Virus record (IMG/VR): IMGVR_UViG_3300042894_006198
Location: 1 to 64,000 of that record
Length of the DNA stretch: 64,000 bases
Reading direction: 5' to 3' (one strand)
From: a virus
Each line of letters starts with the position of its first letter. Position 1 is the first letter of the stretch. Below are positions 1 to 64,000 of the stretch, piece by piece. The translations under genes and the position numbers were made by a program. The notes beneath the pieces are model-generated. The model saw only the letters and a program-made list of their open reading frames with translations, made no database searches and was not told the DNA's origin.

Positions 1-610
1 CAGGTATTGATACGTTACTATTGCCATTACTAATACTTGATGAACTAATTGATACCCAACTTAAATTTCCACTTCCATTTGTACTAAGAACTTGACCATC
101 ACTGCCCCCCGTAATAATTACATTACCCACCGCACCAAGATTTGATACACCTGCTACATTCAGTGTAGTAGCAACATTCATCGTATTAGCACTAATTATA
201 TTAGCACCTGTAATATTTCCACCTGATCCTGCACCTGCTACAATATTTGTTGCATTTAACGTACCTGCGACATTAACGCCTGTACCTGTTACAACAACAA
301 CATTGGCATTACCTGCTGAACTAATATTAACGTTCCCATTAGCCGCAGGTATTGATACGTTACTATTACCATTGCTAATACTTGATGAACTAATTGATAC
401 CCAACTTAAGTTTCCACTGCCATTTGTGCTAAGTACCTGTCCATTACTACCACCCGTTATTATAACGTTTGCGTTTGACCCTAAGTTTGCAGTGCTATTT
501 ACAACAAGATTACCAAAATATGTATGTGCTTGAACATTACTATTACTAGCAGTAAGTATAATGTTACCTGTTGTTAATCCGTTCTTTACGTTAAAATTTT
601 TTATTGGCAC
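1..610 (-). CDS. Fibre-like Asn/Gly-rich repeat virion protein, runs off the left edge (not in ORF track)
   Basis: GTG at 610 after AGGGA reads MPIKNFNVKNGLTTGNI...NLGSNANVIITGGSNGQVLSTNGSGNLSWVSISSSSISNGNSNVSIPAANG, the same repeat as 644..5497; no stop seen before position 1. Confidence 0.85.
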   Translation of the reverse strand, partial: MPIKNFNVKNGLTTGNIILTASNSNVQAHTYFGNLVVNSTANLGSNANVIITGGSNGQVLSTNGSGNLSWVSISSSSISNGNSNVSIPAANGNVNISSAGNANVVVVTGTGVNVAGTLNATNIVAGAGSGGNITGANIISANTMNVATTLNVAGVSNLGAVGNVIITGGSDGQVLSTNGSGNLSWVSISSSSISNGNSNVSIP

Positions 611-643
611 AGTTCCATATTCCCTGTTGTTATAATTAGTTTA

Positions 644-3600
644 TTACGGACTTAAATAAGTCGCTACAACTTGTACTTTAGCATTTGCACTAGATGATGT
701 TGCATATAAAGTAACGTTACCTGTTGTACCATTTACATTACTTGTTAAATCAACAATATCCGAAGATGAATTACTGCAAACACTTCCATAAATTGTAACA
801 AACGAATTTGTTCCATCATGAACTAAAAGTGTTTCAACTGATTGATATCCGTCATCACCTGAAGCACTTATAATATATTTAGCGGATCTGTAGGTTACAG
901 GGTTGAACTGATCAATAGTGGTATTTGTAGTAACTGCAACGTTAGAGCGACCTGCACTAAAGCTATTGGCACCTAGTATATTAACACCTGTAATATTACC
1001 ACCTGAACCACCGCCCGTTACAATACTTGTAGCATTTAAAACACCTGTAACATTAACACCTGTGCCTGAAACCACAACTACATTAGCATTACCCGCTGAA
1101 CTAATGTTTACATTACCATTTGCAGCAGGTATAGACACATTACTATTACCATTACTAATACTTGAGGAACTAAATGATACCCAACTTAAATTTCCACTTC
1201 CATTTGTACTAAGAACTTGACCATTACTGCCCCCTGTGATAATGACATTACCTACAGCACCAAGGTTTGATACCCCTGCTACGTTTAATCCTATAGAAGC
1301 ATTTACAGTGTTAGCTGATATAACATTAGCACCTGTAAGGTTACCACCTGTTCCTGCACCTGCAACAAATTGATTTGCAGTTAATGAGCCTGTAACATTT
1401 ACACCGTTGCCTGTAACAACAACTACATTAGCATTACCCGCTGAACTAATATTAACGTTACCGTTTGCTGCAGGTATACTTACATTACTATTGCCATTAC
1501 TAATACTTGATGAACTAATTGATACCCAACTTAAATTTCCACTTCCATTTGTACTAAGAACTTGACCATTACTACCACCTGTAATAATGACATTACCAAC
1601 TGCTCCAAGATTGGAAACACCCGCAATCGTAATATTATTTGCTGTTACTAAATTGCCTAAATTAGCATTTAGCGAAGTTATATTCCCTGAAAAATTACCT
1701 GTTCCCGTTGCAATTAAATTACCAACTTTAACAGATGGGTATGTTGCATTAGCCCAATCTATTGTTGTAGTAGGTTCCGCCACGACACCATCAAAGAATG
1801 TCCAAGTATCATTGGCAGCATTTCTTGCAATACCCGTGTGTACATATCCACCTTGATTATAACTTGCAACTATACCTAAATCATACAAATCACCTGTATT
1901 ATTTGCACCAACGTAGATTAATGGGTCGCCAACAACAAGATCGGTTACATTACTATAGTTTACGTTACCCGTTACATTGAGATTACCCGTTACATTAAGA
2001 TTACCATTCAGTACACTTAAAGCACCTGTTGTGACTTGTAAACCATTTCCTGCAGTAACTTGACTAGTGGTTGATATATTTCCTGTAACATTAACGCCTG
2101 TACCTGTAACTACGACCACATTAGCATTACCTGCTGAACTAATATTAACGTCCCCATTTGCAGCAGGTATACTGACATTACTGTTGCCATTGCTGATGCT
2201 GCTTGTGCTTACTGATACCCAACTTAGGTTTCCACTACCATTGGTGCTAAGAACTTGACCATTACTACCCCCTGTGATAATTACATTACCTACTGCACCA
2301 AGATTTGATACACCTGTTACGTTTAACGCAGTTGCTGCATTTACCGTATTTGCACTAAGAACATTAACTCCTGAAACATTACCGCCTGTTCCACCCCCTG
2401 CTACAATAGTTGAAGCTGTTAAGGTACCTGAAACGTTAACACCTGTTCCTGTAACAACAACTACGTTTGCATTACCTGCGGAACTAATATTAACGTTACC
2501 ATTTGCTGCAGGTATTGATACGTTACTATTGCCATTACTAATACTACTTGTGCTAATTGTTGACCAACTTAAATTACCACTACCATTGGTTGTTAATACT
2601 TGACCGTTACTACCACCTGTTATTAGTACATTGCTATTAGGTCCAAGATTTGTAACACCTGCAATAACTAAACCTGAAAGTGTTCCAATTGATGTAATAT
2701 TTGGCTGAGCAGCAGTGGTTAAAGTGCCTGATACTAGGTTTGCAATAACATTACCATTAATGTTTAAATTACCTACAATGTTCGCACCAACCCCTGTCAC
2801 CACTAATACGTTAGCATTACCTTCTGCACTTACATTGACATTACCATTAGCAGTTGGTATTGAGACATTACTATTGCCATTACTGATACTACTTGTATTA
2901 ATTGAAGACCAACTTAAGTTTCCACTGCCATTAGTAGATAAGAATTGTCCACTACTTCCACCTGTAATGATTACATTACCATTAGAGCCAAGATTGGACA
3001 CACCTGCTACATTTAAAGCTACCGCAGCATTAACTGTATTAGCACTAAGAACATTTACCCCGGTAATGTTACCGCCTGAGCCTCCACCTGTAACAATACT
3101 CGTCGCATTTAGTGTACCTGTAACATTTACACCATTGCCTGTAACAACAACTACATTGGCATTACCCGCTGAGCTAATGTTTACATTTCCATTAGCCGCA
3201 GGTATTGATACGTTACTATTGCCATTACTGATACTTGATGAACTAATTGATACCCAACTTAAGTTTCCACTACCATTTGTTGTTAGTACCTGACCGTTAC
3301 TTCCACCTGTAATAATAACGTTGCCAACAGGTCCCAAATTTGATACACCTGTGACATTAAATGAAGTAGCAACATTTACAGTATTTGAGCTTATTAAATT
3401 AGCCCCTGTAATTTCCCCACCGTTACCGTTCCCTGTAATCAAATTTCCTACAGTTACGTTACCTGTAAAATTACCTGAACCTGCAACATTAATGCCTGTG
3501 CCTGTTATAACGACTACATTAGCGTTACCTATTGCACTAATGTTTACATTACCATTTGCAGAAGGTATACTGACATTGCTATTGCCATTACTTATACTAC

Positions 3601-5497
3601 TCGTACTAATAGTTGTCCAACTTAAATTTCCACTACCATTAGTACTTAATACTTGACCATTGCTTCCACCTGTAATAATGACATTACCATTAGATCCTAA
3701 GTTTGATATTCCTGCAACATTTAATGCTGTAGCAGCATTTACTGTATTAGCTGATATAACATTAGCACCCGTAAGGTTTCCACCTGTACCTGCACCTGCA
3801 ACAAATTGATTTGCAGTTAATGACCCTGAAACATTTGCGTTACCATTGACAACTAATCCTGTACCTGTTACCACAACTACGTTGGCATTACCTTCTGCGC
3901 TAATATTAACGTTCCCATTAGCAGCAGGTATAGATACATTACTATTGCCATTACTGATACTTGATGAACTAATTGATACCCAACTTAAATTTCCACTTCC
4001 ATTTGTGCTTAATACCTGACCATTACTCCCACCTGTAATAATAACGTTACCATTAGCACCAAGGTTTGATACACCTGATACATTTAAATTTACCGATACA
4101 TTTACATTGTTTGCTGTAGCTGTATTACCAAGTTGAGCATTACCTGATCGTATATTTGCTAATTGTGTAAAAGTAACAACTTCGCTAGAAATAGATACGT
4201 TAGAACCAAAAGCAAATTCAGCATTGCTTACGTCCCAACCCATAAATGCAATTTTTGCAGCAGTATCATAATAATTTAATGCTGTACCAACGTCTTTACC
4301 ACTATTTGCATTAGGTGCAGCACCGTTAGGTCCTGTCTGAAGTTGAATGATTGGGTCTTGTACTGATAAATCAGTTACATTAACGTATATTAAATTACCA
4401 TTTACAGTAAGATTACCACTAATTATAGCGTTACCACTTACACCTAAATTACCTGTTGTATTAAGTGAACTACTAAAATTGCCTGTTCCTGTGACATTGA
4501 CTCCTGTACCCGAAACGACTATTACGTTAGAATTTCCTGATACATTAAAAGTTACATCACCATTTGCTGCAGGTATTGATACATTACTATTGCCATTACT
4601 AATACTACTTGTACTTACCGTAGTCCAACTTAAATTACCACTGCCGTTTGTTGTTAAAAATTGACCATCACTACCGCCTGTAATAATTACATTACCGTTT
4701 GAGCCAAGATTTGATATACCTGCTACGTTTAACGTAGTTGCAACATTTACAGTGTTTGCACTGATTACGTTGGCACCTGATAAATTACCACCTGTACCCG
4801 CACCTGCTACAAACTCGTTTGCAGTAAGAGAACCCGTAACATTTGCATTACCATTAACTCTTAAACCTGTACCCGTTACAATTGCTACGTTAGCATTACC
4901 TGCTACACTAAAATTAATATTTCCATTTGCAGACGGTATAGCAATATTACTGTTACCATTACTTAAATACTTGACATCAGCATCAAATCGAATATATTTG
5001 TATAATTGAGAAGGTGGATTAGGTGTGTTGCTTGTGGTAATAACAAGATTATTACCTGCAATAAATTGAACAGTATCTTCAGCTTGTGCTACTAAATTTG
5101 GTTGTCCATCAACAACCCAAGTCTTAAAAGTACTACCTAAAGAAACTAGAACATTACCATTGCCTACGTTAGATACACTAAAACCTGAGTCTTTATCAAA
5201 AAGAATGCCCGAAACATTTGATGTACTATTAGTTATATTACCTGCATTAGCATTACTTTCATATACAGATAAAGTTGCAGCAGGTGCTGTCCATGTTAGA
5301 TTACCATTACCATCAGTTTTTAATATGTAATTAGCAGTGCCGCCTGTTATGATGACATTACCAACATTACCCAAATTAGCTTGGTTACTTACAACTATTT
5401 TACTAGTGTTAATGTCTCCATTAGCTTCTATTACATTTGATATCGGATCTGTACCTACAGAGAACCCGCTTATTGAATTAAATGGTCTTATTGGCAT
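644..5497 (-). CDS. Fibre-like virion protein, 1617 aa, with about 10 copies of a ~120-aa repeat
   Basis: Repeat NLGxxGNVIITGGSNGQVLSTNGSGNLSW..SISNGNSNVSIPAANG; C-terminal RSAKY..ETLLVHDGT beta module; N-terminus PFNSxxGFSVG shared with 8958..11198. Confidence 0.75.
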   Translation of the reverse strand: MPIRPFNSISGFSVGTDPISNVIEANGDINTSKIVVSNQANLGNVGNVIITGGTANYILKTDGNGNLTWTAPAATLSVYESNANAGNITNSTSNVSGILFDKDSGFSVSNVGNGNVLVSLGSTFKTWVVDGQPNLVAQAEDTVQFIAGNNLVITTSNTPNPPSQLYKYIRFDADVKYLSNGNSNIAIPSANGNINFSVAGNANVAIVTGTGLRVNGNANVTGSLTANEFVAGAGTGGNLSGANVISANTVNVATTLNVAGISNLGSNGNVIITGGSDGQFLTTNGSGNLSWTTVSTSSISNGNSNVSIPAANGDVTFNVSGNSNVIVVSGTGVNVTGTGNFSSSLNTTGNLGVSGNAIISGNLTVNGNLIYVNVTDLSVQDPIIQLQTGPNGAAPNANSGKDVGTALNYYDTAAKIAFMGWDVSNAEFAFGSNVSISSEVVTFTQLANIRSGNAQLGNTATANNVNVSVNLNVSGVSNLGANGNVIITGGSNGQVLSTNGSGNLSWVSISSSSISNGNSNVSIPAANGNVNISAEGNANVVVVTGTGLVVNGNANVSGSLTANQFVAGAGTGGNLTGANVISANTVNAATALNVAGISNLGSNGNVIITGGSNGQVLSTNGSGNLSWTTISTSSISNGNSNVSIPSANGNVNISAIGNANVVVITGTGINVAGSGNFTGNVTVGNLITGNGNGGEITGANLISSNTVNVATSFNVTGVSNLGPVGNVIITGGSNGQVLTTNGSGNLSWVSISSSSISNGNSNVSIPAANGNVNISSAGNANVVVVTGNGVNVTGTLNATSIVTGGGSGGNITGVNVLSANTVNAAVALNVAGVSNLGSNGNVIITGGSSGQFLSTNGSGNLSWSSINTSSISNGNSNVSIPTANGNVNVSAEGNANVLVVTGVGANIVGNLNINGNVIANLVSGTLTTAAQPNITSIGTLSGLVIAGVTNLGPNSNVLITGGSNGQVLTTNGSGNLSWSTISTSSISNGNSNVSIPAANGNVNISSAGNANVVVVTGTGVNVSGTLTASTIVAGGGTGGNVSGVNVLSANTVNAATALNVTGVSNLGAVGNVIITGGSNGQVLSTNGSGNLSWVSVSTSSISNGNSNVSIPAANGDVNISSAGNANVVVVTGTGVNVTGNISTTSQVTAGNGLQVTTGALSVLNGNLNVTGNLNVTGNVNYSNVTDLVVGDPLIYVGANNTGDLYDLGIVASYNQGGYVHTGIARNAANDTWTFFDGVVAEPTTTIDWANATYPSVKVGNLIATGTGNFSGNITSLNANLGNLVTANNITIAGVSNLGAVGNVIITGGSNGQVLSTNGSGNLSWVSISSSSISNGNSNVSIPAANGNVNISSAGNANVVVVTGNGVNVTGSLTANQFVAGAGTGGNLTGANVISANTVNASIGLNVAGVSNLGAVGNVIITGGSNGQVLSTNGSGNLSWVSFSSSSISNGNSNVSIPAANGNVNISSAGNANVVVVSGTGVNVTGVLNATSIVTGGGSGGNITGVNILGANSFSAGRSNVAVTTNTTIDQFNPVTYRSAKYIISASGDDGYQSVETLLVHDGTNSFVTIYGSVCSNSSSDIVDLTSNVNGTTGNVTLYATSSSANAKVQVVATYLSP

Positions 5498-5538
5498 CTA
5501 AATTTACTCTTATTATAATATTTAGTCCTACAAATCTC

Positions 5539-8500
5539 TTATACCAAACGGTACTGTGTTGTCCAAGTAGTAGAATTACTACTTGCAGGAGTTACTTGTA
5601 AGGCTATATTAGATCCCGATATATTCACCGCTAATAATCCTGTTGTACCACCTATTCCAACACTACCAAATGTGGCATAATCAACTGTAGTACCATCTGT
5701 AACCGCTTGTACGGTAGCAACACTGTACTTTGAACCTACAGAATCTACTCCACGTACTAAAAATTGTACGCCAACAAAACCACTTACAGGGAATTGAGCA
5801 ATTGTTTGATTAGCTGAAGTTGCCGTAGTTACCGTATTACCCCAAGTGACCAATGTAGTACCCATTTCTAGATTACTTGAAACTAGTTTTGTGTTAGCTA
5901 CGACATTGTCGCCCGTTATAGTTGTTGATGCTCCTATAGTTCCTGATACAACTAAACCTGATTGAGTAAATGTCGCAACATTTGCAGTACCTGTTACACT
6001 CACTGTAACGTTACTATTAGCAAGAACAACTACATTAGAGTTACCATTTTGTATTTGGTAAGTATCAATGGTTGTCCAACTTAAATTACCACTGCCGTTT
6101 GTTGTTAATACTTGTCCATTACTTCCTGCGTTGGCAGGTAAGTTTAATGTATAATTTGCTGTGGCACCTGACCCTGTCAGTGTGGCTGTATATACACCGT
6201 TTAAGAAATTAAACTTCGTGCCCGTTACTTCATTAGTAAGAATATTTCCACTACTTGCATTGACAACTGTTCCTGTACCTGCTAAAATTATATTGTTAGC
6301 ATTAACATTTTTTGTAACATTGGCATTACCTGTTACAGTAAGCTCACCACCTGTAGATAAATTACCACCACTGATATTACCCGATGCAAGAATCGCTACT
6401 GTTTCAATATTCCCAATATTTGCATTACCAAGTATATTGGCTGAACTTATATTAGCAATTGCTTTGTTTGAAAAATCAGTAATCCCTGTACCTTGTGGTG
6501 CAATGATAATATTAGCGTTTGCCCCTAATACACCAATTGTTAAATCACTTCCTGTTCTAGCACTATATCCGTCTGCTAAAACGGTACTTGCAACGATAAG
6601 ATTACTTAATACACCAAGTGATGTAACATTTGGTTGAGCATTAGTAGTCAATGTACCTGTTACAAAATTTGCTGTAACTAAATTGCCACCTGCTACATTA
6701 CCTGCGCTTAAATTACCCGTAAAGTTAGCTGTGTTACCACTAAGTGCTAAATTTACTGTTACATTATTGCTTGTTACATTAGATGATACTTCAACTAAAT
6801 TAGCCGTTACTTTACTATTTGCGTTAATATTATTAGCTAAAACATTACCTGTAACAGATAAACTTGTACCTGTAGCATTATCTATATTTGGAGATGTAAG
6901 TTGTGCGCTTGACTTTACTACAACATTACCACTTACTATAGCCGTAGTAACGTTATCAACATTTACAGAAAATACTGTACCTGTTAAGGTTAAACCTGCT
7001 CCCGCTTGATATGTTCCTGCTCCACTAAATTGTACCCATGTTATAGGATCTGTACCAACAACAGTAACAGGATCAGTCATTACCCATCCTGTATCATTGT
7101 ATATGTTACCTTGTTGAACAAAAGTAAAATCACCACCTAACATTTCTGTAGGTGTATCAAAATCAAGTGCTCGTACAATGGTAGATGCATTTGCCCATGT
7201 GTAAATACCATTATGTGCTGAGTTAGCCTCATTTTTAACAAGGATACGTGTTCCTACTGTTTGAACATTCACCGTATCAATTAAATTAAACGCACCTGTT
7301 GTTACAAGATTTGCTCCAACACCACTTGCACCGTTATTATAGGTTATTGTTCCACCTGTAATATTTGCCAAAGTATCAGGGGTTGCTGCTTGAGCGGGAG
7401 CATGAACGTGCAAACCTTGTGCAACATCATCAACGTATTGTTTTGTAGCTGCATCTGAAGCTGCGTTAGGTGTAGCTACAGAGGTAATTCTAAAATTAGC
7501 TACATCAACCGTACCATTACCAAATGGTTTTAATTCAATGAAACTATTACCTGTTTGTTCAGATAATAATTGTAAGTTTGCACTTAAAGCTGTTACGGAG
7601 TTACTTTTTACAGCACCAAATATACCATTACCATTGGCATAAACATTACCTACTACGTTGGCACCTATACCTGATACAACAACCACGTTGGCATTGCCTG
7701 ATGCACTTAAATTAATATTTCCATCTGCAGTAGGTATCGATACATTACTATTACCATTGCTAATACTCGATGAACTAATTGATACCCAACTTAAATTACC
7801 GCTACCATTTGTGCTTAATACTTGACCATTACTGCCACCTGTTATGATTACATTACCAACAGGTCCTAAATTAGATACCCCCGTTGCAATTAAACCTGTT
7901 GTGCCAATATTACCTACATTTGCATTACCTGATACATTTAACGTACCTGTGACGTTTACACCTGTACCTGACACCTCAACAATGTTTGCATTGCCCGCTG
8001 CGCTAATAGTAATATTACCATTTGCCGTGGGTATTGAAACATTACTATTACCGTTACTAATATTACTAATATTTGATGAACTAACAGATACCCAACTTAA
8101 ACCACCACTTCCATTGGTGCTTAATACTTGCCCATTGCTACCACCAAGAATGGTAACATTAGCCACATTACCTAAATTAGCAGAATTTGCTATAGTAATA
8201 GCACTGAAGTTAGCTGTATTACCTGCTAATTCTAAATTTACTGTAGCATTGCCAACTGTAATACCACTACCATAAAAATTAGTACCTGTAAAAGATGCGG
8301 TAGTTGTTACTTGTCCTGTACCATTTGGAGCAAATATTAAATTGGCATTTGTTAAAGTAGTTGAAATAGTGGTGTTTGATATATCTAAATTACCAAGCTG
8401 TGTATTAGCAGGTAAATTTTGTACACCAATAATACCAATATAACGGTAACCTACTGCATATAATACTTTACCTGATGTTAGAGCAGCAGGTATCGTTTCA

Positions 8501-8955
8501 CCAATAAAGTTTAATACGCCTGATTGATAGTTATAGTAAAACTCACCTGTACCACCGCTACCTGCAGCAAATATTTGTGTACCTGTTGACGTTGGATTAG
8601 CCGCCCCAGGATTATCCACATAAATCTTTATAGCATAAGTTGCACCAAATTCTTGTGGAATCCAATAAGTTAAGTTTGTTTTCCAAGTTGGATAAATTCC
8701 ACCTACAGGTACTGTAGTATTATCTGCAACCATTTGTACAGCACTAGCACCTGTGTAAGCTTGAACAACATTGGGGACTGCTGCAGCAGTAGCAGGTATC
8801 TGACTTGACTGAACCCATTGAGTATCGCCACGTATTAATAGTGGGCTAGGAATTGATTCGTTACTAGGACTTTTATTATTAGCCGTATCGGTTTTTGTAA
8901 CACCGAAGGCTTGTTTATATAGTAAGTCAACTTGTTGTGCTATAGATACTGACAT
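5539..8955 (-). CDS. Tail-fibre-like virion protein, 1138 aa
   Basis: Same GGSNGQVLSTNGSGNLSW repeats plus DAATKQYVD..RILVKNE..HNGIY..RALDFD module typical of phage fibres. Confidence 0.75.
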   Translation of the reverse strand: MSVSIAQQVDLLYKQAFGVTKTDTANNKSPSNESIPSPLLIRGDTQWVQSSQIPATAAAVPNVVQAYTGASAVQMVADNTTVPVGGIYPTWKTNLTYWIPQEFGATYAIKIYVDNPGAANPTSTGTQIFAAGSGGTGEFYYNYQSGVLNFIGETIPAALTSGKVLYAVGYRYIGIIGVQNLPANTQLGNLDISNTTISTTLTNANLIFAPNGTGQVTTTASFTGTNFYGSGITVGNATVNLELAGNTANFSAITIANSANLGNVANVTILGGSNGQVLSTNGSGGLSWVSVSSSNISNISNGNSNVSIPTANGNITISAAGNANIVEVSGTGVNVTGTLNVSGNANVGNIGTTGLIATGVSNLGPVGNVIITGGSNGQVLSTNGSGNLSWVSISSSSISNGNSNVSIPTADGNINLSASGNANVVVVSGIGANVVGNVYANGNGIFGAVKSNSVTALSANLQLLSEQTGNSFIELKPFGNGTVDVANFRITSVATPNAASDAATKQYVDDVAQGLHVHAPAQAATPDTLANITGGTITYNNGASGVGANLVTTGAFNLIDTVNVQTVGTRILVKNEANSAHNGIYTWANASTIVRALDFDTPTEMLGGDFTFVQQGNIYNDTGWVMTDPVTVVGTDPITWVQFSGAGTYQAGAGLTLTGTVFSVNVDNVTTAIVSGNVVVKSSAQLTSPNIDNATGTSLSVTGNVLANNINANSKVTANLVEVSSNVTSNNVTVNLALSGNTANFTGNLSAGNVAGGNLVTANFVTGTLTTNAQPNVTSLGVLSNLIVASTVLADGYSARTGSDLTIGVLGANANIIIAPQGTGITDFSNKAIANISSANILGNANIGNIETVAILASGNISGGNLSTGGELTVTGNANVTKNVNANNIILAGTGTVVNASSGNILTNEVTGTKFNFLNGVYTATLTGSGATANYTLNLPANAGSNGQVLTTNGSGNLSWTTIDTYQIQNGNSNVVVLANSNVTVSVTGTANVATFTQSGLVVSGTIGASTTITGDNVVANTKLVSSNLEMGTTLVTWGNTVTTATSANQTIAQFPVSGFVGVQFLVRGVDSVGSKYSVATVQAVTDGTTVDYATFGSVGIGGTTGLLAVNISGSNIALQVTPASSNSTTWTTQYRLV

Positions 8956-8957
8956 AA

Positions 8958-11198
8958 TTAGTTACTCGCTGGTTGTAATGATAAAGCTGTGATTGACTGC
9001 CCCGAAGTCAATTTAATTCGAACATAAATCTCGTTGGTAGCAGTGCTTGAACTACTAACCGTTCCAAATGTTGCCGTAATTGATCTAGCCACTTGTGCTG
9101 AGTTTAATGGAGCAACTGTACCTAAAGCACAACCATTACTACCATTACCACCTGCACCTGTGTTTGCACCTGGGACACCTGCGCCACCATACGCTACACT
9201 CATATCAAGCCAACCATTTAATGTTGAGGTACTGTCGATGGTGCTACCTGGTAGGGCTACCCATAATCCTGCAAGCGTACCTGTCCAACGTACATCAAAC
9301 TTTGAAACAGATGTTCTTACAAATTTAAAGGTAAAATATTGTGAACCACTTCTACCTGCACTTAAATCAGGACCAACAGGTAAATAACCTGTTGAATAAT
9401 TTGTTTGATCATGCTTAAGAATCGCAGCTACAATTGTCGCATCATATGTTTGTAATGTAGAACTTTGACTATTAAAAGCAGCAGCACTTGCTGTATAGGC
9501 AGGAGTATCCGTTGAGCCAGGATTTATTATCCTAAACGCCAACCCACTTCCACTACCAATTGTTCCACCAATTACAACGTTAGCTTCTTCCATCGTAGAA
9601 GCTGTACCCGTTTTATATAAAACATTCGCACTAGGACTAAACGAACCTGTGCCTGTTAAATAACTGTTCAAAACAGATATTGATGGTGAACCTGTACTTG
9701 CACCAAAACCTGATATAATATTTGAAGTGGTTGTTGTTGACAATGTGCCACTAGATACATATAAGTTTCTTGCTAATGGCGTAGTGACACCCGCTGTTGC
9801 ATAAGTTAAAGTAACAGGAGCACTAAATGCTCCACCTGCTGTGCCTGTAATAAAACTATCACTAGTTGGGTACATATCACCACTTAAACGGTTTACTTCA
9901 AAAGCAAGCGTAAATTGATTTGAATTATTGTAATGAGCAACTGTACTAGAATATGTGTACGATGGAGACCCAGGCGCTGTAATCGACACATTTGACACCA
10001 CAGGCTGTCCAGGCGAACTTGCATCATAATACCAATATGGTTGATTAGTATTTGAAGTTGCACTTTGTCCAATCTTTACTTCATTCCAACCCTCTGTTAC
10101 AGTACCTGCAGCATATGATGTAAATACTGACCAAAAACCTGCTGCAATATTTGCGTTAACATTTCGATAATCAAAGTTATTTGTAATTACTAGGTTACTA
10201 TATGTTCCGTTACCATTTAAGCTATTAGTTAATGTTCTATTACCTGCATCTGAACCATTCAAATATACGGTTACGGTTCCTTGATTACCTGGTCCCACAT
10301 TTGCAACAGTGTTAGTAGCATAAGAAGATGATCGACGTACTGTAGTAACTGTTGTACCACCTGCTACATTTTTGTTTGCACTTGGGGTGTTGTCTGTTTG
10401 CGTGAAGTTTGCCATACGATATGATGACAATGAGTTTACTGATAGGGTGGTAGCACCTGGAAAATTTGTTGGTGCAGGAGGAACTAACTTGCCTAAAATA
10501 TCATTTAATTGTGCTATTGCATTAGACACTGATGAGGAATTTGTTAATGTTATAGCATTACTAATCAAGTTTCCTGCTGTAGGATCACCCAATGCAATAC
10601 CTGTTGCACCCCCTGCTGTGTTAGCTACAACTAATATACCTGTACCATCAGGTTCAATGGTAATATTTCCATTACTTGAAGAAACAATTGCTCCATTTAA
10701 ATTTAAGTTACCTGTTAATCCTAATACACTAGTGGTTTGATCGAATGTAAAATTAGCACTAGCACCTAGTGTGTTTGAATTATTGTATTGAATTTGTGTA
10801 TTTGAACCTGCAGGTGTTACATTTCCTGAAATATTTCCTGAAATGTTACCAATTATTGTTCCACCTACTGTCAGATTTCCTGTAATGTTTGCCGCATTTG
10901 CAAGTACATTACCTATAACAGTTAAAACATTGTTGCTATTATCAAAAGTAAAATTGGCACTTGCTGCAAAATTTCCATTACTGTTGAATTGAACGTAACC
11001 ATTAGACCCTGAAGCTTCTTGTAAATCCCATGGAGCACCGTTAGCATAAAGTAAGTTGTTTGTTTTAACGTTACCTGCAGCAATATCACCTGTAAGTGTT
11101 ACATTTCCTGTTGTTATATCGCCATTACCTAAAATGACGTTAGCAGGTACTTCTCCTACTGAGAAACCTGCTACAGAATTAAAAGGTTTTAGTGCCAT
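8958..11198 (-). CDS. Virion structural/fibre-associated protein, 746 aa
   Basis: N-terminus MALKPFNSVAGFSVG paralogous to 644..5497; GSNTQIQYN..ANFTFD repeats; Ser/Thr-rich beta-rich C-terminal part; upstream ATAAATA. Confidence 0.65.
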   Translation of the reverse strand: MALKPFNSVAGFSVGEVPANVILGNGDITTGNVTLTGDIAAGNVKTNNLLYANGAPWDLQEASGSNGYVQFNSNGNFAASANFTFDNSNNVLTVIGNVLANAANITGNLTVGGTIIGNISGNISGNVTPAGSNTQIQYNNSNTLGASANFTFDQTTSVLGLTGNLNLNGAIVSSSNGNITIEPDGTGILVVANTAGGATGIALGDPTAGNLISNAITLTNSSSVSNAIAQLNDILGKLVPPAPTNFPGATTLSVNSLSSYRMANFTQTDNTPSANKNVAGGTTVTTVRRSSSYATNTVANVGPGNQGTVTVYLNGSDAGNRTLTNSLNGNGTYSNLVITNNFDYRNVNANIAAGFWSVFTSYAAGTVTEGWNEVKIGQSATSNTNQPYWYYDASSPGQPVVSNVSITAPGSPSYTYSSTVAHYNNSNQFTLAFEVNRLSGDMYPTSDSFITGTAGGAFSAPVTLTYATAGVTTPLARNLYVSSGTLSTTTTSNIISGFGASTGSPSISVLNSYLTGTGSFSPSANVLYKTGTASTMEEANVVIGGTIGSGSGLAFRIINPGSTDTPAYTASAAAFNSQSSTLQTYDATIVAAILKHDQTNYSTGYLPVGPDLSAGRSGSQYFTFKFVRTSVSKFDVRWTGTLAGLWVALPGSTIDSTSTLNGWLDMSVAYGGAGVPGANTGAGGNGSNGCALGTVAPLNSAQVARSITATFGTVSSSSTATNEIYVRIKLTSGQSITALSLQPASN

Positions 11199-11259
11199 GT
11201 TTGAAATTTCCTATCTAATTTATTTATCTAAAGTCTATCCTCTAATCCCGCCATAAAAC

Positions 11260-14200
11260 CTAAGCATAATACGATGTTATAAGCATTTTGTGGTTCATCG
11301 TATTTGAACTTTGTGGCGAAAAATTAAGTACAACTTGAGCATTTTGAGTCATATTTGCGGCTTGGTAATCAACTGAAAAGTCGCCTGTATAACCATTAAT
11401 TGCCAAGGTGCTTGTCTCGTTATAATTAACTGTATTACCTAATACAATCGCAGATATTTTTGCTATATTTCTTATATTACCTGATGAATCATCACTGATA
11501 ATTGTAAAATCTATACCTGCTAAGTTTGGCGTAGGTAGTGCAAACAATGTTTGGTTAGCAGTTGCACTAAATGTTGTAGCAAAATATACATTTGATGTGC
11601 TAAAATGGTACATTCCTGAACCAAGCATAAACATATTTGCTGACAAATTACCTGCTAAAGCAGCAGTATTACTTGTCTTATTAAATGTAAATGCAGCACT
11701 GCCACCAAATGACCCATTATCATTAAACTGTATTTGAGTGTTAGAGCCACCTGGGGTGCCGTTACCACCGCCGCCACCACCTGCTGCAGCCCATTGTAAG
11801 TTTCCTGTACCATCTGTTTGTAAGAAATATCCGTTAATACCACCTGTAATCTTTACATTTGATACATTACCCAATGAAACATTTGCTGTATTTGCAAAAT
11901 TTACATTACCAAATGTTCTTAAAGTACTAGTTAAACCTAAGCTTAAAAGCCCTGTCACTCCTAAATTATTTGCAGTAGTATTACCTGTAGCTGATAAGTT
12001 AGATGTACCAATGTTGGTTGTTACAGAAATATTTCCACTTGATAATAAGTTTGATACAGTTAAGTCTGTCAATGTTCCTAGACTTGTAATATTTGGTTGA
12101 GCGTTTGCTGACACTGTAACTGCAACATTAGCTGTATTTGCTACGTTTGCATTACCTGCGGTGTTAGCATAAGTAGAATTTGCTGCAAAACTTGTATTTC
12201 CTGCATAAGCAGCATAGTTAGCATTGGCAACAACACCTGTTACATTAGCACCTGCCACCGTTGCTGCTGAATTTGCCACATTTGAGAATGCTGCATAGTT
12301 TGCATTGGCTACAATACCTGTTACATTTGCTCCTGATACTGCATAAGCTGTTCCTGCAAAGTTTGAATAATTTGCATTAGCAACAGACCCACTTACGTTA
12401 CCACCGCTTACACTATAAGCTGTTCCTGCGTAAGTAGCATAATTGGCATTGGCAACTTCACCACTTACATTTGATCCACTTACACTATATGCGGTTCCTG
12501 AAAAAGTTGCATAGTTTGCATTTGCTACTTCACTTGTAACATTAGCACCGCTGACAGAGTAAGCAACCCCTGCAAAAGCTGCATAGTTTGCATTAGCTAC
12601 TGTACCAACAACATTTGCCCCTGAAACTGAGTTTGCATTAGCAGCTAATACTGCGAAATTAGCATTAGCTACAGTTCCTGTAACATTTGCACCATCAACT
12701 GAATAAGCTATTCCCGCAAATGATGCATAATTAGCATTGGCTACAATACCTACAATATTAGACGCAGGTACTGAGTTTACATTACCTGCATATGCTGCAA
12801 AATTAGCATTGGCTACAGCACCAACAACATTAGCACCTGCTATAATATAAGCAACATTGGCGAATGACGCATAATTAGCATTAGCCACATTACCTGTTAC
12901 ATTAGCTCCTGCAACACTATTTGCTGTATTAGCAACTGTTGCTACTGTAGCAGTACCACTTAAATTACCGATGAACGTACTTGCACGAACATTGCCTAGT
13001 GAGTTAAAAGTTATAACATCGTTAGCATTTGTTACGTTACTACCGAAAGCAAATTCTCCATTGCTATTATCCCAACCCATAAATGCATCAACAGGCTGTG
13101 TTGTATAATAATGCAATAACGTGCCACGATCTTTACCATCATTTGTGGTTAATGGAGCACCATTAGGTCCACCCCCTAAATTAATAATAGGATCTTGTAC
13201 GTTTAAACTTGTAGTATTTGTATATACTAGATTTCCACCAACAACTAAGTTTCCTGTAATTAATCCATTACCACTGACATTAAGTCCTGTTAAGTTACCT
13301 AACGTTGTAATATTTGGTTGGTTTGATGATACAACAACATTGGCGAATGCTGCATAATTAGCATTTGCAACAATACCTGTAACATTAGCACCCGCAACGC
13401 TTGTTGCATTACCTGCGTAGGATGCATAATTAGCATTTGCTACTTCACCTAATACGTTAGCACCATTAATATGTTGTGTTTGGAACGATAATGCTGCAAA
13501 GTTAGCATTTGCCACAGTACCAATAACATTTGCAGCAGCAACAGAAACTGCATTACCTGCAAATGCAGCAAAGTTTGCATTTGCTACCGTTCCTGTAACA
13601 TTTGCTCCTGTAATATTGAATGCTGTACCTGCAAATGCAGCGTAGTTAGCATTTGCTACTGTGCCTGTAACATTAGCACCTGCTACTGTGTTAGCAGTAT
13701 TTGCTGTGTTTGTAAAACTTGCATAATTGGCATTAGCTACAGTACCTGTTACGTTAGCACCTGCGACTGAGAATGCTGTACCTGCAAATGCGGCATAATT
13801 AGCATTTGCTACTGTCCCCGTGACGTTAGAACCTTGTATATTAGATAATCGGTTACCTGATCCTTGGAAGAAGTTGGCAGTAGCTAAGTTTCCTAACGAA
13901 GCATTACCACTATAAAAGTTAGCATTAACATATAATAAGTTTGAATTGAATACGTTAGAATCAATATTACCATTGACAGTTAATGTATTAGAAATTGCAT
14001 CATAAGTAAATCCACTGTCACCTGCAAAGTTTCCATTATTATTGAATTGTACTTGAGTGTTAGAGCCACCTGGGGTGCCTCCGCCACCATTACTTACTGC
14101 TGCCCATGTTAGGTTACCTAATCCGTCTGTACGTAAGAAAAATCCATTTGAACCACCACCAATTCTTACACTAGAATTAGTACCTAGTGCAACATTAGTT

Positions 14201-17200
14201 GCATTAGTAAAATCAATGGCACCATAAGATATAATATTTGAGTTAGCATTAGCAATAATATTGCTACCAACCCTTAATTGATCTACAACCTGTAAATTAC
14301 CATATGAACCATTACCAACAATAGAAGAAGTGTTAGCAAATAACCCTCCATCAATTGTTAAATTAGTTAAATTACCAACAGACGTAATATTTGGTTGTGC
14401 ACTTGCGCTTACTGTAATTGCTAAATTAGCCTGTGTTGCATTAGCGGCAAAGTTAGCATTTGTAGCACTAGTAGCAAAATTAGCGTTGGTAGCAAAGTTT
14501 GCATTAGCTGATAAAGTTGCAAAATTAGCATTTGCAACAGCACCTACTACATTTGCACCTGTGATGTTTGCTAATCTAAAACCTGAACCTTCAAAGAAAT
14601 TAGCGATTACTACATTACCTAAATTAGCATTACCTGCTGTTAAATTACCTGATAAACCAAGTTGTATAGCACTCATTACTCCATTCAGAGTAAGAATATT
14701 TGCTGTTTTATTAAATGTTAATGCACCGCTACCACCAAAACTACCACCATCATTAAATTGTATTTCGGTGTTTGCACCGCCTGGAACCGTGTTGCTACCA
14801 CCACCATTACTGACTGCTGCCCAACTTAAATTACCTGCGCCATCTGTACGCAAGAAATAACCATTTGAGCCACCTGCAATGTGTAATTCAGTGACTTCAC
14901 CAAGATTAACATCCGTAGCGTTAAAGAAATCAACATTACCATATGCTATTAAATTTGAACCAAAATTAGCAATAATTTCACTACCAACTCTAATTTGATT
15001 GACAACTTGTAAATTACCGTACGAACCATTACCATATACATTAGAAGTATTTGCCCATAACCCACCATCAATTTGTAAGTTAGTCAAGTTACCTAGCGAT
15101 GTAATATTAGGTTGTGCATTAGTTGTTAATGTACCTGTTAATAATGTGGCACTGACATTACCTGCACTGACATTACCTGTAACTGCTAAGGATGTTAATG
15201 TACCAACACTTGTAATATTCGGTTGAGCATTTTCTGTAACATTACCTGCAAAATTAGCTACATTAGAACTTAATGCATAAGTTGCATTTGCTACAGTACC
15301 GCTAACATTCGCACCTGATACTGCATAAGCTACGTTTGCTGCAGGTACATTTCCTGTTACATTAGCACCACTTATGCTGCTTAAGAAATAACCATTTCCA
15401 ACAAATACATTTGCGTCAACACGGTTACTTGTTAGTGTTCCTGTAGCAGGATTAAATTGTAAATGATCATCGCCATCGACTTGTAAATGATTGCCGCCAG
15501 GATTTTGAATCAATACAACATGGTAACTAAAATTATTTGTAGTTGATTCAACATCTACAAAATTTGCGAAAACTGCGTTTGCTACAGGTCCAACTACATT
15601 TGAACCTGATACTGAGTAAGCTACATTAGCAAATGCTGCGTAGTTTGCATTAGCTACAGTGCCTATAACATTTGCACCCTCAATATTAGATAGTCTATTA
15701 CCTGAACCTTGGAAAAAGTTAGCAGTTACTAAGTTACCTAGACCTGCATTTTCTGCTCCAATATTACCTGTAATACTTAAAGATGTACCACTGATTGAAC
15801 CATTAACCGCTAAAGCATTAGTACTAGTATCAAAAGTAAAACCTGCACTTGCGCCAAAATTTCCTGCATCATTAAATTGTACTTGTGTATTTGATCCTGC
15901 AGGACTTGTATTGACAACATTACTTGTTATTGCCGCCCAACTTAAATTACCTGCACCATCTGTACGAAGGAAGTAATTAGCTGAACCCCCTGTTATATGT
16001 AAGATTGATAAATTACCAAGATTTATATCAGTAGCATTATTAAAGGCAACATTACCATATGCTACTAAATTAGATCCAACGTTAGTAATTAATTCATTAC
16101 CAATCCGTGCCTGATTAATAACGCTTAAGTTACCAACAGAAACATTTCCATAAATGTTTGCGGTGTTTGCCCATATACCACCATCCACTGTAAGATTAGT
16201 AAGATTACCAACGCTTGTAATGTTAGGTTGTGCACTTGCGCTCACGGTAACTGCTACGTTAGCTACAGTAGAATTTAGCGCAAAGTTTGATGTATTAGCA
16301 ACGTTTGCTAAATCAGCATTACCTGCATATGTTGCAAAGTTAGCATTTGATACTGTACCAATGACATTAGCAGCAGCAACGGAAAATGCTGTACCTGCAA
16401 ATGATGCATAATTTGCATTGGATACAGCAGGTAAATTAGTTAAGTTTGAACCATCACCATATACATAATTACCGTAAACTACATTAGCAGTGACATCCCA
16501 ATTTACAACAATGTAATTAGCGGTTACATTACCTAGGCTAGCATTACCTGCTGTCAGGTTACCTGTTACATCAGCACTAGCAGCAGTTATGTTATTACTA
16601 ACAGTTTGAGTCGTTGAAGTTATTGTGTTTACAGTTAAAACGTTGGTGACGTAATCATATGTAAACCCAGGATCTCCACCAAAATTACCCGCATCGTTAT
16701 ATTGTATTTGAGTATTTGCTCCTGCAGGTGTTCCATTACCACCTCCACCATTACCTGCGGGTGCCCATGTTAAATTACCTGTGCCATCCGTTTGTAAGAA
16801 GTAACCATTGTTACCACCTAATATTTTTACATTACTAACGCTACCTAAATTAGATAAACCTACAATATTTAAAGTTGTTATGTTTGCCAATGATGCTGAT
16901 AAATTTGCTACAGTGGCTACGTTTATATCTGATGTAGTAAAAAAAGCTGTATTAATACGATTGTTTGATGTACCAAATCTTACTGATGCATTAGTTTGTG
17001 GTATAATGTTTGCATTGAGTAAAATATTCGAATTTGGTTGATCATATAAGAAATTTACATTACCTTCCGTTCTAGTAGGTAAGCTTACATTACTCCAAGC
17101 GTTTGATTCATCAGCCAAGTTAACAACAGTGCTTGTCTGACCTACAGCAACAAATGCGTTAGTACTTCTAACAATACTTGTTAAATTATTAGTAAGTGGA

Positions 17201-18099
17201 TCAGTGATACCTGTCCACGTTACTGCATTGCCATCTACACTTTTATATGTTTGTCCGTTAGCACCAACTGCCACTAATGTTAATACATTAGAAATTGTAG
17301 CATATGCAATACTATTGATGTTTAGATTTATGTTTGCGCTACTTGTTCTATTAGCCCAAGCAGTTAAATTTGGACTGTTTATTACTGTACCACTGTCACC
17401 AACTGCTGTAAAGTTATCACCATCAAATACTATGTCTCGTAATGTAGTAGATACAGTACTATTACCACTTGTCCAAGCAATCGCATTAGAACTATAGATT
17501 AATGTTCCATTAGCACCAACTGCAACATATCCAACATTAGGAGATAGTGCTACACTGTGTAAGTTTTCTGATGTACCCGTTGTACGTGTTGTCCACGTCA
17601 CACCATTACCACTTGTCAATAACTTACCACTGTCACCTACAGTTACAAATAATGTATTTGCACTATCGAAAATTACTGCATTAAGGTTGACGTTGCTTGC
17701 TGTTATGGCATTAGCCCAAATAGCTCCATTATTGCTAGTAACAACAGTGCCATTGGCACCAACACCCCAAAAATTACCATTTGCAACAATAATATCATTG
17801 ATTGTATTATTTGTTGGTAATGTTTGCTCTACCCAATTAGCTGTGGCTAAATTACCAATTGATGTATAGGCACGTGCAGGGAATCCTACTGCTAATGTTA
17901 CATTACCTTTTACAGCAACTGCCTGTAAATCATTTGTTCTTTTATATTGTACACTGTCCTCAGGACCATATACATAGCTAAAAGTATTACCACTTTGTAC
18001 TTCTGCAAAATTAAAATTAATTTTCTCAAAAGCAACACGAATTGGATCACCTGTTCCATCGTTTGGCAATTCGCCAATTTTAATAATTTCTAATGCCAT
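11260..18099 (-). CDS. Long fibre protein, 2279 aa: gp9/gp10-type N-terminal attachment motif, beta-propeller, repeat shaft
   Basis: N-terminal IGELPNDGTGDPIRVAFEKINFNFAE (T4 gp9/gp10-like); VAVGxxGT..S..G..W (BNR/YCF48-like) repeats in aa ~55-340; many 24-aa GANVTGTVANANYAAFAGTAFSVA repeats. Confidence 0.75.
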   Translation of the reverse strand: MALEIIKIGELPNDGTGDPIRVAFEKINFNFAEVQSGNTFSYVYGPEDSVQYKRTNDLQAVAVKGNVTLAVGFPARAYTSIGNLATANWVEQTLPTNNTINDIIVANGNFWGVGANGTVVTSNNGAIWANAITASNVNLNAVIFDSANTLFVTVGDSGKLLTSGNGVTWTTRTTGTSENLHSVALSPNVGYVAVGANGTLIYSSNAIAWTSGNSTVSTTLRDIVFDGDNFTAVGDSGTVINSPNLTAWANRTSSANINLNINSIAYATISNVLTLVAVGANGQTYKSVDGNAVTWTGITDPLTNNLTSIVRSTNAFVAVGQTSTVVNLADESNAWSNVSLPTRTEGNVNFLYDQPNSNILLNANIIPQTNASVRFGTSNNRINTAFFTTSDINVATVANLSASLANITTLNIVGLSNLGSVSNVKILGGNNGYFLQTDGTGNLTWAPAGNGGGGNGTPAGANTQIQYNDAGNFGGDPGFTYDYVTNVLTVNTITSTTQTVSNNITAASADVTGNLTAGNASLGNVTANYIVVNWDVTANVVYGNYVYGDGSNLTNLPAVSNANYASFAGTAFSVAAANVIGTVSNANFATYAGNADLANVANTSNFALNSTVANVAVTVSASAQPNITSVGNLTNLTVDGGIWANTANIYGNVSVGNLSVINQARIGNELITNVGSNLVAYGNVAFNNATDINLGNLSILHITGGSANYFLRTDGAGNLSWAAITSNVVNTSPAGSNTQVQFNDAGNFGASAGFTFDTSTNALAVNGSISGTSLSITGNIGAENAGLGNLVTANFFQGSGNRLSNIEGANVIGTVANANYAAFANVAYSVSGSNVVGPVANAVFANFVDVESTTNNFSYHVVLIQNPGGNHLQVDGDDHLQFNPATGTLTSNRVDANVFVGNGYFLSSISGANVTGNVPAANVAYAVSGANVSGTVANATYALSSNVANFAGNVTENAQPNITSVGTLTSLAVTGNVSAGNVSATLLTGTLTTNAQPNITSLGNLTNLQIDGGLWANTSNVYGNGSYGNLQVVNQIRVGSEIIANFGSNLIAYGNVDFFNATDVNLGEVTELHIAGGSNGYFLRTDGAGNLSWAAVSNGGGSNTVPGGANTEIQFNDGGSFGGSGALTFNKTANILTLNGVMSAIQLGLSGNLTAGNANLGNVVIANFFEGSGFRLANITGANVVGAVANANFATLSANANFATNANFATSATNANFAANATQANLAITVSASAQPNITSVGNLTNLTIDGGLFANTSSIVGNGSYGNLQVVDQLRVGSNIIANANSNIISYGAIDFTNATNVALGTNSSVRIGGGSNGFFLRTDGLGNLTWAAVSNGGGGTPGGSNTQVQFNNNGNFAGDSGFTYDAISNTLTVNGNIDSNVFNSNLLYVNANFYSGNASLGNLATANFFQGSGNRLSNIQGSNVTGTVANANYAAFAGTAFSVAGANVTGTVANANYASFTNTANTANTVAGANVTGTVANANYAAFAGTAFNITGANVTGTVANANFAAFAGNAVSVAAANVIGTVANANFAALSFQTQHINGANVLGEVANANYASYAGNATSVAGANVTGIVANANYAAFANVVVSSNQPNITTLGNLTGLNVSGNGLITGNLVVGGNLVYTNTTSLNVQDPIINLGGGPNGAPLTTNDGKDRGTLLHYYTTQPVDAFMGWDNSNGEFAFGSNVTNANDVITFNSLGNVRASTFIGNLSGTATVATVANTANSVAGANVTGNVANANYASFANVAYIIAGANVVGAVANANFAAYAGNVNSVPASNIVGIVANANYASFAGIAYSVDGANVTGTVANANFAVLAANANSVSGANVVGTVANANYAAFAGVAYSVSGANVTSEVANANYATFSGTAYSVSGSNVSGEVANANYATYAGTAYSVSGGNVSGSVANANYSNFAGTAYAVSGANVTGIVANANYAAFSNVANSAATVAGANVTGVVANANYAAYAGNTSFAANSTYANTAGNANVANTANVAVTVSANAQPNITSLGTLTDLTVSNLLSSGNISVTTNIGTSNLSATGNTTANNLGVTGLLSLGLTSTLRTFGNVNFANTANVSLGNVSNVKITGGINGYFLQTDGTGNLQWAAAGGGGGGNGTPGGSNTQIQFNDNGSFGGSAAFTFNKTSNTAALAGNLSANMFMLGSGMYHFSTSNVYFATTFSATANQTLFALPTPNLAGIDFTIISDDSSGNIRNIAKISAIVLGNTVNYNETSTLAINGYTGDFSVDYQAANMTQNAQVVLNFSPQSSNTMNHKMLITSYYA
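12150..13830 (-). repeat. Degenerate tandem 72-nt (24-aa) repeats in the 2279-aa fibre
   Basis: Roughly 20 ANANYA/ANANFA-containing units, interrupted once by a globular module at about 12980-13330. Confidence 0.85.
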
Positions 18100-18182
18100 C
18101 TTGTTTATCCAAATTTATAGGGGTTTATCTTATTTATTTTTTCTTTGCGTCTTTTGTGGTACTGAAGACATAAATATCAAAT

Positions 18183-18527
18183 ATGTTATCTAAAACAATA
18201 AAACGCCCTATGTGCAAGGAGTGTAAGGTAAGACCTGCCCGAAAGTGTAGGATAAGTTCCCAAGGATTTACCACGTGGAGAAAATTTTGCAGTAGTTGTG
18301 ATAGCAAAAAGTACAGGAAAAAAGTTATTAAAAATATTGTATGTGAAACGTGTAACTTTGTTGCAAGTCATTCATGTCAGTTAGACTTAGTCAACTTAGA
18401 TGGTGAATATAAAACTTATTGTGCAAATTGCAATCGTTTACGAATACAAAATTTAAAACAAAAGGCATATGATCAATATGAAATCACAGTTGATGCTACG
18501 GTTGATATCAGTCAAATAACTATATAA
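18183..18527 (+). CDS. Zinc-binding protein (four CxxC), degenerate HNH-like
   Basis: CKEC, CSSC, CETC, CANC; CQLDLV..DG..KTYCANC resembles the phage HNH flanks; upstream ATAAATA at 18170-18176. Confidence 0.6.
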   Translation: MLSKTIKRPMCKECKVRPARKCRISSQGFTTWRKFCSSCDSKKYRKKVIKNIVCETCNFVASHSCQLDLVNLDGEYKTYCANCNRLRIQNLKQKAYDQYEITVDATVDISQITI

Positions 18528-18529
18528 AC

Positions 18530-18553
18530 AAAAAAGGAATCACGAATGATTCC
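18530..18553 (-). terminator. Rho-independent terminator
   Basis: Minus strand GGAATCA-TTCG-TGATTCC followed by TTTTTT. Confidence 0.85.
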
Positions 18554-18579
18554 CTAATTGCTCCCATCCCGATTGAGAT
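18530..18579 (-). ncRNA. Candidate ~50-nt late small RNA
   Basis: Late promoter ATAAATA (18591-18585) and terminator (18553-18530) enclose only ATCTCAATCGGGATGGGAGCAATTAG. Confidence 0.4.
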
Positions 18580-18587
18580 AATAGTAT

Positions 18588-18752
18588 TTATTTTGTTTTT
18601 TCATTTTCTTTGACTTGTTTTTTAGTATTTTCTATTTCGGTAGAATAATTTTGACTGATTACTCCAATTGGATCTTCATGATATCTATTTGCGCTTTGGC
18701 GATAAATCCATGGTGGTGTTTTTGAATTTGGTTTTTTATTTGTCCAACTCAT
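18588..18752 (-). CDS. Hypothetical 54-aa protein (below ORF-track cutoff)
   Basis: GGAGAA RBS then ATG: MSWTNKKPNSKTPPWIYRQSANRYHEDPIGVISQNYSTEIENTKKQVKENEKTK; fills the gap after the desaturase. Confidence 0.6.
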   Translation of the reverse strand: MSWTNKKPNSKTPPWIYRQSANRYHEDPIGVISQNYSTEIENTKKQVKENEKTK

Positions 18753-18761
18753 ACTATTCTC

Positions 18762-19463
18762 CTATTTGCATTTGGCTAACCTTAAAAACATTAATAAATT
18801 AATCCAAGCATAACCATAGTCAAATTCGTACCATTTTTGACTTAGTTTTATACTTGCAGGGTCATTATGATGATTATTGTGTAATTCTTCTCCCCCAATT
18901 AAAATAGCAATTGGGAATATATTTTTGGATTTGTCATTGGTATTGTTGTTACGATAACCCACGTAGTGCCCAACACCGTTAATAACACCAGCAGCCCAAA
19001 AAGGAATCCATGCCATTTGGATGAGCCAAATAACAATACCCCAACCGTTAAAAATAAGGGTATTAATAATAAGAAGTAATATGATGCCATGTGTTGTATA
19101 TTTACTATAAAGGTTATTCTCAATCCAATCATTAGGTGAACCTACACCATACTGATTTAACATTTTTTTATCTTTTGATGCTTCGTTATATAACCATGCA
19201 CCTAAAAATAAAACTTTTAATATACCAAAAACATGTGGACTATGTGGGTCACCTTCTTTTTCTGTATATCGATGGTGTTTACGATGTATAGCTACCCATT
19301 CTTTTGTAATCATACTTGTGGTCAACCATAACCAAAAACGCATAAAGTGAGTAATAACAGGATGGAAAGTTACACCACGATGTGCTTGACCACGATGAAG
19401 ATAAAGTGTTACACAAAGTATTGTTATATGGGTTGCTATTAGAGTATAGATTAATTCTACCAT
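18762..19463 (-). CDS. desA: Membrane fatty-acid (delta-9 type) desaturase, auxiliary metabolic gene
   Basis: Three His boxes HRGQAH, HRKHH, GEELHNNHH; hydrophobic segments; WAAGVINGVGH motif. Confidence 0.9.
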   Translation of the reverse strand: MVELIYTLIATHITILCVTLYLHRGQAHRGVTFHPVITHFMRFWLWLTTSMITKEWVAIHRKHHRYTEKEGDPHSPHVFGILKVLFLGAWLYNEASKDKKMLNQYGVGSPNDWIENNLYSKYTTHGIILLLIINTLIFNGWGIVIWLIQMAWIPFWAAGVINGVGHYVGYRNNNTNDKSKNIFPIAILIGGEELHNNHHNDPASIKLSQKWYEFDYGYAWINLLMFLRLAKCK

Positions 19464-19505
19464 GCTCTAGTATTTACTCTTAATGAAATTTAAATATATA
19501 TGACT

Positions 19506-21122
19506 TTAGGATAAGGTTATTGCGCCATTTGTGACGCTTAAACCATTTGAAATATAGCCATCAGTAGCTACATTGTATGGATTATAGATGATTCTGTTAT
19601 TGCCACCAACTAACGAATAAGGAGTGTTATAACTTGTAGCGTTTCCAACATCATACATATTGTTTGTTGTACAATTTTGTATTAAAAAGTTTTTTGCCTG
19701 TGTTGGTGTTAAGTTAGGGTATGCTTCTAGTATGCAAGCCAATAATCCCGTAACTTGAGGTGCAGCCATTGAAGTACCCGAAATTTTCATTAAATTATTA
19801 TTTGAATTGTAAGGCGAGGGAACTACAGGAACACCTGAATTAGCAATATCATTTGATCCATTATTATCTTTAGATGACACACCCATTATAAAGGTTCCAG
19901 GCGCATAAACATGCACCCCAGGCCCTTGCTCACTGCTTGTATTTCTACGTTCTATATTAGTTTCATATGCTGTTGATAGGTTACCTGCAACGATTGCGTA
20001 ACGGGCACCTGGGCAACCACCACGGTGATATTGCGAATCAGAATAACCACCCCATGTATTGTTATAATCAGGACCGCCAAATACTTCAATTTTAGAATTG
20101 TTATTACCCGCTGCAACTACAACATGGATACCTGCATTAACCATATCTAAAACTTCAGCCTCGTAAGTAGCTGAATAATAAGAATGGTAATACAATCCAC
20201 CAATAACAAAACCCATCCAACCATAATTAGTTTTCATTTCATTTAGCGTTGTATAATCAGTTCCACGATAATATGTTGTGCCACGATAAAAAATTTGTGA
20301 GGGTAAAAGTGAACTACCTTCAGTTACATATGATCCCCAACTCATATTAACAACTGTGGGTCTTTTAAATCCTGTAGCAGGGTCAATTGGTTTATTAATA
20401 TGCCATAATCGAATAACATCAAAAATATCTGTACCTGATATACCACCACCTTCACTACCTGCTAAAGCATCAAACTTAACTGCATAAATTCGTGCGTTTT
20501 TACCCCAACCTTGCGTCAATCCTGAAGCAGTGCTTGCAACATGCGAACCATGTCCATCATAATCTAAGTAAAAATTTGCGCTTTGAGTGCCTGGTAAACC
20601 GCTTGCAGTATACCAATTGATTTGTTGTAATCTAGAATTTCCGTTACTATCTAACCATTCATAATGCGTAGGGGTAATTCCTGAATCTTGTATAACGATA
20701 TCCACTCCACGACCTGTTAACGTGTAGTCATAAGTGCTATTAATTGATGTTAAGTTGTTTGCAGCTAACCATGGGTCTGCTCGTCTAATACATCTTGCAA
20801 AAGCCCAATTCATATCTGACGATGTAATGTTAGATGTTTTAGTAAATGTATGTTGCTCAGATGTAGTTCTTCTAATAATAACGTTTGGATTTAGGTGAGG
20901 TGGAATTTCAACAGATTCTACTCGTGGGTCATTTTTAAGTTTTTCTGCTTCTTCATCAGTAAGTGCATAATGAGTAATTCGTTCACTCATTGGACGATAG
21001 TTAGCAATATCTACCGATCTATCAGGAATTGTTTCGCTGCCATTTTGACTTAAAAGTTCATCATGTAAACTGTCAAAATCTGCAGCATCTTTTATAACGA
21101 CAGCATACTCTTTTTGTTCCAT
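19506..21122 (-). CDS. Subtilisin-like serine protease (S8) with N-terminal prodomain
   Basis: Catalytic motifs VDIVIQDSG, GHGSHVAS, SGTSMAAPQV; oxyanion-hole VAAGN. Confidence 0.92.
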   Translation of the reverse strand: MEQKEYAVVIKDAADFDSLHDELLSQNGSETIPDRSVDIANYRPMSERITHYALTDEEAEKLKNDPRVESVEIPPHLNPNVIIRRTTSEQHTFTKTSNITSSDMNWAFARCIRRADPWLAANNLTSINSTYDYTLTGRGVDIVIQDSGITPTHYEWLDSNGNSRLQQINWYTASGLPGTQSANFYLDYDGHGSHVASTASGLTQGWGKNARIYAVKFDALAGSEGGGISGTDIFDVIRLWHINKPIDPATGFKRPTVVNMSWGSYVTEGSSLLPSQIFYRGTTYYRGTDYTTLNEMKTNYGWMGFVIGGLYYHSYYSATYEAEVLDMVNAGIHVVVAAGNNNSKIEVFGGPDYNNTWGGYSDSQYHRGGCPGARYAIVAGNLSTAYETNIERRNTSSEQGPGVHVYAPGTFIMGVSSKDNNGSNDIANSGVPVVPSPYNSNNNLMKISGTSMAAPQVTGLLACILEAYPNLTPTQAKNFLIQNCTTNNMYDVGNATSYNTPYSLVGGNNRIIYNPYNVATDGYISNGLSVTNGAITLS

Positions 21123-21130
21123 AATTTACC

Positions 21131-21481
21131 TTATACTATGTTGCCATTTAAATTAACCCAATTATTGTTGGCGTAACCTTGAAATTGGTTGGTAGTGCTG
21201 TTATATACTAAGTCGCCATTCATTGGAGTAAGGTTCGCAATTTGTGCAGTTGTAAAACTTCTTAATCTTAGAGGAGAGTTTGTTACAACAACTGCAGCAC
21301 CTGCAGTGAGGTTTATATTTGTATTGGAAGATAAAGTTGGGACACCATTACCTGTACTTGCAAAATTAGCTGCCAATACATTACCTGTAAAATTTATGTG
21401 CGGTGAACTCATATCAATGTTACCTGAGTTATCCGCAGTAAAAAATAATCCGTTACTATTTGCTGTAATTGTGCTTGCCAT
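21131..21481 (-). CDS. Small virion/fibre-associated protein, 116 aa
   Basis: C-terminal FTTAQIANL..NGDLVYNSTTNQFQGY..W module common in phage fibre proteins. Confidence 0.6.
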   Translation of the reverse strand: MASTITANSNGLFFTADNSGNIDMSSPHINFTGNVLAANFASTGNGVPTLSSNTNINLTAGAAVVVTNSPLRLRSFTTAQIANLTPMNGDLVYNSTTNQFQGYANNNWVNLNGNIV

Positions 21482-21493
21482 AATATTTCTACT

Positions 21494-21685
21494 TTAAGGT
21501 GGAGTTATTCCCCATGATGAATTACTTAATATGCTTATTGTAACATTAGCGTTTACAGTTACAGGACTACTTTGAGTTTCTAACCCCGAATTAATAGTAT
21601 AGTTACTAGTATAGGGATTAGGCAAAGTAATTTCATCTTGTACTCTAAGTCCACCTGTTATTGTTAAGCCTGCTTTTACTAACAT
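21494..21685 (-). CDS. Hypothetical 63-aa protein
   Basis: ATAAATA 5 nt upstream; first gene of the unit after the capsid terminator. Confidence 0.6.
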   Translation of the reverse strand: MLVKAGLTITGGLRVQDEITLPNPYTSNYTINSGLETQSSPVTVNANVTISILSNSSWGITPP

Positions 21686-21710
21686 GATAATATTTATCTA
21701 AGATATAATT

Positions 21711-21739
21711 AAAAAAAGGGTACTAAAAAGTACCCTTTT
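21711..21739 (-). terminator. Terminator after major capsid gene (possibly bidirectional)
   Basis: AAAAGGGTACT-AAAA-AGTACCCTTTT inverted repeat with a T7 tract on the minus strand. Confidence 0.85.
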
Positions 21740-21763
21740 AAACTTAAGATTCCAAATGTTTGA

Positions 21764-22975
21764 TTATTGGAAGCTAACGTTTTGAACTGCAATCTCACCA
21801 ACGTAGTCAGCAGCATTACCAAAAGATGATGCTGTATTTGTTAACTCGATATATCCATAGCGAGTCATAAAGCTAACTACAGGCTCGAATGTTGTTGGAT
21901 CTAGAACAACGCCACTGCTCATCAATGGAATGTATGGGCAATAGAACGCTGCTGCATCGGTCTCACTTGAACCTTTGTATCCAACTAATACTGATGTACC
22001 TGTTGGTGCATAGCTATCAACGAACACACGCATTGCGTTATTCAATGTACCAACAAGCTTTGTATTTGTTGGTGCTTCGAATGTACCTTCTGTGGTACGT
22101 GCAAATGCTGATGTTGTAGCACTTTGGAGAATTGTCAAGCTCTCGCTTGAAACAACTGCCCAATTACCTGCGCCACGGCGTGTACGCTGAGCGATCAAGT
22201 TTGCAACACGGTTGATTAATACTGCAAGAGCAGCATGCTCGTCACCGACGAATGTTGCTGTACCTGATACGGTAGCTTGGTTGTATGTAAACTCAGTTGC
22301 TGCAAGACTGCGTAATGATAAGAGAATTTCCTGATCAATTTCAGCAGTAATTTCTTGTGCAAGTGCTGCCATGATTTCAGCTTCAACATCGATACCGTGT
22401 TGTGACTGTGCATCTTGTGCAGCTTCAAATGTCCAACGTGCTTGCAACTTACGTGACTTAGCTTCAACAGCCTGACGTAAGATCTGTACGCTGATTTGAC
22501 GGCCACCACTACCTTCAAGAACGCTTGTATCAGCAGCTACGTAACGTGTTTGGTTTGTGTTAACAACACCTGCTGTTACGCTACTTGCTGATGAGTAAGC
22601 TTGTGCAATCTTGAATGGTGATAATGCTTCTTCACCTGCTACTGTGCTTGTTGCTGCAGCACTTGTATCGTTCATGTTATTAGCATAACGAACACGCAAT
22701 GTATGGATCTGACCAACAGGTCCTGTCATTGGCTGTACACCAACTAACTCGTTAGCAATAACGGTTGGCATAACACGGCGAATAACGGGAAGAATTACAC
22801 GGTTAAGTGTAGCAATGTTACCTGCTGTAGTTGTTCCTGCACTGCTTTCCTGAAGCAACTGCTTGCGGGTGTTTTCTAAGATTACACCCATTGTTGAACG
22901 GCGAGTTCCTTTGAGACCTTCTAGAAGGGCTTCTTTTGTCTCACCCCAACGGCTTTCTAATAGTACTTTAGACAT
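21764..22975 (-). CDS. gp23: Major capsid protein (T4 gp23-like), 403 aa
   Basis: LVGVQPMTGPVGQI, EAKSRKLQARWTFEAAQD, EITAEIDQEI, FYCPYIPL, FMTRYG; start moved to ATG 22975 (MSKVLLESRW) behind AGGAG. Confidence 0.97.
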   Translation of the reverse strand: MSKVLLESRWGETKEALLEGLKGTRRSTMGVILENTRKQLLQESSAGTTTAGNIATLNRVILPVIRRVMPTVIANELVGVQPMTGPVGQIHTLRVRYANNMNDTSAAATSTVAGEEALSPFKIAQAYSSASSVTAGVVNTNQTRYVAADTSVLEGSGGRQISVQILRQAVEAKSRKLQARWTFEAAQDAQSQHGIDVEAEIMAALAQEITAEIDQEILLSLRSLAATEFTYNQATVSGTATFVGDEHAALAVLINRVANLIAQRTRRGAGNWAVVSSESLTILQSATTSAFARTTEGTFEAPTNTKLVGTLNNAMRVFVDSYAPTGTSVLVGYKGSSETDAAAFYCPYIPLMSSGVVLDPTTFEPVVSFMTRYGYIELTNTASSFGNAADYVGEIAVQNVSFQ

Positions 22976-23003
22976 TTCTATTTTATCTCCTGTATATGTC
23001 AAA

Positions 23004-24107
23004 TTAAAGCCCTGCCAAACGTTTGATCGCAATCACGTTATCACGCTCTTCCTCGACTTCAACATCTTTCTTAACGGCAGATTTATCACCTGTTACTGCA
23101 ACACTTTCAGCAATCATTTGCTTTTTAGGAGCAGGTTTATCTGCACCTTGGTTTAGTACGGCAGGTAGATACTTATCATATGCAGACTTTAACTTTCCTG
23201 TCTGCACACTTTCGAGCAAGCCCTTCATTACCACGGCTTTTTCTTCATTTAATGTACCTAGCAATTCTGCCATGGTTTTTTCACGAAGATTACTTTCCTT
23301 AATAATTCGAACTTCACGCTCTTTACTTTCAACTAAAGTTTTAGCTTTCTTTACTTCAGTAATGGATTCAGCCAATTTCTTGTCTTTATCAGCTAATTGC
23401 ACTAATAATTTACGTGTTTCAGCTTTCTCATTGAGATGCGTTGCACTAAATTCTGTAGCAAATGCTTCAAATAAACGACGACCAAAGGTGTTTTCACGTG
23501 CAACCTTAATGTCTTCTTTTAATTGACTTAATTCACCCTTAAGATGTTTAGTAACACTTTCGTTTAGACGTTTAGCACTTTCAGCAATAAATTTTGCCTT
23601 AAGTGTTTCTAATTGTGTACGTGCCTCAGCTACAAGTTTTACTTTAGCCTCAACAACTGCTTTCTTGTCCTCTGAGAATTCTTTAATCTCACGTGCAAGT
23701 GCATGTACAACGAACTGTTCTAATTTTTCACGACCTTCCATCTGCGCTTGACGATCACTACGCAATTCTTTAATTTCTTCTGCTAACTTAGTTACCATGA
23801 AATCATTGAATTTGCGAGCATTCTCACGTAGCGCAACTTTAGCTTTAACACGGTCTTCATTCATTGCTTTACGCTCTTCATGAAATTCCGAAATCTCAGC
23901 CTCAAGTCCTGCTGATACCATCTTATCAAGGGCTTCCACCATTACATTTTTGTCATGCTCGTACTTACTTGCGTATTCTTCACGCAATTCAGCACGTACT
24001 TGCTCACGTGCTTCATTCAACTTTGACTCCCAAGCCTCGTTAATTGCTCGACCTGTGTCTTCGTTGATGATGCCGTTATCAAGCAATGGCTTAATAGCAT
24101 CAAACAT
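23004..24107 (-). CDS. gp22: Prohead core scaffolding protein (gp22-like)
   Basis: Glu/Lys-rich coiled coil between protease and capsid genes. Confidence 0.8.
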   Translation of the reverse strand: MFDAIKPLLDNGIINEDTGRAINEAWESKLNEAREQVRAELREEYASKYEHDKNVMVEALDKMVSAGLEAEISEFHEERKAMNEDRVKAKVALRENARKFNDFMVTKLAEEIKELRSDRQAQMEGREKLEQFVVHALAREIKEFSEDKKAVVEAKVKLVAEARTQLETLKAKFIAESAKRLNESVTKHLKGELSQLKEDIKVARENTFGRRLFEAFATEFSATHLNEKAETRKLLVQLADKDKKLAESITEVKKAKTLVESKEREVRIIKESNLREKTMAELLGTLNEEKAVVMKGLLESVQTGKLKSAYDKYLPAVLNQGADKPAPKKQMIAESVAVTGDKSAVKKDVEVEEERDNVIAIKRLAGL

Positions 24108-24173
24108 TTGTATGTTCCCCTATAGTGGTTAGTCCGTATAACCCCGAACTGACGGGTATTAGTAAAGTTGAAA

Positions 24174-24818
24174 TCATTTTAATTTCAACTCCTTAATTAA
24201 GTTAACAACAGATTCTTTTAGATATTTTTGAACTTGTGAATCCTTATCTAATTTACTATTCTTTAAGTTTTCTAGCACACGATGACCACCTTTCATGTTC
24301 ATCAGACCTTCATAGATAGCTTTAGGATAAGCATTTGGTGCACTTGGTTGTGCTACAATGTCAACCGTTACAATTTCAAAATCGCTTACACGACCATTCA
24401 TATCATTGACATTGCCACTACCACGACTAGAAACACCTAACTTTACGCCACTCTCTAACATGGTTGAAACTAAATTTCCCATTGGTGTAGGTAATATTTT
24501 TAACTTACCATAACCATTAGGACCATCCATCCACATGTTAACAATCATATGGGATACACGATCTAAGTTAATCTTTAAATCATCAGGATGATCGACTTCA
24601 CCTAGTACGCTATATCCCTCTGTGATTTGAGCATTAAGTGTTTCCACCGCACGTTCAATTTCATCAACAGGATAAACACGCTCATTTGCATTTTTTACAC
24701 CACCTTGTATGAAAATACCTTTCATATAAAGTGCTTTGGTTTTTTCATCACCTTCTTTGACAGATTCAAGAATTAATCCTGCTCTGTCAAATGTAAGGTG
24801 TTCACGCAAATATGCCAT
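24174..24818 (-). CDS. gp21: Prohead protease (gp21-like)
   Basis: GIFIQGGVKNANERVY, LGEVDHP, VSHMI, LGVSSRGSG, TVDIVAQPSAPNAY. Confidence 0.95.
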   Translation of the reverse strand: MAYLREHLTFDRAGLILESVKEGDEKTKALYMKGIFIQGGVKNANERVYPVDEIERAVETLNAQITEGYSVLGEVDHPDDLKINLDRVSHMIVNMWMDGPNGYGKLKILPTPMGNLVSTMLESGVKLGVSSRGSGNVNDMNGRVSDFEIVTVDIVAQPSAPNAYPKAIYEGLMNMKGGHRVLENLKNSKLDKDSQVQKYLKESVVNLIKELKLK

Positions 24819-24832
24819 TATCTAAATTATCC

Positions 24833-25675
24833 TTATCGTACAATCTTCTTAACAGATTTTTTACTTTCTGCTACAGGACTGTGCTTATCTGATGCTGCAT
24901 CTTTTGTTACAGGTTTTGGTGTTGACTCACCTTTTTCATTGAAGGTGCTGCCTGGGGCATTTTTTGCACCACTCATCAAATCACCACCCTGCTTTAAATA
25001 ACCTGTGTTTGCTTTAGGACTTGTTGGTACACTCTCAGGATTACCTGAAAAATTTACAGGATTTGCACCTGTTTGTACAACTTTAGGCTTTGTCAATGCA
25101 GGACTCTTTCTGTTAGCACCATGGTCACCACCTTTTGCAAATTTGTCATATGTCTGACCACCAACTTGCTTAAGGTCTACAGCTTCAGCAACCATGCTTT
25201 CACCTTCTTCCTCTTCTTCTTCGCCTTCTTCTTCCTCTTCCTCGCCCATGTCACCCATCATTGCTTCAAATTCAGCCATGAGTTCATCAAGCTTATCTTC
25301 TAAATCTTGGATGTCGCCTTTAGTTGCAGGTGCTTCATCATCACCACCCATATCATCATCCATATCCATGTCAGCAGCATCTGCGTCCATATCAGCAACA
25401 TCAGCATCCATATCAGCAGCATCAGTATCGAAATCCATATCCTCGATTTCATCTTCTTCTTCATCTGCTTCCATCATGCCATGCATACCTGCTTCTTCAT
25501 TTTCAATCTCATCTAAGAGATCAGTTGACATGTCTTCGTTAACTTCTTCGTCCATAAGACTTTCGTAAATTTCACGTGACTTCTCAACTACAATCTCGTG
25601 AAACAATTGTTCTGCACGCTCTTGATCCTCATTGATAATAAGATCAATTAGCTTTTCAAATTTTGCTGTAGACAT
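24833..25675 (-). CDS. Highly acidic prohead core protein (gp67/68 position)
   Basis: Long Asp/Glu tracts, DADAADM repeats, location between portal and protease, AAGGAG RBS. Confidence 0.65.
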   Translation of the reverse strand: MSTAKFEKLIDLIINEDQERAEQLFHEIVVEKSREIYESLMDEEVNEDMSTDLLDEIENEEAGMHGMMEADEEEDEIEDMDFDTDAADMDADVADMDADAADMDMDDDMGGDDEAPATKGDIQDLEDKLDELMAEFEAMMGDMGEEEEEEGEEEEEEGESMVAEAVDLKQVGGQTYDKFAKGGDHGANRKSPALTKPKVVQTGANPVNFSGNPESVPTSPKANTGYLKQGGDLMSGAKNAPGSTFNEKGESTPKPVTKDAASDKHSPVAESKKSVKKIVR

Positions 25676-25731
25676 TTAATATATTCTCCTTAGGTAAATG
25701 GCTTGTGCTAGATTTATTTACCTCATATCCT

Positions 25732-25761
25732 AAAAAACATAGCTAAATGTGCTATTTTTTT
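25732..25761. terminator. Probable terminator of the portal unit
   Basis: ATAGC-TAAATGT-GCTAT stem flanked by A6 and T6 tracts. Confidence 0.55.
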
Positions 25762-25826
25762 ACGTTTTTTATGAAAATATACAAATTGTAATAGAAATTA
25801 ATACGATTGTATTAATTATAATAATT

Positions 25827-26051
25827 TTATAAACCACCCTCAGGAGCAGGAGGTGAGTATTGTTTTCTTATTTTTTTCAAACTTTCAGCACGTTCATACG
25901 TTCTAACTTCTTTAAAACGTCTAATTTTATTGATGGCAGCAAACGTTAAACCTTTAGTTTTACGTGACTCACCCCAACGTGGTTGACTATGATCATCTTC
26001 CACATCTTGCATGCCCTTTGGCGCAGCGTTATAAAATTCCATTAAGTACAT
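25827..26051 (-). CDS. Small head-cluster protein, 74 aa (start revised to MYLMEFY)
   Basis: ATAAATA at 26063-26057 lies 5 nt upstream of ATG 26051; the longer track start overlaps the portal gene. Confidence 0.65.
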   Translation of the reverse strand: MYLMEFYNAAPKGMQDVEDDHSQPRWGESRKTKGLTFAAINKIRRFKEVRTYERAESLKKIRKQYSPPAPEGGL

Positions 26052-26064
26052 AACTTTATTTATC

Positions 26065-27816
26065 TCATACTGTTGGAGGAATATTAGCCCCCGCTTCAGG
26101 AGCTGCCACAGGTGCTGTAACTTCAGCAGGTGGTGCACCTTCAGGTGCTTCTTCTTCACCCTCTAAGTTATCTGCAGTTTCCAAATCTTGTTCAATATCA
26201 CTTGTCGATATGCCAACGCTACGTAAATCACTACCTTTTGCAGGCATTTCTTCAGGATCTGAACGTTCTTCATGCCATAACTCTTGGTTTTTCTTGATTT
26301 CTTCTTGCGATAAACCAAGAAAACGTTCTAAACAAAAACGTGTACTCATATATGGCAAAGCTGCCATAGTATTAAATGTATTCACTCGTGCTGTATCTAA
26401 CTCAGCTTGACGATAACTAGCAAAATTTTGTGGCTCATTCATTCTTAAATCAAACAAACCACCATCTATGTTGAAACCACGCCAACGTAAAAATAACTTA
26501 AATTCTTCATTTAACTTACGTGCTACATAGCCTTGCAAACGTTCGCAATACTTATTAAAACGAAACTCTTGAATCATAGCTGTACCAACACGACCATCAT
26601 TTAATGGCGTAGTTTGATCATCAGGACCCGTAGGCAAATATGAACTTGGAATACGTAAACCACGTGCTAAACGATTATTAAAATACTTTAAGTCATCAAT
26701 TTCACCAAGGTTTTGTCCGCCTGGGAGTACTTCGACGCTACTACCACGACCTTCAGCAGTAGTTGGGAAGAAGTAATCCTCATTAATTGACAATGGGTTA
26801 TACGTAGCATCAAGCACATTACTACCACCATGTACGCTAGGTATTCTACGTTGATGTATCTCATCTTTGATACGATTAACAAATTGCATAGCCATATGAG
26901 ATGGCATATTACCTACATCAATTTTAAAAACTCTACGTTCAGGTGCACGTTGAACACGATAAATCAATATCGCATCTTCTAATAACTCTTTTTGCTTATA
27001 TACTTTAAATATATTTTCTAGTATACTTTGTCCAAAAGGCCAATAACGATCTAAACCTTCAGTCAATGACAAATGCACAATGTGCTTAGCATCAATTGCA
27101 CTTTCATTAATACCTAAACTAAAACGTGTTCCCGTTGTCCCATAAGGCTCATTGGGTACAGTATAAGAATATGGAGCACTATATCCTGCTGTGGGAGGTT
27201 GTGCTTGAAAATCAGTGGTTGTTTTTTCAGCAATAGTTAAATTTTGTAAGTTTGGGTTGATATCTTTGATAACATATTGCTCAGGTTTTTTACCCTCAGT
27301 TTCATTAACAATGACTTTAACAACTTTAGTCATGTCAATCCAATATAACTTAAAGTTCTCAGGATCACGCACAAAAACTTGATCTCCATACTTCACTGTA
27401 TTTCGAAATATTTTAAATGCACGTGTATCAAATTCGTTTAATTTACACCATTGTTGTAACTGCTTTTTTAACAAATCTACTTCAACATCAGTGGGATCAT
27501 CGTTAAAAATAATCTCAAAAGGTGTGCCATTTTGCTGATTACTTTGCGTACTAAACTCACTAAGAATATCTAAACAAGCATTAATTTCAGGATCAACGTC
27601 CATCATTTCATATTGATTATAACGTTCTATACGGTTTGGGTGCCCTGTATATACTTCAGGTAATCGACTTTGATAATTGCGAAAAGCAAAATCATTGTTC
27701 CAAGCACCCGTAGGTTCTTGTCCTGCACCTGCATTCCATGCACCTGCGTTACTGTTACCCCCGCTTATTGGTGATAGTGAACCGTGAAAGTTAGAGAATT
27801 TCTTTTTTAATGGCAT
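26065..27816 (-). CDS. gp20: Portal protein (gp20-like)
   Basis: LLEDAILIYRVQRAPERRVFKIDVGNMP, EDYFFP, LPGGQNLGEIDDLKYF, LRIPSSYL. Confidence 0.96.
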   Translation of the reverse strand: MPLKKKFSNFHGSLSPISGGNSNAGAWNAGAGQEPTGAWNNDFAFRNYQSRLPEVYTGHPNRIERYNQYEMMDVDPEINACLDILSEFSTQSNQQNGTPFEIIFNDDPTDVEVDLLKKQLQQWCKLNEFDTRAFKIFRNTVKYGDQVFVRDPENFKLYWIDMTKVVKVIVNETEGKKPEQYVIKDINPNLQNLTIAEKTTTDFQAQPPTAGYSAPYSYTVPNEPYGTTGTRFSLGINESAIDAKHIVHLSLTEGLDRYWPFGQSILENIFKVYKQKELLEDAILIYRVQRAPERRVFKIDVGNMPSHMAMQFVNRIKDEIHQRRIPSVHGGSNVLDATYNPLSINEDYFFPTTAEGRGSSVEVLPGGQNLGEIDDLKYFNNRLARGLRIPSSYLPTGPDDQTTPLNDGRVGTAMIQEFRFNKYCERLQGYVARKLNEEFKLFLRWRGFNIDGGLFDLRMNEPQNFASYRQAELDTARVNTFNTMAALPYMSTRFCLERFLGLSQEEIKKNQELWHEERSDPEEMPAKGSDLRSVGISTSDIEQDLETADNLEGEEEAPEGAPPAEVTAPVAAPEAGANIPPTV

Positions 27817-27820
27817 TTTG

Positions 27821-27828
27821 TATTTATA
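27821..27828 (-). promoter_or_regulatory. T4-type late promoter TATAAATA
   Basis: Exact consensus 4 nt upstream of portal ATG; (A/C/G)TAAATA variants precede genes at 5519, 11221, 18131, 18170, 19471, 21691, 25715, 26057, 37387, 46351, 46808, 50796. Confidence 0.85.
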
Positions 27829-27830
27829 AT

Positions 27831-30800
27831 TTAGTTCTGCATATACAATAATTGGTCACTTACCATGCTATTATTTTCAGCTAATTTGTCCGTCATGCTC
27901 TCAAAACCTTTGGTTAACATGGCTGTTTGACGTTCTATAGCATCAACTAATGACTTAATAGGTATTAACTCTGCTAATTTATTCAATGGAATGACTGCTT
28001 CATCTTGTCCACCGTCACGTAAACGTGTGGTTAAAGGCTCAGTGACTACGCCACCATCGAACATTTTGCCTGGCTCGGTGCCTAAGCCTTGATTAATAGT
28101 AGCTAATTTTTGCCCATAACGTGGGTCAGTGGCATAACCTGTTAAACTTTGAGCTAAAATAGCATCATCAATAGTCTTAGCTTGTAATACTTCCTTATAT
28201 CGTTGATTTTCTTTTAAGAATTTAATATAATCAGCAGCACTTTCTTCCATACTGCTATACTTTTTAAAGGCAGCTTGCTGTTTAACCATTACACCTTTAG
28301 CAACATCAAATTCTTCAGTTTCTGCCATTACACTAGGCTGACCTTTACCTGCCTTTATACCAAAGAAATTTTGACCACCTGAAGTGGATTTACCATACCC
28401 TGTTTCTAAAGCTGATTGCGCTACGCCTAACCTAGCAATAACCTCAGGATTTGCAACACCTTGTTTCTTAGCTTGCTCAAGCAAGGTGTTATACATTTTA
28501 TCAACAAATTCTTTACGATCTTGTGTTGTTGCAACAGGTGTCGCAGTTTCTGTTTTCTTTTCTAGCTGTTTTTTTCTTTCTTCAGTTTTTTTGATATTTT
28601 CTTCTGCTTCTTTTACTTCTTGTTCTGCTAGTTCTCTTAATCGAGTAAGATGCTTTAATCGATTTTCATTTTCTACTTTAGCAAAACCTGTTGATTTTTT
28701 AAGTTCTAACTGTAATTCAACTTGATCTTTTGAAAAAGAATCAATTTTCATATTGTTCACAATAATTGAATCTTTATAAAATTTGATTTTATCATCAAGT
28801 TGGTTTACTTCACGTGTATCTTTTTTACGTTGCTCTGATGCGTCAAAAGCAGCTTTTGATTGATCACGTGAAGCATTCATTAGTTCTTGTTCAGCTTTTA
28901 TACGATCATCCGTTAACTTTTGTAACTCAACTTTTTTAGCTTCAACTCCTGCAATGTCACCTGCCCGATATAATGCAGCTAATTGTTTTTTAGCTTGGTC
29001 TTCAGCAATTGACGCAGCAGTTGCTTTTTCAGTAGCTATATCAGTAATTTTTTTCTTTTCTTCTACTTTAGCTTCTGCTTTTTTAGTTGCTTCAGTTTTT
29101 TCTACCTTCGTAGGATCTTTTATACCTAATAGTTGTCTAACGTATTTTCCAAAGTCTGAAACATTTGCCCCAAAACCTTTAGCAGCATTATTGAATAAAT
29201 CGGTTGCACTTTTAATACCACCTCCTGCTTCTTCTTTGGCTATAGCTTCTTTTCTCTGTTGATTTATTAAATCAGTCACTGCTTTAGTAGCAGGATCACT
29301 AACTTTACGCATTTCATCGATAATTTGTGGTAAAGTTTTGTCAGGAAATTGTTTTTGTAAATCAGCAATCTTATCTAATTTTGGTATAAAATCAAAGAAT
29401 TTTGCATAGTCAACTGCTGCTATTTCCTTACCAATATCACCTGATACTTTTACTGCGCTTGATAATTGTGTTAATGTTTGTTTAGTTTCTCTACCAAACA
29501 ACTGCAAATTATCCGTAACACTGCCAACACCTTGCATCATATTCTGTAAAAATTGTGGTGCAGTTTGTAATAATTTAGCATCTTCAGCCCTTGTTACACC
29601 ACCCGCAGCAAGTGTTCTAGCTAATGAAGCACCCGCATCCTTCATACCTTCAGCACTCAATAACGTAGCAACTTGTATGCCATCTTGTAATACTTTTAAA
29701 CGATCTTTATCTGCAGCATCACCTTTTGCAGTTTCCTCTATTAACGCAGCACGTAATTCTTCAATAGCCATAATTTGTTCACGGGCTTGTTCTTGTTCTT
29801 GACGTGTTGTACCTGTTAGAGCAGCTAATTGATCTAATTCTGATATATATTTTCCTGCAGCTTGTGATAACTTTTTAATATCTTTTTCTTGTTGCATGCC
29901 TAATCTTGCTTGCAAACTTAAGAACTTTAATGTTCCTTTCATTTGTTCTTCACGATCAAGCCCCATATATTGTAATTCTTTACCCAACTGACTTTCATAT
30001 AAGTCAGCAGAAGTTTCAATAAATTTTTCTAAACCTTTAATAGTTGTAGGACCAATTTGGGCTAATTCTTTACCTGCGCCTTTGATAATTCCTGCAAATT
30101 GTCCTGCTTCAGACATAGCAAATGAAAGTTTTTTCATTTGCTCACGTAAGGTTGTCATGCCACCCGCACTAGTTAACGCAGAATTACTTAAATCTTTGAA
30201 AGTATCAAAAAGCTTATCTTTCAATTGTGCAAGCATAGTTGCAATTTCTAATTGTGCATCACGTGCTTTAGCCTCATATTGAGCAAATAACCCTAACCCA
30301 ACTGCTGCTGCACCTGCAATACGACCAATCATACCAAGCGGACCCATCACCACCATGAGACCGCCAATAGTCATACTCAGATTACCAAAATCTCTTATAA
30401 CTTGGTTGACTGCTTTACCAACTGTTTCTTGTTGCTTTGCCTCTAGTGCTAAGCCACGTTCACCTGAAATTAAAGCTTTAGTATATGCAATTTGTGCATC
30501 AATCATTGCATCAAAGACACGTTTTGCACCCATTGCAGCAGTTGTCAATATGTCTAAACCAACTGATGATGCAGATAAACGGTTATTTTGCTCACGATGC
30601 GCTTTAGCTGCAGCAGCATCAATATCTGCCATAGCTTGTTGATTAGCTTGATACGCCCTATATTGATTGTCTAGTTGTTGATTTAAACGATTAAACGTTG
30701 ATTGTGTACTATTAACAGCATTACTTTGATTTTTTACTGCCTTACTCGATTCTTCAATTGCATCTAAATTTCTTCGCTGAGCACGTTCTTGTGCATTATT

Positions 30801-30926
30801 ACTAGCCCTATTTACTCGATTAGTAGCAACACCAATAGCAGTGTTTACATTATTAATAGAGTTTGCTAACTCAGTGAACTTCTCATTGAGTTTATACATC
30901 AATTCAGGATCAAGTTGGTCTGCCAT
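27831..30926 (-). CDS. Tape-measure-like protein with C-terminal GH73 (glucosaminidase/FlgJ-like) peptidoglycan hydrolase
   Basis: Long helical Ala/Gln/Lys-rich body with a hydrophobic stretch; AQSALETGYG..NFFGIKA..YATDPRY motifs at about 28090-28520. Confidence 0.75.
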   Translation of the reverse strand: MADQLDPELMYKLNEKFTELANSINNVNTAIGVATNRVNRASNNAQERAQRRNLDAIEESSKAVKNQSNAVNSTQSTFNRLNQQLDNQYRAYQANQQAMADIDAAAAKAHREQNNRLSASSVGLDILTTAAMGAKRVFDAMIDAQIAYTKALISGERGLALEAKQQETVGKAVNQVIRDFGNLSMTIGGLMVVMGPLGMIGRIAGAAAVGLGLFAQYEAKARDAQLEIATMLAQLKDKLFDTFKDLSNSALTSAGGMTTLREQMKKLSFAMSEAGQFAGIIKGAGKELAQIGPTTIKGLEKFIETSADLYESQLGKELQYMGLDREEQMKGTLKFLSLQARLGMQQEKDIKKLSQAAGKYISELDQLAALTGTTRQEQEQAREQIMAIEELRAALIEETAKGDAADKDRLKVLQDGIQVATLLSAEGMKDAGASLARTLAAGGVTRAEDAKLLQTAPQFLQNMMQGVGSVTDNLQLFGRETKQTLTQLSSAVKVSGDIGKEIAAVDYAKFFDFIPKLDKIADLQKQFPDKTLPQIIDEMRKVSDPATKAVTDLINQQRKEAIAKEEAGGGIKSATDLFNNAAKGFGANVSDFGKYVRQLLGIKDPTKVEKTEATKKAEAKVEEKKKITDIATEKATAASIAEDQAKKQLAALYRAGDIAGVEAKKVELQKLTDDRIKAEQELMNASRDQSKAAFDASEQRKKDTREVNQLDDKIKFYKDSIIVNNMKIDSFSKDQVELQLELKKSTGFAKVENENRLKHLTRLRELAEQEVKEAEENIKKTEERKKQLEKKTETATPVATTQDRKEFVDKMYNTLLEQAKKQGVANPEVIARLGVAQSALETGYGKSTSGGQNFFGIKAGKGQPSVMAETEEFDVAKGVMVKQQAAFKKYSSMEESAADYIKFLKENQRYKEVLQAKTIDDAILAQSLTGYATDPRYGQKLATINQGLGTEPGKMFDGGVVTEPLTTRLRDGGQDEAVIPLNKLAELIPIKSLVDAIERQTAMLTKGFESMTDKLAENNSMVSDQLLYMQN

Positions 30927-30951
30927 TTTTTATATGCCAAAATTATAGGAT

Positions 30952-30963
30952 TAAATATATTTA
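30952..30963. promoter_or_regulatory. Palindromic bidirectional late promoter TAAATATATTTA
   Basis: TAAATA on both strands in a perfect 12-bp palindrome between divergent genes 30926(-) and 30996(+). Confidence 0.65.
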
Positions 30964-30995
30964 TCTAATATTATATACGGAGATTTAACTTCACT

Positions 30996-31817
30996 ATGGA
31001 AAACAACCCACTAAAGCAGTATTTTAGAAGACCTGCTATACATATTCGTTTGCCAAGCAATCATCAATACACATCTGACGTGGTTGATTTTCCACCAACA
31101 GGAGAGTTACCTGTATACCCAATGACAGCAAATGATGAAATTACAGCACGTACACCTGATGCCTTATATAATGGTTCAGCAGTAGTTTCTATTGTCCAAA
31201 GCTGTGTTCCTTCTATTAAAAATCCTTGGGCTTTACTAAATTCTGACTTAGAAACCATACTAATTTCCATAAGAATTGCTACTAACGGTGATGAAATGGA
31301 TGTTGATACTACGTGCCCTAATTGTAAAAACTCTAATCGGTATGGTATCAACCTTAGTAAATTATTATCAACAATTACTATTGGCAATTATAACGAAGAA
31401 CTAGTAGTTGGAGATTTAGCAATAAAGTTTCGTTCTATTACCTATCAAGATAACAACACTGCAAGTGCTGAACAATTTGAAATACAACGTGGACTAGCAC
31501 AATTAGAAAACTTTGAAGATGGTGAGGCTAAGAATAAGGCAGCAAGTGAATTATTAGTACGTATGAACACACTTACACAGAAAATACTTGCTAGAAATAT
31601 TGAATATATTAGAACACCTGAAACATCAGTAGCTAATCAACCATTTATTTTAGACTTTTTACAGAATTGTGATAAAAAAATGTATGATTTAATACGTGAT
31701 CACAATATTGAGTTACGTGAAAGTAGTCAATCTAAGCCACTAAGGTTTAAGTGTGTTAGTTGTCAACATGAATATGATCAAACCATAACATTTAGTGTTA
31801 CCGATTTTTTCGAATGA
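30996..31817 (+). CDS. Baseplate hub assembly / tail-assembly-chaperone-like protein (gp26-like)
   Basis: NPLKQYFRRP..LPS, PMTANDEI, ILISIRIATNG, CPNC and CVSC Zn motifs, ends DFF. Confidence 0.7.
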   Translation: MENNPLKQYFRRPAIHIRLPSNHQYTSDVVDFPPTGELPVYPMTANDEITARTPDALYNGSAVVSIVQSCVPSIKNPWALLNSDLETILISIRIATNGDEMDVDTTCPNCKNSNRYGINLSKLLSTITIGNYNEELVVGDLAIKFRSITYQDNNTASAEQFEIQRGLAQLENFEDGEAKNKAASELLVRMNTLTQKILARNIEYIRTPETSVANQPFILDFLQNCDKKMYDLIRDHNIELRESSQSKPLRFKCVSCQHEYDQTITFSVTDFFE

Positions 31818-31854
31818 GGCTTCTCTATCTGTCTCAAGATGACATAGAGAAGCT
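31805..31854 (+). other. Putative -1 programmed ribosomal frameshift signal
   Basis: In-frame T TTT TTC (31805-31811), 6-nt spacer, hairpin GGCTTCTCTAT/ATAGAGAAGCT (31818-31828/31844-31854). Confidence 0.7.
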
Positions 31855-32041
31855 AGTAAAAACCTACGAAGACGAAGTTACTACCATCAAACGCAATGCA
31901 TTAAAAGCTGCATGGTACATGCGTGGCTCATTATCATATGTTGATGCCATGAATCTTTCACCATCTGAGACTAGTATTATTAACAAGTTGATTGATGAAA
32001 ATCTAGAAGTTACTAAGAAAAGTGGATTACCATTCTTTTAA
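31814..32041 (+). CDS. Small gp51-like ORF; probable -1 frame extension of the upstream protein
   Basis: ATGA overlap, WYMRGSLSY motif, no Shine-Dalgarno, lies in the -1 frame of 30996..31817. Confidence 0.7.
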   Translation: MRLLYLSQDDIEKLVKTYEDEVTTIKRNALKAAWYMRGSLSYVDAMNLSPSETSIINKLIDENLEVTKKSGLPFF

Positions 32042-32111
32042 GATGACCTAACGGTCATCTATTCGTGTACTAGCTTACGCTATCGCTACAGCTACGTACA
32101 CTCATTTTTTT
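32041..32111. repeat. Tandem hairpins; second may be the + strand terminator
   Basis: AGATGACC-TAAC-GGTCATCT (32041-32060); GTGTAC.TAGCT..GC-TATC-GC..AGCTA.GTACAC (32065-32101) then T7. Confidence 0.7.
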
Positions 32112-32144
32112 CTATTATTATTTTTTTGCCTATTTCTTTTTTGC

Positions 32145-32618
32145 AAAAAGGTGGATAAATGTAAAGTTAATTGCATATATCCACGATTTATAATCTTTCT
32201 TCCCTGCCTACTTGCGTAGAAGGTGCTCACTTCGTGTATTTTACTCAGGTAGGTTTGACTATGTCACCCCGAAACTTGTTAACAAGAAATACACCGCATA
32301 CACTGTAAAGTTAATAACCGCAGTGAGTTAGTTATTAACACAGTCTCGACCCTTTTCCACTATCATCATGATCGAGCACTTGGTAAAAAAATAGTATCTT
32401 TACCCCAACCTACTTTACAGTAGATCCAACTATTACGACAATAGAAACGTGATATACCTTGGGTATCCGTTTAAGCGTCCTTGTAACCATAATGGTTTTT
32501 CGGATAGTCTATTGAAGATGCTGTAGAACTCAGCTAAGGCATTGACCAACTTTCATCAGTTTACCTACGTTGCGTTACTAGGTCATGCAACCGTACCCAT
32601 TGTTCTATAAAACAGCCC
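32145..32618 (-). ncRNA. Candidate large structured non-coding RNA, family not recognised
   Basis: ORF-free; more than 10 nested helices; GCAA and GUAA tetraloops on the minus strand; 3' hairpin GTGGATA/TATCCAC plus T5. Confidence 0.6.
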
Positions 32619-33131
32619 TTAGTTTGAGACCTGAGAATGTTTTTTGAATATACCTGAGTTGAGAGTGAAAAATGTGTCTAATTCTGAGATAATCCATACA
32701 CCGTAATCAGGACTTTTATATACCATATAACTTGGTACATCCCACTTTACAGTGTCTTGGACAGCAATGTAACGACCTTTATGATTAAATTTCATAAACA
32801 GCACGTTTAAGTCATGCTCGTCGCTTACATCTAATAGTTGTTGTAACCAACCATTCAATACTTTGCAATTAGTTAGTAGTTGATGAAAAGGAAAGTCTCC
32901 ATAGTTTTTGCATTCAATATTGAGCAATGGAAACGACACCCCAGGTATAATATCCCCCTTAAAGCTGCGTACCTGCCCTTCATGCAATACTTCTTTACGT
33001 CCCTTATTTGATCCACCAACATATGCGCCACTATTTGGAACACGAATAAAAGATTCATTATACCTATCACTTAAGTATTTTGCAATCTCTCGTTCAAAAC
33101 TACTTCCTTTAATTTTACTTGCTGATGGCAT
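32619..33131 (-). CDS. Holliday junction resolvase-like PD-(D/E)xK nuclease (Hjc-type)
   Basis: SKIKGSSFEREIA, GDII, NIECKNY; directly after gp46. Confidence 0.8.
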   Translation of the reverse strand: MPSASKIKGSSFEREIAKYLSDRYNESFIRVPNSGAYVGGSNKGRKEVLHEGQVRSFKGDIIPGVSFPLLNIECKNYGDFPFHQLLTNCKVLNGWLQQLLDVSDEHDLNVLFMKFNHKGRYIAVQDTVKWDVPSYMVYKSPDYGVWIISELDTFFTLNSGIFKKHSQVSN

Positions 33132-33147
33132 AATCCCTACTTATACC

Positions 33148-35313
33148 CTATGCTGCCAAACTATTTTTTTCATTTGACAACTGATAACTTGTAAACCCAC
33201 CTTCTTTGACCACTTGTAGCACGTTAGTTACACGACTTACAAGCTCATCACGATGTGAGATTAACCAAACTGATTTGTCCCTGCGTCTGCCTAATTCTTT
33301 AAATAACATGACCGCATTTTCTACACCAACACTATCTAACCCATTATCAATCATTTCATCAACAAATAATAAGTTGATACCTTGGTATAAATTTTCCCAT
33401 ACATCCCTAAAAGCAAATGATAGGGATAGTATTAATCTTGTACTTTCACCACGACTAAAGTTACCATAACTTAGCTCACGACCTAATTCAGTAATTTCTA
33501 CCGATAAATCGTTTTGAAACTTCACACGATGTGGTAAACCCATCTTATCTAAATAATGACTCAAACGTGAATTCAAATAATTTAGATTTTGGTCAATAAT
33601 TTTCTTACGCAAAAAGCTTTTCTTATTGGTCAGTAAATCTAACAAATATTCTTGGTGCTTTAACATACGTGTTAAATCATTCAATTGATCATATGACACT
33701 ACCGCAATACTATTAGTCATCATGTCATTAATTTGCTCTGCATAAGGATCAACTTCTTCAAAACGCTTTTCTAACGCTTGTTCCAACTTTTCAACAGTGC
33801 TTTGATGCTTTAAAGCTGCTTCTAAAGTACTGTATATGGTAGTAGGCTTATCACCTAACTCACCTACCTCTAACTTTACGTTGTCATATTGTTCGTTTAG
33901 TGCATCAATATCATTGTCATGAAGTGTTGTAGTTTGTTGAAAATCTTGCTGTAATTTCAATGTTTTTTCAGATAAAGAGTCAATAGTTGACTTATGATTT
34001 AACGCTTCTTCTAATGTTTTATAGTGTACAGCAGGAATTGTTGGTATATTACCAATATCTTTAAGTATAGTATTATATTCTTTTGCCTGATTTTCTGCTG
34101 TACTTAATTCAGTTTTCAGTTCAGCTAAACGATCTTCTTTGTTTTTTAGCGTAAGCTTATGTGTTTGATCATGATAATCTTGACCACATGCATAGCATTT
34201 ATGATCATGTAACTTCACTAATTCTTCGTTAATAGTTGCAATTTCTTTATTCAACCGTGTACAAGTAGCATTGCTAGCATCAAATAATTTCTTAGTATTA
34301 TCTCTTGTAAGAGTTTTATCCTTAATTTCAGAAATAATTTTTAAGTTTTTAATTTCGATATTAATATCAATATTTTTTAACGCATTCATCTGCGTAACTA
34401 TTGCTTCTTTATTTTTCTTGTAAGTTATTACCGCATCATTATATCGTTTGTTTAATTTTGCTGTTTCCGCAGTAAAATGAGTTTTGGCATTGGTTAGCTT
34501 AGTATAATTTTCATTATACTTTGATAGTGTGCGATGTGAGGCAAGTTCTTGTTGAATATCAATTTTGTATAATTCAACTAATTGATTCGTATAATTGGCA
34601 ACATCCTCATCTTTTTTGGTAATCCATAGTGCTTGTCTACGCTTAAGATTATCAATTTGTTCTTGTATTTTGGTGTTTGCGTCTTGCAACCCACGTATTT
34701 TAAATTCTTCTTGTTGAATTTGATCTTTTACTGAACGATTTAATTCTTTAATACTTTCTGCTTTTTCTGAAAGTATAGTAATACCAAGTAATTGTTCAAT
34801 AATTTCACGTTGGTCTGCTGCTTTAAGTGCTAAAAATGGTTCATTATAAGTGTTTAAGGCAACAGTATGCTTAAACATCTCAGAAGAAATTCCAACAACG
34901 GATTCAATTGCAAGCTGTGTTTCACGACTATCTCCTTGACTTTCATTTTCATCTTCTGAGAATTCTTGCTCAGCATTATCAACATAAAATTTAAGTATAT
35001 TTGGTTTACGACCACGTTCAATACGATATTCTGTGCCATTTACCTCAAAGTCTAAAGTAACTAACATATGTTTACCGTTAGTCAGGTTAATTAAATTATC
35101 TCTTTTAATATTATTAAGTACGCTACCATATAATACATAGCACAATGCTTGAATAATCGTTGATTTACCTGTGCCATTACGTGCACCATCACCGCCTAAG
35201 TCACGATTTTCACCAAGAATAAGTGTTAAATCGTTGCGAGCAAAGTTAATATACTGTGATACTGCACCAACAGATAAGAAGTTTTTAATCGATAGTTGTT
35301 TTATAATTATCAT
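33148..35313 (-). CDS. gp46: Recombination ATPase gp46 (SbcC/Rad50-like)
   Basis: Walker A NGTGKS, Zn hook CYACG, signature FSRGE, Walker B LLFVDE, ISH. Confidence 0.95.
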   Translation of the reverse strand: MIIIKQLSIKNFLSVGAVSQYINFARNDLTLILGENRDLGGDGARNGTGKSTIIQALCYVLYGSVLNNIKRDNLINLTNGKHMLVTLDFEVNGTEYRIERGRKPNILKFYVDNAEQEFSEDENESQGDSRETQLAIESVVGISSEMFKHTVALNTYNEPFLALKAADQREIIEQLLGITILSEKAESIKELNRSVKDQIQQEEFKIRGLQDANTKIQEQIDNLKRRQALWITKKDEDVANYTNQLVELYKIDIQQELASHRTLSKYNENYTKLTNAKTHFTAETAKLNKRYNDAVITYKKNKEAIVTQMNALKNIDINIEIKNLKIISEIKDKTLTRDNTKKLFDASNATCTRLNKEIATINEELVKLHDHKCYACGQDYHDQTHKLTLKNKEDRLAELKTELSTAENQAKEYNTILKDIGNIPTIPAVHYKTLEEALNHKSTIDSLSEKTLKLQQDFQQTTTLHDNDIDALNEQYDNVKLEVGELGDKPTTIYSTLEAALKHQSTVEKLEQALEKRFEEVDPYAEQINDMMTNSIAVVSYDQLNDLTRMLKHQEYLLDLLTNKKSFLRKKIIDQNLNYLNSRLSHYLDKMGLPHRVKFQNDLSVEITELGRELSYGNFSRGESTRLILSLSFAFRDVWENLYQGINLLFVDEMIDNGLDSVGVENAVMLFKELGRRRDKSVWLISHRDELVSRVTNVLQVVKEGGFTSYQLSNEKNSLAA

Positions 35314-36326
35314 AGATTTTTATAGATATTGAGCAATAATTGCTTGTCAAACTTACCCTCATCAAGTTGTTCAATTTGGGATAGTACTATAGCATCAACG
35401 GATTCAAATTGCAAATTGGCTTCAAAATTATTGTCAGTTTCAATATCCACTCGTTGTGGAATCATAGTCATTTCACGCAATTTATATTCTTTCATAATTG
35501 TTTCCTTTATGCTGCTAGACTCCTCATAACTTATATCTGTATCAATAGTGATGCGTAAACACCCATTTTGAATCAGTAATGAGTCAGGGTTTTCTAAAAT
35601 TTGTGTTAAATTATATGTACGAAATTTAGGTTGATTAGGCCACGAATGATAAGTTGGTTTATCGCCCCATGCTAGTATCATCATGCCACGATCATCATCA
35701 TTTACATCACTATAATTATGCGGAAATGCGTTACCAATATATGTGATGTTTCCTTTTGTTTGGCGTTTATGAAAATGTCCTGTAAAAACATGGTCAAAAT
35801 GTTGTAGTTGATTACGATTGATTTCACCATGATCAGGCATTTCAACCATAGCATTCATATAGAATGATGGTAATTCAAAGTGACCAAACAAGTATTGTGC
35901 GTTTAACTTTTGTAATTTTTTATAATCTTCACCAATAAGCCATGGTGCAATGATGCAATCCCCATCAACAATCCAATCGTTACAAATAATAATTCGATCA
36001 AGGTGTTTTGCCCATTCCATACTCTGTACATCACGACGATCTCTATAATACAAGTCATGATTACCCACGATGAAATATATTTTTTCAAAGTTTTCATTGA
36101 GTTTTTCTAGTGCCCGTAAACTATAATTTTGTGTTAGTACATTAATTGTTGCACGATTATGGTTCCAATCACCTAGAAAAAAACATGTTTCACACCCATG
36201 TTTTTTAGCGGTTGCTATAAACCATTCGACAAATTGTAAGCAGTCTTCGTTATGTTGTATACTATTGTTCTTTAGACCAAAGTGTATATCGGTAAAAACT
36301 GCTGCTTTTTTAAATAAATTAGTCAT
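35310..36326 (-). CDS. gp47: Recombination nuclease gp47 (SbcD/Mre11-like)
   Basis: Metallophosphoesterase motifs DIHFG, LGD, GNHD, GHFE, GHFH. Confidence 0.95.
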   Translation of the reverse strand: MTNLFKKAAVFTDIHFGLKNNSIQHNEDCLQFVEWFIATAKKHGCETCFFLGDWNHNRATINVLTQNYSLRALEKLNENFEKIYFIVGNHDLYYRDRRDVQSMEWAKHLDRIIICNDWIVDGDCIIAPWLIGEDYKKLQKLNAQYLFGHFELPSFYMNAMVEMPDHGEINRNQLQHFDHVFTGHFHKRQTKGNITYIGNAFPHNYSDVNDDDRGMMILAWGDKPTYHSWPNQPKFRTYNLTQILENPDSLLIQNGCLRITIDTDISYEESSSIKETIMKEYKLREMTMIPQRVDIETDNNFEANLQFESVDAIVLSQIEQLDEGKFDKQLLLNIYKNL

Positions 36327-36332
36327 TCAAAG

Positions 36333-36361
36333 AATGTACTGTAGCTTGTATGACAAGTCAA
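36333..36361 (-). promoter_or_regulatory. Sigma70-type promoter for gp47-gp46-resolvase, probably leaderless
   Basis: TTGACT-17 nt-TACATT; the A of ATG (36326) is 7 nt past the -10 box. Confidence 0.65.
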
Positions 36362-36365
36362 AAAA

Positions 36366-37253
36366 TTAGGATTCCTCAGCAAATTGACGTGACCAACTTG
36401 GATTTAACCCGTTAGCCTCTAGTATGTCATCACGTATACCTTGATTTTTCTTTTCTGTGTTCAATACTCGACAGAAAGAATTAGTAATGGCTGCGGTATA
36501 ATACGCAAAAGGATTGCTAGATTTAGCTTCGTTAAATCGTAAACCAACATAAGTCAACTGTAAAATTGCTGCGCCACGCATTTCATCATTATAGGTATAA
36601 CCACGCCAATTAAACCTCATGGCATATTTTTCACACAGCATAAGATACATTTTTGCTAATTTGTTAGTAATTTGCCCTTTATCTTTGTCAAAGTGCCCTG
36701 TATAGATATCTCCCTGCCAATGTGATTTACCAACACAATACATTTGGTTACCTGCTTCAGCATAGCGAAAATGTTGGAATGGTGGAAAATTAACACGAAC
36801 ATGACTCATATCGTTCATGCCCATTTCTTTGTTTAGTTTAGGATCATCTAAATCCTCGTAAGTTACTTCTTCATCCAAATCAAATTCAAATAATTCACGT
36901 GCTGATTTCTTTTTGTCTACTTTTCTAGCTTGTTTTGGTGCAAGTGGTATGTGATCCCATGTCATCACTCTGAAAACTAAATCAATATGGTCAATAGTGC
37001 TTGGGTCAATTTTAGTACCACTTTCAACTCCTAAACGATACGCACGATTTTCTTTTGCTTTTTGGATAACTTCAGGACGTAATGCAATGGCTAAGCTATT
37101 TTCAAGTGATACACCTTCTTCATAATCAATAATGTAATCATATTGATGGTCTTCAGGTTCTCGGTAACTGCAGTAAGTATTTTTGCTTAGGTGTATTTCT
37201 TTTAGTATGTCCTTATTATTAAGGTAGTTAAGGGGTTTTTTAATGACTGTCAT
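36366..37253 (-). CDS. gp55: Late-transcription sigma factor (gp55-like)
   Basis: NYLNNKDILKEI, NWRGYTYNDEM, FNEAKSSNPFAYYT..NSF; next to gp47 as in T4; start moved to ATG 37253. Confidence 0.88.
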   Translation of the reverse strand: MTVIKKPLNYLNNKDILKEIHLSKNTYCSYREPEDHQYDYIIDYEEGVSLENSLAIALRPEVIQKAKENRAYRLGVESGTKIDPSTIDHIDLVFRVMTWDHIPLAPKQARKVDKKKSARELFEFDLDEEVTYEDLDDPKLNKEMGMNDMSHVRVNFPPFQHFRYAEAGNQMYCVGKSHWQGDIYTGHFDKDKGQITNKLAKMYLMLCEKYAMRFNWRGYTYNDEMRGAAILQLTYVGLRFNEAKSSNPFAYYTAAITNSFCRVLNTEKKNQGIRDDILEANGLNPSWSRQFAEES

Positions 37254-37268
37254 AGGGTTCCAAATGTT

Positions 37269-37297
37269 ATAATACCTGTATTGTTGCACAGTTACAA
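37269..37297 (-). promoter_or_regulatory. Possible sigma70 promoter for gp55
   Basis: TTGTAA-17 nt-TATTAT upstream of ATG 37253. Confidence 0.45.
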
Positions 37298-37412
37298 CAA
37301 AAAATCAAGAAATTTGGATTTATACAGGTGGATAGAGAATTATTTACTGCTATGAATTATAGATAAAAATACGACTTTTTAAAATCATAAATATAAAAAG
37401 AAGGGTAGAATC

Positions 37413-39884
37413 ATGTCATCAAAAGTACCATCACAAGCAGATTTACAAGCTAATAGAACGGTTCTTGAAAATCGTAATGCTAATTTAGAAAAATTAAAAG
37501 CTAAAGCATTAGCTAATGGTAGTGCGAATACTGCGGCTGAATATCAGCGCATGATTAATGAGAATAATATTAAAATAAATGATTATACTGCCAATATTAA
37601 TAACTATACTAATTATTTTAAAGCAGAGACTGAGCAACTTAATTATGAAAAATGGGTTGAAGGTGGCACGAAAGGAACGGAAGCAAACCCTATACCATCA
37701 AGCATTAAAGCTCAGACTACAACCACTGTTACTGAAGTATCCACTGATTCAGGTGGCGGAACTTATACAGTTAGTAGGGCAAAAGATACACCCAATGCAA
37801 CTAGTCAAGGTTTACAATCAAACGCTGATAAGTTAAAAGCACAGTCAGAATTGTATTTGGTTGATCCCAATACTACAGCAGGGCAAAAATTATTACAACA
37901 AGGGTTAGACAATGGCACTATTACCCAAGCACAGTTAACAGAAATTAAATCATTATCGCCTGATCAACGTTTTGATAAAGCATCTGACATAGCAAATCAA
38001 GGAATCTCACTTGAAAGCCAAGCACAAGCTGCTATGACACGTGGTGAAACATCAGTAAATTATGCGCCTAGTACCACAACAACCCGTGTTAACACTGTTA
38101 CTACTGATACAGGTAATGTAAACCCAAGACCGTTAACAGGTGCTGTTCCTGAAGCAGGTATTACTACTCAAAATGTTGGCAATCTTACGGTACAAGCAGT
38201 TAATAACAATAACGGTACAACCTCTTTAACTGCGCCATCAGGTTTAAGTGTTACTGTTGACAATAATCCTGTTGCTGCGACAAATGCAAATACAATTATA
38301 AATCCTGCAAGTGATCCTAACACAAACCCAAATACTTCGCCTGTTAATACACCTTCGCAAGTAAGTTCATCAGACATTGCTGCAGAATGGCGTGGACAAG
38401 CGTTACAAGCACAACAACAAAAAACTGATGCAGAGGTAAGATTAGCAAGCACTACGCAACAACGAGTACAAAATGATTTAGAAATTGTACGACTACGAGA
38501 ACAAATTTCTAATCCTAATACAGCACCTGATGCAAGAAATATAGCAGAACAACAACTTGCATCATTAACTAATGAAAATAGTACGCTAGCTATACAACAA
38601 AATGCGATTACTTCAGAAATACAAAATTACCAAACTGCTATAAATCTTTCTACTGCTAATGCAGAATCTGCTGAAGCTGCCCCTGAAGGAGTTAATAATC
38701 CTGTAGCTCAAGTTGTTGGCGAAGAACCTTCAATATTATTGACACCTGAAACACAGAATGAAGCTGCATTTTTAGAAGCCAATGGTGCTGTATATAATGA
38801 ACCACCAACCATAGATCCTGCAACTAGCGGAGAAAATTTTGTTGATTTTGATGATGCACCTATACCACGTAGTCAACAAACCATTGACCCAAATAGTGAT
38901 GCAGGTCTTGCAGCATTGGAAGGCATTGATACACCAAGTATCGATCCTGCCTTTGGAGAAGATGAATATGGTGCAGGTGGCGAAACAATTGGCCCAGGCG
39001 CAACCATCGGCGTTCGTGCACAACCAAATACAGATCAATTTGTTGGTGATTCTAATAATAGTAATCAATCACCTGCTGTAAAATTTCAAAAAGCTGCTGA
39101 TTGGCGTGTACGCATTAGTTTAGCTCCAAGCGCAACCTATTTGTATAAAGACCCAAAAATAAGTAATAAAGATATATTATATCCATTACAATCAACGAAT
39201 GGTGTAATATTTCCTTACTTACCTACTGTACAGTTAAATTATACTGCTAATTATGATGCAACTGAACCTACACATAGTAACTACAAAATTTTTAGTTATC
39301 GTAATAGCGCAGTAAGCGATATTCAAATTACAGGTGATTTTACTGCACAAAACGTATCCGAAGCCATATACTTACGTGCTGTAATACATTTTTTTCGTAG
39401 CGCAGCTAAGATGTTTTATGGACAAGATCAAGCACCTAAAGCAGGTACTCCACCACCCTTACTTTACTTAAGTGGTTTTGGTGAATATCAATTTGATAAT
39501 CATCCTATGGTGATTAGTAGTTTTAACTATAGTTTGCCCAATGATGTAGATTATATCATGGCAGGTTCAGTAAGCGGTGGTATTAGACAAAGTAATAATC
39601 AAAACCTTAGCCCACCTGCTACATCAACTAATCCATTTTTAACACAGTTTAATCGTTTAGTAGGTAGTAGGTTAGAAAAAGGTGCATTGAATAGACCACC
39701 TGAATTTAGAACAGTGATAACAGGTGAAACAACCCGTATACCTACAAAGATACAAATACAACTAACTTTCCATCCGATAGTAACACGTCGAACGATAAGT
39801 AATAAATTCAGTTTACGTGATTATGCAACAGGAAAATTATTACAAGGAAGCACCAACGCAGGTTTTGGTGGAGGAGTATGGTAA
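37413..39884 (+). CDS. Baseplate/tail-tube initiator (gp48/gp54-like C-terminal domain) with long N-terminal extension
   Basis: C-terminal DWRVRISL..GVIFPYLP..THSNY..IQITGDFTAQ..PPPLLYLSGFG..LPNDVDY; directly upstream of gp53-like gene. Confidence 0.6.
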   Translation: MSSKVPSQADLQANRTVLENRNANLEKLKAKALANGSANTAAEYQRMINENNIKINDYTANINNYTNYFKAETEQLNYEKWVEGGTKGTEANPIPSSIKAQTTTTVTEVSTDSGGGTYTVSRAKDTPNATSQGLQSNADKLKAQSELYLVDPNTTAGQKLLQQGLDNGTITQAQLTEIKSLSPDQRFDKASDIANQGISLESQAQAAMTRGETSVNYAPSTTTTRVNTVTTDTGNVNPRPLTGAVPEAGITTQNVGNLTVQAVNNNNGTTSLTAPSGLSVTVDNNPVAATNANTIINPASDPNTNPNTSPVNTPSQVSSSDIAAEWRGQALQAQQQKTDAEVRLASTTQQRVQNDLEIVRLREQISNPNTAPDARNIAEQQLASLTNENSTLAIQQNAITSEIQNYQTAINLSTANAESAEAAPEGVNNPVAQVVGEEPSILLTPETQNEAAFLEANGAVYNEPPTIDPATSGENFVDFDDAPIPRSQQTIDPNSDAGLAALEGIDTPSIDPAFGEDEYGAGGETIGPGATIGVRAQPNTDQFVGDSNNSNQSPAVKFQKAADWRVRISLAPSATYLYKDPKISNKDILYPLQSTNGVIFPYLPTVQLNYTANYDATEPTHSNYKIFSYRNSAVSDIQITGDFTAQNVSEAIYLRAVIHFFRSAAKMFYGQDQAPKAGTPPPLLYLSGFGEYQFDNHPMVISSFNYSLPNDVDYIMAGSVSGGIRQSNNQNLSPPATSTNPFLTQFNRLVGSRLEKGALNRPPEFRTVITGETTRIPTKIQIQLTFHPIVTRRTISNKFSLRDYATGKLLQGSTNAGFGGGVW

Positions 39885-40184
39885 ATGAAATATCCATCAA
39901 CTAGCCCTTATTATCTAACCAACGTAGTCAATAATGCTTACTTAGACGTTATGACTAATCGCCCTATACCTATTAATACAGGTGATGTATATTGGGAAAT
40001 TACATCAACTTACCATTTACGTCCTGATTTATTAGCTTTTGACTTATATGATGAATCAAAATTATGGTGGGTATTTGCACAGCGTAACCCAAATACGTTG
40101 GTAGATCCGTTATACGATTTTGTTCAAGGCAAAAGAATATATCTACCTAAAGCAGAAACATTAAAAGCAGTGTTAGGATTATAA
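39885..40184 (+). CDS. gp53: Baseplate wedge protein gp53-like (LysM-like)
   Basis: YHLRPDLLAFDLYDESKLWWVFAQRNP. Confidence 0.8.
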   Translation: MKYPSTSPYYLTNVVNNAYLDVMTNRPIPINTGDVYWEITSTYHLRPDLLAFDLYDESKLWWVFAQRNPNTLVDPLYDFVQGKRIYLPKAETLKAVLGL

Positions 40185-42883
40185 TGGAAATAACAGTAAA
40201 CGGATTTACATTTGTTCTTTCACCTAGCAATAGAGTAATTGTCAAAGGTGGTGGAATTCGTGGTTCAGGTATTGACCTTGGCTCAATTGATTCATTTACA
40301 CCTAGTTCTTTTTTAGGTGGCATTAAAGGTGTTCCTGCAGCATCAAATGTACAAGATCAACTTCAGGCAACTGCCGCTAACATACCTGAAGTTGTTGCAG
40401 CACTACAAACTAAACCTAAAGAAGAAACAGCACCACCTGCAACTGAATCAAAACCTGTTCAAGAAGAACCTTTACCACCCGCAGCAACCAATAGTGCCAA
40501 TGAAACTGAATCACAAAATGAAACATATACAGGCGCACAAGATGATAATACGCCAAGAGAAACAAGTCAATCAGCAGCAGCATCTGAAACAGGGTCAGAA
40601 GTAACTGATGATATGCGTGGTGGTGTGCCTACTGAAGCACCTACAGTAAATCAAGCAAGTGCTGCAAAAACACAAACTGCTAGTAATGATACGTTGCCTG
40701 GTCGCCGTGTGTTTAACCCTTTATCACAATTATCAAGTTATACCTATCAGATTACTTGGTATATGGTTAATCCTGATGCCATAGCAAGTTTAAATAATTC
40801 TAACTATACAAATATTAATACATTTTTGCCACAAGGTAGTGGTGGACAGCCACAAGCTTATGTTATAGCGCAAAGTGGTGGTGTGGGGGATCCAAAGTAT
40901 AGACCTCCTGGGATTTATTATGATTACTATATCGACGATTTACAATTTAAAACGGCGTTGAGAATACCTGGCGGTCCTGCTAGTGGTATGAATTTTGAGT
41001 TTAAAATTGTTGAACCAAATAGTTTTGGCTTAGCTACTCAACTTGTCATGGCAGCAAATACGTTATACAAAAATAGTAAAATACTTAATAACAGAGATCC
41101 CAAGAAAACACCCTTACCATTGGATCAACATTTTGTACTTGCTATACGTTTTTATGGTTATGATGAAAATGGAACTGTTATTGATGCAACTAAGTTTTCA
41201 TCTAAAGATACTATGGGTGGTAACCCTAGCGCAGTATTTGAGCGTTATTACTTAATTAAAATTACTGAATTTAAGTTTAAACTAGATGGTAAAGCTACTA
41301 CTTACAATATTAAAGCAGCACCTGTGCCCATGTCTGAGGCATATGGAACAAAACGTGGGTTAATTTCTACACAAATTTCTTGTAAAGGTGGCAATGTTGA
41401 ATCTGTATTAACAGGTAATGATGGATTAATTACACAATTAAATAAAATACAAGAAGATTTAGTCAAAAGTAACTTATATAAACTAGCGGACAAATATGAA
41501 ATTAAGTTTGAACAATCAAGTATTATACCACAAGCTAAACTTAATAATGCTAAGCAAGATAAATCTAATACAGTAACATCTCCTGTCAATAGCACTGTAG
41601 ATAATAATCCACAACAAGCAGCTAAAGCTGTAGCATTATCAACGGAAACAAATATTCCAATTACACCACAACCTATATTATCAGCTATTGATAAAATAAT
41701 TTCACAAAGCGAATATGTATTATCAGCATTAAATCAAGTTAATACGCCTGATTCGTCTACAGGTGAAACGGATCCTAAACCACCATCAAAAGAATTAAAT
41801 TGGTACCATATTAATCCTATTGTAGAACCTTATGGATGGGATGAATTACGTAAAGATTGGGCGTATAAATTAACTTATCAAGTACATGAGTATAAAATAC
41901 CTTATCTAAGAAGCCCATATACAGGTTCACGAGCAGAGTACAGCGGACCACACAAGCGTTATGAATATTGGTTTACAGGGCAAAATAGTGAAATAATTAA
42001 TTATGAACAAACCTATAATGGGTTATACTATTTGTTATTTGCTCAAATTTCAGGTGATAATAAAACTATATCTGATGGTAACGGTAATGCACCTATAGCA
42101 GCAGTTGGTGGTCCGCCTCAAGCAACAGATAGTAGCGGTGGTGGCATTGCAGGTGGACAATCTGCACAAATTCAAAACTTCTTATATAGCCCAAAAGATC
42201 AAGCACAATTTAAGGCAACTATATTAGGCGATCCTGATTACCTAACACAAAGCGTAGGTATGAACACACTGAATACTAATTTTTATAAAAAGTTTAGTGT
42301 ATATGGTTATGATGGGTTTACTATAAATCCTAATGGTGGCGAAGTTTTTATAGAAATAACCTTTAAAGAACCTGTTGACTATAATGCATCGATTGACCCT
42401 AATACACGTGTTGTTTCTTATAATGATGAAAATGGTTTATTAGGTATTAATCAAAGTGTAAGTTTTTATAGCCCAAAATTGTTTAGTAATCAAGCAGCAG
42501 AGAGTAAATCTTTAGTATATATGTTGGTTACTGTGACAAGTTCGTTTTCACGTGGACGTTTTACGCAGGAATTAAGTGGTGTTCTCATCGACCCAGGTGC
42601 CTTCTTCCAACGTCGAAAACAAAGTGGTGGACAACAAAACGGGCAAAACCCACGAGAAGAATCACAAGTTGCTACGCAGAATAACCAAAATCAACGAGCA
42701 GGTGATTTGGTTGTAGCCCCACAAGTGGGTAGTCAGCCACCCTATGATGAGTCTACCGAGCACACCCCTAGTATCGTCAACCAAACTAACAATGATGACA
42801 ACGATAACAGAAATGAAAATGCTAGATTATTAGCAAGAGTACCTGCACCTGATAGCACACGTGAAGAGCCTCCACCAACATAG
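40184..42883 (+). CDS. Baseplate hub protein (gp27/gpD-like)
   Basis: Position between gp53 and gp5; FEFKIVEP, TILGDPDYL, VTSSFSRGRFTQEL motifs; disordered termini. Confidence 0.55.
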   Translation: MEITVNGFTFVLSPSNRVIVKGGGIRGSGIDLGSIDSFTPSSFLGGIKGVPAASNVQDQLQATAANIPEVVAALQTKPKEETAPPATESKPVQEEPLPPAATNSANETESQNETYTGAQDDNTPRETSQSAAASETGSEVTDDMRGGVPTEAPTVNQASAAKTQTASNDTLPGRRVFNPLSQLSSYTYQITWYMVNPDAIASLNNSNYTNINTFLPQGSGGQPQAYVIAQSGGVGDPKYRPPGIYYDYYIDDLQFKTALRIPGGPASGMNFEFKIVEPNSFGLATQLVMAANTLYKNSKILNNRDPKKTPLPLDQHFVLAIRFYGYDENGTVIDATKFSSKDTMGGNPSAVFERYYLIKITEFKFKLDGKATTYNIKAAPVPMSEAYGTKRGLISTQISCKGGNVESVLTGNDGLITQLNKIQEDLVKSNLYKLADKYEIKFEQSSIIPQAKLNNAKQDKSNTVTSPVNSTVDNNPQQAAKAVALSTETNIPITPQPILSAIDKIISQSEYVLSALNQVNTPDSSTGETDPKPPSKELNWYHINPIVEPYGWDELRKDWAYKLTYQVHEYKIPYLRSPYTGSRAEYSGPHKRYEYWFTGQNSEIINYEQTYNGLYYLLFAQISGDNKTISDGNGNAPIAAVGGPPQATDSSGGGIAGGQSAQIQNFLYSPKDQAQFKATILGDPDYLTQSVGMNTLNTNFYKKFSVYGYDGFTINPNGGEVFIEITFKEPVDYNASIDPNTRVVSYNDENGLLGINQSVSFYSPKLFSNQAAESKSLVYMLVTVTSSFSRGRFTQELSGVLIDPGAFFQRRKQSGGQQNGQNPREESQVATQNNQNQRAGDLVVAPQVGSQPPYDESTEHTPSIVNQTNNDDNDNRNENARLLARVPAPDSTREEPPPT

Positions 42884-42893
42884 AGTATAACAT

Positions 42894-45800
42894 ATGGCAA
42901 ATAATATACAAAAATCAACGGGAGTACCTGAACAACTTAAGACTGACCGTGGTAATGCGTTCTTAATTTCAGAACCACGTATTGGCATTGTTAAATCTAC
43001 TATTGATGCATGTCATAGCGGTATAATACAAGTATGGATAGCAGGTTTACAACAAAGTAATAATCCTGAAGATAATGCATATTGGATTCCTGTGCGTTAT
43101 ATGAGTCCATTTTATGGTGTATTAGATAGTAGCAGTGCAGGTGATTCTTATGGTGACTTTAAAAATAATCCACAAAGTTATGGATTTTGGGCTACACCAC
43201 CTGATATAGGCACTGAAGTAATTTGTGTATTTGTTAATGGTTCGATTAATCAAGGTTATTATATAGGTTGTATACCTAAGGTTGAAGCACATAATATGGT
43301 TCCTGCGGTGGCGCCTGGGAACAAGCGGTTTATTCCAAATAGCACAGAAGCTAGTGCTTATGGTGCAGCGGATGCATTACCTACAAGTGAAATTAATACT
43401 AATAACGATGGCGTTAATGATAGTTCTACTTTTTATGATCAACCACGTCCTGTGCATAGTTATCAAGCGGCAATTTTAGCACAACAAGGACTAATTCGTG
43501 ATACAACACGTGGTGTAATTAGTAGTAGTTCATATCGTGAAACACCAAGTAGAGTATTTGGCATCAGCACCCCAGGTGGCGAAATCTACGAAGGTGGTTT
43601 TAATAACAAAACCATTAAACAAGCTATTAAAAACGAAAAAAATCCTAAAAAGTTTAAAGTAATTGGGCGAACAGGTGGTCATTCATTAGTCATGGATGAT
43701 GGTGATATTGAAGGTGGTAATCAACAAATAAGATTACGCAGTGCAGGTGGTCATCAAATTACAATGAGTGATGATGGACAAACATTGTTTATCATACATA
43801 GTAATGGTCAAAGTTGGGTTGAGTTAAACAGTGAAGGTGCTATTGATATATTTTCTACTAATAGCTTTAATGTTAGGACATTAGGTGATATTAATTTTCA
43901 TGCTGACCAAAACATTAACATTAATGCTAAAAAAGAATTACGTATTAAAGCAGAGAGTATTGGTATAGAAAGTGACACAACATTGACCCAACGTGTAGGC
44001 ACTGATCATGCAGTTAGTGCGGGTGGCAAACATACAATGTTTGTTGGTGGTGCCATGAGTTTACAAAGTGGTGGAGATGCTAGTTTTGCTAGTAAAGCCA
44101 CAACCTACATTAATGGCGGTCCTGACATTAACCTAAACACAGGAGCAACAGGAACAGTACCTGAAGAAGTTCCAAAAAATGAACCTAAAAATCATAATGA
44201 TACAACTTATTCACAAGAAAAAGGATGGTTTAGTTCACCTTTAAAATTACAAAGTATTGTATCACGTGCACCAACACATTATCCCATGGCAGAAACTGAT
44301 GGTTCAACAGGTGGTGTGGCAGTACAGGCTAATTTAGTAGCACCTGCTTCGCCACCACAGCCACCTGCAGCAACACAAGCTGTTATAGATTCTGCACCAA
44401 GTGCACCACAAACTCCTGTATCTTCATCAGTTACCGCAGCTAATTCTAATATACCTATACCATCAAAGAATGCATTACCTACGCCAACTACATTAGCCAT
44501 GGTGTCACAAAATGCAGTAAACAATGCAGGATTAAGTACAGCAGCAGCAACTGCACAAGGTGTTGTAGGAGCAGGTGTATCGACGGTAACACAGATGATG
44601 AATGCAGGGCTTATGAAGCCAGGCGCAGACCTAGTTATCCAACGCCAATTACAAGCAGGATTACCCGCAGATAAAGCTATTACATCAAATTTATTAACAG
44701 GTGTATTAGGAGCATCTACGCCACAGCAATTGTTAAACAATGTTGGTGCACAAGCTAGCGCATTTGTACAAAATGTAAACCAAGGTGTACAACAGCTACA
44801 AGCAACAGGAGCAATAACTTCTAACTTAGCACCTACACAAGTAGCAGGTATGGCAATGGCAGTTGCTAATCAAGGATTATCAACAGTAACACAAGCCTTA
44901 GGTGGTAACGCACAAGCTGTGGCAAAAATTGGTGGTGACATTGCTAGTGGTAATTTTGCAAGTGGTTTAGCAGATAAATTGGCAAGTGGTGGGGCAGGTG
45001 TTGCAGCTAGTATAGGTGGTGCCATATCAGGTGCATTAACAGCGGCAGGTAGTGCCATAAGCGGAGCAGCAGGTGCATTAGGTGGTGCACTTAGTGGGGC
45101 AGCAGGTGCACTTAGTGGGGCAGCGGGGGCATTAGGTGGCGCAGTAGGTGGTTTATTAGGCTCAGTAACAAGTAAAGCAGGGCAATTAATTTCATTATCT
45201 GAGCAAGCATTCCGTGGCATTGAAGCATCATTTACAAGTTTTAAAGCAAACGTACCAAATGTGGGTGGTGGTGGCAATCCTGTATTACCACAAAGTGACA
45301 CAGTGAAGAAATTTGCAAATGTTGCACAATTAGAAAAAGAAGTTAAAGATGCAAAAAACACTTATTATGGTGATAAGACAGATGAAAATAAAGCAGCATG
45401 GGATGCAGCGTTAGAAAAATTAAAACAAGCGGAGCAAGAAGTAGAAAAAGACGCTAAATCAATTGTTGCAGGTGCAGCGTCAGGTTTACCAAGTGCAGTA
45501 GGTGGGGTTATTAACGCACAGAATATGCAAGGTTTGGCTAATAAAATTACGGGTGGTATTGCAGAAGTTGGTACTAGTGCAACAAGTGGACTAAACGCCC
45601 TCCCAGGCGGCATCACCACTATGATGAATACCGTAAAGAATGCGATCCCTGGTACCGCCACCTCCAACCCACTTGCCCAAATTGGTGCAGCAGTAGGTTT
45701 AGGTGCTGCAGGAAGTTCAATTAATAATATCTTACAAAATGCATCACCTGCAGCAGGGTTAGTTAATTCATTATCAGGTGCAGTAAATAATACCTTAGCC

Positions 45801-46343
45801 AAAGCAGCGGGTGGGTTAAGTTCATTACCTAGTGCAATATCTGCGCCTAATATTAGTTTAGATGCTATGAAAGGTGAATTAACAAAATCAGCAGGAGCTA
45901 TAACAGGTAAATTAAATGCAGGATTAGGTTCACTAGGATCAAGTGCAGGTGCCTTTAAAGTACCAACTATTGCAACAAATACATTTAATAACGATGCTAT
46001 AGTGGCAAAAGCAGGTAGTTTAGTAGGTGATTCTAGCATACCTGCACCTGTGTTTACCCCACAACCTAAAAAGCAACAAGATCCTGATGAACAATTATCA
46101 GCATTAGAACAAGCATATCAAAAAGTACAAGAAGAAACAGCAAAAAGTAAAGAACTTCTTTTATATAGACAAAAGATTAGTCAGAACTATGAAGAAGGAA
46201 AAATTGATAAAGACGCTTATCTAAGATTATTGAAACTGTGGGTAGAAAAGGCAGATGCAAGACTTAAAAGTCAAGAAGCGGCTGAAGCAGCATATGCAGC
46301 ATTACTTAAAGGTGAATCAGCAGGTGATGGAACTGCTACATAA
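42894..46343 (+). CDS. gp5: Central spike gp5/VgrG-like protein with long Gly/Ala-rich C-terminal extension
   Basis: OB fold (GIIQVWI..WIPVRYMSPF..PPDIGTEVICVF), beta-helix repeats (GHSLVMDD, GHQITMSDD, SWVELNSEG); no lysozyme motif seen. Confidence 0.75.
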   Translation: MANNIQKSTGVPEQLKTDRGNAFLISEPRIGIVKSTIDACHSGIIQVWIAGLQQSNNPEDNAYWIPVRYMSPFYGVLDSSSAGDSYGDFKNNPQSYGFWATPPDIGTEVICVFVNGSINQGYYIGCIPKVEAHNMVPAVAPGNKRFIPNSTEASAYGAADALPTSEINTNNDGVNDSSTFYDQPRPVHSYQAAILAQQGLIRDTTRGVISSSSYRETPSRVFGISTPGGEIYEGGFNNKTIKQAIKNEKNPKKFKVIGRTGGHSLVMDDGDIEGGNQQIRLRSAGGHQITMSDDGQTLFIIHSNGQSWVELNSEGAIDIFSTNSFNVRTLGDINFHADQNININAKKELRIKAESIGIESDTTLTQRVGTDHAVSAGGKHTMFVGGAMSLQSGGDASFASKATTYINGGPDINLNTGATGTVPEEVPKNEPKNHNDTTYSQEKGWFSSPLKLQSIVSRAPTHYPMAETDGSTGGVAVQANLVAPASPPQPPAATQAVIDSAPSAPQTPVSSSVTAANSNIPIPSKNALPTPTTLAMVSQNAVNNAGLSTAAATAQGVVGAGVSTVTQMMNAGLMKPGADLVIQRQLQAGLPADKAITSNLLTGVLGASTPQQLLNNVGAQASAFVQNVNQGVQQLQATGAITSNLAPTQVAGMAMAVANQGLSTVTQALGGNAQAVAKIGGDIASGNFASGLADKLASGGAGVAASIGGAISGALTAAGSAISGAAGALGGALSGAAGALSGAAGALGGAVGGLLGSVTSKAGQLISLSEQAFRGIEASFTSFKANVPNVGGGGNPVLPQSDTVKKFANVAQLEKEVKDAKNTYYGDKTDENKAAWDAALEKLKQAEQEVEKDAKSIVAGAASGLPSAVGGVINAQNMQGLANKITGGIAEVGTSATSGLNALPGGITTMMNTVKNAIPGTATSNPLAQIGAAVGLGAAGSSINNILQNASPAAGLVNSLSGAVNNTLAKAAGGLSSLPSAISAPNISLDAMKGELTKSAGAITGKLNAGLGSLGSSAGAFKVPTIATNTFNNDAIVAKAGSLVGDSSIPAPVFTPQPKKQQDPDEQLSALEQAYQKVQEETAKSKELLLYRQKISQNYEEGKIDKDAYLRLLKLWVEKADARLKSQEAAEAAYAALLKGESAGDGTAT

Positions 46344-46365
46344 CATAGGTTATAAATAATATATT

Positions 46366-46812
46366 ATGGCTACATACTACGGATTTTCAACGCAAGAAAT
46401 AGGGCAATTAACACGCCTCACCGAACCAGGCAAAGACGGTGGCGTTGCAGGTATTTCCAAACCTGTTCCTATAACTAAAAAATTCACACTAGTTGATCAA
46501 AATCTTGTTATTCGTGATTTATTAAATGCTTTTAATATTAGACAAGGCGACAAAGTCGGTCAACCAAGTTACGGTTGCGTACTATGGAATTTTGTCTTTG
46601 AACCAAACAACTTAACAGTACTTGGGCAGATTGAAGATGAAGTACGTCGAATTGTTAATTCTGATCCAAGAATTATTCTAAATTCAGTTTATATTAATAA
46701 TCAAGAAAATGGCGTATTGATTGAATTAGAACTTGCCTTTACACCATTTAATACACCACTAGATTTAGGAATTCTTTTAGATAGGAATTTAGGGGTCGCT
46801 ACAACGGTATAA
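46366..46812 (+). CDS. gp25: Baseplate wedge protein gp25-like
   Basis: DLLNAFNIRQGDKVGQPSYGCVLWNFVFEP..DPRI; TATAAATA at 46351-46358. Confidence 0.88.
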   Translation: MATYYGFSTQEIGQLTRLTEPGKDGGVAGISKPVPITKKFTLVDQNLVIRDLLNAFNIRQGDKVGQPSYGCVLWNFVFEPNNLTVLGQIEDEVRRIVNSDPRIILNSVYINNQENGVLIELELAFTPFNTPLDLGILLDRNLGVATTV

Positions 46813-46833
46813 ATATCAATATAAGGACAACAT

Positions 46834-49800
46834 ATGGCATCTAGTAGCAGACAAAGTGCGCTTTTTGGTGTACAAGATTGGAAAAAAATATATCAAACTT
46901 ATCGTGAGGCTGATTTTGTAAGCTACGATTATGAAACCTTACGTAAAACATTTATTGACTATCTTACTACCTACTACCCCGAAACATTTAATGACTACAT
47001 AGAAAGTAGTGAATTTATCGCATTACTTGATGTAATGGCATATATGGGTCAAGCACTTGCTTTTCGTAGTGACCTTAACGCACGTGAAAATTTTATTGAT
47101 ACAGCAGAAAGACGTGACAGTGTTATTAAACTTGCCAATCTTGTTAGTTATACACCAAAAAGAAATATTACAGCACAAGGTACTTTAAAAATAACTGCTA
47201 TACAAACTACTGAGGATATACGTGACATCAATGGTACACCACTAGCTAATCAACCTATACAGTGGAATGATCCTGCTAATCCATATTGGCAAACTCAATT
47301 TAATTCAATTATTAATAGTTCGCTTATTAGTAGTCAGTACGTTGGTCGCCCAGGCAACTCTGCCACCCTACTTGGTATAAAAACTGATGAGTATACGTTG
47401 AGTATCCCTGGGGGGTATTTGCCTATTGTTCCATTTGTAGCACAAGTGGATGGTGTTGATATGAACTTTGAAGCAGTTAGTGTAACTAGTTTAAATCGTG
47501 ATTATCTTTATGAAATTCCACCTGCTCCTAGTGGTGCATTTAACATATTATATCAAAATGATCGTCTAGGTTTTGGCAGTGCTAATACAGGATGGTTTGT
47601 ATATTTTAAACAAGGTGTACTACAAAACGTTGATTTTAATTTTCCTGATGCAGTAGAAAATAATGTGCAACTTGTTAATATTGAAGGTATTAATAATACT
47701 GATACATGGCTATACAAATTAGACTCGCAAGGTAATACAGAACAATTATGGACTCAAGTTGAAAGTATCTACGCAAATGCACAACTACAACTTGAAAACA
47801 GTTTACGCACTATTTTCAGTGTAACATCAAGAGCAAATGACCAAGTTACCTATGTGTTTGGTGATGGCGTATTTGCTGAAATACCTGTAGGTAGTTTTAG
47901 AGCGTATGTACGCAGTGGCAATGCACTAAAGTATACCATTGATCCTAATGAAATACAAGGCATTACAGTAAATATTGGTTACTTAAGTCGTACCAATCGT
48001 ATCGAAACCTTAACACTTACTCTAAGCTTACAAAACCCAATTAACACAGCACTTACACGTGAAAGTTTAGCAAGCATTAAAGAACGTGCACCTGCAAGAT
48101 ATTATACACAAAATCGTATGGTAAATGGTGAAGATTATACTAATTTCCCATATACTTTATACAATAGTATTGTCAAATCTAAAGCATTAAATCGCAGTAG
48201 TATTGGTGTAACACGTAGCTTAGATTTATTAGACCCAACAGGAAAATATAGTAGTACTAATGTATTTGCTAACGATGGTGCATTATGGATCGTTGATGGT
48301 GATGATCCTACAACAGGAGCACCAACTTCTGCAACTACTTTTAGCTTAAGTAATATTAATTTTGCTACAGAATTTTTAACGCAATCATTTAAACAAATTA
48401 TTAGTAGTTCACAATGTCAACAATATTATCTACAATATTATCCACGTTATAGTGGATATTACACACCCGCAGGTGTAAGTGGTAGTTATCAAGTATATTG
48501 GAACTTATCAACAGTCAATAGTGATAATGTAACAGGCTACTTTTATATAAGCACGACAGCAGATTACCCCCAAACGGTAGGTCCGTTAAATGGAACAGAC
48601 TTGCGTTATATTGCACAAGGTACGCTGATTAAGTTTGTTTGTCCTAACCCTGATACACAATGTTTTGATAAAAATAATCGCATTGTAACACGCCAACCAA
48701 ATTATATTATAGGTGACAAAACTTATATTTGGGTTGGGGTGGAAGAAGTTATAGGTGATGGTGAAAACTTTGGTAATGGTAATCTTGAAAACGGAAGCGG
48801 TCCAATTACCCTAAGTGAGTATGTTCCACAAACTGCTATTATTGATAAAACACTAAGTTCAACTTATACGGTAACGGCTATAACGAAGGCGACTCCTGGC
48901 ATTGTTACTACGAGCGGTACACATTTATTAGTTGATGGTCAAGAAGTAGTACTAACAGGTGTTGTTGGTATGACTGAAGTCAATGCTAAAACATATTATG
49001 CTAAAGTAACGGGTTATTCAACTACTACATTTGCTCTATACAATGATCCTGCGCTAGAAAACCCTGTAAACACATCCATATATACAACCTATGTTAGTGG
49101 TGGTACGGTGACAACCACTGCAACAGGGATTATTCCATCAATTGATACATCATTAAGTAATACTATTATTCGCCAATGTTTAAATTTAATTCAATTACGT
49201 CAAGATTTTGCGCTAAGTTTTGATAATAGTATTACTGCTAATTTAGAGCGTTGGGAAGTTGTTCAACCTATTCCAACATCTTCAGTTACGCCAACATCGT
49301 ATTTTATGAGTTTTACTTTTAATAGTGTTGATAATGTTTATTATGTTCGTTACCGTACGTTACAATATTATTTTGGTAGTGTAAGTGAAGTAAGATTTTT
49401 CTTTGATCAATTTGAAAAAGTTTTTGATAATAAGAGTGGACAAACTATAGCTGATTTTGTAAACATTCAAGGTGTTAATTCTAATTTACAATCTGCTGCG
49501 CCATTGGGAACTGATTATTTCTTAGATATTATAGCACAACCTGTACAAAGTGACGGATATGCTGATGATTATGCTGTAGAAATAACAAGTATAGATTCTG
49601 ACACAGGATATCCCATTGACCCTGATTTCTTTGAATTAATTACTGATACAACAACAAGTCCATATCCATATGTATTCTTCCGCACTGTAACTGACAGTTT
49701 AGGTTTGTATCGTCAAGAAATTGTACCTAATGGTGCTATTGTTATAGCACAGGAAACATATGCAGATGTTTATGCAAATCGTTACTTATATCCTGCAGGA

Positions 49801-50769
49801 ACAACATTTTATACAGACTATGATCCTGTTTCCTATAACATTGTAAGTATTAGTGCAGCTACACCTGCTGTTGTTACTACATTGCCACATAATTTTAGTG
49901 ATGGGCAACGTGTAGTTATTACAGGTGCAGGTACAAATAATGGTGTAAAATTTGTAAAAGTTACAGGATATACATCAACAACCTTTGCGCTTTATAGTGA
50001 TCCTAGCTTAACAACACCTGTTACAGGGGTGTCAGCAGTAAGTGGTATTGTCAAAACCGTCCCAGGTTGGTACACCACCGTACTAAACAATGTTACTAAC
50101 GTTGTTACCCTAAGCGATGTTACTGCAGATTATAGCGTTGAATCAGGACGTGGTGCTATAATTTTCCAATATCGACATAATAGTAATAATACTACCCGCA
50201 TCGACCCTGGAACCACCAACATCATTGATTTATACGTTGTAACACAACAATATTATACTGAATATACCAATTGGATTAATGATACGACAGGCGTATTGCC
50301 TGAACCATTAGTACCAACAATTAATCAACTTACTCAAGCTTATGGTGATGTTGATCAATATAAAATGTTAAGTGACAGTGTTGTATTGAATAGTGTACAG
50401 TTTAAGCCATTATTTGGACAAAAAGCTTCACCTGCATTACGTGGTACGATTAAAATTATTAAAAGTCCATTTACCACTGCTAGTGATAGTCAAATACGTA
50501 GTGCTACATTAACTGCACTGAATAATTATTTTAGTTTAGATAAGTGGAATTTTGGCGATACTTTCTATTTTAGTGAATTAACAGCTTATTTGCACGTTGA
50601 GTTAGGTGATTTGATTAATTCTGTGGTGGTAGTACCACAAGATCCTAATCAAAAATTCGGTGATTTATATGAAGTACGCTGTGCACCATACGAGATTTTT
50701 GTTAATGGTGCCACTGCAAATGATATTGTCATTGTAGCTAGCCTTACACCAACCGTTTTGCAGCAATAA
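46834..50769 (+). CDS. gp6: Baseplate wedge protein gp6-like with two E1-FCCH-like insertions
   Basis: FVSYDYETLR, RENFIDTAERRDSV, FGDGVF, TQNRMVNGEDY; TATAAATA at 46808-46815. Confidence 0.88.
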   Translation: MASSSRQSALFGVQDWKKIYQTYREADFVSYDYETLRKTFIDYLTTYYPETFNDYIESSEFIALLDVMAYMGQALAFRSDLNARENFIDTAERRDSVIKLANLVSYTPKRNITAQGTLKITAIQTTEDIRDINGTPLANQPIQWNDPANPYWQTQFNSIINSSLISSQYVGRPGNSATLLGIKTDEYTLSIPGGYLPIVPFVAQVDGVDMNFEAVSVTSLNRDYLYEIPPAPSGAFNILYQNDRLGFGSANTGWFVYFKQGVLQNVDFNFPDAVENNVQLVNIEGINNTDTWLYKLDSQGNTEQLWTQVESIYANAQLQLENSLRTIFSVTSRANDQVTYVFGDGVFAEIPVGSFRAYVRSGNALKYTIDPNEIQGITVNIGYLSRTNRIETLTLTLSLQNPINTALTRESLASIKERAPARYYTQNRMVNGEDYTNFPYTLYNSIVKSKALNRSSIGVTRSLDLLDPTGKYSSTNVFANDGALWIVDGDDPTTGAPTSATTFSLSNINFATEFLTQSFKQIISSSQCQQYYLQYYPRYSGYYTPAGVSGSYQVYWNLSTVNSDNVTGYFYISTTADYPQTVGPLNGTDLRYIAQGTLIKFVCPNPDTQCFDKNNRIVTRQPNYIIGDKTYIWVGVEEVIGDGENFGNGNLENGSGPITLSEYVPQTAIIDKTLSSTYTVTAITKATPGIVTTSGTHLLVDGQEVVLTGVVGMTEVNAKTYYAKVTGYSTTTFALYNDPALENPVNTSIYTTYVSGGTVTTTATGIIPSIDTSLSNTIIRQCLNLIQLRQDFALSFDNSITANLERWEVVQPIPTSSVTPTSYFMSFTFNSVDNVYYVRYRTLQYYFGSVSEVRFFFDQFEKVFDNKSGQTIADFVNIQGVNSNLQSAAPLGTDYFLDIIAQPVQSDGYADDYAVEITSIDSDTGYPIDPDFFELITDTTTSPYPYVFFRTVTDSLGLYRQEIVPNGAIVIAQETYADVYANRYLYPAGTTFYTDYDPVSYNIVSISAATPAVVTTLPHNFSDGQRVVITGAGTNNGVKFVKVTGYTSTTFALYSDPSLTTPVTGVSAVSGIVKTVPGWYTTVLNNVTNVVTLSDVTADYSVESGRGAIIFQYRHNSNNTTRIDPGTTNIIDLYVVTQQYYTEYTNWINDTTGVLPEPLVPTINQLTQAYGDVDQYKMLSDSVVLNSVQFKPLFGQKASPALRGTIKIIKSPFTTASDSQIRSATLTALNNYFSLDKWNFGDTFYFSELTAYLHVELGDLINSVVVVPQDPNQKFGDLYEVRCAPYEIFVNGATANDIVIVASLTPTVLQQ

Positions 50770-50774
50770 TCTAA

Positions 50775-50817
50775 ATATGCTGATAATTACGGCGACTAAA
50801 TACATTTATTAGCATAT
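50775..50817 (+). promoter_or_regulatory. 12-bp leader hairpin with a late promoter in its loop
   Basis: ATATGCTGATAA (50775-50786) pairs with TTATTAGCATAT (50806-50817), one G-U; CTAAATA at 50796-50802 and 50771-50777. Confidence 0.55.
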
Positions 50818-50825
50818 AAAATAAC

Positions 50826-53800
50826 ATGGTAACTAAGGTACGCACAATCGATTTTTTGCCTGAAATATTCAGGACTGAGACTAACAGACAATTTTTGTCT
50901 GCTACACTTGACCAATTGACGCAGCAAAAGAATGTATCTGCCGTACAGGGATATATTGGCGAGAAATTTGGTTATGGTATTAGTAGAAATGACAAGTATG
51001 TTGTTGAGCCTGATAAAACTAGAACTGATTATCAGTTAGAACCTGCAGTTATCTTTTTAAAAGATGATACGCAAACACCACAAGACTTCATCACTTATCC
51101 TGGCATCGTCGATGCACTGCGACAACCCAATAATGTTACCTTAAACCCACAATCATTGTTTGAACAAGACAGTTACAGTTGGGAATCTTTTATTAACTAT
51201 GACAAATTATTAAACTATCAGCAGTACTATTGGTTACCGCTTGGTCCTGACACCGTGTTAGTATCTACTGATACTGTATATAATCGCAGAACCTATACCG
51301 TTATTGATTCAAATGATGGTTATCGCATTTCAACGTTTGCTCAAAAAAACCCAATCATCACGTTATTACGTGGTGGAACATATAAGTTTGTAGTCGATGG
51401 CAATGCGCCATTTTGGATTCAAGGTGTCCCAGGCACCAACGGAACCGAACCCCTATACCCAAATATAAGCACAAGAGATGTACTAGGTGTTACAAATAAT
51501 GGTACGGCAAGTGGTGAAATAACCTTTACAGTACCTGCAAGAGATGCACAATCGCAGTATATATTGCCTGGTAATCATACGGTGGATATTATTTGCACAA
51601 GTAATTATGATGACATAAATGGTAAAACTTTAGCAGATATTGGTGGTTCAATTGATGGTGTTACTGATTTGAATGGTAAAACTATTATGTTTTACGGTCC
51701 ATCTAGTGTGGCTAATCAAATTAAGTACTATCGTATTGAATATGATACAAACAATAACTTAACTGCAACAACAACACCTGATGCTAATTATACAAGTGTT
51801 TCTACCATTGGCGTAGTTGATGTAAGTGATATTTACGCAGGTATGGTTATTTCAGGTAGTGGTATACCATCAGGTACTATAGTAGAAAACATTATCAATT
51901 CAAATTTATACTTAAGCAATGCTATTACTGTAACTACATCAACTACATTAACATTTAGCAATAATCGTTTTCCTGTGCCACCATCAGTGTCAGTAGGCTA
52001 TAACGCAGCACCATATGCTGCATATGATCAAAATTATATTGATCCACTACAAAGTTCATATACACCCGTAGAAATTGGTTTTGATCAAACAATTGTATTA
52101 CGCTTGGTAGATATTGGCAATATTCCTACTATGGAAACTATTACTGCTAACTTAGGTACTGTATATCAAGCAAGAAAGTTCTTTAGAAATTTAGCAGGTC
52201 AAATTGAGTTAATACCATATCTTAGCGCACAATTAGATAGACTATACTATCAAAACGCTAATGATCCAAATAGTGTTGGTATTATTGAATTGATTGAAAG
52301 TAACGCTGATGCTTATATCTACATTAGTGATATTCTCGGTAAAACAAATTATACAAGTCCTAATAAAGTACAATTTACTAATGGTTTGAAAATTAGTTTT
52401 GAAGGTAATGTAGTACCAAGTTCATACGAGGGTAATGAGTATTATGTAGAAGGTGTAGGAACAGCCATTCAATTGATTCCTGTAGGTGATTATGCAACAC
52501 CTGAGATCTATACTGATCCAATTTTTGTACCTTATGACATGGAACCTTACGATACAACAGGATATGATGTTGTATTGAATCAACCACTTGATGCGGATTA
52601 TTTAACAATTAGTAGATTATCACGTGATCGCAATGCATGGTCACGTAGCAATCGTTGGTTTCATTATGATGTGTTACAAGCTACCTACAATTATACAAAG
52701 AGTGCACGTTCATTAGAAGATTTACAAAGTACAACAAATAGAGCAAAGCGTCCTATTATAGAATTTGTGCCTAATTTAAAATTATTTGATAGTGGTACAA
52801 AATCATTAGGTTCAGTAGACTTTTTTGATACTGCTACTACAGATTTATTATCTACTGTAGAGGGCATTGTACCTACATTACCAACTATAGCTAATTTTTC
52901 ATCAGCAACAGAGGCTATTGTAACCATTAATAATACACAATTGGTTGGTACTATTAATCCATCTTTACCTGTTACATTAATCGAAGGACAATCTGTTGTA
53001 TTACAAATACCTAGCACATGGCCTACAGAATGGCAAGTTTTAGATAATCAAATATATTATATCTATGACATAAACACGTCTAGCCCAACTGTTACTACTT
53101 TTAAATTATCAAGTGTTTCTACTATTGATACACCTGATCCTCTTGATACAAATGGTTTTACAGCACCATCAGTAGGCACAGCCTATGCAAGTTTTGGTGA
53201 GTATATTATTGATGGTGAAAGTGTATTTGATGGTGCTAGAATTATTGTAAGTAATGATACTGATGCTAGTGTACGAAGTAAAGTATATTATGCAACCTTT
53301 GTTCAAATCGATACAGCGGGAACTGTTGTAGCAAGTTTTGTTCCTGATACAGATGTTACAGTGACTAATTTAAGTCAAGCAGTTATTACACGAGGTGACG
53401 TATCTTATAATCATCTTGGACGAACATTTGTTTATGAAGATGTGTTGTTTAATAATGCAGGTGGATGGCAACAATGTCAACTAAAGACAGGACCTAACCA
53501 AGCACCCCTATTTGATATATTAAATGAAAATGGTGTAAGTTTTAGTAATACGTCATCATATCCTGCTACTACTTTTGCAGGAACAAAGTTATTTTCATAT
53601 ACAGAAAATAGTTCTAATCCTGATGATCCTGTATTAGGTTTTCCATTAGAATACACAAGTTTAGAAAATACTAGTGATATTAATTTCACAGTAAACCTTA
53701 ACGTAGATACATTTAGTTATACAAGTGGTTCAACTACTGTTACAGAATTAATCAATACAGGCTATGTTAATCAATATGAAATCATTGATGTACCAACCAA

Positions 53801-56800
53801 GCGTATTGGATGGGTAAATTCTATAGAGCAAAGTGTACAATATCAAGTATTTTCATTTACAACATCAGCTCTTAATACAGCAAACAATATTACAACGGTA
53901 AGATGTGATATTCCTGCTCAACCTGACACAGGATGGAATCCTGTTAAAGTATATCTAAATAATCGTTACTTAAAACCAAATGAATTTACCTACACAGTGA
54001 CTTCATCAGAAACTATTGTGTATATACCTAATGGATTTAATGATTTACCTGTTGTAGTGGAACTGCTTAGTGCAGAGGTTAGTCCTACAGCATACTATAC
54101 AGTACCTACTAACCTAGAAAATAATCCATTCAATGTCAACCCAACAACAATTGATTTAGGTGGTATTAGAAATCATTGGATTAGTATATGCGAAAATAGT
54201 GGATTAGTAACGGGTAGCTTTGTTGGTAATAATAATAGTCGTGATTTACCAAATTTAGATCCATATGGAAATAAGATTATTCAAAACAGTGCGGCAATGT
54301 TGTTGCCTGGGTTGTTTTTGCGTAAAGCAGGGTATAATATATTAGATGCGTTAAATTTTAATTCTAATGAATATACAAATTATAAACAAGTTATTGTTGA
54401 TACTGCTTATCAGTTAGATTTTGGTCCTTACGACAGCCCATCGACCATATTAGATACTATAGTACAGCGTTTAGTACAAGCTAAAGCAGATACTGCTCCT
54501 TTCTTTTGGAGCGATATGTATTTTAGTGGCGATCCTTATATCACTAACACTTATCGTTTCCGTAATCAAGCAAGCACTGCTACCTATACATTAAGTAGAA
54601 TCTATGATTTTACAAGTGCAAATTACTATGGTTTAGGCATTTATGTAACACGTATCATTGATGGTATTGCACGTGAGATACAATTATTGCGTGATGTAAA
54701 TTGGGTAACTAGTACAACATCACCTAGCGTAACCATAACCTATAGTTTTTTAGCAGGTGATGTTGTTACCGTTAAAGAATATAATCAAACTTATGGTACA
54801 TTCTGTCCTAATACACCATCAAAATTAGGCACCTATCCTGCTTTTGTACCACAGGTATTGCTTGATAATACATACCTTACGCCAACGTATTTTATTGTAG
54901 GTCATGATGGTAGTTATAATAAGTTATATGGTACATATATTAATGGTCGTTTAACAGACCCACGTGACATTGCACTGTTTGAGTTTGAAAATCGTGTATG
55001 GAATAATATTAAAGTAACACAAGATATTCCTATTGTTTATGCCGATGTAGCCCCAGGCAAATTCCGCACCACGTCATATTCTGAAGAAGAAATTTTACAG
55101 ATTAAAAATCCATCATTCTTAAATTGGATTGGAAAGAATAGATTAGATTATAGAACTAATTTCTACCGTTCAAATAACGCATTTTCATATAATTATCGTG
55201 GCAGCACAATGAGTATTGATGATAGTATCATTACTCAAGGCTATTGGCGTGGTATATACAATTGGCTATATGATACAGATACGCCAAACATTACACCATG
55301 GAAAATGTTAGGCTTTGCAGTACGTCCTACATGGTGGCTAAGTTATTATGGTGATGCACCATATACTAGTGATAATACTACATTGTGGACAGATTTATCA
55401 AATGGTTTTGTTTGGAATAATGGTGATAGTTATACTATTACAAAATATGTTCGCCCACAATTATTAAGCATTATACCTGTTGATAGTATGGGCAATCTAG
55501 TGCCACCATTAGAATTAGTTGTTAATTTCTATAATACGCTTGATTTTAATAAAAGTTGGTTACCAGGCGATGACTCCCCAACCGAAGCAAGTTATGAAAA
55601 GAGTAGCACTTATCCATTTGATTTAATGCGTTTGTTAGTATTGACAAAACCTGCACAATTTTTTAATTTAAATGTTGATCGTGATTTATATAAGTTTGAT
55701 GTTGAGTTAGGGCAATGGTTATACAATAACCGTTATCATATTAACCCTAATGATATTGTTGTATATGGTGATGGTACGCCAAAGCATAGTTATATTAATT
55801 GGGTAGTAGATTATTTAAATCAGCGTGGTATATCATCAACCTCTGAGGTACAAGTATCTTTACAAAATTTAGATGTGCGTTTGGTATATCGTGTTGGTGG
55901 ATTTACTGCTAAAAAGTTTTTAAGTTTTCTAGTAGAAAAAGCAAGCACTAATAGTGCAAACACAGGATTATTGATTCCTGATGATAGTTATAACATATTA
56001 TTGTATGATAACGTGCCATTTGATAAGATTACTTGGTCTAGTGTGGTTGTACAAAAAACTGAAAAAGGATATTCAGTTTGGGGTAATAGTTTAACACAAA
56101 GTTTCTTTACTTGTGCTCAACCCTTAAACAACAATTACAAAGAAGTTGTTAGTTATGGTGATTATCGTGTCAGCGTAAGTACAGGATTTAGTAAAACACA
56201 AACTTACATTGTGCCTTATGGTACAGAATTTTATAGTTTAGAAGGTGTAGCTGAATTTTTAGTGCGTTATGGCGCACACTTAGCCAATCAAGGTATGTTG
56301 TTTGTTAACATATTTGATGGGGTAGAATATAATTGGACACAAATGGTTGCTGAGTTTTTATATTGGCAATCACAAAAATGGTCAGTGGGTAGTTTAATTA
56401 ATCTTAACCCTAATAGCCAACGTTTAAGTATTAACAAAGATAATTTTATTGTACAACCATTAACTTTACAACAAAGTAATTTTGTACTTGATCAAAACAT
56501 GTCGCCTATCAAACCAACGAATATGATGATTAATCGTGATGGCACTGCTTTTGAGTTACAAGTAAAAAATGTTGGTGATACTTTAGCTTATTCTGTTTTC
56601 AACATGTCAAATATTGAACATGCTATTGTGTTTGATAATATTACATTGTTTAATGACGTTATCTATAACGTATCAATTGGTTTACGTCAAGAACGTATTT
56701 TAATGAAAGGATATGTTACTGCTGAGTGGAATGGCTATGTTGATGCACAAGGATTTTTATTAAATCAAAATAATGTACAAGAATGGCAATCAAATATCAA

Positions 56801-59800
56801 GTATTCAAAGGGACAAATTGTTACTTATAAAGGACAATATTGGGTTGCATCTGAAATTATTGAACCTAACGCAAACTTTAATCAAGAACAATGGATAAAG
56901 AGTGATTATGAATCTGTACAAACAGGATTATTAGCTAACCCTAGCACTGAAGCTGCGGAAGCATTGTCTTTTTACAATACCAACGTTGCTGCATTAAATG
57001 AAGATACTGATTTATTATCATTTAGTTTAATTGGTTTTAGACCACGTGAGTACATGGCAGCAGCAGATTTAAGCAATATTAGCCAAGTTAATATCTATAA
57101 AAACTTTATTAAACAAAAAGGCACTAATATTATTGCTAATACGTTCAAACGTGCTGAATTTGCACAAGGACAAATTGACTACGATATTTACGAAAATTGG
57201 GCAATTAAGAGTGGTGAATTTGGCGCAGTAAACAGTAGTAATTTCGTTGAAACATTATTAATTGAGGCAGACTTAAACAGTAACCCAACGATTATAGGAT
57301 TTACTGATAGTAACATTACCTCGGTTAATGGTGCTCAACAAAATACAAACATCAATGAATTAATTAATTGGGACAGAAAACCTTCTACTGCTAATTTCTT
57401 GCCACCTATGATATCAAATTATACGGTGCAGCAGGGTATACCCACAGCAGGTTATGTTAATTATGATGATGTTGAAATTACTTCATATACTTACGAAGGT
57501 TTAAATGATTTAACAACCACTGTACAAAATATGTACTATGGTGATTATATATGGTTGGCTGATTATTTAAGTACATGGAATGTAAGCACACCATTAAGTG
57601 TTGGCGCAGTAGTTGTATTATTACAAAATAATTTAAACAGTACATGCACGTTAACTTTTGATAAGCCACACGGTTTAGTAAAGAATCAACGTTTCAGCGT
57701 AGTTGGTTTTAATAGCGAAGTAGATGGATATTATATAGTAAACACGGTATTATCACTTAATTCAGTACTCATTAATTTAATACTGCCAAACAATATTCGT
57801 ACCATTGAAGGTGTAGGTATTGCTTTTAAGTTTCAGAATCATCGTGTTACACAGCCAAGTGCAGCTAATAATTTCCCTATTGCAGGTAATGAGTTTACTA
57901 GAAAGAAAATTTGGGCAGATGAAAACGGTCCTGAGCCTGATAAACAGTGGGCAGTATGGGAAAGTGTTCCCGTATTTCAACTTACCACATTAACAAGCAC
58001 TGCTAGTAGTGGACAAACAGGCGCAGTTGCCTATAATTCTACTGTAGGCTCAGTGGTTGCTTATGCAGGTTATGTTCGTGTATTCCCATTAATTGGTTCA
58101 CCTTATAATCTACTATCATCTTCTAGTGTAACAGCTATTGCTGTGGCAGGAAGTTATATTTTTACAGTAAGTGGCACAACCCTAAGAATTTATAATGCAC
58201 CAACAACTACAGCAGTACAAACAATAACGTTAAGTAATACATGTACAAGTATTGACACAAGTGCAACAGGAACTATTGTATATGTTGGTAGCCCAAGCAC
58301 GAATAATGTTTACCAATATGTTAACACAGGTGCATCTTGGGTAGCAGGTGCAACAATTACTACACCTAGCGCAAGTGGCAGTGTAGGTGCTGTATTAGGG
58401 TTTGGTACATCTGTTACATGTAGTAATCAAGGTAATAAGTTATTTGTAGGCGCACCAACGTCAACTATTAGTGGTATTACACAAGCAGGTGCTGTATATG
58501 CGTTTGATTATACAGGCAGTGCAGTAAATTTACAACAAACTATAGTCAACCCTGCACCACATCAAGGTGGGTTATTTGGTAGAAGTGTTTCTACTTTCCA
58601 ATATGGTAGTGATTTTATAATTGGTGCACCATTTAATTTACAAACTGTTGATGGTATTAATAACGTAGAGGGCGCAGTATATCGTTATACAAGTCCTGCA
58701 CAACGTTATGGTACAATAAGCGGTGTAGTATCAGCAACTTATCCATTTAGTGGTACCTTATACATTGATAACGATACAATTACTATTACTTCAGCAGCTA
58801 ATTTAGCAGGTATTGTGTCACAAATTAATGCAGGATTAACGGGTTCAGGTCGCACTGCGCTAGCATCATATAGTGGTTCAACGTTAACGATTGCGGTAGA
58901 TCCTGACTTAGTGGATACACCACTTAATTTAATTGACATTAGTAGTAACAGTGTGGCTACACTAACTGCTTTAGGTTTGACACCCTATGTGTTAACACAA
59001 ACAATTTACGAACCTTACAAAACAAATACATCACAATTTGGTTATTTGGTTGCGATGAATGAGCTTAATAGTATAGCTATTTCTGCACCTACAGCAACCA
59101 AACATGATTTAACTACATTTGATTTTAGTGATGATTATGCTAATAATGACACTATATTTGATTGGGGTGCTACTACATTTATTGATCAGTGGCCTTTATT
59201 TGGTGAAGTTTGTGTATACGATTATCTTCCTGCTGCAAATGAAAACATATTAAACACAGGTAAGTATGTTTTTGCAGAATATGCTAATGATCCAACATAC
59301 AACATTGCTAATTATGGTTTACAACCACAATATGGTAACGGTGGATTATCATTTAATAACAGTGTTATTACTGTAACTAGCCCAAATTGGGGTACACCTG
59401 ATGTTGGTCGTGTAACACAATTTACAAATAGTAATAGACAAACATGGAACGTTATTCGTGCTCCATTGGCTGCCGTTGATATTAATAAGTTACAGTTTAT
59501 TGAAATATACGATACTATTGACAATCAAACATTAGATTATCTTGATTATATCGATCCAATACAAGGGAAAATGTTTGGTGCTGTAGAAAGTAATATAGAT
59601 TTTATTACAACAAAAGATCCTGCAGGATATGGCATTAACAAACCTGCTTGGACAGAAGATATGGTAGGTCGTATTTGGTTTGATCCAAGTGAAATAAGAA
59701 TGGTTGATACACATCAAAGCGCATATGGTACACCAACCATTCCTGATAGTGTATACAATTCTAAATATTGGGCACAACCATTTGTAGGTAGCTTACCACG

Positions 59801-62800
59801 TGTATATCGTTGGACAGAAAGTACGGTAGATCCTCTTAACTACAGCGGCCCAGGCACCCCTCTCGATTTTGAAACATACGTATCAGTTACCGTACAAGAT
59901 AATAATATTAATAGTTTAGTTACGTTGTATTATTTTTGGGTAGAAAATAATCCCATTATTGATACTAAGATAGGCAAAACACTTAATACATCAACAATAG
60001 CATCGTATATTCTTAACCCATTGGGGTCAGGTATATCTTACTTAGCACCATTAGGTACAAATTCTGTAGCATTGTTTAACAGCACTAATTATGTTCGTGC
60101 TAATAATAGTGCGCTACATATTGGATATTCAAGCACTGTCAATTCAGATCAAAAACATATTGAGTTTAATTTAATCCGTGAGGGCGATCCATTTGATTTC
60201 TTAAATGGTGTGCCAAACACACGTCGAGTAGGTCAAGAAGAACCAAAAGGGTTATATCTTAAGTTTATTAATAGCTTTGCAGGGCGTAATATTTTAGGAC
60301 AAACTGTACCTGATACTAATTTGCCATTGTTGGTACGTTATGGAACAAGTAATATCTATCGTCAAAGTATGTTCCGCAATCGTGAATTAGCCCTACAAAA
60401 TTATATTGATTATGTCAACAGCGTATTGATGTTGTACCCAATTACTGAAAGTCGTGTTATACCATTTTTAAATGAGGTTGGCTTAACATGGGATACAAGA
60501 GATTTTTGGTCTTATGAAAATTATTGGGTAAATGGTTACAGCAATGCTACTAAAGCACAAATTCAAGTACAAAGTGTGCCTGAATTAGCCTCAGTCAATG
60601 CACGTGAAGGTTTGATTGCTTATGTACAAACATCTGTAACTAGTGGGAATGGCACATATTATAGTTATACGGATGGTGAATGGGTACTAATTGGTATAGA
60701 AAATGGAACTATACAGTTTTCATCAACTTTATATACTAACACAGATTTAGATGAAACTTCCATGCCAATTCGTTACATTGTTCGTGCTATTAATGAACAA
60801 ATCTTTATTGGTGATTTACAAATTGAGCGTAATCGTTCATTAACATTAATGTTTAATTACATCATGAGCGAAGCACAACAACGTAAGAACTATTTGCCAT
60901 GGTTGAATAAAACATCGTTAATCGACGTTTCACACACTATTCGACAGCTTATACCTTATGAAAAGTTCCAACGTGATAATCAAGATTTCTTAAGTGGTTG
61001 GTTAAATGAAGTAAAACCATATCACGTAGTTATTAAAGATTTTGCTTTCCGTTATGCGGGGCAAGATACTTTTGAGGGTGATATTACAGATTTTGATGTT
61101 CCATCACGTTATGTCAACTCAATGAATCAATACGAAAGTCCAATATTGGTTTATGAATTAACGCAAACACAAGAAAATGAATACTTACCTACTAACCCAA
61201 TATGGACAACAAGCCCTTATGTAAATTGGTATAACAATTATGGTCTTAGTATTGACTCAAGTGAATTAGAAAATTTAGCTATTGCACAGTTACGATTCTT
61301 TGTTGGACGTGATGCAACAAGTATATACATTAGTAATGCTTATGGAATGCCTGCAATTGGGTATATACAAATAAATGATGAAATTATTGGTTATAACTTT
61401 ATTGATTATTATCGTGGGCGTTTGGCAGGGTTGAGTCGTGCAAGATTTGGTACGGAGATTGCGACACATAATCCTGGGGCGGACGTGGTATGTACGTTTG
61501 ACCCTGTTACAGTGATTGAAACAGGACGAGCATATGCTAACCCACCAACTATTGATGTCGTTATTGATACTGCAGTATTTCCTGAGCCACGTGAGCAAGC
61601 CATATTAACACCGATTATGGCTAATGATCGTTTAATTGGCATACAAGTAAACGATGGTGGATCAGGTTATGGTCAACAACCTGAAATTATTATACAACCT
61701 GCTTTTGAAGAAACATTTGCCGCCACAGCATTTAATACAGGTACAAATCGTGTAACCTTAACATCATCAACAAGCTTTATCAGTGGCGATTGTGTTCGTT
61801 ATCGTGTTGAAGCAGGTAGTACACCTCCTATTGGGTTAACAGATGGTGCTTATTACTATGTTCGTGTAGACACAGCATCTAATAGTTTATACTTGTTTTA
61901 TAACAAAGCAGCAGCAATTGCTAGACGAGGAGATGTTAATTACGATGATGATCGTGTTATCATGTATGGTGGTGCGGTAGGTAATGGTCATGTGTTTGGA
62001 CAAACAGCACGTGCAGTGGCATTTACAACAAGTCGCCCAACACGTGAAATTAAAACAACAATTAAATTAGATCGTACAAGCTATCGTAGTACCATATCTT
62101 CATGGGATGGTTCCAACACTGCTTATGCAGGACCTTTCACTGATCCATTGAATATAAGTTCTTCATTATTTTTAGCAAGTGGTGAGAATTATGGTTTAAT
62201 CAGTAATAGCAATATTACCATACCAACGACATTGCCTTCTACAATTTCCGTTACTACAACCACAGATCCCACTGTGTTTAAGTCTAATCAAGTAGTTGCG
62301 CTAACTGCAACGTCAGTATGGGAACCTGCTACATATGGTAATGGGCAAACCATTGTTACTTATAATACAGCAACTTCACCATTTTCATCATTTGCCATTG
62401 TAGATAATCAAGGATTAAACTTTGGTGGTGGTGCAGCAGCATTACGTGGTGCAGCTATAAGTTTTGAAAGTGATGGTAATCCTGATTATGATTTACTTGG
62501 TACACCACAATGGAATGGTAATAATTTAGCTAATACGAGTAACGTATATTGGAAGAGTATTTCTAGTATTACATCAGCAGCTTTAGCTACTGTTACAACA
62601 ACCACTGATCATAATTTAGTTAATTGGCAAAAAGTATACCTTGCAAATATCACAACAACACCAACAAGTGGTAATGTTATTAATAATAAAACATTTTATG
62701 CTAATCGTTTATCTAACAATGCTTTTTACTTGTATTCAGCTAATACTAATAGTACAGGATTAACAGCTAATGGTAATTACACAACAGGTAATATTATTAA

Positions 62801-64000: not shown

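Follow-up and report, generated by a model that had tools for sequence, protein, structure and literature searches.

A large structured non-coding RNA outside the catalogued families lies downstream of the resolvase gene in a giant lake phage

Introduction

Large, highly structured RNAs are rare, and nearly all classes that are understood (the ribosome, RNase P, group I and group II introns, tmRNA) carry out sophisticated chemistry. The orphan classes GOLLD, ROOL and OLE have recently been found to build unexpected RNA-only assemblies.

GOLLD and ROOL are large multi-domain RNAs of phages and prophages, which were discovered by comparative genomics and whose role is unknown (PMC12286853). The Pseudomonas phage PA5oct expresses four abundant large non-coding RNAs, ncRNA001-004, which were detected by RNA-seq and are also of unknown role (PMC7318152). 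The IMG/VR motif catalogue of Fremin et al. 2023 (PMC10690425) holds elements of 29-151 nt only.

Here we describe an RNA, termed type A, from a 64,000-nt stretch of DNA of an uncultured giant lake phage (positions 1 to 64,000 of IMG/VR record IMGVR_UViG_3300042894_006198; hereafter the window), which shows that phage RNAs of 400 nt are still missing from current catalogues. GOLLD (RF01998) and ROOL (RF03087) remain the nearest described kind, as they are likewise large, multi-domain and carried by phages. They lie near tRNAs, however, whereas type A occupies a fixed syntenic slot of a virulent-type jumbo phage and is smaller than GOLLD. The four PA5oct RNAs are encoded at loci other than this slot. 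In type A, some short words and one hairpin resemble R, S and P8 of the group I intron of the T4 td gene, but this similarity is not significant, type A lies outside genes and its covarying helices contradict the group I topology.

Results and Discussion

The resolvase locus

The window is part of a 158-kb virus record with giant ORFs and T4-like baseplate genes; by SbcD, the closest cultured relatives are PA5oct (49.6% identical) and Rak2-like E. coli jumbo phages. A gap of 577 nt (32042-32618) is flanked by convergent genes, with the baseplate-hub gene and a 75-aa ORF on one side and the SbcD-SbcC-resolvase block on the other (Table 1). A previous inspection of the letters and their open reading frames, here called the sequence-only reading, had singled out this gap as free of ORFs, and we found stop codons in all six frames and no other stretch of the window that is as ORF-poor over such a length. 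In every type A locus the resolvase C-terminus is complete and conserved right to the stop codon, which means that this gene lacks no exon. At the opposite edge of the gap, a hairpin begins directly 3′ of the stop codon of the 75-aa ORF and is followed by a second hairpin and T runs; this zone is most readily taken for a terminator of the hub operon on the + strand.

Table 1. Features of the resolvase locus and predicted elements of the type A RNA, in window positions
Feature	Position	Strand	Remarks
Baseplate-hub gene	30996-31817	+	Runs towards the gap
75-aa ORF	31814-32041	+	Runs towards the gap, ends at 32041
Putative terminator zone of hub/75-aa operon (hairpins 32042-32059 and 32065-32101, T runs 32102-32127)	32042-32127	+	Outside the RNA; read from sequence
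SbcD	35310-36326	-	SbcD-SbcC-resolvase block
SbcC	33148-35313	-	SbcD-SbcC-resolvase block
Resolvase, PD-(D/E)xK (PDDEXK_15, 'RusA-like')	32619-33131	-	Last gene of the block; Pfam and PHROG matches
Whole type A unit, leader word to end of terminator U tract, ~490 nt	32145-32636	-	Alignment A1, covariation, strand bias, identity to relatives
Leader word CUCAGGUCU	32627-32635	-	Overlaps the last resolvase codons in the window
5′ domain: UAGAAC (32602-32607), H1-H4	32519-32607	-	Largely invariant; where H3 and H4 vary, pairing is preserved
H1	32587-91/32569-73	-	Invariant in the type A set
H2	32562-66/32537-41	-	5′ domain
H3	32555-60/32545-50	-	Varies, pairing retained
H4 with invariant loop GUUCUA (32524-32529)	32531-35/32519-23	-	Varies, pairing retained
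H5 domain: H5 encloses H6, H7 and insertion hairpin	32435-32518	-	Compensatory changes in H5 and H7
H5, long-range	32508-18/32435-45	-	Compensatory A-U to G-C
H7	32466-71/32446-52	-	Compensatory C-G to U-A
Insertion hairpin	32485-32497	-	14-nt insertion in the window RNA and L002 only, missing from three relatives
H8 hairpin, GNRA loop (GUAA here, GAGA in L087)	32407-32426	-	3 pairs changed on both sides; loop GNRA in 5/5
Variable hairpin	32382-32404	-	Sequence replaced in all relatives, stem kept (alignment read by eye)
H9 CUCGAUC/GGUCGAG with conserved 18-nt purine-rich loop	32345-32376	-	3 compensatory pairs
H10, stacked on H11	32340-44/32302-06	-	4/5 pairs compensatory
H11 with conserved loop UAACUCACUGCG	32330-39/32310-19	-	2 compensatory pairs
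3′ domain: H12 and H13 enclose H14, H15 and invariant 18-mer	32225-32301	-	Compensatory pairs in H13 and H14
H13	32287-94/32234-41	-	3 compensatory pairs
H14	32275-86	-	1 compensatory pair
H15	32252-70	-	3′ domain
18-mer AUAGUCAAACCUACCUGA	32245-32262	-	Identical in 5/5 type A sequences
H16 hairpin, GNRA loop (GCAA here; GAGA, GUAA in relatives)	32207-32220	-	Stem covaries; loop GNRA in 3/5
Intrinsic terminator: stem GUGGAUA/UAUCCAC (32178-84/32151-57), U tract (32145-32149)	32145-32186	-	In 5/5 type A sequences, stem sequences differ

A conserved, structured RNA read from the minus strand

Five type A sequences, all from one small clade, were aligned (alignment A1: the window RNA, designated WIN, with L002, L003, L004 and L087). 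The well-aligned core (32207-32607) is 74-88% identical in nucleotides between the window and its relatives, which is similar to the 74-92% of the flanking genes. RNAalifold predicts 118 pairs on A1. We examined 111 of these, in 17 helices, and found 95.5% of the cells paired. Changes on both sides were seen in 24 of the 111 pairs, compared with 9.5±2.2 in column shuffles, none of 500 of which reached 24; in slid controls, with partners shifted by 1-3 columns, only 2-5 pairs showed double changes. Collecting syntenic spacers from related phages had been proposed in the sequence-only reading as a check. In the spacers compared here the covariation is well above that of the shuffles, although with five sequences from one small clade some of the changes counted as compensatory may be single events.

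Folding no better than that of shuffled controls had been named in the same reading as an outcome that would speak against an RNA, and this outcome did not occur. The minimum-free-energy fold of the single sequence is better than that of shuffles on both strands (z = -3.6 for the minus and -4.2 for the plus strand), so the folding energy by itself cannot choose the strand. The choice comes from the alignment. In A1, G·U pairs outnumber A·C combinations 85:4, which indicates that the RNA is read in the direction of the resolvase, on the minus strand. The RNAalifold consensus energy is -85.2 kcal/mol for the minus and -57.2 kcal/mol for the plus strand, and the GNRA loops of both hairpins are present on the minus strand only, as had been pointed out from the letters.

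No conserved ORF was found across the type A relatives, in which indels that are not multiples of three shift the frames, and a search of six frames gave no remnant of a protein. Recoding of TAG as a rescue of an ORF was considered and rejected: the resulting 138-codon frame exists only in this window and is not kept in the relatives, and TAG serves as a stop codon in the window. A reading of the region as something else, whether an element acting at the DNA level, the remains of a gene or a fold arisen by chance, draws on the fact that both strands outfold shuffles and that thermodynamics alone is unspecific, yet it has next to no probability against the G·U excess, strand-specific GNRA loops, compensatory changes far above controls and the absence of a protein remnant in any frame. 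We regard it as confirmed, from comparison of sequences, that the minus strand of 32145-32636 is the gene of a real, structured non-coding RNA of about 450-490 nt; with the conserved synteny and the lack of an Rfam match described below, the original proposal of an undescribed structured RNA on this strand holds.

Predicted secondary structure

Most of the individual helices proposed from the single sequence could be recovered in the alignment. H13 was among them, as was the helix 32302-18/32331-44, which corresponds to H10 and H11 together and carries six compensatory pairs, and the helix 32439-45/32508-14, which is part of H5 and carries one. A helix 32464-69/32501-06 shows a U-A to C-G swap, but it competes with H7. 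The stem 32382-87/32399-404 was retained as the variable hairpin, and the stems of both GNRA hairpins covary. Two proposals find no support in the relatives. The outer helix 32223-28/32374-79 meets a C·A mismatch in three relatives, and H12 fits better; for the long-range pairing GUAGGUU/AACCUAC, no co-change was seen, since its partner strand is invariant while the hairpin arm drifts.

In the 5′ domain, the H4 loop GUUCUA can pair with the UAGAAC at the 5′ end into a putative pseudoknot. The fold of this domain is ambiguous, and an alternative helix, GCAUGACC/GGUCAAUGC, may form instead.

Ends of the RNA and its transcription

A simple terminator scan did not flag the hairpin and U tract at the 3′ end; the terminator proposed for 32184-32145 is conserved in all five type A sequences. 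At the 5′ end, the leader word is present 2-3 times upstream of the RNA in the relatives, just past the resolvase stop codon. From the sequences, the leader (32629-32635) might pair with ACCUGAG (32244-32250) and so form a closing helix of the molecule. In L002 the two strands read UUUAGGU and ACCUGAA, a C-G to U-A swap, and L087 fits solely through an upstream copy of the leader. This helix is tentative because one compensatory swap speaks for it and one sequence fits poorly.

Every type A locus has two or three direct copies of CTMAGGKMT right before the RNA core (in the window at 32614-32660, minus strand). Judged by sequence, a protein may bind here, or the copies may act as a promoter element or as alternative closing strands. 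The word TMAGGTCT was rejected as a general promoter word, as its two matches in the window are at chance level and it is not enriched elsewhere in the window.

Conservation of the type A sequence sets in at the resolvase stop codon or ahead of it, and a scan of the stretch between the resolvase and the RNA gave no sigma-70-like promoter. On these grounds we infer that the RNA is likely co-transcribed with the resolvase or the whole SbcD-SbcC-resolvase block. The co-transcription with gp47-gp46-resolvase that the sequence-only reading had put forward is plausible to the same extent.

Comparison with known RNA families

Scanning of the region with Rfam 15 (cmscan, 4227 families), as the first inspection had advised, gave no match at the gathering score; with the threshold relaxed to E<=10, nothing but noise appeared. 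Neither GOLLD nor ROOL matched by covariance model at E<=10. For RNase P RNA, RF00010 and related models detected nothing at E<=10, neither in the region nor anywhere in the genome, while they do match 11 of 14 control genomes. ARAGORN called no tRNA or tmRNA in the window, nor did it in 60 slot sequences, in line with the earlier statement that the element could be matched neither to these nor to RNase P. Polynucleobacter-1 (RF01718) has no match in the genome, and a twin-box feature (two identical co-varying boxes), which we sought in type A, is absent. By these sequence comparisons, type A is an RNA that fits no catalogued family.

Outside the window, ARAGORN calls a tmRNA at C1:86615-86984 of the record, with the tag peptide ANDETFALAA; the Rfam tmRNA model matches positions 86825-86905 of this call with 15.7 bits, which is under the cut-off.

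Relatives and the two RNAs of the resolvase slot

A search of viral contigs with the resolvase yielded 80 loci, of which 78 retain both flanks. In each of these 78, resolvase, gap, 75-aa ORF and hub follow one another in this order, and the gap is at least 423 nt long, mostly 491-536 nt. By blastn only three loci are similar to the gap of this window (73-86% identity), and a pattern scan of viral and genome contigs with the 18-mer added one new type A member, L087, along with six other new loci that are attributed to chance. No further member was found in a second pattern scan of viral contigs or in one metagenome scan; blastn of the gap against cultured phages gave no match, and neither a second copy of type A nor a copy of type B occurs elsewhere in the 158-kb record.

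All slot loci other than those of type A carry another RNA, type B, of about 355-370 nt. Type A is therefore the rare occupant, with 5 distinct sequences vs. more than 100 for type B. In 55 non-redundant sequences, type B has a core of about 360 nt that is closed by a helix between its 5′ and 3′ ends and contains many compensatory pairs; G·U pairs number 361 and A·C 28. In its 3′ domain 99.5% of cells are paired and 11 of 22 pairs are compensatory. The two RNAs have the same slot (resolvase stop, RNA, convergent 75-aa ORF and hub), the same strand and a similar size, and type B likewise has no conserved ORF and no Rfam match, with nothing beyond noise in an Rfam scan of type B loci and PA5oct. 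Unlike type A, which has a terminator and two GNRA hairpins, type B has the 5′/3′ closing helix and no clear terminator.

We compared the two types by nhmmer and with two covariance models, R1 for type A (built from 32205-32344, including the 3′ domain) and R2 for type B, which span at most about 155 columns. According to nhmmer, only a small hairpin next to the 75-aa ORF is common to both. R1 had no match in two complete type B genomes (352 and 364 kb), in 78 further metagenome loci, or in PA5oct, Ecwhy_1 and SCTP-2. R2 detects type B in 65 of 80 metagenome loci and, with filters off, gave only noise on the type A loci. On these three tests we rejected the reading of type A as a diverged type B. 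The resolvase of this window is 51-58% identical to those of type B loci, and type B RNAs retain about 65% identity even where the resolvases of the phages compared share no more than 58-65%. Because type B holds up to this degree, replacement is favoured over smooth divergence, and type A probably took the place of type B in this sub-lineage.

The hairpin 32042-32059 (GAUGACC-UAAC-GGUCAUC) is the sole element common to type A and type B loci. It shows a compensatory change between the types (GACC/GGUC vs. GAAC/GUUC) and is conserved to a degree that is uncommon among terminator stems. The invariant AUGACC of the RNA's 5′ domain is complementary to the 3′ arm of this hairpin.

Among the cultured relatives, the layout at the resolvase locus differs in PA5oct, and SCTP-2 is without a gap after the resolvase. 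In PA5oct (NC_071039.1, 75704-77180) the stretch of about 1.5 kb from resolvase to hub contains, besides a gap of 660 nt, only four annotated ORFs, each of 38-50 aa. This stretch has no Rfam match, resembles neither type A nor type B, and is not among the published ncRNAs.

Proposed role and alternative explanations

The explanation that we consider probable is that type A is the gene of a large, compact non-coding RNA of an uncatalogued class, lying on the minus strand, probably at the 3′ end of a transcript, and acting in trans. The SbcD-SbcC-resolvase block and the RNA would be read together; the RNA would most likely make up the 3′ end of the joint transcript, which would stop at the RNA's own hairpin and U terminator. 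The RNA is predicted to fold into at least 16 helices in four domains. Two of its hairpins are capped by GNRA loops, pseudoknots are probable, and long single-stranded stretches are invariant. The folded molecule may then serve as a protein-binding scaffold, as an RNA-only assembly or as a catalyst, and would be more than a terminator or an mRNA tail. The lineage of giant lake phages appears to reserve a fixed 'resolvase slot' for a large RNA, in which type A would here replace type B. A search for a partner, a substrate or a motif of known function for type A gave none. In our weighting the trans-acting folded RNA comes first and a cis-acting transcript tail second, followed by group I, pre-primer and nuclease-partner readings at similar, low levels.

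An unlikely explanation, but the one that survives best beside a trans-acting RNA, is that of a cis-acting 3′ element, a folded tail without independent life that blocks 3′-5′ exonucleases or insulates or terminates the convergent operons. The RNA begins at the resolvase stop without a recognisable promoter and sits exactly at the point where transcription converges. Moreover, unrelated RNAs take this one position in related phages, so the position itself may matter, which suits a position-tied role and would point to cis over trans. However, a stabiliser or terminator needs far less than this RNA offers, with its length of over 400 nt, its single strand of 18 invariant nt, its GNRA loops and its covarying helices, which number about 16. 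The RNA is also about as conserved as the neighbouring proteins, and a plain terminator is already present 3′ of it.

A ribozyme derived from a group I intron, free-standing or decayed, is very improbable. For this, GACUAU (32504-32509) and AUAGUC (32257-32262) would form a P7-like pairing beside a P8-like hairpin, and in comparison with the actual T4 td record, CAAUAGACUAUCC, GAYAUAGUC and the hairpin CUUGU-UAA-ACAAG do resemble R, S and P8 of that intron. Both words of the P7-like pair are invariant, so they offer no covariation signal. The genuine td intron, used as a control, itself has no Rfam match even at E<=10; the silence of Rfam therefore says little about group I, and the absence of an RF00028 match in the genome is a weak test, as td is missed as well. 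Evidence against this origin comes from the fold. The covarying helices H5 and H13 occupy the would-be J6/7 and P3′ segments, and the order P3-P4-P6-P7-P3′-P8-P7′ is not found. Only a local, non-significant alignment was obtained between R1 and td (E=2.9). Furthermore, no gene is interrupted, as the resolvase ORF is whole and no conserved ORF lies downstream.

Similarly low is the probability of a pre-primer in the manner of ColE1 RNA II, in which the transcript would hybridise to the AT-rich DNA downstream and prime replication. An A/T-rich tract with hairpins does lie downstream of the RNA, and recombination and replication genes adjoin. Yet in the five type A loci no conserved complementarity was seen between the RNA and the downstream DNA, and the A tract is naturally the T run of the + strand terminator. 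The cumulative GC-skew minimum lies at about 40.8 kb, at a divergent gene switch, and not at 32 kb, and an efficient-looking terminator of the RNA precedes the tract.

It is hardly probable that type A serves as scaffold or guide for the PD-(D/E)xK nuclease encoded next to it, or for SbcCD: the RNA strictly adjoins the nuclease gene, with its leader overlapping the 3′ end of that gene, but the same nuclease family occurs without such an RNA in PA5oct, SCTP-2 and many other phages, and no variable, guide-like segment tracking a target was seen.

A more far-reaching interpretation can be put forward, although we consider it speculative and doubtful. The resolvase slot might be an exchange locus for unrelated large RNAs with the same job, and type A a new ribozyme, a self-assembling RNA or a protein-scaffolding RNA that works with the recombination and replication machinery of the phage or against host defence. 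If this were true, type A would represent a functional class of RNA that is new, and not an ornate transcript tail. In any case, a whole lineage of giant lake phages treats one intergenic slot like a core gene, and the slot is filled by at least two large RNAs without alignable similarity to each other, of which type A, added by this window, is the rarer class. Two folds in one genomic context make up a natural experiment, in which the RNAs can be compared for a common partner, activity or assembly state.

Further features of the window and the record

The T4-late-like sequence TATAAGTA lies just upstream of the resolvase start and is a one-mismatch version of TATAAATA. The latter is strongly depleted in the window, with 3 copies observed vs. 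about 14 expected. All three (27821-27828, 46351-46358 and 46808-46815) precede a gene start by no more than about 25 nt, a placement that fits a T4-type late promoter as far as sequence can indicate. At 50826-63998 lies an open frame that exceeds 4391 aa and continues past the end of the window. In the remainder of the 158-kb record there are several further ORF-free stretches (no ORF of 90 aa or more) of 450-890 nt, which may contain additional RNA genes, for instance at C1:123460-124347, 126087-126737 and 133481-134029.
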